Below are positions 1 to 64,000 of a stretch of DNA of 64,000 nucleotides, in pieces (within the stretch, counting starts at the first letter, position 1; every line of letters begins with the position of its first letter). Below the pieces are notes generated by a model. That model was not told the origin of the DNA and did no database searches. It worked only from the letters and a program-made list of their open reading frames with translations. The stretch comes from Podarcis melisellensis. Lineage: Eukaryota. The stretch lies in the NCBI GenBank assembly GCA_964234715.1, contig OZ174275.1; one strand, given 5' to 3'. Position numbers and translations under genes: made by a program.

Positions 1-430
1 GATGGACAATGGAAGCATCTTAGGCATACACCTAACACTGTAATGTTTGAAGTGGCTCCAACACTCCCACTCCAATAAGGCTTCAGTTCTCTTTGTATTA
101 TTATTACATTTTAATCTTGGGGTTTTTTTCAAAGAGCTCAGAGTGACATACAAGGTTCTCCCCATGCACCTCTACCATTTTATTCTCAGAACAATCGTGA
201 AGTGGGTCAGGCTGAGGGATTAGGTCACGGCTACCCACCCAGCTCCTCTTTGCAATCCTGGCTCAACCGCAAGAGCACTTCACCCCTTTCCCCAAACATT
301 TCATACACCGTAAAACTTCTACAGGTTTTTCTGTTTCCAAAGAAAGGGAAGCTAGTAGGGAACTGGCAGCACTTGGCTTGGGGTTTAGTAAAAAAAGAAA
401 AGGCAAGACAGTTGCACATCAACAGCTATA

Positions 431-436
431 TTTATT
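431..436 (-). terminator. Probable CNPPD1 polyadenylation signal (AATAAA)
   Basis: tttatt on + strand = AATAAA on - strand, about 890 nt past the CNPPD1 stop codon. Confidence 0.55.
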
Positions 437-1321
437 AGAAGAGATCCCATCTACAAGAAATAGTGAAAAAACTACAGCAAAAATGTGCTGGTAGGAACAG
501 GGCATAAGAAGTGGTCGCCATCCCTCCACCCCCTCCCAGCCCAAGAAATGGAGGGGGCAGTCAAGCACTCACAAGCAGAGATCCCAAAACACTGACTTGA
601 CCTGATGGACCATGAGCCTCCCCCTGCAAATCGGTGCCCTTTTCTTCTCAGACTTATGGCTAAGAAAACTCCAGGCTAGTCCTGCATGGCTCTTAGAAAG
701 CACACTGTCTTCATAAAGGAAAGCAAGGTAGGCAGGCACAGGCCAAAGTAATGTTAATTGTGTGGCAATCACTTGATGGCCTGAATGCGTAGAATTGCTG
801 GTATTTTTCACCATGATAGGGAGTCACCACAGATGATTACTTCCAAGTGCCCCTGGCAAATTCCCACACAATAAGAGCCAAGCTAGAGGGCCATTCATGG
901 TGCCCTATACTAGCTCTCCCAAGGTGTGTGAATTTACCCCAAGTTTTACTCAATATGGCCAGACAAAAATATAGTCAGGCCTTTCAGGCAGGTAAATGGC
1001 TCAGCTGTAGCAGAAGACTGGTTCCAACAGGCCCAGGCCTCGCTGATTCAGTCCTTCATCCTACCCAGCCTTACACAGCTAAGATGGGATGCATCATTCC
1101 AGAAGACTTATTGTGGCCCCTAGGCAAAGTGACCATTTTGGAGGGCAGAGAAGTCCTGCAGTCAGAAAGGGAAGTTGACATCCAGTGGGGCACAGACTGA
1201 TAGGTACCTCCTTTCCCACTCTTTCCTGCCTTGTCCCCTACACCCAGACACCCAAAGCATTTCCCATCAAGGTGCCCCCACCCCAGCCCCAAGCCCAAAC
1301 TACATCCCCTCCCCTGCAGCC

Positions 1322-10366
<9,045 letters not shown>

Positions 10367-12929
10367 CCTGCCGCGCGTGAAAAGGGGCGTCAAGCGAGGC
10401 TGCCTCCTTGCTGCTGCCCCCGTTGGTAGGTAGGCAGGTGCCCGGGTGGGAGCAAGACGCCTCCTCCGCAGATAGCACCGCAAAAGGAAGAAGAAAGGAC
10501 TCGGTGCAGCCTTCCTCTTCCTGGGGCGGGAGAGAAGAGAGGGAGGGAGGGAAGGAGGCGGGCTTTTCTGCGGCCTCCACTTCTAATAAGCCGAGCGCGA
10601 GGGAGGGCGAAAGGGTTGCCTTTAGGATGAGTCACCGCGCGTGTGGCGCCTTCATCAGCCCTCCGTCCGGTCCTGCCAACTCAGGTCGCAAGCAGCCGAG
10701 ATGGGCGTCTCTGGCGGCAAAGGAAGCGGGACTTGGCTTTTTTCTTTGCAGGGTTGGGATCCGCCTGCTGCAACCCAGCAACCCCTCAAACAGAACTGGA
10801 GGGATGGAAGTTTGACGGAAAATAGAAGTACTGGTTGTACATAGGTATACATGCGACACTCGATTTCTCATCGTTGATATACTGCCCGCGAATAAGTGAA
10901 CTGACTCCGTTTCAAAGCTTTGCGTCAGTCACATTGGTAATCAAGGGATGAACACATCTATACGAATTAGTCCTTTGAGCGAGCGTGTCAAGAGGATGGA
11001 TCCTGGCACATCACGATGTTATTTTTTCCTACACCTGTAATAAGAGAGTATTTCTTGTTTTTTAGGCAAGCAAGCCTACCCAGACATGTAACTTTATTTT
11101 GAACATTTATGTCAAAACTGCTGTTTTTATCTGTATTGTGCTAAATGTTATGTCTGTTTGCTTTTAAAGTTTGCTTTTATCAGTACTTTAATATATATTT
11201 TATATTGTTTTATGTAATCTGCGTAGAGGTTTTTTTTGAAAAAGCAGGATATAAATCTTGTTAAATTGGACCCCATGTGTACCAATTTGATTATTTGCGC
11301 TACAAATCATAAATTGAAATGGTGGGAGGAATGGAAGATAACCCTTTTGTCCATTGTGATCATTCTGACAGTGCATAGAACATACTGTGGCACGTTTGTG
11401 TTCCGCCATCCTTCTGTCTCCAAAACAGAATCTCCTCATGGTTACCAAGTACTTCCTTTCAGTGGAAGTAAATGATATTTTGTACAGAGGCATTGCAATA
11501 GATATAGAGATGTCTCACTTTCTCTTCACATCCATCAGACAACAACATATTATGCTAAAAATGATTCTGGCCTTGTATAGGTGAACTAATATCTACTACC
11601 ACCAAGCCATTGGGTGTCTGAAATGCCATAAACTCCGATATGACCAGAGCCACATGTGTATATTAATTTTCTGAAGGCAGTTAATAGCACACTGCACAAA
11701 CAGAAGTGGTGAGAGAGGGATCCCAGGATTTGCTCTTGGTTCCACTTCCCAAAGCACAAGGTTGAAGTTGGTTACTATTACCAATTTCTTATTTCTAGTC
11801 CCTACAAAAATTCAAAACAGAAGCATGAACAGCCTCAGTAAAGAACTGAAGTTTATACAATGCCTCTATAATACAAGTAACCACAGCCTGGCAGGCAACC
11901 TGGCAATGAGAATATTACACCCGTAACGATCACACCAGCAGTAGAGGAATTCGGATTTTATTTTTCCAAAAGGGTCTGTTTCTCATTTCTTCAACTGCTC
12001 TGTTAGGCTGTGTTCACAAAACAGTCTTTCACTTTATTAGATGTACTTCAAGTCACCAGCCTTCTTTGTGCTCATTCACATAAAGGAGTAATTAAAAATG
12101 ACTATTACTCATACTTAAATCTAAGCACAACCACGAGGTCTCCTGATTAGCCATTTGGTTTGTGATGTTGAATGTTGCCTGTTAACTCTGTTCTATCCTG
12201 TTTCCCCTTTGTTTAAACCAATTCATGAACCAAGAACTTACACATTCACTGCTAATAATGAACCATATGTTGTAGATATTACTCTACATTTATTATGCTA
12301 TTTTTGTGATATACAAATGACATGAGAAAACTTGGTATACATTCTTGTTTATAAAACGCAGTAAAAAGTTATTAAAAAAAGAAAATAAAAATGAGTAATT
12401 TAACACCTAAGCTTTTTAGTTCTCCAGAAATTGCTCATCAGACTAGATGGTAAACAAAGCAGGGGAAAGGAGGGGGGAGTTAGGTAAAGCCATGAGTGCA
12501 TCATTCCATCTTAAGCCTTTTGCAAGATACCTTGTGGCTTTGCTACCAGTCTACATTTTCTCCCATCCACCTTGCTGTTTACCATTTTGCCTGATGAAGA
12601 CTTCTGGAGAACTCAAAAGCTTGCATGCCATTTTGTCACATTTTTGTTGCCCTAATTAATATGTTGTGCTAATATAGGTTCTGGAATGCTGCAGTATTGT
12701 GAGGCATGTATTTTATTTTTAGTGAGAAATGTTTCGTCTTAGCTCCACCTCTACGCTGCAAGCTGTCAGAAGCCACTGTCACTGCCATAGTCCCCACCTG
12801 CAATATAAGGACAATGGATTGTGTTACTATTGGCAGAGCAATTCTTAAAACGTTTTAAACCCTTCTTTAAACACACACACAGACATTTTTTCCCAAACGA
12901 AATAACCTGAGTTAAAAAAGAATACGACC

Positions 12930-13950
12930 CGTCCCTTCTTTGTTGGTTTTTATTTTCTTTTTAGAAGGGAGCGGCGGGCATACTCCGCAGCCCACTCGTA
13001 GCTATAATTTCTCCATGGTTTTCCAATAGACGGCCTTTTCCTTTTCGCCCTGGAAGCGGAAGGTTGAAACAGCCTCAAAAGAAACCCTGGGATTTCTATT
13101 TCTGCAGGAAGCCGAATAGTAGCTGCTCTCAACTTTTCCTATCTCTATTCTTGAATAGGAGGGACTGAGCGGTTTGCGCATGCGTGTCGCATGAAAACAT
13201 CCCACTTCACGTTCCGAGGCCGATGCACGTGATCGCTGAGTCGCTCTGCCTCGGCGTCTGTATGGCTGCTGCGGCTACTTCCGGCCGCGGCTGTCAGGAG
13301 GACTCCTCGCTCCTCCCCCGCCCCCTTCCTGATCGGTGGCTGAAGAGATGGCGAGCGGCGGCGGCGGCGGCACCTTGGATGTCCCGGCGGCAGAGGCAGG
13401 GGAGCCGGTGCCAGTGCCCGGTGGCTGCGCGGCCGGAGGCGAGGAGGAAGAGGAGGAGGAGCAGGAGGTCTTGGCTCTGGCCGTCCACCTGAGGCGGCGC
13501 CTGAGGGGCTGGGAGGCGACGGTGGCCGCCGTGCAGCGGCTGCTGGTCTGGGAGAGGCCGCCGCAGAGCCTGGCCGGGGCCGCCGCGCTTGGAGCTGCTC
13601 TGTGGTGAGAGGAGGCGGAGGCCACTCCGGGGGGGTAGGGGGGCGCAGGATGGGGCCCCAGGAGGTAGCGCGCGCGCGCGCGGGGAGGGGGTGTTGCTCG
13701 CGTGCGTGGGGAGGGGGTGTTGCTCGCGTGCGTGGCAGCGGCGGCGGTTAGGAACCGCGCGAAGGGGGTTGAAAGTAGAGCCGGCAGGTAGATGGGGTCG
13801 TGGATGCTTCTGACGTGGTTTCAGCTGGGCGGCCGGTTCTCTCGGCGAGAGGAAGTAGGCCAGGCTGCAAGAGAGCCCCGGGCTTAGGGTCACCTATCCT
13901 GCTGCAAATTGAATACCACATAGAGCTCTTTTCCTACGCGTGCTTACTTG
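12930..13950. promoter_or_regulatory. CpG island / RETREG2 promoter and exon 1
   Basis: High CpG density; CCAAT 13023-13027, NRF1-type TGCGCATGCG 13175-13184, E-box CACGTG 13226-13231, ETS ACTTCCGG 13277-13284, all upstream of ATG 13348. Confidence 0.8.
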
Positions 13951-16900
13951 GGAGTAGACCCCTATTGAAATCCGTTGGACTTACCTCTGAGTAAGCGTGA
14001 ATAACCTTGTGCTACTCATAATCTTCCAGTTGTTTGCAGGGAAGCTTTCTAAGGGAAAGGAGTTGCCAGTCTGATGTGAGGTGGGCAGCTTTAGGGTAGC
14101 ATTTTCTGATGTGGGTCAAGGGTAGGATTGCTCAGGAATAGCCGTTCTGTTTCATTCTGAGTGTCTGCCATGCATTATTCTGGAATAAGTTGATAGCCCC
14201 ATGTGATTATGTTTAACTTATGTTAAACCTTCTCTAAAGATCTCAGGTTTTCATATATATGGTTTCTCTGGCTATTCTCATAGCAACCCTGTAGGGTTGG
14301 CTGTGCTTAGTAATAATCAGTTGCCCAAGTCAGTAAGCTGGAGCTTGGACCAAGGTCTCCCCAAATCAATCAAAACACACATACAATTTGTGCAAAGATT
14401 TTGGTTGGGACATTTGGAAATAGGTTTCTTGAGGTTAGGGAATTGTGGGAAAAGGTACTGGGGAGGCTAGTATGAGGAATGGAGGAAAGTGGAATAGGTA
14501 AGAAATTTGCAGTTGTGGAAGGGAATCTAGGGCTGTGAAGTTGAGTGGTAGTTGCAAGGGAGAGATCTGGTAAAATGTAGTTATGCAGTGGTGATGGAAA
14601 GGCCTTGCAACAGGTAAAACTACACAGTGCATGTGTAAAAGATCAAAGTTGATAAGAGCAATAAAGCATTTGAGAATGGAGGATATTTGGTTGTGAATTC
14701 TCTCCATGGCCAAGGATTATCCTATTTTAAAGGAGGCACAGGTGTGCAGGGACATTCCCCACAAGTTGGAGTCATTCTGAAAAGAGCAGCACTTCTCCCA
14801 GAAGTAAGAGCAATGTGAAGGAACACTGAGATGAATTGCTAATTGATGGTGGGTGGGATGTGCATTAAGATTGTATGACTGTCTGGATCACTACTGCAGC
14901 CCCAAAGTAATTCAGATGGGCCTTTAAATGTCATCTGACTTTTGGATTCTTGGCCTTATCTTCTGAAAGTTAAAAAAGAACTGCTAGATACCTTTAAAAC
15001 CAGCAGATCTCTGGACACCATACTTTTGCTCAATTTTGGTATCACTCTCTAGCAATCTAGAAGCTTCTGTTTGGAAACAACAACAAATCATAAAAGCAAT
15101 GTAAATCCTTCTTTTGTGGTTCTTCATTAGTATGAGAAAAGTGGCAATTCTAAATATTCTTTCCTGGGACCAATTTTCTGTGCACTATGAAGGGAGGCAG
15201 ATGACTTTAAAATAATGGACCCTGAAAGCTTAGTCAAAGAAACTCATAAAATCTTTGCTTCTTCGTGTAGATCTGCAAAAATTGTGAGATGACATGAGTG
15301 ATTTAAAAGATAGGAAAGCATGGGAAACTTTCATTTGCTCCTACTTGGCACTAACATTACATTTTGGAGCAGTTTTCAATATCCTTTATAAACAAATCCA
15401 GAATGGTGCCTCAAGTTATAATTATCGTTGGGAGTGGAAGGATGTTGGGTCCAGACGTCTAGTGAAAAAATGATTGCACCCTCCTGTAGTAAACTTTTGC
15501 TTATCTAATTGTTAAAATTCATCCCAGATGTCTGGAGGTAAAAAAGTAAGTTCAACACCCTTCCCCCGGGATTACTTGCTTATTTCAGCAATAAGAATCT
15601 ACTTTACAGGGAGTCAGTACTGGGCTCAGCAGGTCAATGGTCTACTACTTTCACTGGCAGAGAAACTCTAGAGTCGCAAGTCAAAAACTTTCCCAGCCCT
15701 AGTCCCTGAGACTCTTAACTGACGATAGCAGGGACTTAACATTGGACTTTCTACATGCCACACATGTACTCTGCCTATGAGCTATAGAGAAGAGTATAGA
15801 ACAAGCTGCATGCATGAGTCAGTAGTGGGGTTCCCTCCTTGAAATTTGTCTGTCTGAGACTACTGCTGGTCTTGTATGGATGAAATTCTGTTGCCCCTGG
15901 CCACAGTGCAGTCATGGATTGATTAAGTCCCTGGTGGACCCAAGAAGGCTTCGCTTTGAGGCATATTTTGTGGTGTCTTCTACACTTGATCTAACAAGGA
16001 TTGCAGTCACAAGCTTAGGATGTGGGACTTAACATTGGTTGGGTTTAGCGTCATGTAGACTTCCCTCTTCACTCTCAAAGTATAAACAGACCTCTCCCTG
16101 ACGCACGGGTGGTGCCAAGTGCGCCTCCAGGACTTGGCTTGTGATAAACATGGACTGCTACTAGCAGCTGCAGATAATTGGAGACTCGCCCAGGAGTGTT
16201 TCTACTTAGAATTTGTGCACTCACTGTGTACAACCCACATGGTTCATACTATCCCCAGCTTGGGCCCGGTAGCTTAGTAGTAACCCCTGGCAATGTGCCA
16301 GGCGGGAGTAAGCCCTACAAGCTGTGCTCTTGTTAAGCCTGTGGTGGATGAGAACTGTAGTGCTAGCACATTCCTTGTTTTCTGCCTATCCTGCCTCTGC
16401 GCACACAGCAACATTGAACAAGCCCGTGTGGTGGAATCCAGCATACAGCTGGGGGGGGGGGGGAAACATCCTGTTTACTCTTGCAGACAATGAGCTGACT
16501 GTCAGCAGAGCAGATTCACAGGCTGGAATCAAGCAGGGGTTGGTAGTACACTTCCAGAGACTGCAGTTTGTGGAGATGTTAATTTAAACTAGAAATGTTT
16601 TTTGTTATAATACTTAATAACAATTTGAGAGAAGGGAGAAAGATCCTGCCAGAAAATAATTTCTCATTAAAAGAAGAAAAATTCTCAAGCAGTAATACAT
16701 ACAGGGCTAGAAAGAGAAGACAACATAACATAAAAGAAGCCAGCAGCATATTTTTTAGGTACCCGCCATGCTCGGGCTAATATATTTCAAATTACTAGGT
16801 TCCACCAACATCATTTTTCTAGTTGACTGGATGCCTGTAATTTTTAAACCTTTAATTACACAGAGTACAGGTTTCTAAACTGTACACTCATGGTCCGATG

Positions 16901-19020
16901 CATAGAAATCCAGTGCCTATAATAGATTTCAGTTGGAAGCTGTATACAAGACTTTCAAGGATGTGAACTTCTGCCAGTGATAGCTCAAATAGGTAGAAAA
17001 TAGAAAGGAACCCATTTTTCCTTTTTATTTTCTACCTATTTGAGCTATCAAATAGGTAGAATCAAATAGGTAGAATAGCTATCAAATAGGTAGAATATTT
17101 GAGTGCATCCCATTCCCACAATAAGCTTTGGGTGAACAGAAGAGTATATTTTGTCAGAGTGCATTAATTCATTTCTTGCCCAACACTTTCATTCAGTGTG
17201 TTTATGTCAATAATAGGCAAAATGTGTAAAAAAAATTAGGAACTTGGTGTTTCCACCTCAAATTGTGGTTTAAAGGTAAAGGTAAAGGTACCCCTGCCCG
17301 TACGGGCCAGTCTTGACAGACTCTAGGGTTGTGTGCTCATCTCATTCTAGAGGCTGGGAGCCAGCGCTGTCCGCAGACACTTCCGGGTCACGTGGCCAGC
17401 GTGACGAAGCTGCTCCGGCGAACCGGCACCAGAGCAGCACACGGAACGCTGTTTACCTTCCCACTAGAAAGCGATACCTATTTATCTACTTGCACTTAAT
17501 TGTGCTTTCGAACTGCTAGGTGGGCAGGAGCTGGGACCGAACGACGGGAGCTCACCCCACCACGGGGATTCGAACCGCCGACCATGCGATCAGCAAGTCC
17601 TAGGTGCTGAGGTTTTACCCACAGCGCCACCCGCGTCCCTTCACCAGTGTCCCACCCCAAATCATAGTTCCACACATGCAGGAGAATGTTATCTAGAGAT
17701 GACAGACTCATAGACTCATATCCAATGCAAGTTTTTTAAACACAGGACACTGTCAAATGTGTTGGTCTAAGCCATTGCCAATGATAGCCAAACACGCATA
17801 GAAAAGAATAAAGAACTGGGGAAGGGATGCAATAAACTTTGGTATATCACAAATCATACACCCACATCTGCAGGATGGTACCCTCTATCGGACAGCATAG
17901 AATCACGTCAGGCCCAATGCTTTTTGGAGTAGCAAGGTGCTATCAATTGCATGGGTCTACACCAATAATTGTCAAAATATGTACAACTCTATTGCTGGAT
18001 GTGTGAGTATATGGTTTGGTGGTTCCTAAGTTCCATATTATTTTTTTACACATTTTGGTTGTTGTTGGCATAGTTTCACACCACACAGTTTCTTGTGTCC
18101 AAGCACTGTGTTGCTAGACCAATTTGGGTATAACCATTGTGGTGGTCCAAAGCAAGTTTGGGTTGCACAAACCCAGTTCCTTATTCTTTTCTACATTTGT
18201 TGGCTATTAATTATTTGTTATATTAGAATAATATAATTTCTAAAATTGGCTATCATTGGACTACCTAAAAATTTATAATCTGACATAAATTTTATGGATG
18301 TCATTCTTCATGAGATAGGTGCTGCAGCAGAGTGACAGACAGTCATTTTGGAAAATAGCTTCTGCAGACATGTGCTAATGTGCACATGATGTTTACTGAT
18401 GTTTCCTCTTTCTGAACTATTTTCTATGTCATCCAAGTGGAAATTGCTTTCAGTAATGACTTTCCTCCTGAAATTTATTACAGTGGTACCTCGGGTTACA
18501 TACACTTCAGGTTACATACGCTACAGGTTACAGACTCTGCTAATCCAGAAATATTACCTTGGGTTAAGAACTTTGCTTCAGGATGAGAACAGAAATCGTG
18601 CAGCGGCGATGCAGCAGCAGCAGCAGGAAGCACCATTAGCTACAGTGGTGCTTCAGGTTAAAAACAGTTTCAGGTTAAGAACAGACCTCCAGAACGAATT
18701 AAGTTCTTAACCCGAGGTACCACTGTATACGACACTGGTCTATAGTGTTGGACTTGGACCTTGAAAACTTTGAAATGTACTAGCATTTGGCACAATATGG
18801 CCTAGATCAGACATAGGCAAACTTGGCCCTCCAGATGTTTTGAGACTAGAATCCCCATCATTCCTGACCACTGGTCCTGTTAGCTAGGGATGATGGGAGT
18901 TGTAGTCCCAAAACATCTGGAGGGCCGAGTTTGCCTGTGCCCGGCCTAGATCAAGGGCCACTGACGAGTGCCAAGGCACCTGCAAAGGCTTTAACTGATG
19001 CCTCATATACTGAGCTTTCA

Positions 19021-19057
<37 letters not shown>

Positions 19058-22000
19058 CTGTAGCCCTCCTAGAAAGGAAGTTATGGAGTAAAATGTGCAG
19101 GTACTTTTTCAGCAATTTCTGTGAAATGAGTGAGTGTGAGATGGCCTCTTTTAACTTATGTCTTTGTCCCTGTAACTTTCCAGGCTGTTTTCCTCCACTT
19201 CGTTGCGTCCTCTATTCCTCCTCAGCATGGGCTTTATTGGTGTTCTCCTGTTGGAGAGATGGAAGCCTCAATTCCTGTTGGATTTCTCAGGTAAGTGAAG
19301 TAGTGAAGGTTGTACAAGTAAAGGAAGTGGTGTAGTTCTGGATCAGAGATAATCTTGGTTGATTCTTGCACTCTTGCAAGTTCAGTTCATTGCTTCCTGT
19401 CCTGCTATGATTTCCTGCTGATCAAGCCTTGAACTAACAGTTCCCCCCTTTTTGCTGTACTACACTGAATAAAAAGTAGCAAGTAATTGGAGTTCTTTGG
19501 ACTAAAGGCACTTGGTTAATATTTGCTGGCGTTTTTTCCCCCATCTCTTTGCTTCTGCTCATGTTGAGAATGCACATTAGAGCACCTTTCTGTTTATTGA
19601 GGGCAGTCATGTGAGAAATGCTGTTTGGCTGAAAGATTAAATGTAGCAATTTGTTTTGTACAGTTAGATCTTAAGGAGTGTGGATGTAACTGCCTGCAAG
19701 TCTTAACAAATTTTGGATTAAATAGGTGGTATCATGAGTGCCTGAGTGTGAACCAGGCAACTATGTGGTGTTGGCCTACAATGTCTAATGTCTTTTCTTC
19801 ACTGTCCTCAAGAAAGATACCCCTGATGAGCTCAGCATGTGGAGCACCAGTGCATAGCCTTTTGTTGGCCCAAGGTCTGTATTTGTTCTTGAGCAACCTT
19901 CCAGGGGCCCCATGAGAGCAGTGAGTGTAACCAGAAGTGAGTCACCCCACTCTCTCTTTTGCACACAGAGAAACAGCTTCCCTTCTCAATAGGAAGGGCA
20001 GATTACCAAAGGGGGCAGTGGTTTAAATCTCTCCACTCATTGAATGATTCCTTGGGGGGGGGCAAATTGTATCCCCATCTTCATCTCAGCGCTGTATCTA
20101 CTTTGATTTCTTCTTCTTGCCACTGCCAAATTGGTGTAGTTTTTGTAAGCCATAAAAATTTGCTTGGGGGCGGGATTAGGTCCCCACTAATGTAGGGTTA
20201 GCCACCCTTATGGTAGAGGCTGTGTCTTTCCACATGGTGTAATCTCTAATCAACACTTTTTAGGACACATATGAGCAACAACTTGCAGAGTCTGGTTTTC
20301 ATTAATCAGTATGTATGATGTTTCACAATGTCTTCAATCCTCCAAGAAAGAAGCTGATCACAAGATGTTAGAGGGAGTCTATTGTCTGGATTTAATATTG
20401 AATTGACTTAATCAACCCTGCTGTGCCCAGACATCAAACCCTAAACAAAATACTGGCAGGGAGTGGTGTAGAAAAACAGAGACCTAGGTGCCCTGTTCAA
20501 GCAGGACTTGTAAAAACATTGCAGCCTAGAAAATTGGATCACACACTCCTCTTGTGCAGTAAGGTGTACTATGTCAGTTTCACTTTGTGATTTTTGGAAG
20601 GTTTCCCATGTCACAGAATGATGCAAAGCACCAGTAATATCACTCTTAGCAACGGATTTCTGCTTTAATCTTCCTGTGCTGGAGGAATTTCCTGTAGAAT
20701 AGCAGGATCAGCATCATTTTATTTTTATGTTAAATATTACTTGAGTTAAGTTAAGGCTGTTTTGTTCCAGATAACTGCTGGCAAAGAGTAGAGTTGCTGT
20801 GGGGTTACATAAGACAAAATAGTAGGCCAGCCATGGTGAGCTGAGGGTTATTTTCCTACTTTTGTTAAACGACCTGGTGAGCAGAACTACTATCCAACTT
20901 GGTTTATGTAAGATCAACTGACAAGCCACCTATCCAAGACGCATCTAATGTTGATCCTCATAACTGACACAGTCATCCTGATTAGATCCCAGGTGGAATC
21001 TGTTGTGATCCTTATGAATTGTATTGGAGCTGTATCATTAAATAGGAATGCAGCTTCCTCCCTGTTTAAAGGACCAAGAAGAGCAGTTCTGAACATGATG
21101 AACATTTTTCATATGCAGAATACAGCCAAATTCATAGAGAGACTGTACTGAGAAATTCACTGTGGATTCAAGGTTAATAACTTGCTGTTGCAGTGGACTG
21201 AGATTTCTGTGTGATCTTTCAGGCCCATAAGACTGCTACACAAGGTGAAGCAATTGTTAAGTGAGCAGCACAATGCCCCTGCCAGAGCTAACAAAGTCAA
21301 AGGCTGCATTAGCTTCCTTGTTGGTGCATTAGGAGGTACAAAACGGTGTGGTATAAACAGTTGCATTCCTGCTGCCCCAGTACATGATGCCTGGATTCAG
21401 CACTCTGGCAAGCAACAGTACTGAAATAACAGGCAAGCACAGTAGCCCATGTATTTGGAGCTGCCGTAAACAAACATTACAGCCAGGCTTCTGTGTTAAC
21501 AATAGTAGCTTTTCACACTCCTGAAATGGGCCCAAGATTTTTCATGTGGGCAGTGGCTGCTGCAATGCCTGAGTACCCACCAGAATCTCTGCTGCCCGAG
21601 GAAGATGGTGATTGGCTCCCTATGTTAGGGCTGATTGCCTGGAATCTGGGTCACAGACTTAACAAGATTGCTTTCCGCCGCTCCACTGCTCTATTCACCA
21701 GCCTGTCAGCTCTGTGTATGTGGCCCAGGGGAAAGGCCTGAGTTAGCCCCAAGCGCTGTAGCTTGTACAGACTGTGTGCAGCTGACTGCACATTATAAAT
21801 AATAGCATAGCACGTCAGCTACACTAGATAGTCATATCTGATGAGCTTTGAATTCTAGCTTCAAATCTCTAATGCAAAAGAGCTTATTCACACATCTCTA
21901 CAACTAGGCTCAAACAAAGGTCACATTTTAAGGAGCTCCCTGGGTGGCTTTGTAAAGCCAGGGTTTCTTTTTTTCCTCACATAATATATTTTATTGAAAT

Positions 22001-24406
22001 TTGGAAGAAAATACAAAGATTGATGTCAGGTATCTTTTTATCAAGACTAAAAAACTATCCTAAATAAAAACACAAAACAGAAAGAAAAAGAGAAAACAAG
22101 ATGAAGAAAAAAGGAGAAGAAAAGGGTGTGTGTGTGAGAAAATGAGAACTTCTGATTCTTCATCTGTCAGCTATATGTAGAAAATTATTCAACACATCCA
22201 CTCCAAGATAAACACCCAACAAATCTGCTTTCAAGAAACCAAAGCCAAGGTTTCTTCATACTGTGTACCAAGGCATGTGTGAACAAGGCAATCCAACTTC
22301 TACAACAAGAAAATTCCAATCCTGTGCCCACACTCAGTTATTCGAGTAAATGTGTGGTTTATGTAGCACAGGCTTCCTCAATCTCAGCCCTCCAGATGTT
22401 TTGAGACTACAATTCCCATAATCCCTGACCACTGGTCCTGCTAGCTAGGGATCAAGGGAGCTGTAGGCCAAAAACATCTGGAGGGCCGAGGTTGAGGAAG
22501 CCTGATGTAGCATATACCTTCTCAGTTTTGATTACATCTGAATTAGTTCAGGAAGTTTGTTCAAAGTGCTGGCCTCTTTGATGAGTGTGGGGTGTACAGC
22601 AGAGGGAAAGCCAAATGCATGTATAGAAGTGTGATTTGAGGTGACATTGGAATGAGGACACAGATACTTTTGCACCCTGGAACTTTATGTGATCCCTGTC
22701 TCTTTCCAAAGTGTATATTTAAACACAAGAATAAGAGAAACACTAGTGGAAATAATACAAAAAGCTACCTGAGATTCTCACATATCAAATTTGGTACCAA
22801 CAACCCTGCCCAGAGCACCCTCCCCACCTGTTTTTTGAGTTTGCTCAGACTTTGGCGATTGCTTACTGGCAAAATATGTTACTATTCAAACCTGTTGGCC
22901 AGAGCTATGAGAGAGAAAGTTCCTCAGCAGAGGTGGACTGTGATCTGTTTCAGAACTCCCCCTTCCCCTGTTGCAATTTTGTCAGTTGGCATATGTCTTG
23001 GGACATCAAACAATGCAGATCTTCTGTAGTTGTGTGTGCACAGCTACATAGAACATGATAGCTCTGTGGTTAGAGCATGGTGCTGATAATACCAAGGTTG
23101 CAGGTTTGTGTTATCAGCGCCCTGCTCTAAACAAGTGAGCTATCATGCTCTAAGTGCTGAAGGCCAGGCTGCTGAAGGAAGTAACCTCTAGCATTTAAAC
23201 TGTCACACTTCACTTACTGCTTAGCTGAATTATATTTTTCTTCTTTCTCCTACAGTGCAGCCATTGGAGGAACCTAGAGGAGACAGGTAGGTTTGCTCTG
23301 TATTGTCTTCATAGCGGAGATGGTTCTTGCCACCCTTCTGCCTTGCCTGCTTTCTTTTACTCAGTATTTTGACCTGTGTCATGACCTGAAAAGTGCTTCC
23401 CCAAATGGGTTGTAGGGCTCCTTACTCATTTCCCTTCCTTAATGGGGTCAGGTTTGGTTCTGGTTTCGGTTTCTAGAAATTGGAAGTGTCGGACGGATGG
23501 ATGCCTTCTTCTCAGGATTTAATGGCATTTCAAGCCCAAGAGGAGGCGCTCAATTGTAGTCGTCACCTACTGGATGGATGTCTGTCCTGAAAATGCCACC
23601 TGAGGCTTAGGAGGCATGGGGTTCCAAGAAAGGAATGTAGGAAGGAATTAACAGTTGTGCTGTGGCAGTCATTTCATCAGCACAAGCTTTTCAGTTTCTC
23701 AGACAGAACAATCCCCCATCTCCCCCAGCCCTGGTCTGGGAGGGTCTCCTAATCTTCCCTGTGCTGATTTCCCTGTGGGGAGGGAGTCCTATTCCACAGG
23801 CAGAGATTCTTGTGCAAGTCCCTGTTAGCAGGACTAGTTAGTTGAATCATGCCCCTTTTGGGCGGGCTTCACCTAACCAGCCCCATTGGTGAAAGCCCTG
23901 CTCAAGAACTCTGCTTGTGGCTTTCCCTCCTCTTTTTCCCCCACCCCACAAATTGGCTCTGGGGGAGTTGGAGGAACCAATGAGGGGGAGAGGCAAGCTG
24001 AATTACTTGCACATATGGAACAATTGAAAGAGGTCAACATTTGGCCATAGCTTTGTTCCACAACAACTTTGATAGCTTTCTGTTAATACTGCCTGCAGGA
24101 AGTGATTCTCTGTTGCTTGTGGCAAGCGTACTTGGAAGGTCTACAGTACTGATACATTGTTTCCATCCCTGTAGTGACAGTGAGATGGCAAGAGCGCAGC
24201 CTCACCTGTTAAGTGTCCCAGAGCTCTGTCGTTTCCTGGCAGAGAGCTGGATTACCTTCAGATTGTACCTTCAGGAGCTGCTGCAATACAAGAGGCAAAA
24301 CCCTGCTAAGGTAAGCTGGGAGTCATCAGGCCCTCTCAGAAAAAATCCTAGAACATGGCTACTTTCCCCCATGGTGCCTTTGGGCCGTGGCTTGTTAACA
24401 CATACA

Positions 24407-24437
<31 letters not shown>

Positions 24438-27400
24438 TCAAATACATTTATTCAAATACAAATACATATTCACAGTTGCTCCTAGCACTTAGGGCTGCTT
24501 CACACTGGATTATTTTTCTACATGGATATTGCTTCAGTTTAAGAAAGGATGTGCATACACAACAGCATGTGGTATAAACGTTGTATTCCAAACAGCAATT
24601 TTAAGGGAGAAGAAGAAGAAGAAGAGTTTGATTTGATATCCCGCCTTTCACTCCCTTTAAGGAGTCTCAAAGCGGCTAACATTCTCCTTTCCCTTCCTCC
24701 CCCACAACAAACACTCTGTGAGGTGAGTGGGGCTGAGAGACTTCAAAGAAGTGTGACTGGCCCAAGGTCACCCAGCAGCTGCATGTGGAGGAGCGGAGAC
24801 TCGAACCCGGTTCTCCAGATTACGAGACTACCCCTCTTAACCACTACACCACACTGGCTCTTGATACTTGATAAGGGAATCAAGTATTCTTCACAATATA
24901 TGTGGAAACAAAAAATGGGAGTAGGGTTTTAATCAAGTATGCCAGTACAGACAAGGTTACAGTGTGTTCCAGAAACTATCCTGAGAAAAACAGCTGAGGG
25001 CAGACATACCCTTAGCCTGCACATACGTGTTGATGTTGCTTTGTAGATGTCACTTCCTTGTTTCTTTTTCCTCCGCTGTCACCCAGTTCTGTTTAGTAAT
25101 CCAAAATGCATAATGTGATATATTTGTGTTGCAACTCTGTTCTTGACATTTGTCTTTCATTGCAGAGGGGCATTTCTATGTGATGGCCTCATTCCTGCAT
25201 TGAAATGTGAGATTGTTGCTTGCAGCAGTTGCTCCATATAAGCAGTAAATGAGCAGTTCTGGCCCTGAGCAGAATTCAGATTTTAATGCTGTAGTGTCTG
25301 GGATTTATGAGCATAGATGGCAAGCAGCTCTCTCTATTGATTAATTAATGGCCTGTCCTTGGAGGAGAAAGCATTACCTTATATTATATAGTCAAGATCA
25401 GTTAAAGGGAAGGCAGGTAGAGAGGGAAGTAATGTATGGGCCTTATTTTATCTCAGGATGAGGGAAGTCCTGAAATCTGTTCCAGTCACCTTTTGCCAGT
25501 GGCAAATTTCTTCCATTTCCATTGACAGCCTTAATAGTGAATCAAACACATACTCTTTTCAGAGGGTTGGGATTGGCATAGAAAAAGTCAGGCTTTTTCC
25601 TCTTGTAGTCAGCTATTTGCCCATTTGTCAGTTACTTTCAGACATGCAGCTTGCTGTTGCAGGTACTTCTGGATCCCCACCCGGCTCTGTTATAACACTA
25701 CTTGGCAGCAGCACCCAGGAGAAAAAGAGTAGCCTATCGTTCTGGCATGGCAGATGCACAAAGCATGCAAAATGGCTGTGTGGTGAATACAAGCAGTTAT
25801 TAATTAAAACAAGGTTCTCTGGGATTGGAGGCGTCTCTTGAGCCATTGCAAAGGTGGCTTATTCTGTGCTAAACCTTTCTTCTCTATCTTCTTTTGCCTT
25901 GTACTTCCAGTTTTGTGCCAGAGTCTGCTCAGGATGCTTGATCTTAGCGATAGTAGGACACTATGTTCCTGGAATCATGATTTCCTACATTGTCTGTGAG
26001 TATAACTGGACTGTTTTATCCCTTAAAACTAGACATGTGACTTAACTAAGCATATGCCCAGGAATTTTCTTTATCCAGCTCATTTAAAAGAAATTAAGAG
26101 CACATAATAGTTCCGACACCTTGTGGGGAACAGGGACACAGATTGAATTTAATGAGGTGCAGCTGGTGGAGGGCTGGACACTGAGTAATCTTTGGAAAAT
26201 TGGCTGCTTCTTTGTCTCTGAGAATATATGCTTCTAACACTTTCTGGACTGTCTCCAGTGCTCAGTATCTTGCTGTGGCCGCTGGTGGTGTACCATGAAC
26301 TTATCCAGAGGATGTACACACGCTTGGAGCCCATTCTGATGAAACTGGACTACAGCATGAAGGTGGATACCTTGCATCTCAAACACGAAAAGAAAAGTAA
26401 GACAACAGCTCCACAGTACCTGAAATGCATAGCTTTTGATGATAGGATGCAGGATGTAAGTCCCAGCAAGTAAAAATTAGAAACTCGGCTGTCTAGCTAG
26501 GAGCATTCAGTCCAGTGGGGTGAGGTCCAAAATCACTGGAGATGGCTGGATTTTAATTTGCATTAGTGTCCGGTACAGTGATACCTTGGGTTACAGACCC
26601 TTCAGGTTACAGACTCCGCTAACCCAGAAATAGTACCTTGGGTTAAGAACTTTGCTTCAGGATGAGAACAGAAATTGTGCGGTGGTGGCGCGGCAGCAGC
26701 AGGAGGCCCCATTAGCTAAAGTGGTATCGTGGGTTAAGAACAGTTTCAGATTAAGAACAGACCTCCAGAATGAATTAAGTTCTTAACCCGAGGTACCCCC
26801 GTACTGTGAGGAAGCACGGTCTGTATGAAGCTTCTGATAAAATATTCCCCTGGTCCTCTTCTTATAGGACTAGTTTGACTGATGTCCCATTAAGCATTTT
26901 ATATATGTTTTCTAACAGAGCGTCAAGGAAAGAGTGAGCCCGAAGCTGGCAATGAGCCGATGGCAGAGACTGAAAGTGAGAGTGAGGCGGAGCTATCTGG
27001 GTATTCTCCAGTGGTAAGAGCATGGGAAGGGATGCATGTTGGTGTTGAGCTTCATTCCTAATAATTCATTTCTTTCAAGTGATGTGAGTTTGCCTGCAGG
27101 GTTGGAAGGTCTGAGATCTTGTACTTGTTCCCTTCATAAAGGCTACTGTATTCAAGCTGACTTAGGAACTTGCAGGTTTTGGAGGGCCTTCGTCCCCCAC
27201 CCTCACCCCTTTGGGCCTTGCCTTATCTTCTCAACACTATTATCACCAACTGCTCTTTTTTGTCATTGTTACCACCTTTGTGCTTGCTGGGCAAAGAGCC
27301 AGTGAACAAGCAGGTATTGGCATCTGTTGCCCCTCCTCACTTTCCCAGTGGTCTTGACCACTGCAAAAGGCAGGTGAACAAGGAGATTGCAATGATGAAG

Positions 27401-30400
27401 AGGCAGAGAAGGTCCAGTGGTGGCTCGTCAGTGGTCCCACTCCTGAAGTGTGGCCCCTTAGCAGATCCATCCTGACCCTTGATGCCTGTCCTGGAAACTT
27501 GGCATGATACTTCAGATTCAGGGGGACAGAGAGGAGTGGTCAGGTTGGCATTGTTGGGGGCATCTCTCTCCAAATTCTCCCTCCAACTTCTGACTCTCCA
27601 ACCTTTCTTTTCAGAGCCAAAATCACTCTATCTCTCAGGGTTTAGGTGGAAGAGTTAGACTTGGAGGATAGCTCTTCCTCATTATTGCCAACACTAATTA
27701 GATATATAACCAACCTGGTATGTTGGATCTGGGTTCAAATTCCTGTTTGGTCAGAGTGGGTCAAGTGGGTTAAATGTTTAAGACACAACAGCATGTCCAA
27801 TTTTAAATCCGGAAAATAAGATGGCAGAATCCCAAGTCACTGATTCCTCTACAGTTAATCTTACAACTAATTTTTGTAATTGGAACAGCCATCTTTTTGA
27901 TAATCCATGCATTGTTTCCATTCAGTAAAAGATTAATATTTTTAGTGCATCCCTCTTTGAAATCCAAGTTAATATTGGCTCAGACTCTGATGGCAGAGAT
28001 TCTAGGCTAACAGGTGGGACCTAGTGGCTCCACTGTAAGGTGGAGATTTTTAGCCACAAGAACAAAAAATGTCCTCACGCTCTTCCTTTTTGCAGGTGGA
28101 TGTGAAGAAGACAGCTCTGGCATTGTCAATTACAGACTCTGAGCTCTCTGATGAGGAAGCCTCTATCCTGGAGAGTGGAGGCTTCACCGTCTCCAGAGCT
28201 ACCACACCACAGCTGACTGACGTGTCTGAAGGTGCCATTTTCTTACTCCCCAAACCCAAATGCTGCATATTATTTGGGGCCACTGTGTGGTAGAGTACAA
28301 GTTGTGTGTTCCCTTCTAGAGTGTTCAGAGATGAAAACTAGGATATGAAGGGTAGTTGTAGTTGAATTCATGAGAATGATGAACTTTGGGCTGAAAAGGA
28401 CCAAAATCAAATCTGATTCCTGATTTCCAGACTTTGAGTGGCCCCTGAATACAGCTGTCTTCACCAGGAAACACGGATGTACTTGTTTACTATATTTTTA
28501 CATGTTACAGTGCAGAGTCCAGTGTCTTTATTATTTCTTGATTGATGATAGACATCCCAGACTGTTCTGTAACTTGTAGGCCATTGGGAGAATGCGAGTA
28601 GCTCCCTTACTATGGTTACTGGTGCCACACACAAACAGCCCCAAGTTCTTCTGCAGCATTGTGAAGTCTTCAGGGATTAGCTGTCCACTCTAGGCTCTCC
28701 TTGCCTGAGCTTTGATCCCCCTACACTCTTCTCCCCCACCTAAGATGAACAGCTGACATTACCAAGGCAACATATTTCACAGAGGATTGCAGTCCTTGAG
28801 GCTGTAAGCCAAAAAGACCCACTTCTTCAAGTATTCCATTTCCTTGTCACCCTGGCTTGCCTTACATAAGGAGTGGTCAACCTTTTTAGACCAAGGGCAG
28901 CATTTCCTCTCTGCCAGTGATTGGCGGACTGAGCAGAAAATGGAAATTTTGCCTCTGTATAGTAGGCTACTTTCTAAGCACACTTGCACACCCATTTCTC
29001 TTCTCCATCCAGGCCAGCAAGAGGCAGTATCAGAATTCAGTGATGCATCCCAGCCAGGCAAAAACACTCAAAGGAAGGGTACAAACCAGGGCTGGTGAGA
29101 GGTGTGGCTTTGGCAGAGAAGGGTGTGGTGAAGTAGGAAGTGTAGCCTTACCAAATCCTGAGGGCCAGATGGAGAGGCTTAGAAGGCTGCATCTGGCCTC
29201 CAAACCTGAGCTTCCTTTCCCCTGAACATAACTTTTATTCATTTGCAAGCCTCCTACCCCCCACACCACACACAACAGTGTAAATTGCAAACCAGAAAGG
29301 ACGGTATTTTAATGCAGAAACTAGCACACTTGTACTATATAGATGTTGTAGTAGCTAGTGGTAATGTGGTATCATTACTGCTAAATCTCTGTGTATGTGA
29401 AAATCCAAAGTATTGGATCTTGTTCCATAATAGCTCATTTACACACTTAGAAGTAGCAGTTGCAGCCAATTCCACTGCAGTAGCATGCAGAGCTTTTCCC
29501 GAGGCTTTACCAATGAGGAAGAACCTGGTGGAGTAACTTCAGGGAGCCCCAGCCTGCAATGCTAAGTATGATTGTGTTTGTTTGTATAGTGCCTTAGAGT
29601 GCTTTGAAGCACATCAGCTTTGTTATCATGTTATCCTAGCTGCCTTGTATGATAGGTCAGGGTTGTTGCCATGGTGCATGTTGGCACCAATGACGTGGGG
29701 AAATGTCATGTAACTCTGGAAACACAATTTATGTAGCTAAGTTGGAGGTTGAGAGCCAGGACCTTCGCGGTAGATTTATTTTAAATGCTACCTTTTCCAT
29801 GCACAAGGCAGCTAGACAGGCAGGGTTGAGTAGTTCAATGTATGGGTGAGTTGGTGGAGAGGTTTGGATTTGTTAAGCACTGAGAAATGTTCTGGGACAA
29901 GCCAGGCCTGTACAGAAGGGGCAGGCTCCATTGCAGCTGGGATGGAACCAGACTGTATATGCTTAAAAGGTGGCAGAGCAGCTGTTCAGCTGTTTGCTGG
30001 GAGAAAGCCACTTGAAGCTGAGGATCATCTTGTTTGGGGCAAACCATCCAGGGGAATCCAGGAAATTTCAGGGTGGTTAGTTTAATGTCTCTTCTGGGAA
30101 AACTGGTGGCAAGCACAATTAAAGATTGGAATACCAAGCATATAGAAGGACAAGCTTTGCTGAGTCAGAATCAGTGTGGCTTCTGCAAGGGTAAGTCCTG
30201 TGTTTTAGAATGTTAGCAAGCACATAGAGAGAAAGAAGTGATCCAATTGACATAGTGTACTTAAACTTTCAAAAAGCCATTGACTATGGAGTCCCTTGCC
30301 CAAGACACCTGATTAAGTTTAGCAGCTGTGAAATAAAAGGACATGCTGTTATAGATCAGGACTGGTTAAGAAACAGCAGAGAGTAGAAATTAATGAAGGG

Positions 30401-32090
30401 TTTTCCCAATGCAGTGGTGTCGGTTAAAACAGAAAGGAATTGTGATGGGCTTCAAAAGGAGAAGTAGACATTAAAATGGGAAATGCAATTAAATGTAAGC
30501 AATGTAAGATTATGCATGGTGTAGAGAAAGAGAGGTGTTTCTCATAATACAAAAATCTGAGGACATGTAATGAAGCTTCATGTTAGAAGACTCAGAACAG
30601 ACAAGAGGAGGTTCACATAGCACATACCGTAGTTTAAACTATGGAATTAGTTCCAGCAAGACGTAGTAATGGCCACCAATGTGGATGGATTTCAAAGACA
30701 AATTTCTGGATGATAAAGCTATCAATGGCTGCTGGCCACAATGGCTTTGTTCACCATCCACTAGTGTGTCTGAATTCCAGTTGCTGGGAGTTCCAAGTGG
30801 GAAGAGTGCTGTTTCGCTCATGTCCTGCTTGTGGATTTCTCATATGAGAACAGGATGCAGGACTAGATGGGGCTTAGGTCTGATTCAGCAAGCCTGTTCT
30901 TATGTTTTTATTGCCCCCATATTGTAGTGCAGGGGGCAGGAGTGAGAATGAGATAGTGGTGGTATATCTAAAGCACCTAATGAGTACATGGCAAAAGTGA
31001 GATTCAAACCAAGGAATTCCTGATTTGTACACTCTTCATAGCCACTACGATACACAGCTTTCATACATCAGCATTAACGTGCATGATACTGCATACATTT
31101 ACCAACTCAGATTTGTTCTGGTGAGATGATTGAACAAGAAAGAAAAGCAGTAGCAAGATCATAGTGGGGTTGGTGACTTTTAATCAGGGAGTACAGCTAT
31201 AGAACAGCAGCAACTGACCTGTTAATGAGAGAATAGGAAAGAACATTTCTGTGCAAGGTCAGGATAAGATGATAAGGAGGCACACAAAGGCAAGTACAGT
31301 AAGTGTATTCAGAAAACAGACTGGCAGCTGAGCTTGGAATGGCAATTGATGATTGAGAACAGGGAATTCTGGGGTATTTGAGGAGGCCATGTTCATACTC
31401 CCAATATGCTTTTCAGATCTGGACCAGCAGAGCCTTCCCAGTGAGCCAGAAGAGTCCTTCTCCAAGGACTTGGCAGAGTTTCCTTCTGTGGAAGAGTTTC
31501 ATTCCAGAGACTTGGGACCACCCAGTGACAACTTTGCAGTGCCTGCCCACACTGCCCACCAACTGGACTCGGCTGAGAAAGACGGCGTGGCGGCAGCAGC
31601 CATGAGTTCAGACACATCCATCCTGTGCCTGGCCTCACCCCTGCACTTTGTAAATACGCACTTCAACGGGAACGGGCAGGCAGTGGCAGGAGGAGCCCTG
31701 GAGCCCCAACCTGTCACTGCCCAAGGCCTGGGGCTGCACATCGATTCACTGAGCCAAGAGATTGTCACCACCGCTATCAGTACAGTAGTGCAGAACACCC
31801 TGTCAGCCCTGCTCCGCTCCTCTGAGGACAACGAGGGGCCTTCTCTCTCTGAGTTCCTGCCCACTGAGCCCGAGGAGAGACTGAGCTTCCAGGCCCAGCT
31901 GTCTGAGAGTGCGGAGGTGGGGGCGGCCTCTCTGCCTGGGGAGGAGGAGGAGGAGGAAGCTGATGATTTTGAGCTGCTTGATCAGAGGGAGCTGGAGCAG
32001 ATGGATGCAGAGCTTGGCCTTTCTGGAGAGACAGAGGCTCAAGCGACACCAGCTCTCCCTCCTGAAGAAGAATCCTTGCCCAGCTCCTAG
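13348..32090 (+). CDS. RETREG2: Reticulophagy regulator 2 (FAM134A), ER-phagy receptor, 552 aa, 9 exons
   Basis: Exons: 13348-13604 ([18 protein letters not shown]..), 19184-19290 ([14 protein letters not shown]..), 23256-23286 ([11 protein letters not shown]), 24175-24310 (..[30 protein letters not shown]), 25911-25995 ([28 protein letters not shown]), 26259-26396 ([35 protein letters not shown]), 26919-27013 (..[16 protein letters not shown]), 28096-28231 ([30 protein letters not shown]..), 31417-32090 (..DDFELLDQ..*). GT-AG, in phase, 1659 nt. Reticulon-homology domain plus C-terminal LIR. Confidence 0.96.
13668..13735 (+). repeat. (GC)n run followed by a 26-bp tandem duplication
   Basis: gcgcgcgcgcgcgcg, then ggggagggggtgttgctcgcgtgcgt twice. 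Confidence 0.85.
16978..17103. repeat. 33-bp inverted repeat plus tandem 14-mer copies
   Basis: Arms 16978-17010 and 17018-17050 (one mismatch); tcaaataggtagaa recurs at 17048, 17062 and 17082. Confidence 0.9.
17272..17639 (-). mobile_element. Sauria SINE, full length
   Basis: On the - strand: gggacgcgggtggcgctgtgggtaaaacc head, B-box ggttcgaatccc, body aagtagataaataggta, (ACCTTT)n tail. Confidence 0.88.
18481..18725. mobile_element. Tc1/mariner (Tigger-like) MITE
   Basis: TIRs CAGTGGTACCTCGGGTTA / TAACCCGAGGTACCACTG with TA target duplication on both sides. Confidence 0.88.
18808..18943. mobile_element. hAT-type palindromic MITE
   Basis: Near-perfect 136-bp fold-back (ggccctccagatgtttt..aaaacatctggagggcc) with 8-bp TSD gcctagat at 18800-18807 and 18944-18951. 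Confidence 0.88.
19021..19057 (+). repeat. (TAAG)9 microsatellite
   Basis: taagtaagtaag.. read directly. Confidence 0.95.
22369..22504. mobile_element. hAT-type palindromic MITE
   Basis: caggcttcctcaa..ttgaggaagcctg with perfect 8-bp TSD atgtagca at 22361-22368 and 22505-22512. Degenerate relatives at ~7015-7090, 9803-9935, 43750-43890, 44115-44240, 49905-50026 and 53140-53245. Confidence 0.88.
23054..23147. repeat. Fold-back inverted duplication of a tRNA-Ile-like (SINE head) fragment
   Basis: catgatagctctgtggttagagcatggtgctgataatac / gtgttatcagcgccctgctctaaacaagtgagctatcatg with a 15-nt loop. Confidence 0.75.
24400..24436 (+). repeat. (TACA)n microsatellite
   Basis: catacatacatacata.. 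followed by degenerate units. Confidence 0.9.
24608..24860 (-). mobile_element. tRNA-derived CORE-type SINE (Squam3-like) with L2-type 3' end and (TTC)n tail
   Basis: On the - strand: gagccagtgtggtgtagtggttaag (A box), gggttcgagtctcc (B box), CORE-like gggtgaccttgggccagtcac, 3' gttagccgctttgag..ggcgggatat, then ttcttcttc. Family name is from recall. Confidence 0.8.
26576..26801. mobile_element. Tc1/mariner MITE, same family as 18481-18725
   Basis: TA-CAGTGATACCTTGGGTTA..TAACCCGAGGTACCCCCG-TA; shares internal gggttaagaactttgcttcaggatgagaacagaaat. Confidence 0.85.
28868..29223. mobile_element. Degenerate hAT-like non-autonomous element
   Basis: ggagtggtcaaccttttt start and ctggcctcc..cctgag end; block cagccaggcaaaaacactcaa shared with ~35600-35620; related pieces at ~48255-48340 and 62155-62300. 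Confidence 0.5.
29650..30910 (+). mobile_element. Old, internally deleted CR1 LINE remnant
   Basis: ORF1 esterase-like [11 protein letters not shown] (~29671-29703), ORF2 [27 protein letters not shown] (30058-30201), [10 protein letters not shown] (~30249-30278), CR1-type 3' end ggactagatgg..ctgattcagcaagcctgttcttatgtt. Confidence 0.75.
31962..31979 (+). other. RETREG2: LC3-interacting region (LIR) DDFELL of RETREG2
   Basis: GAT GAT TTT GAG CTG CTT = DDFELL, the canonical FAM134-family LIR, preceded by an acidic E6 run. Confidence 0.9.
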
Positions 32091-34410
32091 GTCCCACTGC
32101 TCCCCTGTATTTCTGCAGCTGCAAGGGAAGGACAAGTGAACACACAGCAGAGTTTGGTCTGTGCTGACTGGGGACGGCAAAACATCCACATTCACAGTGT
32201 TATGTCTGGAATAGTGAGTCCTCTTCCTAGTGTTGGCCTTCCCAGCAGGGTGTTGCGTCTTGCCCACGCTTCCTAGTGGTGATGCAATCTTTTTGGTCTG
32301 CTGCTGCAATTTGTCTGTCTTTGTCTATTCGTTTTGTTTTTTTGCACGCCGCATCCTCAGCTAGATATCCCCGCTGCTCACACCCACTGTTCATGCCCCC
32401 CCAGTAGGAGGGAAAGCTGTTTTATTGGATGGAGGGGGGTGCCAGAGGGTCTACATTGTAAATATTTTTATGAAAACATTGGTTTGTTTAGTTGGGAAGA
32501 GGTGAGAAGGGATTGGTGGTATGGAGAAAACGGGTTGAGGTGGGTTTTTCCCCTTGAGTTAGAAATTTGGGGGTGGAGGGGAAGTAGGGCTTCAAAGGAG
32601 ACATTGTGTGGAGTATATTTGCTGTCAGGACAAGATGAGGGGGCACAATTGAGCTTTGCTGCCCACCTTGTACAAGAATAGCAGCTGCTTTTGCACTTCT
32701 GAGCACTAGCCCTTTCCCTTACTTTCACCCTACAACCCAATTTCCTTTATTCAGTTCTGTGAATATGACACCTGATTTGGGCTCCAGGAAGTGGGTAGTC
32801 TGGTCCTGTAGATTCTCAACTCCAAGGCCAGGCTGCCTGCAGGCTCTTTAATCGACTTGGGAAAACACAAAGCAATTTGCAGTGACTTGAAAGCTTCCTC
32901 TTCCACTGCTGCACTTTAAAAGCAAAATCCCCTTATATCTACTTCTTGTCACCTTTCTCTAAGGCCTGGCTGAGCCAGCTCTGCCCTATGATGCACCCTG
33001 GCCAGAGCACAATCTTCTGCTGCCCTCAGCCTTGCCTTAGGGAAAAGAGCAGAGCAGCTTGAAAAGGAATGATGCGTGTGGGACGTTGGGAAGAACATTC
33101 TCCAACTCCAAGCTCTCTAGGCTTATCTCCACTCTACTCCCACTCTCAAATCACTTTTGAAACCTCAGGGGTTTCACTCTTTATAGTCTTTTGCTAATTG
33201 GAGTAGTGTGCCCATTTATGTTCTCAGGAGAAAGGAGGGACTAAATAGGAGTGGAGGATTGTTTGGGTTTTTTTTTCCAAAGGTGGTTACTGCCCCTGAT
33301 ACCTATTGCTGCTTGCACAGGTTTGCAGAATATTAATTCTAGGATCTGATGGCTGAGTCTTTCAAATATTGATTTTAAGTTGCAATGATAAAGTGGGTTT
33401 TTAATTAAATGGAAACAGAGATGCCCCCTATTGGGTGTGTATCTTTGTTAAGAGGCATCAGTCTGTCTTCAGGAATAGCGTTCTTGGCTGAGTGGATACT
33501 GCTTGCTCCCAGTAATGGATCTCATTTTTTGCCTCTTTTCCAATGATTGCTGGAGAAGCTGGGTGGGTTGGGGAGTGTCATGAATTGGCCATTTTCTTGC
33601 TGTTGAAAATTTCCAAGCTGGGCACTTCCAGGCGATTCCTGATGCTTTCACATTCTCACAAGTGACTGCAGCTTTGCAGATGCAGGCCCTGAAGCTGTGA
33701 TAGCTTGCCCTGCAGGCCTCAGCATTTTAAACTGCACTTCTGAGAGTTTATGACCAAGGTGAAGGTGCTGCCTCTCAGCAAGAGGGGCCACCAATCAATT
33801 CCAAGCACATTTGCAAGACCCCAGTTCTTGCCTTTTGCACCCTTCAAGTTTCATCACTTGCTGAGTCAGTCACTGGCCCACTCTTTGTATTAAGGATGGC
33901 TGCCTGTCTCAGGTTCCTTCAGTCATGGGGCAATGATTTTCTTGAAATGCAAAATGATCTTGTTCTCCAGAGTTGGTTTCCTTTCTGACCTGTGTTGCCT
34001 GCCCCAGCCCAGCCCAGCCCCAGTCAAATGTTGAGGGGAGGATGCCTGTTAATACAGCTTCCTCCTAATGTCTGCACTTTGGAAATGGGCAGCCACGTAG
34101 CACTGAGTGTGGAGCTTGCTCGCCTTTGTGTTGTGTCCTGACCACAAATTTTGCTACCCCTACCACCAGCCAGAAGCCCTAGCTTTCCCATTCTGGTGCA
34201 GGAGGCATGTTATATGTTTGTGTTTTTCTCTGAAGCTCTAAGCTGTCTTCCTCTCCTTTGGTGGCAACAGCGCCATAATGCTCCATGATAGGGGCCTTCT
34301 GAGGAAGGGCTGGGAGGCTGCTGATGTCACCCAGGAAAGGCAGAGGGCTTTGAACTGTGTAGCGGTGTTTATTCTATGGCTAAATATTTAAAACAAACTG
34401 TAGTCTTTTT

Positions 34411-34416
34411 AATAAA
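34411..34416 (+). terminator. Probable RETREG2 polyadenylation signal (AATAAA)
   Basis: AATAAA about 2.3 kb after the stop codon, followed by a GT/T-rich tract (gatgtgaattttgggtt). Confidence 0.6.
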
Positions 34417-34843
34417 AAAGGTTCAAAGATGTGAATTTTGGGTTAAAAGTTCTAACTCTTCATCTTATCCAGTCACCCAGAAACCCCGCCTTTCTCAATT
34501 TCCCAGGTATCCCTGATGCACTGGGATCTGGCAGCCATTTTAAGCCTATGTCCAGATGGTTATTACCCTAGTTATGGTCTTTCCTGATAGTATTCAGTAT
34601 TCCATTGCACATGCTTTGCACGCCATTGTTGGCTCAAATTCGGGAAGTTATGTCCAGTGTTCAGTAACTGCTGTAGGTGAGCAGCTGGCACAACCTTGAA
34701 CTGAAGGCAAGATGGCAGTAATGCTACACGAGCCATCATATCCTTTAGTATCTTCTCAGTTCCAGTTCTCACAACCACCCAAAGTTGTAGTAAGCATGTG
34801 CCTTGTACTATGTCAGGATCCAGGTGGGAATACACACAATTGC

Positions 34844-34932
34844 GTCTACGGCCATACTACCCTGAACACGCCCGATCTCGTCTGATCTCGGAAGCTAAGC
34901 AGGGTCAGGCCTGGTTAGTACTTGGATGGGAG
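34844..34932 (+). pseudogene. 3'-truncated 5S rRNA retropseudogene (nt 1-89) with 17-18 bp target-site duplication
   Basis: gtctacggccatactaccctgaacacgcccgatctcgtctgatctcggaagctaagcagggtcaggcctggttagtacttggatgggag matches recalled vertebrate 5S nt 1-89 with about 3 substitutions. Flanked by gggaatacacacaattgc at 34826-34843 and 34932-34949. No 3' end, no poly(A), no T-run terminator. Confidence 0.92.
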
Positions 34933-36233
34933 GGAATACACACAATTGCATGCTGTACCATACAGTTTGGTTTGTTGTTGAAAACTAGTGCATTTGGAGT
35001 GAAGAATAGAACTTTGCTCTTCATGCTAATGGACACGACAGCTTGAGGTGGTTTCTTAATGCTGCTGTTCCCCTTTATTGCCTCTCATTTAACAGCTACC
35101 CTAAGGTAACTGAGAAGTCTGTAAAGCCTATTAACAGCAGGTGTCATTTGAGGTTGGATAGCTGAGTAAATTAAAGGAATAGAGATACAGCTATAACTCT
35201 CCTAACTCATCTAACCTAAGTTCTTCCATGCAATGTGGAAACCGTTGTCAGTTCAGCTTCCTTTTCTGCTAGATTCTCAAACCAAGATGATTAATCCAGT
35301 TTAGCTGCTTTTGATTCTATGGGCTCTACACCTAGTGTTCCCGGAGTTCAGCCCCTATGCACAGCAAAGATAGACTTTCCAAACAAATGGTGCTAAGCTT
35401 GCAAAATTAGTTTACTACAGGTGCATTGGGTTCTTCAGCATATATGGTTTTCAGCCCATGGACTGCATTCCATTCAGGCAGGCTTCCAAGGACCACATGC
35501 TAGTGCTGGTGATTGTAAATTTTAACTTTGAACTGTAGGTTCTTTCTATCCTACATCCAGGCAAGCAAATGGCATTATCACAATGCTAGGGACACATTTC
35601 AGCCAGGCAAAAACACTCAAGCAGGGCTGCTAAGAAGAGTCCTAAGGATTGGATAGTGAGGCTTGGTGGATTGCATTTCGGGCCCGAGCCTGAGTTTTCT
35701 TATCTCAGACACACTGCGTGATACAGTAGCTCTCACAAAAGCCTGCTTTTATTTGAGTGTAAGATTATGGCTCACATATCCACATTTATGCAGAAGTAAG
35801 CCCTACAATGTTCAGCATAGCTTGTTTACAGCTGAATGTGTTTAGAATTGCAACCTTACTTTTTTCATTTGTACATTCCCCCACTAATTCCCAACACAAA
35901 TATGGAAGATAATTTTTCATGTTCAATTTTGTAACAAATGTTTCAAGTTAGGTAGATTATGTGGCAAAATGTTCATATATTTTCTGCATCTAAGTGTGTT
36001 TTTGGCATAGGGTGTAATTCAGTGTAGCACTTAGTGGTGTAGGTATGCATGAAATGAGGTCCCCAATCCTCTAGCACAAATTTTAGGGGAAGAGGGAGTT
36101 CTGTTGCATGAATGGATGCCATTCTGCACCCACAACTTATTTTTTAAGACCTCTGGGTGGGATTCAACTCTCTTCCACCAATTGCCTCTAGGCTACATCC
36201 ATATGGAGGAACATGAGAGAAAACAAACCAGGT

Positions 36234-36239
36234 TTTATT
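36234..36239 (-). terminator. Probable STK36 polyadenylation signal
   Basis: tttatt on + strand about 710 nt past the STK36 stop; a second, proximal copy lies at 36449-36454. Confidence 0.5.
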
Positions 36240-36944
36240 ACAAAAGCACACTATTAAATATATAAAAAAGAGACCAACTGGGTCAGGGTCCTAGTCAAAG
36301 AAATACTGAAACAAATAATGCATGCAATCCATTACAGTTGATCAGAGGCTCCAGGGGGGATACTATAACTCCTATCAAAAACTGAAAATGCTTCCTGCCT
36401 TCTGACCCACAACTTAACCTGCAAAAGTCAAAGCAAAAGAGGTACTACTTTATTCTGGCCAGCGATGCCACTGTTCTCTTTTCTGCTTTTAAGTAGCGAT
36501 GCTTGGTGAATTGTGGCTGTCCACTCTTCTTCTTCAAGGGGAAAGGAAGAAATTCTCAGAAAAAAAGAAAAAAACAACTTCATGAAAGACCAGTATCCCA
36601 AGGCACTTAATGTAGAGTGCACTGAGCTAAGGTTTTTGCTACACATGAGCTACACGTCTTGTTTAGGTAGGAGAACACAGCAGCTTGGCTTTTTCCGTGG
36701 ATGGTTCATAGCAAGAAAATGGTGAATGGCTCTGAACAGCAGACTGTGGCACCTCTGTTCAGATGATGTAAAACAGAGTTCTACTTCCAACTACTTCCAA
36801 CTTCAGCTAGAAAGGCTAGCACGCTCTTGACATTTTGGCATATCGAAGGCCACTCCAAGACAGTAGCTGCAATGATATTTCAGCTCCATGGTTCTCAAAA
36901 CCTGGTGTTTGGAAGGAAGAGCACATTGGAACCCTCTTGAATTC

Positions 36945-39900
36945 TCAGGCACTGTGTGCAGGCTGCAGAAGGTGGATCAATTTCTTACAATGCCTTGATG
37001 ATGAGGGCCGTGGGCTGCTGTAGGCACTAGTCTGAGGTTTGTTACATGAAAGTGCTTCCAACTTTTCACTTGCTCCGAGTGACACCAGCACCTGGAAAGG
37101 AGATTAGGACAGATATATGTTGTGCCCTGGCATAGCCTATTGTGCTAAGCTATGTAGGGCATTAGCACAATTACTTAGAGAGGGCCTGTGTTTTTAATCC
37201 TGCATCCAACATCACTTCCGCATTATCAGGACACTGTGCTGGGATTTCCATCTACTGCAAGTAATGCACAGCTGATTGAGGAATATGTTATGTTGGGGAT
37301 GGGACTGAAAACATTACCCCTTTTGAGTAATTATGGTAACTCCCTCAATGTGAATAACACAGCAATAGGATTCTATAGAGAGCCTCATAACTCCAGTGTA
37401 TCTTCAACGTCTGGTACTGAGAAAGATGTCATTCTGACAGAGCTGTTCAATAGTGGAACGAACAGACTCCCATGAGAGGTGTTGGACTCTCCTTCCTTGG
37501 AAGTTGTTAAACGGAGGTTGGATGGCCACTTGTCACATATGATCTAGTTGAGATTCCTGCATTGTAGGGAGTTGGGCTAGATGACCCTCAGGAACCCTTT
37601 CGACTTTACAATTCTATGGTTCTTGGGGAACACAGTCATGTTTTCATAGAAAGGGGACTAGCAACTTAGGGTTGTATTCAGTGTACTATCAGTGCAAGGC
37701 CTTTTGGCTGTGCAAAGTAACTCCCCTTCCTCCCTGCAAACCCTCTAAATCTGTTAAGGGGCTTCCACAGCCATCCAAAGCAAATTTGGGGAAGGTGTGA
37801 GGTGCACAAGAATCAAGGACAGTTCCATTGCACAAATGCCAATCCTTGCACTAACAGAGCAAGTGCATTGGATACCACCCTTACACATAAAAAGTGATGA
37901 TTGTAACTAGGTAAAGGAAGAATGAGATCTACTGTTGGATGATCTAATATAAGCTCAGGGACACTTGGAACCAACAAAGTTATCATGCAAAAAACATGTA
38001 TTCCTTGAGAATCCAGAGGTGTGATAGTTTGGAGCTCACTTATGTGCAACTGTTTTTGAAAGAATGGAACAGGTTGAATTATATTGATAACTGCTAATTA
38101 AGATGACAAAGCAAGTCAGCTATCACACAATGACTGTTTGTAAAGTGCTTCTCTCATAGAAAGGAAGGGTCAAGAGAATATGGCAGCTAATAGCAGCAAT
38201 GAACTCTCAAGCCCCCCTGCCAACAAGAACCTACCAATGTCATTTTCCTTTTTTGCCCCAATGTACAAACCTCAATTCTTGACCAGCAAGCAAAGCTTCA
38301 TTATCCTCAACAACCACGGCAGATAACCTTGCAATAAGGCTTCCGTTATGCATTGTCAGGAATTAACTGAAGCACAATAAATCTGACTGCTGGTTTTTTT
38401 AGGGCCTGCCCTCAGCTCGCCAAGACTTTTCCCTCCACAGTTGCTGAACTAATACCTGGTGGATCCTGGGCTGCTGGCCCATAGATCGAAGAGCAATGAG
38501 TGCTGCCTCTTGCACAGCTGGTTGCGAATCATGGCAGGCCACATCCAATAGACGACCTGGTACCCTGCTCTGGATCAGCAAATCTTCCAGTTCCACCGAC
38601 TGGCGGCCCAAGTTGCCCAGTGCTGAAGCTGCATTACAGCGGGTCTTGGCTTGCGGATCACTCAGGAGCTGAACAACCCAAGGGACTGCTTTGCTGAGGG
38701 CTGGAGTAAGAGGGCCAGCCTGGTAGGCTGCATTGCCAACAGCAAAGCTGGCTGAGCGTCGCACATGTTCGTCCTCATCCGAAAGGCATTCCAGCAGATG
38801 TTCCAGCAGCCCAATCTGGTCCTGCAGAACCTGAGGAAACCCCTGTCTGTGGCGCAGCAAGTTCCCCAAAAGGCTGCAAGTTTTGGCACGAACCGGGCAT
38901 TCTTGGTGGCACAGCAAGTGGCTCAGTGGTTGGGAAGCAGAGTCTGAACCACATAGGAGTCTCTGTAGGAAAGGCAAGTGAGCTGGACTGGCCCGGGCTA
39001 TGTGGGTGAGCAGAGAGAGCAAGTCTGCAGTAAGGGCTACTTGGTCTGATAGCAAAATGGCAGACAAGAAGGCAACAGCATGCTTTGAGGCAGCCACCCC
39101 CACCACCTGCTCAATGACTCCCTCGTCGCTCAGCACCAAGTGGCACAGGAGACTCAATGGCAACTCTGTCTCTGAGAAGGGAAGGTGGTGAATGCAGGCC
39201 TACAAAGAAAGCAAAAGCAGAATAGTGTCTCAAAGTGTGCATACCAGTATGAAGTTGGCAACAACAAAGTTGTGTTTGTGCAAAGACTTCTGCTTATGCT
39301 ATGGAACTTACTTTCCTCACCCTAGCCACAAAATCTATTTGTAGCCTTTCTACAAACTGGACAACTTTGTTGGACATAACTCTGAACCTTTATCATTTTA
39401 AAAATGTTTCCCATAAAGGGTAAAAATTCCTTTATGTCTTTATGAGACTGGCATTTCCATCCCTTCCCCAGCCTACAACCCCCTTCAAAAAAGGCATTTG
39501 GTGCCTTGTTTTATGAAAAGCAGTTTTTTGAGTGCATCCACATAAGCACAACCACCATGAATCAGGTTGAAAGGCATTGCTTTGTGTGGAGCAGGGCAAC
39601 TGGTCTGGCTAAGGCAGAGTCTGCATCTAGTGCTTAGACGACCAACATGAGAAAAGGTTTACCTGGAGTAAACGTGCAGGGATTTCAGAGTCCCTTAGAC
39701 CTGTTGTAATAAGCTCTAAAGTTTCAGGGTCCATGTCCAGAGCAAAGGGGAAACACAACAGCTGGCAAATTTGGAGCACAACAGCTGATACCAGCTCTGG
39801 GTCACCATCCTCTTGCATCTGCCTGGAAGAGGGAAGAAAGTCGTCAAAGTGAGGTGTTAACTTCCAGCTGTAAGTATATTTGGGCTGCAATAGTAAGCTC

Positions 39901-42159
39901 CAGACTCCGGTCTGAAACCCTGGAGAGCCTCTTATCTGTCAAGTGTAGACAATAAATGAAAATGAGGTAGACTAATAGTCTAACTTGGTATAAGGCAACA
40001 TTCTATATTCCATCTGCCCTGCCCTGGCCTTCAGCCATTACATGCTGGTTTTAAGGGATGTCTTGAACAAAAAGTTAACTGCTCTGAGCCAAATCACTGT
40101 TTTTTATAAAAGAAGCAAATATGCTCTTTTATAGCTATGTTACACCAAGCGGGACACGGGTGGTGCTGTGGTCTAAACCACTGAGCCTAGGGCTTGCTGA
40201 TCAGAAGGCCGGTAGTTCGAATCCCCGCAATGAGGTGAGCTCCCATTGCTCGGTCCCAGCTCCTGCCAACCTAGCAGTTCGAAAGTACATCAAAGTGCAA
40301 GTAGATACATAGGTACCACTCCGGCGGGAAGGTAAACAGCGTTTCTATGCGCTGCTCTGGTTTTGCCAGAAGCGGCTTAGTCATGCTGGCCACATGACCC
40401 AGAAAAACTGTTGGCTCCCTCAGCCACTAAAGTGAGATGAGTGCCACAACCCCAGAGTCGTTCGCGACTGAACTTAACTGTCAGGGGTCCTTTAACTTTT
40501 TTGTGTTATACCAAAGCAGAAATAGGCTTAATGTGCACACCTTATTTTGACTGTAATTTTTGGAATTAGGAATCAAATTCATTGGCGAAGTTTGGAAAAG
40601 GGCAAGGAATAAGGTTTACATAGGGATGCTGTAATAAGAAGCTGAAGCTGAGGAGAGTTTGGGAGATATGCAGAGCACAACTAGTGCCTCTTTCTAATCT
40701 AATCTAATCTAATCTAATCCAATGGCCTGCTCAATAAAAACCTTTACGGACAAGTATAATCCTAAAAACTTCATCTTTAATATAAAAGCAAAGGTTGTTA
40801 GAAAGCCAGGTTCAGCTACATGTATCTGGAACATTCCTGAGATTGAACATAGGGACACAGAAGGTTGCATATCATCCACTTCTGCGTCTTGGGGCAGCTT
40901 TCTTGCTGAAAATGGAAGTTGGTAAGAAGGGGAGGAGCTAAACCAAAATCAGGGTTGGGGGAGACTATTGCTGTGCTGTGTTTGGGTAAATGACAAGTAT
41001 GTTTCTATGCAGCAGCCCCCTGCCCTTGTCCCACTCTAGCAGCATTTAGTTTACTTCCTTCTATAGTTCAGCCCCGGATTTATCACTCACGTTTGTGCCA
41101 AGTAAGTCAGGAAGTCAGGCTCAAGCAGCTTGCTCAGAGTTGCCATCATGACCCCATTGGGCTGGCCCAGCTGGAGAAGGCACTGGTGAGGCTCTCGTGT
41201 GAAGATGAAGAGGGCTAAGCTGAGGAAGAGCAAGGTTCCTACAGCAGGGAAAGTACGAGTGAGTACCCCTTAGCCACCTATTCAATGTCCCCTTGCCTTT
41301 CCCAATCGGAGAGGTGACTGCCAGAACCAGGCCTGGCACCATGGAAAGACTGTGAGCATCCTTATATACAGCCTCACCAAGACGATCCTCCTCAGCTCTG
41401 TCTTCTGACACGTAAATAGCAAGAGGAGATGCCCAAGAGGCAATTTGGGGTGGTTCTTACTAAAGGAAAGCCACTTTGTACCTTGTGGTGAGATGAGGTT
41501 CCAGTATGGCTCTGGTGCCTGCTGGCCAGCTCTCGGGGTGTCTCCTTCCATCACTGGCTCCTGAGAAGTCAAGTGGAGCACCATGGCAAAGCGATGCCAC
41601 ACGATGCCCCAGAGTTCGGAGGTAGCAAACTCCCGCACTACTGCTGCATCTCCCTGATGGAAGAGAAACAAGCCCCAGAGCAGTGAGATGGGAGCCTAAA
41701 CACCCTATCCTGCATTGCACCTCAGGGATTTGGCTCATCGGAGACACCTTAATTCCATGGATGCTCCCTCTGTAGCCTGACAGACCTAAACCCTTTCTGA
41801 TTGGACCTCTCTTCCCACCTGTATCTAAAAAGCAGGAAGCTGGGCGTCCACTAAGAGGAATTGTTGCACATAACTCAGCTGATATGCCCAGAAAGGGCAG
41901 TGACTTAACTGTCCTCCCCATTTTGCTAGGGAATTTAAGGTCTTCATCACCAACAAATGCAACATATATTTTCAAAGATGGAACAGGGTCAATCCTGCAG
42001 AATCCTAAGACTCTGCTTTTATTACATTTTAGCTATCATAATATATTTTAATTGGGCGGAAGCAAACTTCTAGTCCATAAGAGGGGAAAAACAATGTGGT
42101 AATATACAGGTGGCTATAGGTGAGAGTTTGGCTGGAGTTTCTTCACACGCACAAATATA

Positions 42160-42210
<51 letters not shown>

Positions 42211-45200
42211 TATTATTATTATTATTATTATTATTTATTATTTATACCCCGCCCATCTGGCTGAGTTTCCCCAGCCACTCTGGGCGGCTCCCAATCAGTG
42301 TTAAAAACAGTACAGCATTACATATTAAAAACTTCCCTGAACAGGGCTGCCTTAAGATGTTTTCTGAATGTCAGGTAATTCTTTATCTCTTTGACATCTG
42401 ATGGGAGGGCGTTCCACAGGGCGGGCGCCACTACCGAGAAGGCCCTCTGTCTGGTTCCCTGTAGCCTCACTTCTCGCAATGAGGGAACCGCCAGAAGGCC
42501 CTCGGCGCTGGATCTCAGTGTCCGGGCTGAACGATGGGGGTGGAGACGCTCCTTCAGGTATACAGGACCGAGGCCGTTTAGGGCTTTAAAGGTCAGCACC
42601 AACACTTTGAATCGTGCTCGGAAACGTACTGGGAGCCAGTGCAGATCTCTCAGAACCGGTGTTATGTGGTCCCGGCGGCCACTCCCAGTCACCAGTCTAG
42701 CTGCCGCATTCTGGATTAATTGCAGTTTCCGGGTCACCTTCAAAGGTAGCCCCACGTAGAGCGCGTTGCAGTAGTCCAAGCGTGAGATAACTAGAGCATG
42801 CACCACTCTGGCGAGACAGTCCGCGGGGAGGTAGGGTCTTAGCCTGCGTACCAGGTGGAGCTGGTAGACAGCTGCCCTGGACACAGAGTTAACCTGCGCC
42901 TCCATGGACAGCTGTGAGTCCAAAATGACTCCCAGGCTGCGCACCTGGTCCTTCAGGGGCACAGTTACCCCATTCAGGACCAGGGAATCCTCCACACCTG
43001 CCCGCCTCCTGTCCCCCAAAAACAGTACTTCTGTCTTGTCAGGATTCAACCTCAATCTGTTAGCCGCCATCCAACCTCCCACCGCCTCCAGGCACTCACA
43101 CAGGACCTTCACCGCCTTCACTGGTTCTGATTTAAAGGAGAGGTAGAGCTGGGTGTCATCTGCATACTGATGAACACCCAGTCCAAACCCCCTGATGATC
43201 TCTCCCAGCGGCTTCATATAGATATTAAAAAGCATGGGGGAGAGGACAGAACCCTGAGGCACCCCACAAGTGAGAGCCCAGTGGTCTGAACACTCACCCC
43301 CCCCCACCACTTTCTGGACACGGCCCAGGAGGAAGGAGCGGAACCACTGTATGACAGTGCCCCCAGCTCCCAGCCCCTCTAGACGGTCCAGAAGGATGTT
43401 ATGGTCGATGGTGTCAAAGGCCGCTGAGAGATCCAGCAGAACTAGGAAACAGCTCTCACCTTTGTCCCTAGCCCGCCGGAGATCATCAACCAGCGCGACC
43501 AAGGCAGTTTCAGTCCCATGGTGAGGCCTGAATCCCGATTGGAAGGGATCCAAATGGTACATACATAGCAAATTGTAGATAAGAATAGTGCAATGTCCTC
43601 AACTGTATTTTTTTTAACTTTCAAATTCTGTAGAAAGAACTGAGCCACCTAGCCAGGAAATATGCTTGGAAATTATCATATCTGTATAACTATGTTAGCA
43701 AATTGGGTTGTTTAGGTCCAGTTCTAGACGGTACTGTCTTTCTCTATCTCAGTGTTACCCAACCTGGTGCCCTCCAGATGTTTGGAACTCCACCTCCCAT
43801 CAGTCCCAGTTAAGTGTAGATTAGAAAATGGTTGGGGTGATGACAATTGTGGCCCAAAACATTGAGGATGCCAGGTTGGGGAGGGCTGCTCCGTCCTTTG
43901 ACCCAAAGTGGCCCTTCCAACTTCCAAGGAAGTCCATGAACAGACAGGACAGCACCTGGATGAGAGCCAGTTCCCTACTGCCAAGAGCTGAGGGGCTACA
44001 CACGGCCTTGGCGGAATAAAGCAGGCCATTGCTTACCCTACCCCATTCTGCTTCACCTAACAGCAAATACTTTCCCTAATACCTCCTGGATCATTTGTGT
44101 ACATCCTCTTGAGCAGCCTTTACCAACCAGGTGCCCCCAGATGTTAGACCATAACTGTTTGTTGGACCACATGCTGGCTGGGGCTGATGGAAATTACAAT
44201 CTAGCAACATCTGGAGGTCACCAGGCTGGCCAGTGCTGCTCTAAAGAATGCAAGGGAGCTGCTTGGTGGGGCATGAAGTCATACCTGGCTTAATAGCTGC
44301 AGCATCAAGAGCAGGAGCCCATCATAGAAGCCAGCTCCCATGGGAGGTGGCAGGCATAGCTGAAAGACACCAAGAGAAAGGACTAGACCCGAGACAGTGA
44401 CCTCAAAGTCAGCCACTATATGGCATGACAAGCATGACACAGCCAGTGGCCTATGTGTCCTGATTTGCCCCTGTCTGCCTGGAGCTGGTTTCTTACCTCC
44501 GCAGGTTCTGTGAATACAGTAGCTATAATGGCCATGGCTTCCTCTTGCCTGAGCATCACAGCAGCGCCATTTTGAATGAAGTATGTCAGCAGCAATCCTG
44601 CAGCACTCTGCATAAGAGAGAGAGACCCCTCTGTGTGCAAGAATGGCCAGAATGCCTTCTTTACTTGCACTAGATGCAAATCTAGTTATTAGACTCCCTG
44701 CAGGAATGGGAATGCTGCTTTCTCCTTCATAGTCTACAGAAGTCCAACTCCGATACCTCTGATATGACAGGGTAACAGGCAGACCATGCCATTTCTTTGC
44801 AGTCCAGAAGTATCTAGTACAGTGGTGCCCCGCAAGATGAATGCCTCACAAGACGGAAAACCCGCTAGATGAAAGGGTTTTCCGTTTTGGAGGTGCTTCG
44901 CAAAACGAATTTCCTATGGGCTTGCTTTGCAAGACGAAAATGTCTTGCGAGTTCCTGCGGGGTTTTTTTCCTCCCCCCCGCTTTTTCCCAAGCTGCTAAG
45001 CCGCTTATCAGCTGATCCGCTAAGCCCGCTAAACCGCTAATAGCGTTAATCCGCTAAGGCGCTTCGCAAGACGAAAAAACCGCAAGACGAAGAGACTCGC
45101 GGAACGGATTCTTTTCGGCTTGCGAGGCACCACTGTACACACTTGTGGGACATGTGTTTTTCACAGCTTGTGAAGCTCTGTCTACAATACCTCCAACTGT

Positions 45201-48200
45201 GTGGGGGGGAAGATAAGTGTTTGGTTCTTTCCTTGACCTTAGTGAGAATCCATCACTCTCCATCGGGTGCAGAGTGGAAGAGTTTCTCGTGAGTACAAAC
45301 CTACAGCTGGGGCTACTGCCAATCAGATTACACATATGGGGTAAAAGAATCTATATAGACAGTTCTAAACTCTACCCTGGAGTAGAGATTACTCACTAGA
45401 ACAGAGGTAGCTGTTGCATGGTTGAAAAGAGCCAAGGCTTCCTTCAGCACTATTTCAGACCTAAACCACAATCAAAGAAATAGCAGCATTAGAAGGATGA
45501 AGCAATGAATGCCAAGGCCCTCATCTTCAAAGCTAGCAATACTCACCAGACACTTAAGTGTGTGCCTGGAAAAGGAACGGCAGCCAAAAACTAAGGCTGG
45601 GGCTGCACTGTGGCTCAAAAAATGTGGTTATGTTATGTAGCGGCTTCAGTGGAATCCTAAAAACCAGTAATTTCATTTTCTAAACATCAAAAAAACTTCT
45701 TGGCAGCATTGTTGCTCACTATTGGGTAGTTTCTGCTTCAGACTAAGAAACCATCAGTTCGGCACGGCTTACAGTCACCAGAAGTCTAGTCCTTAACACA
45801 GGTGCCAGCTCTCTCCTTATGTATACTCTGTGTAAATAGCTGGGAGGCTATTGCTACTGGGTCCCACTCTGGGCAAGCTGCTCCTGAGTTTAGGGCAGCT
45901 ACAGCAAACATTAAAAGAGTGAAGTGGGAGGGATGTATCTGCTTACAGAGCACAGTGAAGCACCATTGCACATCTTCCTGCAAAACATCTCTTGGACTGG
46001 CACGTTTTGCGATAGGGCATATCCCTCAAAACCAGGGTTGTGTTGGACATTTCCGGAGAACTGCAGTTTCCCCTTTTTGTCCAGTGCCTCCCCATTTTAG
46101 CACTGACTCTCCTTACTTCTTGCCAATCCACTTCTTGCCAATCTATACCACTCAAGTTAAGTCTCTGCGAGCCTTTTCCCTTGTTCCCAAGCAGTCAAGG
46201 CAAAAATATGAAAGGTGCCAAAGCAATAACACTTACTGAGGTGGGAGGATCTGTAGCTGGAGGAGCAGGAGGGAGAAGAGTCTCAGTGAGGCTTCAGCTG
46301 CCTGTACTTGTGCCACTTCAGTCAGTGGGACCTTTCAAAGAGACACGGCTCAGTCCTGAAACACTGGTCCCACAAACCATCACCTTTCCATCCCATATCC
46401 ACTCCTAAGAGAAGCTACCCAATGTTCCTCTCACAATGTTTTGCTCTAAAACCATGCTTATCTCAGTGTCCCTCCCCTGCCCATGCCAATCATGTTGGAA
46501 CGCCTCTCCTGTTTCCACACCATCCTTTCCCTGATACAGTTTCCAGTTCCTTGCTCATTAACTCTCAAACCCCAGCATCTCTGGTTAAAAAAGGATCAGG
46601 GAGTAGGTTGACGAGAAAGACCCCCTGATCGAGATCAGGGAAAGGCACTTTCAGTCAGAGTGGACAATATCAGATGGAAAAATAGTTTGACCTGGTAAGA
46701 GGCAGCTTCCTTTCTCCCCTACCCCACCTTCTTAGGGCTGAGACTTTGCATGTGCTCATGATGAGGCAGTTCTCTTTGCAGTTTCAGAATAAAAAAATAC
46801 CTTGCCTTGCAGGGCACAAATCAGGGAACTCAGTCTTTCTGGAGTTGCTAAGCGATGGCACAGAGTCAGACTGACATGGCAACAGGCATACAGGACCTGG
46901 GTGATGGAAATGCAAAGCAAGATCAGACCACCGAGGCATCATCACTTTCTTCCCAAGTGAGGAGGGAAAAGGGAATGCATTAAGGCATGTTGCCTCCAAG
47001 GATAAGATGCCCTGGGCACCAATTCCCCAACTCCCAGAGAAGCAAAAGGAACATGGGGAGACGCGTTACCTTCATCCCATTGAGAGAAGAGGCAGAGCAC
47101 TCAATTCCTGAGAGAAGACTTGGCAGCAGGTCATTATCTTTCTCAATGAGCTTCTGGGCTACTTGCTGAGAGATCTGCAATGGAAATCCCTTGCCTTCAG
47201 TGCTAACACCATTATCAGTTTCCACCACTTGAGGGAGCAATATAGCCAACCTCTCAGAAACATAAATGCCAATAAAACTCCCACCTGCTTTTTGGCCTTA
47301 TGACATGTGCTGTGCCCTCCTGGGATGCCGCAGGATGCAGCCAGAGCTCCAGTAGAGGCAACTGCCAAGTGTTCACTCCACTCTTGCACTGCCTTTGCTT
47401 CTTTGGGGAACACTGTTGGAGAGCAAACAGAATACACCAAGTAAGGTTAAATACACCAACTGGAAGTGGAACAGAAATGCCACTTACAGTAATATTATCT
47501 ATTATTGTCTACTTTTATTTGTTACTTTTTTGCTCAAAGTGGACCCAAGGCAACTTACAAGAATAATACAAATATTAAAACTAAAACAGAATAAAAACCT
47601 AAAAATGCATCCTCCATATAAAAGGGAGGTCTACTACATCCATCCTACCTTTAAACCATCAAATTAAGTAAAGAAACATTTTTGCCTGGTGCATAAAAAT
47701 AGAGATGACACTAGGCTTGCCTCTCTGGGCAGAGCATTCCATAATTAGGCAGCCACCACTGAAAAGGCCTGTTCTCATAGAATTGTAGAGTTGGAAGGGA
47801 CCCCAAGGTTCATCTAGTCCAACCCCCTGCAATACAGGAATATCAACTAAAGCATCCATGACAGATGACCATCCAACCTCTGCTTAAAAACTTCAAAGGA
47901 AGGAGAGTCCACAACCTCCCAAGAGAGATCACTCCACTGTTGAACAGCTCCTACTGTCGGAAAGTTCTTTCAGATGTTTAGTCTGGAATCAGGAGCCATT
48001 TTGCATTATCCCAAAATGCAGTCAGATGGGCACATTCTCCACAGCTTTTGTTACCTTCCTGAGCTGGCTGCTTACAGCTAGCGCCGCGGCAGAGCACATC
48101 CAGAAGGCGGTGATGCTCCTCAAGCAAGCTGGTGTAAAAGGGAATGGAGATGGATGGGCAGGCACAATCCATGCTCTCACACAAGTGGGTGAAGCACTGT

Positions 48201-51200
48201 AAGGAGAAGAGATAAGGGATGCTGTTGCAGTGAGGATAGTATAGGTCTGGGAGTTGTGGGGAACCTAGAGCAAGAGTGGGGAGACTTTTTCAACCTGAGG
48301 CCCGCATTCCCTTCTAGGCAACCTTCCAGAAGCCATATGCTATGCTGTATGTAGCCAAAGACAAAAGAGGGCACAGAAATGAATGTACTACAAATATGTT
48401 ATATATTTTGGGATGTAGGAACAATAGCTGCTCCTCATCTTTGAAAAAGTCAAACTCTGGGTTGGAGCCCATTTCTGTCCCAAGCCTCAAAACACACAGG
48501 CTCCAGGGGTAGGCAGGGAGAAGTGAACATTAAATTGAGAAGAAAACTGAATTAAATTTAATATAGTTTCCCTTAAATTAAATTTAATGAAATTAAATTG
48601 AGCATTGAACATTAAAAGGATGCTGAAGGGAGAGGGAGAGAGACTGAGACAAGATGGAGATGAGTAGACCAGGAGATAGGAGGCTTCAAAGGGACCCTTA
48701 CCATCAGGCTTTGTTCTCGCAGCCTGCTCTCTTGGTCTGTGGGCTGAACCAGCAGTGCAGGTAACAGGGCAAGGAAGCGACTGGCAGAAATGTGGAATGC
48801 CTGCAAACTAGAGAAGTATCTGTGTTTATAGGTTTGACATAGAAGCTTAGTCTTGAAACATGGCAGTGAGATCAACACAGGCACTCAGATTCCCTCTTTC
48901 TTTGGCGAGTACTGTATAATTGTGTAATGCTCAGAACCTGTATGATGGCAGGTAACTAGGGACATTATATGCCATTTCCAGTTCTCAGACTAAATACTGG
49001 CACAAGGCATCAGAGTGTGGAATGAAACTGCTTCTTTTTGGTATTTACTGTATTCATGCACACTGTGCTTTAATTTTGCCTACTCCCATACTGCCGACAA
49101 CATAGCATAATTCACCTTCATATTTCATCTGCCATGAAAGTGTCTTACCTTTGCTTCTTTCCACTCTGCTGTCGGTTGAAATCACTGGCAAAGTAGGCTG
49201 ACAGGACAGTGATTAAGTCTATCAGTAGGGTGATGTACCAGGGCTGCTGTGGGATAGAGAGAGAGGTATGTGTTCTTGGGCTGGATTCCAACTGGTTGGG
49301 TGCCCCATAGAAAGAACCAGTAATCAAGAACTACCGGAATCATCTGCCAAGGTAAGAAGAATGGGAGGAGGAGGAAACTAACAGAGTTCTGAGTAAAGTG
49401 GGCTGAATTCTATGCCAAATTTAACCTTTGTACAGATGCACAGAATCTGTAGAGGAAAGACTGTTTTCCATTACAGTGTAAACTCCATGCGGCACAAAAT
49501 TTGGGATCAAAGAATGAGGCTTTTAAATAATCTCACCAATAAATGTTTTTAGTTCCCAGAGGTATCCACATATATGTTAAACATGCTGGTATCAGCTGTG
49601 GTAAGGTCAGACACCCTGGAGGTTTCAAGCAATCAGGTGATAAAGTTACTCAGCCAAGCCCTCGGTCCCTAGTCCCTTGTCCGCCATTCATACCTCCTCT
49701 TCTTCCGAGCTGCTTATGATTCTTGTCAAAATATCCCAGATTCTGCAGAACACTCTAACAGTGCTTTTAACCTTGTGCAAGTTAAATACTTTTACATAAT
49801 GAACCTTCTTTTTAAAAAAAAATCCAAATACTATATATCCAAATACTATATCCAAATACTAAATAACAGCCTGCTATACACCTAGATGCTTTAACTCTTC
49901 AAAATGCAAGTACCCAACATGGTGTCCTCCAGTTAATGTGGTCATCATCCCTGACCATTGACCATGCTGGGAGGGAGGGAGTTGTAGTCCAAAGCATCTG
50001 GAGGGCACCACGTTGGCTACCCCCTGTTTTGGCGAATGCCTCTTCTCTACCTGCTTGATGTTGATACTCTCCAGGATACTTCCCGCTAGCTCCACAAGGA
50101 AGTGGGATAATCCTGTGTCACTGCAGAAGTTGTACAACAGCTCCGTGTCACAGCGGGTACCTAACAAGTTGCCAATAACATGGAGGGCAGGGCGAAGATG
50201 GGAAGCTCCCTCCAGCATTCCCTCCAGCACCTGTATAAGGAAAAGGGGTAAATGTACATAGGACATACAACTCTTCCCCATACAGGGCAAGAGTCATGGC
50301 AGAAACAGAGACCTTCCCCACACCAATGCCTAAAGTGCTCTAGAAACACCATACAAACTACTGATTCCACAGTCACTCTGTCTTCAACAGCATCACAGCA
50401 CACTCTTGCCATCCCAAAATTAATCCATGGGATGTTGCTCTACTAAAGAGTTAATGACATGCCCAGCTTCCTTTCTAGGATCCACACATTTTTATAAGAC
50501 CTCTATACCCTGTCATGGACGCGGGTGGCTCTGTGGGTAAAACCTCAGTGCCTAGGACTTGCTGATCGCAAGTTCGGCGGTTTGAATCCCCACGGTGGGG
50601 TGAGCTCCTGTCGTTCGGTCCCAGCTCCTGCCCACCTAGCAGTTCAAAAGCACCCCTAAGTGCAAGTAGATAAATAGGTACCGCTTTATAGCGGGAAGGT
50701 AAACGGCGTTTCCGTGTGCTGCGCTGGTGCTGGCTCGCCAGAGCAGCTTCGTCACGCTGGCCACGTGACCCGGAAGTGTCTCCAGACAGTGCTGGCTCCC
50801 GGCCTCTTGAGCGAGCTGAGCGTGCAACCCTAGAGTCGGACACGACTGGTCCGTATGGGCAGGGGTACCTTTACCTTATGCCCTGTCAATTCTTAAGCGT
50901 CTCCATCTTTCCAAGCTGTCCCTAGTCTCTATGTATGTGGCTCATCATGTACTAGCTGAAAGGCCAAAACTACCAAAGGAATTCAACAAGGAAAGAGTGT
51001 TTCCACCAGTTTCTTTCCTCTTCTCTCTGTAGGAAATCTCGCTTAGCTTCTGAAGGACATACCCAGCATACAGCAAACATAACCTGTGTGTGTGTGTGTG
51101 TTCGTGTTTAGCCCTTCCGTACAACTCACCTGCCGACCAGAATCCTTGAGTCGGGCATGGATGCGCTGCACAAAAGCAGGGTCTCCCAGAAGGCTCAGTG

Positions 51201-54200
51201 GGGCACTCAGCTGCACATGGGAAGGATCTGTGGCATCTATCAAGTGCTGCCACTCCTCATCGCTATCCAACTCCTAAGAGGCAAGAGTGAGTCAGTAAGG
51301 ACCACCACCATCAGAAAGCCAAGAAAGTACTTCCTTGCAACTATGCAAATGACTGTGGTACCTGGCCATGCACTCACCTCAGTCTCCAGATCCACAGTGT
51401 CAATGCTGCGTCTGCCTCGTGCTTCTGCTCTGCCACTTTCTGGCCTCAGCTCTGGGAATTCCCGCTCGTAATCCTGTGTGATCCGATTCTCTCTGTCCAT
51501 GAAGAAGAGGGATGAGAGGCTGAAGGCGGGCTACACAACAATGAAATGTTCTCACCCCAGCTTTGGTTTTCTCTTGTAAAGGACCCCTGGACAGTTAAGT
51601 CCAGTCAAAGGTGACTATGAAGTGCAGCACTCATCTCGCTTTCAGGCCGAGGGAGCTGGTGTTTGTCCACAGACAGCTTTCCAGGTCATGTGGCCAGCAT
51701 GAATAAATCACTTCTGGTGCAACGGGACACCGTGAAGAGTGCCAGAGAGAACAGAAATGCCATTTACCTTCCTACCGCAGTGATACCTATTTATCTACTC
51801 ACAATGGTATGCTTTTGAACTTCTAGGTTGGCAGAATCTGGGACATATATGTGTCAGCTAATTTAGTTGTTTCCAGTGTTGTCTTGGTCATTTGGTATTA
51901 CTTAGAGCAACAGTATCTCTATCTGAAAGTCCTGCAAGCTGGAACTTACGTTTCTATGTATAACTTTGTCCAGAGCTGTTTTGCTGAGCCTATGACTTCT
52001 ACAGCAGTAAAAGATCTGGACCTTACTCTGATTCTGTGTGGTGTCTGGTACTGCCAGCTTTAGATCCACACTTCCCTTGCACGTGCATCATATACCACAT
52101 TCTCAACAAAATAAACGCATTTCAACTCCTTCTTCTCACCGAGGTGTGGGGGAAGATTCCTTTTGCTCCCACTCCATTCCCTTTTCTCCAAGGCTAGGGT
52201 GCCTCTGTTCTCCAGTGCCAGGAGCTGACCGATTCACTTCTCTGGGATCTGTCTGAGCAAGGCAGGCTTTGCGTGTGTGGCTCTGGACCCCCTTGGGGGC
52301 TTCTTCCTTAAACAAAACCCTGGATTTCCCCATCTCCTGTAAGAAGTCAAGCAACACAGGATGATTCTAATGGACTGCACCCCACCATACCATAAGTCGC
52401 CTTGCCAGCAATGGTACTACCTGCCTCTCACCTTTCTCTGAGCCTCCTGGGCCATCTTCTGCCGTGCTTTCCTCAAGATCTTTGACTGGCCACTGTGAGG
52501 GGCCAGCGAGTGTGTCTGCTGCTCTTTCAGGGCCTGCAGTTCAGGAGGTAGTTTGCTGGTGAAAGGGTTGGTAATGCCTTGATCCGCTGTGTCATCAATC
52601 ACTGCAAAAGAGAAGGTCCATGTCGGTGACTGGGCTTGCTTGAATTGGGCTCTGTAAGGAAAGGCAGATGCAGGAGCCAGATGGGGGGGGGGAATTGCAA
52701 GTAAGCATGGCAGCTGGTACTCACCAGTGACCCGCCCTGCAATGAAGGGGTGATAGAGTAGCTCTGGCCAGGACAGGCGCTGCCGAGGGTCTTTCATCAA
52801 CAGGCCTTGCAAGAAGCTCTACACAGTAATGAGAGATGGTCACTTGCACGTCCTCACACTACTTATAGTCTATAACCCCAGCTGCTAATTTTACAAGGAA
52901 AACCTTGGAGTCAATGAAATTCCTTGGTCGCTGTGGGAAGAGTCTATTCAATCCATGCATACAAAAAGCACATTTTCCAGAATGTTCCCATTTTTTTCAT
53001 TTTTAAGTTTCTAGCTCTGAAGATTACTAAAAAAAAGTCTTGCAAACATGGCTGCATATTCTGCCTTAAGAAAGAAACCTGGTGGCCCCAATACCACCTA
53101 AACATGTTTGCACACAGAACTACATTCTTTGGTACAGTGTAGCAATGTGGTGTCCTTCAGACATTGTAGACAACATTACCCTAACCACTGGCCAAGCTGG
53201 CTGTGGCTGATGCAGTCAAAATCATTGGGGGGGCATCCCTGCCTTAGCAAGTACACTCTTATCCCAGTCTAATCCCCACAGGCAGTGGGGTAGGATAAGG
53301 ATTGGAGAATGCACTTAAAATCTGTATTTCTACCTTTCAGGGATACACACCAACAGTGTGAAAGAGGCCAAGTGACATGAGTGAACAAAATCTAAGGCGT
53401 TCAAGCTTCCAAGGAGAGAACAAACTCAAACCACAGATACATACAGTGTAATGCCAGAGATACAGATAGCTGAATTTGAGTCATGGGAAACCCAAAAGTA
53501 TAAGCTTCTAGAGCAAAATATATCTCTTATGGCCCTTAGGAGGGCAATCTACCTTTACAGGGCTCTTGTGTGTGGATAAAATGAGACTAAAGAAGCAAGG
53601 CATCTAAACCTGCCCTGAGATCATTGGATGGAGTGGGGAAGGCATTTAAGTATAGTTACCTTGAAGTTGGGGCTCATGTTTTTTGGCCACTTGATGGGGT
53701 CCTTGATGATCAAGCTCACCAACTGGAAGATGCTGTTGGTGTAGAAGGGTGGTGTCCCCACACACAGCTCATACAGAATGCATCCCACTGACCAGAGGTC
53801 AGCTGTGTGGTCGTAGGGTTTCTCTTCCACTAGCTCAGGCGCCATATACAGTGGAGTGCCTTTTATAGATGTCAGCACCATGGTGTGAATACTCATTGCA
53901 CGGGCAAACCTTCCCAGGAAAGAAAGAAGACAACTGAGACCTTTCAGTAATGAGACCAGAGATTGGTTGGGGAGATCAGTTCTTAACGTACCTACCCAAA
54001 GTCACAGAGCTTGATCACTCCTCCTTTCCCAAGTAGGATGTTTTGGGGTTTCATGTCACGGTGCAAGATTCGGTGGGAGTGCAGATAATAGAGCGCCGAG
54101 ACCAACTGAGAGGCAATATCTTGCACCTGAAAGAAAATGACAACCCTGATACTTTGCAAAGCCCATTTAATCCTGTAGGGATGCTCCACATCTCCAGCAC

Positions 54201-56164
54201 AAAACTTCCATTCCTTTTTGTTATCTTTGCCAATGCCCCTCAATTGTGAATCACAAGTCCTTCCCCAACACACAGAAATCTACTTGTATTATCCTAAGAC
54301 AATTAGATCTATTCTTATCCTTGCGGGCAGCAGAGAGCAAGCATTTCCACTCTTCTATGTACCCTTCAGGTATTTGAAGACTGCAATCATGTCCATCTGC
54401 TGCTAGACTTCTCTTCTCCCGATTCAACGCTAGTTCAAAACACATCTGTTCACTCAGGCATCACTTGAAGTGTGACTCCAGATGGGCTGTAACTCAGTGG
54501 TAGAGCTTTGCATACAGAAGGTCCCAGGTTCAATCCTCAGCATCTCTAGATAGGGCTGGCAATGTCCCTTGTCTAAAACACTGGAGAGTCACTGCCAGTC
54601 AAAGCAGACATAACTGAGCTAGTGGTTTGACTCAAGGCAGCTTCCTATCTTCTTATTACTAATCATGGTGAATTTTATACTGAGTTTGTAATGTTTTATG
54701 GTTTATTGTGTTTTTATATTGTACCATACACCACTTTTGATATTCCAGTTTGAGCAATATATAAACTGGTTAAAAAAATTAATAAACAAAAAAACATACA
54801 GTACCAACTTCCTTAAACCTTTCCTTGATTTAATCTGTTCTAATATCATCCTTGGTATCAAATTCAGAGGGATGGGTCTCTAGTTTCTCAGATCATCTTT
54901 TTAAAGATTGGGACTGTCTTGTAAGCACCTCAGTCACTATTCCAGGAGATGTAACAGGTTCATGTCAAAGTACACAGCTGGAGGGTTTATGGCCTAGCAT
55001 AGACTGACACCTACCCAGACTCCAGCTACTCTCCCATTCCTGGAGTCATTCATCACACTGAATCCCCACTTACTCTTTTGGTCATAGTTACCTGCTCCTC
55101 AGGCAAGTTCCCATCATCCTCAAGGATCTGAAAAAGCTCCCCTTCAGCATAATCTGTCACTACTACAACCTAAAGGAGATAAAGAAGACCAGAATGCCAA
55201 TGAGAACATTTTCAAAGGTGGGACACGTGTGTAGGGAATGACAGTATGACTAAGCTCTCTGTACTGTTTGAAGCCAACAGGAAACCACCATCAAAAGAAG
55301 AGTGTGCAGCAGCTATCAACACATTTTAATTTGATGAAGGTCCCTATGGAGAGCTCCAAACTCTAAGTGTGTTGGGACATTCTTTGGATAATGTCATTCT
55401 GCTGATAGGTCTTGGCAGGCTAATTACCTAATGCAGCCTCATGAACCAATAGGCTTGATGTGGCAATCCACACTTCTACAGACAAGATGTGTAATTTAGA
55501 TAGCTGTTACCAAAATGGCTAAATTTTAGTTCACTCCTCCTAGGTACTCATTGGAACATCTGGAGAACACCATATAACCTAAACTTCATCAAACAAAATG
55601 TAGCCGTTTTCAGGCCTTTCTGCTTCTTGGGGGACTTTCCACAGAGCCAGGAAGACACCATTTTCTTCTTCACCTCCCACACTTAAAAAGGACCCCCAGC
55701 AAGTCCCTTACCTCTTTATCAGTCTCAAAACTGTCAAGCATCTGGACAATGTTGGGATGATGAAGCCCCCTCATGATCTCAATCTCTCGCTGCAAATTCT
55801 TCAGCTCTTTCTGTGAGCGACCCACTTTAGGGATAAACTTCAAGGCCACCACCTGCCAAAAAATTATTATTTTAAAAGGCTGGAAATGTGTCATACACTA
55901 CTTTCCCCTCTTTCTGTCCCTGAAAAACTCATTGAGAAACAATGACCACTGCAGGCTCAGGAGCAGACTTCTTATATAGCAATCTTTGGAAACAAATCTC
56001 CCTAAATTAACTCTTTTGCCTGTTGATGAGGTCCATCCCCGTTCCCTTGTGCACTCTGCCCTGTTCCCTTGTGCTCTTACCTGTGCACTGTATTTGCGAC
56101 GCCCCTTGTACACTCTTCCAAAAGAGCCTTCGCCAATCATCTCCAAGACATGATACTTCTCCAT
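36945..56164 (-). CDS. STK36: Serine/threonine kinase 36 (Fused homolog), 1324 aa, 26 coding exons
   Basis: Exons in transcript order: 56081-56164 ([28 protein letters not shown]), 55712-55852 (VVALKFIPK..), 55092-55169, 53996-54126 ([11 protein letters not shown]), 53660-53909 (GTPLYMAPE..), 52725-52818, 52432-52601, 52140-52336, 51378-51492, 51130-51273, 50051-50230, 49149-49246, 48702-48807, 48055-48196, 47285-47412, 47070-47174, 46801-46896, 46237-46331, 45397-45460, 44497-44607, 44285-44359, 41482-41653, 41091-41238, 39663-39822, 38456-39199 (HEAT/ARM repeats, [12 protein letters not shown]..), 36945-37091 ([22 protein letters not shown]). All GT-AG, in phase, 3975 nt. Confidence 0.95.
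37400..37622 (+). mobile_element. CR1 LINE 3' fragment
   Basis: gactctccttccttggaagt..gaggttggatggccac..gggctagatgaccctcagg..ccctttcgactttacaattctatggttct. Confidence 0.75.
37669..37880. mobile_element. Probable PIF/Harbinger-like MITE
   Basis: Imperfect TIRs GGGTTGTATTCAGTG / CATTGGATACCACCC flanked by TTA on both sides. Confidence 0.5.
40151..40500 (+). mobile_element. Sauria SINE, full length
   Basis: gggacacgggtggtgctgtggtctaaacc head, gttcgaatccc B-box, ggggtcctttaacttt tail; degenerate TSD tgttacaccaagc / tgttataccaaagc. Confidence 0.85.
42156..42246. repeat. (AAT)n-(ATT)n inverted microsatellite
   Basis: (AAT)~17 directly abutting (ATT)n; perfect palindrome 42184-42235 centred at 42209/42210. 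Confidence 0.95.
42211..43558 (-). mobile_element. 5'-truncated L2-clade LINE with open RT/C-terminal ORF2 frame, in an STK36 intron (sense orientation)
   Basis: ORF 42318-43571 contains [40 protein letters not shown] and [20 protein letters not shown], which are L2-type motifs. Short 3'UTR with a stem-loop and an (AAT)n tail; no endonuclease domain. Confidence 0.9.
44820..45135. mobile_element. Tc1/mariner (Tigger-like) MITE, second family
   Basis: TA-CAGTGGTGCCCCGCAAG..CTTGCGAGGCACCACTG-TA; internal cgcaagacga and ccgctaa subrepeats. Confidence 0.85.
47776..47995 (-). mobile_element. CR1 LINE 3' fragment
   Basis: catagaattgtagagttggaagggacccc..tcatctagtccaaccccctgc..catccaacctctgcttaaaaac..aaggaaggagagtccac is the reverse complement of a CR1 3' end. 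Confidence 0.8.
50517..50876 (+). mobile_element. Sauria SINE, full length
   Basis: Close to the reverse complement of the 17272-17639 copy; tail ggggtacctttacct; TSD tataccctgtca (50504-50515) / tatgccctgtca (50877-50888). Confidence 0.88.
51576..51844 (-). mobile_element. Sauria SINE, older and 5'-truncated
   Basis: gtaaaggacccctggacagttaagtccagtc..atacctatttatctact..ctaggttggcag is the reverse complement of the Sauria SINE body and 3' end. Confidence 0.75.
54483..54652 (+). mobile_element. tRNA-derived SINE (Squam2-like), diverged
   Basis: gggctgtaactcagtggtagagc..cccaggttcaatcc tRNA-like head, then ctggagag..ctgccagtc..actgagctag..aaggcagcttcctat; related 3' fragments near 39910-40010 and 46630-46710. 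Confidence 0.6.
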
Positions 56165-56899
56165 GATGGGAATGTGGGGAGGGGTGGGTATTAATCTGAA
56201 AGGGCAGAGACAAGAGATTAAGCTAAACACGAACAGTAAATGAAAAATGTAAGCACAATGGCAAAGCATGTCAATTCACAATACCATTTTGCAAAGTTAT
56301 TATTATTATTTATTATATTTGTATACCTCCCTTCATCTGAAGATCCCAAGGCTGTTCACAAAATAAGCATACAAATCATGCATGTGTGGTCAAAACCAAG
56401 AATCAAAAAGAAAAAAGGGAGCGAAGCAGTCAGAAAAGGTTGGGGAAAGGGAAATAGACTCTGGCAAAGCCAATATGACATGCATATCAGGCAAACAGCT
56501 CCAAAGAGGGGTCCCAGATCTCAGAATAGTTGCGCTTTTTGCATCTCCAGGCAAAATGCATGAGATGCATGACAAGACAGCTCTCCAACCAAGGAGCTAT
56601 TGGAGGAGATATCAAGTCCTTGCAATGCTGTAAAACCATTCGCTTAGCCACCAATAAAGCATGCAAGTTCCAGGACATTAGGATATAACAGAGCCATCCA
56701 TGACCATCCAAATATTTCAGGGACAGTCTCATAACAAAATTAATTTGAGCAAGCACCTTCACCGAAAAAGAAGCCAATGCAAGTCATGTTTTTAATGCTT
56801 CCCAAGAAAAAAGTTAAGGCACCCCGGTCCAAAGTGCCCCATCAGGAGTCCATCAACACACACAGTCTTTTTAGCCATCTTCTTGCCTGCACAACTCTC

Positions 56900-57700
56900 C
56901 GAATCCCTTTTGCTATACTGTATAAAGTCCTCACCCGGCCACGGCGTCTTGAGGAGCCTCCTAAGGCGACGATCCTACGCCCACTTACTTAGGAGTAAGC
57001 TCCGCAAAAGTGAAATGGGGCAGAGAAATGCACACAAGGTCGGGCTGTGCGCTGCAGCCCGACACCGGCTCCTTCGCCTCAGCCTCCTCCTTCCAGGTCA
57101 ATCCAGAGGAAGGACAGAAGCACCCACGTCCCACCCGCCCCGTCTGACAAAGCCTTTGCAGCGCTGAGCCCCGGCGGGGGCCGTTGGAACCCGGCGGCTC
57201 GAGAGTAGGGCGGGGCGGGGCGGACGGAGGCTGGTTATCAGCGCAGGCCCCGCGCAACGGCGTCTCCCGGCTGTTGCCTAGCAACCCCCTGCGCCGGAAG
57301 AGAACCCGGCAAGCATTCCAAAGCGGTTGAGTTTCCGGGCCTGTCAAGATGGCGGCGACCGGCGACAGCGAGGAGCAGGAGGAGTTGGCTGCGGATTGGT
57401 AAGGGAGCAGTTCGGCCTTGTGTGTCCTCCTTTCTCTCTCAGCGGAAGGCAGATGAGCAAATGCCTAGGGAAACCTCCCCCCTTTCCATCTCTTCACGAA
57501 GGAATTTTTTTGTTTCTTCGTTCGTCTTGTTCTTATGTAATGTTCGACATGTACGATGTGGTTCGTCATCTTCCTGGGTCTCGTCACAACCCCCCGCTAT
57601 TTCTGAGGGTAGGGGGCTAAGAGAGAAAGGCAGCGCCCAGTAGCCGAACAAGCAGCGATATGAATCTTATCTCCAAGCCAAGTGCAAAATCCACTCCCTG
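56900..57700. promoter_or_regulatory. CpG island / STK36-RNF25 bidirectional promoter
   Basis: GC boxes gggcggggcggggcgg 57208-57223, RFX X-box GTTGCCTAGCAAC 57273-57285, ETS ccggaag 57294-57300 and ttccgg ~57333-57338, YY1 CAAGATGGCGGC 57345-57356 overlapping the RNF25 ATG. Confidence 0.85.
56989..57180 (-). other. STK36: Probable non-coding first exon of STK36
   Basis: Consensus donor gtaagt on the - strand starting at 56988 (alternative gtgagg at 56934) inside the CpG island; acceptor ahead of the ATG exon at 56196-56197. The 5' boundary (TSS) is a guess. Confidence 0.5.
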
Positions 57701-60700
57701 GGCCAATCCTGTTCCTCCTCGCCCTTTGGTCTTCTAGCAGGTTTTTTTTTTTACAAACTCCTTATGAAAAACTGTAGATAGAGAAATAAATGCCTTCTCT
57801 TTACCGCACAGTTACCTGGCTAGAAGCATATGCCAACTGAGATCTCTTCTCAGTCAGCTGCTGTTATGCCACTGGTTCCTTGTGGATATTATGAAAAAAT
57901 ACTCCATGCAACAATCTCACTCTCGGTTAGTATTACAGCTGTGTTTCTGCCCTTTGCAGTATGGAGCTGTGTCGTTTTTTCAGCCACAGAATCAAAACAG
58001 AAAGAAAGTGACAGCCTTTCTCACGCATGGTAAACTACCCACTGTTGTGGGAATTGTGTGTAAGGTAAAATTCTGAGAAGTAGCCAGAGAGAAATGTTTT
58101 TGTGGTTTTCATTATCACTGGCAGCAGCAAAGGTCTGCTAGTTTAGACTTTGTGCCCCTTCACAAGTGCCTGTCCTCTTAAGTGTTTTAGTGGCATTTTT
58201 AAAATTTTTAAAAGCTGAGCATCAGCTAATGCATAGGAGTTCAATCCTGATTTCTATCTGCCCCACACATAACATCATACATGATGGACTGGAGAAACTT
58301 GAGGAAATTAGCCTTATGTATCATATTAATATATTTTTTCCTTACTCAGGGCTCTGCCTTCAGAAGTGGAAGTCTTAGAGTCCATCTACTTGGATGAGCT
58401 ACATGTGTCTAAAGGAAATGGAAGGTAATTGCAACATTGTCAGATCCTTTGCTGGTTCTTTGTTTTATGGTATTGATCACTCCTGTGATCTTGCATATGT
58501 CATTGTGGAACCTGATTCCTGGTTTAGAAGACTGTACCCTGTTTTTGGATTAGACTACAGTGTCCTGCACAAACTCGGAATGAATTGCAACCCCTGATTC
58601 ATGTTTGTTAATTTCCCAAAATATTAGTCACTTCTTTATTCCCCTCCTTGTATTTGATACTACCATTCTGAAATAGTTATCTTTGTAAGAATATGGGGTG
58701 GGAAGAATGAAAGGTCTGCATTATGCCTGCTTCAATCTCCTTTCAGCCTGAGAAAGGAAGGAATAACAACCCACCTGCATTATCTCTCCTGTTCCATCTT
58801 CCTTTCATTTGACACCAGACTCTCACTTGAGCCTCTCTTCAACCCTAGGTCTGTGCCGTGGGAAATATCTATCACCCTTCATCCAGCAACTGCAGAGGAC
58901 CAGGAGTCTCAGTATGTCTGCTTAACCTTGGTGCTATCCGTGCCTCTTCAGGTAAAGCCTTGTATGTCCTGAGTGGCTATTTTGCTATGTAGCACTTTAG
59001 CATGGCTGTACTGCTCATTTTGACTTGGCTTTGTTTCTTATTAGTATCCAAATGAAGTGCCAAAGATAGCCATCCAGAATCCTCGAGGGCTGTCAGATGA
59101 GCAAATCCAAAAGTAAGTGTATTATGCAAACTCTTTCCAGTTCAGTGCAAGAAGTAAGGTTTTCTTTGTTTCAGTCTGTCACACTTTTAATGGAAAGTGT
59201 GGGGAGGTGGGAGCTTCTTTATATTGTGTTCCAGCTGCCCAATGATCTTATGTGGAATATATATTATGCAGCTGTTCTCTTAATTTAGAGCTGTGCTATG
59301 AAGGCTGTTGCTATGTTACTAACATTGGGAGCATGGGGAATGAGGTTACAAACAAGACTGGAAGTTCTAATCATGTAATCAACATGTTTGGGTACATATA
59401 AATTAATTATGGTGTTTGTGTGTAAAATTGGCATTGGGGGAATACATGTTAAAGGAGATCTTTCCCTTAAATGTTATTGATAGGTGAACAAAATTAAGAG
59501 ATGAGAGTCAATGCATCTTGGTACATTACTGTATCAGAAAGGCAGCATCTTCATCCAAAACAAAGTCCCAGCTTCTGTGGCTCTTTACACGTGGCTTACT
59601 AGAACCTGCTTTCCCTCCCCTGCTTTCCCTTCCCCTAGAAGGGCTTCAAGCTGCTTTTTCAATTTTAGTCTGGTACCACTTCCTTCTAATTTGTACTGAA
59701 GTACCTACTGTGTCAGATGAGATACTGGGTGAGAGGCTGGAGCCCATCCTGTGTTGGTGTTGAGATTGCTATTGCAAGTGGCTGATTTAGCCACTCCAGT
59801 TCTTGTCATCTTATTTCCCTGGACATCTATTCTAGTCTTTCTCCTTACCCTGCCCCCCTTTTTGCCTCCATTTTAGGATTTCCCAGACACTACAATTTAC
59901 TGCTGAGGCCCAGCTGGGTACAGCTATGTTATATGAGCTAATAGAGGTAAGAGAACAGAAAGGGCTGTTGGACCTGTGGCTTGGGCTGTTGCGCCTTTAT
60001 TGTGTGAAATGACAAATTGACCCTCTCTGTCTTCACAGAAGGGAAAGGAAATCCTTACAGACAACAACATCCCTCATGGGCAGTGTGTGATTTGCCTGTA
60101 TGGCTTCCAGGTACGGGCATGCTGGATTGGCATCTTGTTTTCATTTGTGGGGAGCCATAGGAAATAAAAGCACTAATATAAGGAGGTAGATGAATGAGGT
60201 GAAGCTGGGGCTCACTCAAAAAGGAAGGAAGAGGGAATGGGAACTTGTTGGGATGTCTCTAGATCCCTTCCTTAGTGCTGTGTTGCATTCAGTTCTGCAA
60301 AAGTGTGTGCATGTGTCCCCATAGTGGGAAGGGGAGTAACAGTGGGAATGGGGTGCAAAAAGGCCCTGTTAATGTGATTGTTTGAATCTGAGCCAGCAGC
60401 CACATATATTACCGTATTTTTCGCTCTATAAGACGCACTAGACCACAAGACGCACCTAGTTTTTGGAGGAGGGAAACAAGAAAAAAAAAATCTGAATCTC
60501 AGAAGCCAGAACAGCAAGAGGGATTGCTGCACAGTGAAAGCAGCAATCCCCCTTGCTGTTCTGGCTTCTGGAATAGCTGTGCAGCCTGCATTCGCTCCAT
60601 AAGACGCACACACATTTCCCCTTACTTTTTAGGAGGGAAAAAGTAAGTCTTATAGAGCAAAAAATTCAGTACATATGAATTGAATTGAAATTGCATTGAA

Positions 60701-63700
60701 TGGGAATTATTATTTCAATGTATGCTGAAAACGCACAGTGTAGCTGATTTGTATTAATAGGAATCTGTTCCTTCCCCTGTGCAGGAAAACGAAGCTTTCA
60801 CTAAGACACAATGCTACCACTACTTTCACTCACGTTGCCTTGCTAGTTATACAGAGCATATGGAGGAAGAGATCCGTGCAGAGAGGAAAGAAAGAGTACA
60901 GCCTTTGGCACCTCTGCCCAAAGAGGTAATAGCTCCTTGCATGCACCCCACAGCTGCTTCTAGAACTTCACCAACTTTTTCCTCCAGGAATGGCTTCTGA
61001 ATCTGGATCAGCATTTCTAGTTCATTTTGGTTATTAGTTATTGTGTTGAGAGCTGTGGACAAGATTTTCCCAGATAAATGTTGAAATGGTTTTCCATGGT
61101 TCAGTGTTGTGCATACTTTTGCATTTGCAAGTTATTTTTTCTACAGAGAACAAAATGTTAAGTGATGTGTAAAGTCTGGGAATCTAGTTAAAGACTAGAG
61201 GAGATGGTCAACATATCTTCCTTTGCTTCAAATACTAAAGAACTGGAGTTCTGTAGATAAAGGCAATCTTCACAGCTGCAATACAAGTGACCAAAAAGAA
61301 TACTCACAGTATATCTCCTTGAACACCTGTGTTGCTGTGTTTCCTGGTGGAAAAGATTGTGATTGGACTTCAACATACACAAAAAAGCTTTGCCAAGAAA
61401 CAAAAGTTATCTTCCTCCACTCCCAAACAATAGAACAGTTCTGAGGGCAGGGTTGCTAGTGGTGAATCTTCACTCTGAGATAATTTTTGCACTAGCTTTG
61501 ATGCAAGTTGTGATTGCGTTAGGAAGGCCCAGTAGCATCTTATAAAAGAGAACGCTTTACTGATGGATGTTTATAGAATGAAATTAACTATGTTCCCAGG
61601 AGGCTTGGATGATGAGCTCAGAATCCAGGCTGCCCCATGACCCTTGTAGTCAAACTGCCCAGCACTCTTCTGCCGATAACACTGTTGTTCAGTGCTAGAG
61701 CTCCCCAGGACGAGTAGCAGTTTATCAGGAAAATACTACTCTCTTAAGACACACTGGCGGAGTATGAGAACAGTAGCTGTATATCCCATGACTAGGTCTA
61801 ACCAAGGCTGAATTTTGTTGTTATTACCTTGTGTACAGGAATTTGAAGTGCAGTGCCCTGTGTGCAGGGAGCCTCTGGTTTATGATCTTGCAACATTGCA
61901 AGCGGCACCACCTCCACAGCAGCCAATGGTAAGGAAACTTTCAAAACAGACCTTTCACATGGACTTGCTGCTCTTTAAAAGATGCACCAGGCAGGCACCC
62001 TCTTACTTCACTAATCTCTCTCACTTATTGGACCTGTTGGGCAACCGCATTTCTCCAAATGAGCTCTGTTAAGTGTTATTTCCAAACAGTCATATACCTG
62101 GTGCTCTGTACTCTTGCAGGTGGCTAACATTCTTGTCAATTTTTACTTCTACACCAGGGAGAGGAAATTATTTTCAGCCAGGGAGCTGTCTTCCTTTCTA
62201 TTCAACCTTCCAGGGGCCACATAGGAATTTTATTGTTTGTATAGCAGGCTAGTTTCACACCCTTCTTCATTTAGGCAAAAAGTATTAACAGAGTGAAACA
62301 ACAGATATATTCAACCCGTGTCTTTGCTTCCCCGTTACACAATAGGTAGTACATTTAGTTGTGTTTAGAAATACCAGCTTAGGTTCTAACTAAGAATCCT
62401 CTGGGAGGAGCATGCTGTGAGTGGAATTTTACTAATGAGATGTTCTTGCCTGTGTAAGGAGGTGGGAGGCTGCATTTTTTTCCCAGTCTTTGTCTCTGCC
62501 TGCCCCCCGGCAGCCCCTTTGCCCATCAGATCTGGAGGGTTGAGAGACCCAGAAGGCTCTGCTTGGGTCAACCATTTAATTACATGCCTCTCTTTCCTCA
62601 GGAGGTGTACCAACCTGACACACAGACACTGCAGCACAGAGAACAACTGCGCCTGATCTATCAGAAGCAGCAGGAGAAAGGAGGCATCATTGACCCTGAA
62701 GCAGAAAGAAATCGCTACTTCATCAGCCTACAAAAGGTTAGTGCAGGGAGCAGGAGTACAAAGAGGATAACTGTCATAGGGAAAGAATGAAACAATGGAG
62801 GTAGCAAACTTTACTTGCTGAGACATCCTGTCTTGTAGCAAAAGAGAGAGCTTTAATATTTGCATCCTAGGCAATTCTTTTAAAGTGCTGATGACACTTG
62901 TTGCTGGCAAGTTTGCAAGTTACTATAGGGAAAGATTTAAGCAGCAAAGGCTGGGGAAGACAGATGGGGTGACATCAATATATTAATTCCTGTGGGATCT
63001 TTGCCACTCAGACTGAGAATCAAGCCTGCTGGGTTTATGCATTTTCTGCCCTTCATTTTGGTTTCTATCATTTTTAGCCCCCAGATACCACTGAACATGA
63101 ACAAGTAGCCATCTCAGAAAATGTTCTGGATACTGACAAGGAACTGAGGCCATCCGTAGGCTCAGAACATACCCAAGGAACTGCAGAGGCTGCTGTTCCA
63201 GTGAGGAATGAACCTGAAAAACCAGAGAGACCGCCTGTCCCTTTGCATTTCCATAGCAAGAGAGAGAGGACTCGAGAGGAGAAACCATCTATACAAGGCC
63301 CTGGCTGGCAGCTGCGCTACAAGTCACTGGAGACACCAGCAGAAACTCATTGTCTTCTCACTGTTGAGGGGAAATCCAGAACCTTCAGTAGAAGACCCAA
63401 CTGGAGAAAGGAGAGGGGACAGCGAAGCTGTGGGAGGTACAATCAAGACTTCTCAAAATCTTGCAGCAGAGACCAAGTGTCTTCACTGGTGGAGAAAAAA
63501 GAGCTGTGCACCAGAGGAATCTCACCAACCAAAGAGGGAATGTATTTGAGAGAGGAGAAAAATGTTGTGGGGAAATGGACGCAGGAGCAGAAAAGTCAAG
63601 CCCATGACAGTGAGGAAGTAAACTTGGAGGTTAGCCATAATGAGCTCAGGGGGTCGGCCAAGTGGCAGGGTCGCCGTGGGATGCAGGATTGTAGGCAGTG

Positions 63701-63818
63701 GGAAAAGACCAAGGGCAGAGAACATGGATCTTATATTAAAGTGCCAAGAGGCCGAGGACGCACCACATTGAACTCAAGGAGAGAGCTGCAGAGCCAAGAG
63801 ACTGAGGATGGCTCCTAG
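57349..63818 (+). CDS. RNF25: E3 ubiquitin ligase RNF25 (AO7): RWD domain plus RING-H2, 514 aa, 10 exons
   Basis: Exons: 57349-57398 (MAATGDSEEQEELAADW), 58350-58424 (ALPSEVEVLESIYLDEL..), 58849-58951 (PWEISITLHPATAEDQESQYVC..), 59045-59112 (YPNEVPKIAIQNPRGLSDEQI), 59877-59946 (..LGTAMLYELIE), 60039-60110 (KGKEILTDNNIPHGQCVICLYGFQ), 60785-60925 (..CYHYFHSRC..), 61839-61928 (..CPVCREPL..), 62602-62736 (..QQEKGGIIDPEAERNRYFISL), 63078-63818 (..QETEDGS*). GT-AG, in phase, 1545 nt. Confidence 0.95.
60412..60669. mobile_element. Tc1/mariner-superfamily MITE, third family
   Basis: TA-CCGTATTTTTCGCTCTATAAGAC..GTCTTATAGAGCAAAAAATTCAG-TA; internal hairpin agaagccagaacagcaag / cttgctgttctggcttct. Confidence 0.8.
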
Positions 63819-64000
63819 CAGGCAGGAGTTGAGGCTTGAGGGGCTTTTTCTAGGGGTGAACACTGGTGATTTTGTTGTGCTGTCAACCATTGGCCTGGAT
63901 TGTAAGGAAAAGCAGATCTGTCTTGAAATTCTCCTCTCAGCCATGGGCAGTTTATGTCTTGCAGAGTAGGGGTATATTGTCCTCAGAGATCAGAATTACT

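What the first reader, a model, noticed from the sequence alone, without database searches (positions are those of the whole stretch)
34825..34949. Tailless 5S rRNA retrocopy whose target site matches the 5S RNA itself
Seen: 5S nt 1-89 begins exactly at the mature 5' end, has no poly(A) or microsatellite tail, and sits between perfect direct repeats gggaatacacacaattgc (17-18 bp). The empty target begins TGGGAATAC (34825-34833), identical to recalled 5S nt 96-104, so the 3' junction reads as 5S with an 8-nt skip (GACCGCCT). Known: tailless, internally primed retropseudogenes of structural RNAs are described mainly as L1 products in therian mammals. Inference: the nicked target annealed to 5S nt 97-104 and primed reverse transcription. 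The site lacks the L1 TT/AAAA consensus, so a different squamate LINE (e.g. RTE/BovB, the Sauria SINE partner) may be responsible. The perfect TSD and about 3 substitutions suggest a recent event. Box A, the IE and most of box C remain, between two converging 3' ends.
Basis: partly seen in the sequence, partly recalled or inferred. Interest (0 to 1): 0.7.

Follow-up and report, generated by a model that had tools for sequence, protein, structure and literature searches.

The report
Tailless 5S rRNA retrocopy in lizard
A wall-lizard genome carries a young, 88-base reverse-transcribed copy of 5S ribosomal RNA without a poly(A) tail, flanked by a perfect 18-base duplication. This kind of pseudogene is already catalogued in mammals and in the anole lizard, so it is a tidy example with one odd junction, not a new kind.

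Summary
Window 34844-34931 (+) is 5S rRNA nt 1-88 (Rfam 62.5 bits). It starts exactly at nt 1, has no A-tail, and sits between perfect 18-bp direct repeats (34826-43, 34932-49) found nowhere else in the window. T34825 plus the first 8 repeat bases equal 5S nt 96-104 in both printed mammalian and Anolis 5S sequences, so nt 89-96 are skipped.

It fits the published class of tailless retropseudogenes (Noll et al. 2015). That paper already lists 555 5S-derived copies in human and 8 in Anolis carolinensis. The ~88-91 nt endpoint (loop D) is a known hotspot.

The copy differs from the Anolis 5S consensus only at nt 15 and 64, which pair with each other. Its source was therefore probably an intact lizard 5S variant, and decay is close to nil.

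- Annealing at nt 97-104 should give nt 1-96, not 1-88.
- Microhomology at the real junction is 1 nt.
- The site matches neither the L1 nor the BovB target signature.

This is a new member of a known kind, of modest interest.

The parts
34825..34825 (+). T just upstream of the 5' repeat; extends the identity between the target and 5S nt 96-104 to 9 nt
   Evidence: one search compared with printed 5S sequences
34826..34843 (+). 5' copy of the 18-bp target-site duplication; its first 8 nt equal 5S nt 97-104
34844..34931 (+). 5S rRNA nt 1-88 (nt 89 G is shared with the next repeat): helices I (5' strand), II, III, loops A-C, the 5' strand of helix IV and the start of loop D. It differs from the Anolis 5S consensus only at nt 15 (34858) and nt 64 (34907), which pair with each other.
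   Evidence: cmscan (62.5 bits)
34932..34949 (+). 3' copy of the 18-bp target-site duplication. cmscan aligns its first bases to the 5S 3' domain after an 8-position gap.
31353..32090 (+). Context: ORF taken as the last coding exon of RETREG2 (a reticulon-homology exon lies at 24041-24577). Its stop is 2.7 kb upstream of the insertion.
Evidence: The exon assignment is inferred.
38399..39163 (-). Context: last coding exon of STK36 (HEAT/ARM repeats). Its stop is 3.45 kb from the insertion, and the gene converges on RETREG2.
   Evidence: 97% identical to P. muralis STK36 XP_028597794.2

Best explanation
This is a one-off retrocopy of the lizard's own 5S rRNA, made by target-primed reverse transcription by a LINE-encoded enzyme. 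It belongs to the published class of tailless retropseudogenes.

Inferred sequence of events:
1. The minus strand of the RETREG2-STK36 intergenic DNA was nicked between window 34825 and 34826.
2. The freed 3' end, which is complementary to 5S nt 97-104, held a 5S RNA at the site.
3. cDNA synthesis began in loop D at nt 88/89, bypassing the 3' strand of helix IV (nt 89-96), and ran to the RNA's 5' end.
4. A second nick 18 nt away produced the duplication.

What is shown: the anatomy, the exact 5' end, the missing tail, the perfect 18-bp repeats, the 9-nt target/RNA identity and the loop-D endpoint. What is inferred: the RNA intermediate, the tethering step, the skip and the enzyme. The fragment is most likely inert. 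It lacks half of box C, helix I's partner strand and a nearby T-run terminator.
For: - It starts exactly at 5S nt 1, abutting the repeat, with no 5S gene flank. A Pol III transcript would give this; captured rDNA would not.
- It has perfect 18-bp direct repeats, within the 8-30 nt stagger quoted for TPRT.
- It has no A-tail.
- The endpoint at 88/89 lies in loop D. In published lists, 7 of 13 Tasmanian-devil copies are 87-91 nt, 14 of the first 49 cow copies are 87-92 nt, and one Anolis copy is 91 nt (my counts). 5S/L1 chimeras truncate at about nt 46 and 90, in loops C and D.
- The class is reported in a lizard: 8 5S and 63 U2 copies in Anolis.
- The insertion site is complementary to 5S nt 97-104. 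The class definition says the site matches the terminal 2-18 nt of the annealed RNA.
- The only differences from the Anolis 5S are a compensated pair, U15:A64. This points to a real 5S transcript as source and little decay.
- The flanks are unique in the window, and there is one 5S hit in 64 kb even at E<=1.
Against: - Insertion polarity and age therefore rest on anatomy alone.
- The nick site (minus strand ...TTCCC/ACCT...) matches neither the L1-type consensus TT/WAAAAWW nor the BovB Tn-TA signature, so the enzyme is unassigned.
- The complementarity is not adjacent to the point where copying starts. The 8-nt skip has no precedent in the papers I read.
- The species' own 5S sequence was not seen, so T15/A64 as the source state is an inference.
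Confidence: 0.72

Rival explanations
1. Same retrocopy, different start. The template was a 5S 5' fragment already cut in loop D (nt 1-88/89). The reverse transcriptase began at its 3' end without base pairing, and the target's identity to nt 96-104 is coincidence.
For: Microhomology at the real junction is only 1 nt. Loop C and loop D endpoints recur, and tRNA halves are thought to be used in L1 chimeras. 5S 3'-end fragments are studied as a product in PMC6962460.
Against: The chance of the 8-mer match is about 4e-4. Noll et al. looked for truncated 5S RNAs or A-tailed truncated copies in human and found none.
Confidence: 0.13
2. Ordinary internal priming at nt 97-104 gave a 5S 1-104 copy, and a later 8-bp deletion removed nt 89-96.
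For: It restores the textbook model, in which the site is complementary to the terminal 8 nt of the copy. cmscan reads the locus this way, as a 5S with an internal gap.
Against: The copy shows no uncompensated substitution and the repeats are perfect, so little time has passed. A deletion ending exactly at the repeat border with 1 nt of microhomology is unlikely, and it is not the 12-nt loss that slippage between the two GGGA blocks would give.
Confidence: 0.07
3. It is a fragment (solo head) of a multicopy 5S-headed SINE of this genome, not a copy of 5S rRNA itself.
For: Earlier unchecked notes report 5S-headed SINEs with a CR1-type tail in this genome (s1-515018, s1-515091).
Against: There is no SINE body or tail between the repeats. 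86 of 88 nt are identical to the Anolis 5S, and the two changes are compensatory. A SINE is normally 5'-truncated, not 3'-truncated. The 18-mer also lies upstream of nt 1, which a consensus would not explain. Genome-wide copy number was not testable.
Confidence: 0.05
4. A DNA-level event or artefact: a piece of 5S rDNA captured as filler at a staggered break, or an assembly chimera.
For: The target site is not LINE-like.
Against: The exact start at the transcript's nt 1 and the absence of spacer DNA argue for RNA. Contigs of three runs of the same organism hold 0.89-0.99 of the 3.2-kb stretch's words, although they may be the source sample.
Confidence: 0.03

Closest known systems
Tailless retropseudogenes of small RNAs (Schmitz et al. 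2004; Noll et al. 2015, PMC5322556), specifically the 5S rRNA-derived ones
   Same: It starts at the RNA's 5' end, is 3'-truncated in a loop, has no oligo(A), and has a perfect target-site duplication. The target is complementary to the RNA. The length falls in the 87-92 nt hotspot, and the class is already recorded in a lizard (Anolis, 8 copies).
   Different: The target is not the A/T-rich TT/WAAAAWW site. The complementary stretch (nt 97-104) is separated by 8 nt from where the copy ends. The host is a lacertid, for which I found no published catalogue.
5S/LINE-1 and U6/LINE-1 chimeric insertions (template switching or twin priming; bioRxiv 10.1101/2025.02.02.635956)
   Same: The 5S segment starts at nt 1 and truncates at loop C or loop D (about nt 46 and 90), and the insertions carry 7-15 bp duplications.
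   Different: No LINE 3' segment or poly(A) is attached here. The insertion is 5S alone.
5S rRNA-derived SINEs (SINE3, AmnSINE1, 5S-headed squamate SINEs)
   Same: They have a 5S-like head with box A and IE and are dispersed by LINE machinery.
   Different: Those have a LINE-related body and tail, are multicopy and have diverged heads. This copy is head-only, near-identical to real 5S, and single in the window.
BovB LINE / Sauria SINE insertions in squamates (PMC13295347)
   Same: The host group is the same, and the insertions are flanked by duplications.
   Different: The Tn-TA target signature and the microsatellite tail are both absent here.

Membership tests
Tailless retropseudogene (Schmitz 2004 / Noll 2015) | Derived from a cellular RNA and (for the small-RNA set) full-length at the RNA's 5' end | tested here: met
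   cmscan model position 1 is at 34844, directly after the repeat
Tailless retropseudogene (Schmitz 2004 / Noll 2015) | 3'-truncated and without an oligo(A) tail | tested here: met
   The copy ends at nt 88/89 of about 120, and the next base is the repeat
Tailless retropseudogene (Schmitz 2004 / Noll 2015) | Flanking target-site duplication | tested here: met
   18/18 perfect repeats, the only two copies in 64 kb
Tailless retropseudogene (Schmitz 2004 / Noll 2015) | Truncation at a loop or other single-stranded region, at recurrent positions | tested here: met
   The endpoint lies in the terminal hairpin loop of the 3' domain (structure line). It falls in the published 87-92 nt length class and at the loop D position of about 90.
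Tailless retropseudogene (Schmitz 2004 / Noll 2015) | Insertion site complementary to the terminal 2-18 nt of the annealed RNA | tested here: inconclusive
   An 8-9 nt identity to 5S nt 96-104 exists but is displaced by 8 nt from the endpoint. Adjacent microhomology is 1 nt.
Tailless retropseudogene (Schmitz 2004 / Noll 2015) | L1-type target consensus TT/WAAAAWW | tested here: not met
   The site reads GT/GGGAATAC on the plus strand. This is a statistical consensus in mammals, not required of each copy, and is unknown for lizard L1.
Tailless retropseudogene (Schmitz 2004 / Noll 2015) | Presence/absence at orthologous loci (a true insertion) | not testable with these tools
Flank ORFs are not in the protein collection.
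5S-derived SINE | 5S-like head joined to a LINE-related body and 3' tail | tested here: not met
   Nothing but 5S nt 1-88 lies between the repeats
5S-derived SINE | Multicopy family sharing the same consensus | not testable with these tools
   There is only one 5S hit in the window and the flanks are unique in the window.
BovB/RTE-mediated insertion | Tn-TA target signature and a microsatellite-like 3' end | tested here: not met
   The duplication starts with G, no TTT lies about 10 nt upstream, and there is no repeat tail
5S/LINE-1 chimeric insertion | A LINE 3' segment with poly(A) in the same insertion | tested here: not met
   the nearest LINE reverse-transcriptase ORF is 7.4 kb away

The most novel reading that the evidence does not exclude
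In lacertid lizards a LINE whose endonuclease does not need an A/T-rich site mobilises untailed Pol III RNAs in two separable steps. First the nicked DNA end base-pairs with an accessible stretch of the RNA (here loop E / helix V, nt 97-104). Then initiation occurs at a different, structurally exposed point (loop D), skipping the intervening helix strand. If recurrent, this would show that docking complementarity and the start of cDNA synthesis can be uncoupled in target-primed reverse transcription.
Probability: 0.1. Interest if true: 0.55.

Novelty: new member of a known kind. Interest (0 to 1): 0.3.

Why it matters
It adds a clean, apparently very young example of a tailless 5S retrocopy from a second squamate family. 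That supports the published prediction that lizards have a relaxed, trans-acting LINE system like that of therian mammals. Its non-A-rich target and the 8-nt gap between the complementary stretch and the copy's end are worth a genome-wide census. By itself, one locus does not change what is known. The fragment has no evident function, and it may serve as a presence/absence marker among wall lizards.

Tried and rejected

2. Orthologous loci through neighbouring genes.

3. Non-coding flank ORFs as handles. None is in the protein collection.

4. Paralogous empty sites. The flanks are unique in the window.

5. My first idea of a 4-nt GGGA microhomology at nt 85-88. I rejected it because both GGGA blocks are present in the product.

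6. A 21-bp duplication with one mismatch (family D1). I rejected it because the mismatched A34931 equals 5S nt 88, so it comes from the RNA.

7. L1 and BovB target signatures. Neither fits.

8. The left flank as an older 5S relic. There is no second 5S hit at E<=1, and 3 of 11 bases match upstream of T34825.

9. A literature search for lacertid 5S rDNA sequences gave nothing usable.

10. Earlier scan notes gave no record of tailless copies in this genome.

Full report
**What is there.** Window 34844-34931 on the plus strand is vertebrate 5S rRNA nt 1-88. Rfam's 5S model scores the locus 62.5 bits against a gathering score of 38, with E 9.5e-11. It is the only match above gathering in the 64-kb window and the only 5S match even at E<=1. 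Base 34844 is model position 1 and directly follows the last base of an 18-bp sequence (34826-34843). That sequence recurs perfectly at 34932-34949, directly after 5S nt 88. No third copy exists in the window with up to 3 mismatches. There is no A-run, microsatellite or 5S gene spacer at either border.

**Checking the recalled 5S letters.** Two papers print 5S sequences: mammalian 5S in PMC6962460, and a consensus for Anolis carolinensis in Table S9 of Noll et al. 2015, PMC5322556. In both, nt 89-96 read GACCGCCT and nt 96-104 read TGGGAATAC. Window 34825-34833, which is T plus the first 8 bases of the 5' repeat, is identical to nt 96-104. Under equal base frequencies, the chance that the first 8 bases of a duplication equal one of the 25 8-mers of 5S nt 89-121 is about 25/65536, or 4e-4. 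This is simple arithmetic and it is post hoc.

**State of the copy.**
- Against mammalian 5S there are three differences: nt 15 C>T, nt 25 G>A and nt 64 G>A.
- A25 is the state of the Anolis consensus, so only two differences remain against a squamate 5S.
- By the structure line, nt 15 and nt 64 pair with each other in helix II, and U15:A64 is not flagged as non-canonical.
- Two random changes landing on one pair and keeping it canonical is roughly a 1-in-100 to 1-in-250 event.
- I therefore infer that the source was a structurally intact lizard 5S variant and that the copy has decayed little or not at all.
- This could not be confirmed because the species' own 5S was out of reach.
- The perfect repeats alone only bound repeat divergence below about 17%.

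**Context.** The insertion lies between two converging genes.
- RETREG2 is on the plus strand.
- STK36 is on the minus strand. Its last coding exon is at 38399-39163 and is 97% identical to Podarcis muralis STK36 XP_028597794.2.
- An earlier follow-up calls this a wall-lizard genome.
- The flanks of the insertion are unique within the window.

**What it is.** The exact start at the transcript's first base, the absence of gene spacer and the 18-bp duplication are the marks of target-primed reverse transcription of an RNA. The missing tail and the 3' truncation place it in the class of tailless retropseudogenes (Schmitz et al. 2004; Noll et al. 2015). That class is defined by four features: 5'-complete and 3'-truncated copies of small RNAs, no oligo(A), truncation in loops, and an insertion site complementary to the terminal 2-18 nt of the annealed RNA.

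The published record bears directly on novelty:
- 5S-derived tailless copies number 555 in human and 8 in Anolis carolinensis. Anolis also has 63 U2-derived copies.
- The authors predicted a relaxed L1 system in lizards.

The endpoint is also a known hotspot:
- In Table S6, 7 of 13 Tasmanian-devil copies are 87-91 nt long.
- 14 of the first 49 cow copies are 87-92 nt, and another 20 are 40-43 nt (my counts).
- The Anolis copies are 91, 82, 53, 49, 43, 41, 38 and 37 nt.
- An independent preprint reports 5S truncation at about nt 46 and 90, in loops C and D, in 5S/L1 chimeras.

The present copy (88/89 nt) ends in loop D.

The duplication implies a minus-strand nick between 34825 and 34826. That leaves a 3' end complementary to 5S nt 97-104. 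If that end simply primed synthesis, the product would carry nt 1-96. It carries nt 1-88. Both GGGA blocks (5S 85-88 and the repeat start) are present, so microhomology at the real junction is one base, G89. I considered three ways out:
1. The DNA end tethers the RNA at nt 97-104, and synthesis starts in loop D, skipping the 3' strand of helix IV. I prefer this because it uses the improbable 8-mer match.
2. The template was already cut in loop D and the match is coincidence.
3. A normal 1-104 copy later lost 8 bp ending exactly at the repeat border.

Each requires something unlikely, and one locus cannot decide between them (note).

**Which enzyme.**
- The nick site does not match the mammalian tailless/L1 consensus TT/WAAAAWW.
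- It also does not match the squamate BovB/Sauria 'Tn-TA' signature.
- A lizard L1 remains the prior choice from the literature, but that is not shown.
- The nearest LINE in the window (reverse-transcriptase ORF 42318-43571, minus strand) is only distantly L1-like and has an (AAT)n tail. There is no reason to link it to this event.

**Rivals.** A solo head of a 5S-headed SINE is unlikely, although unchecked earlier notes report such SINEs in this genome.
- There is no body or tail between the repeats.
- The copy is 86/88 identical to the Anolis 5S, and the two changes are compensatory.
- The 18-mer also lies upstream of nt 1.

Genome-wide copy number could not be tested. DNA capture and assembly artefact are unlikely for the reasons given under rival explanations.

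**What could not be done.**
- The decisive test is an orthologous empty site. The look-up of sequencing runs showed that close relatives are available: seven coded organisms hold 0.41-0.99 of the sampled words.
- The look-up of encoding contigs, which could have fetched the P. muralis locus through STK36, was closed.
- Non-coding flank ORFs are not in the protein collection.
- The scan's earlier notes hold no tailless retrocopy for this genome.

**Verdict.** It is incomplete in mechanism and overstated in novelty. This is a new member of a known kind, with one unexplained junction detail. Interest 0.3.

Noticed in passing
window 42160-43571 (-): A LINE reverse-transcriptase ORF at 42318-43571 (Pfam RVT_1, E 9e-31) is only weakly similar to human L1 ORF2p (E about 1e-7). 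An (AAT)17/(ATT)11 microsatellite lies at 42160-42242 on its 3' side. This looks like a non-L1, microsatellite-tailed LINE.
   Followed up: partly
window 23052-23113 (+): An Rfam tRNA hit scores 32.7 bits in the permissive search, but ARAGORN finds no tRNA in the window. It is probably the head of a tRNA-derived SINE.
   Followed up: no
window 18834-18917 and 22395-22478 (both strands): Two copies of a palindromic hairpin match the mir-5408 model on both strands, far below its gathering score. This is likely a MITE-like inverted-repeat element rather than a microRNA. A similar hairpin lies at 60490-60578.
   Followed up: no
window 34868 (5S nt 25): A25 faces C52 in the stem that cmscan pairs as nt 25-26 with nt 51-52 and flags as non-canonical. 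The same A is in the published Anolis 5S consensus, so squamate 5S may carry an A-C opposition where mammals have G-C.
   Followed up: partly
window 38399-39163 (-): The last coding exon of STK36 is 97% identical to P. muralis STK36. This shows that the window comes from a close relative of P. muralis rather than from that species' reference protein set.
   Followed up: partly
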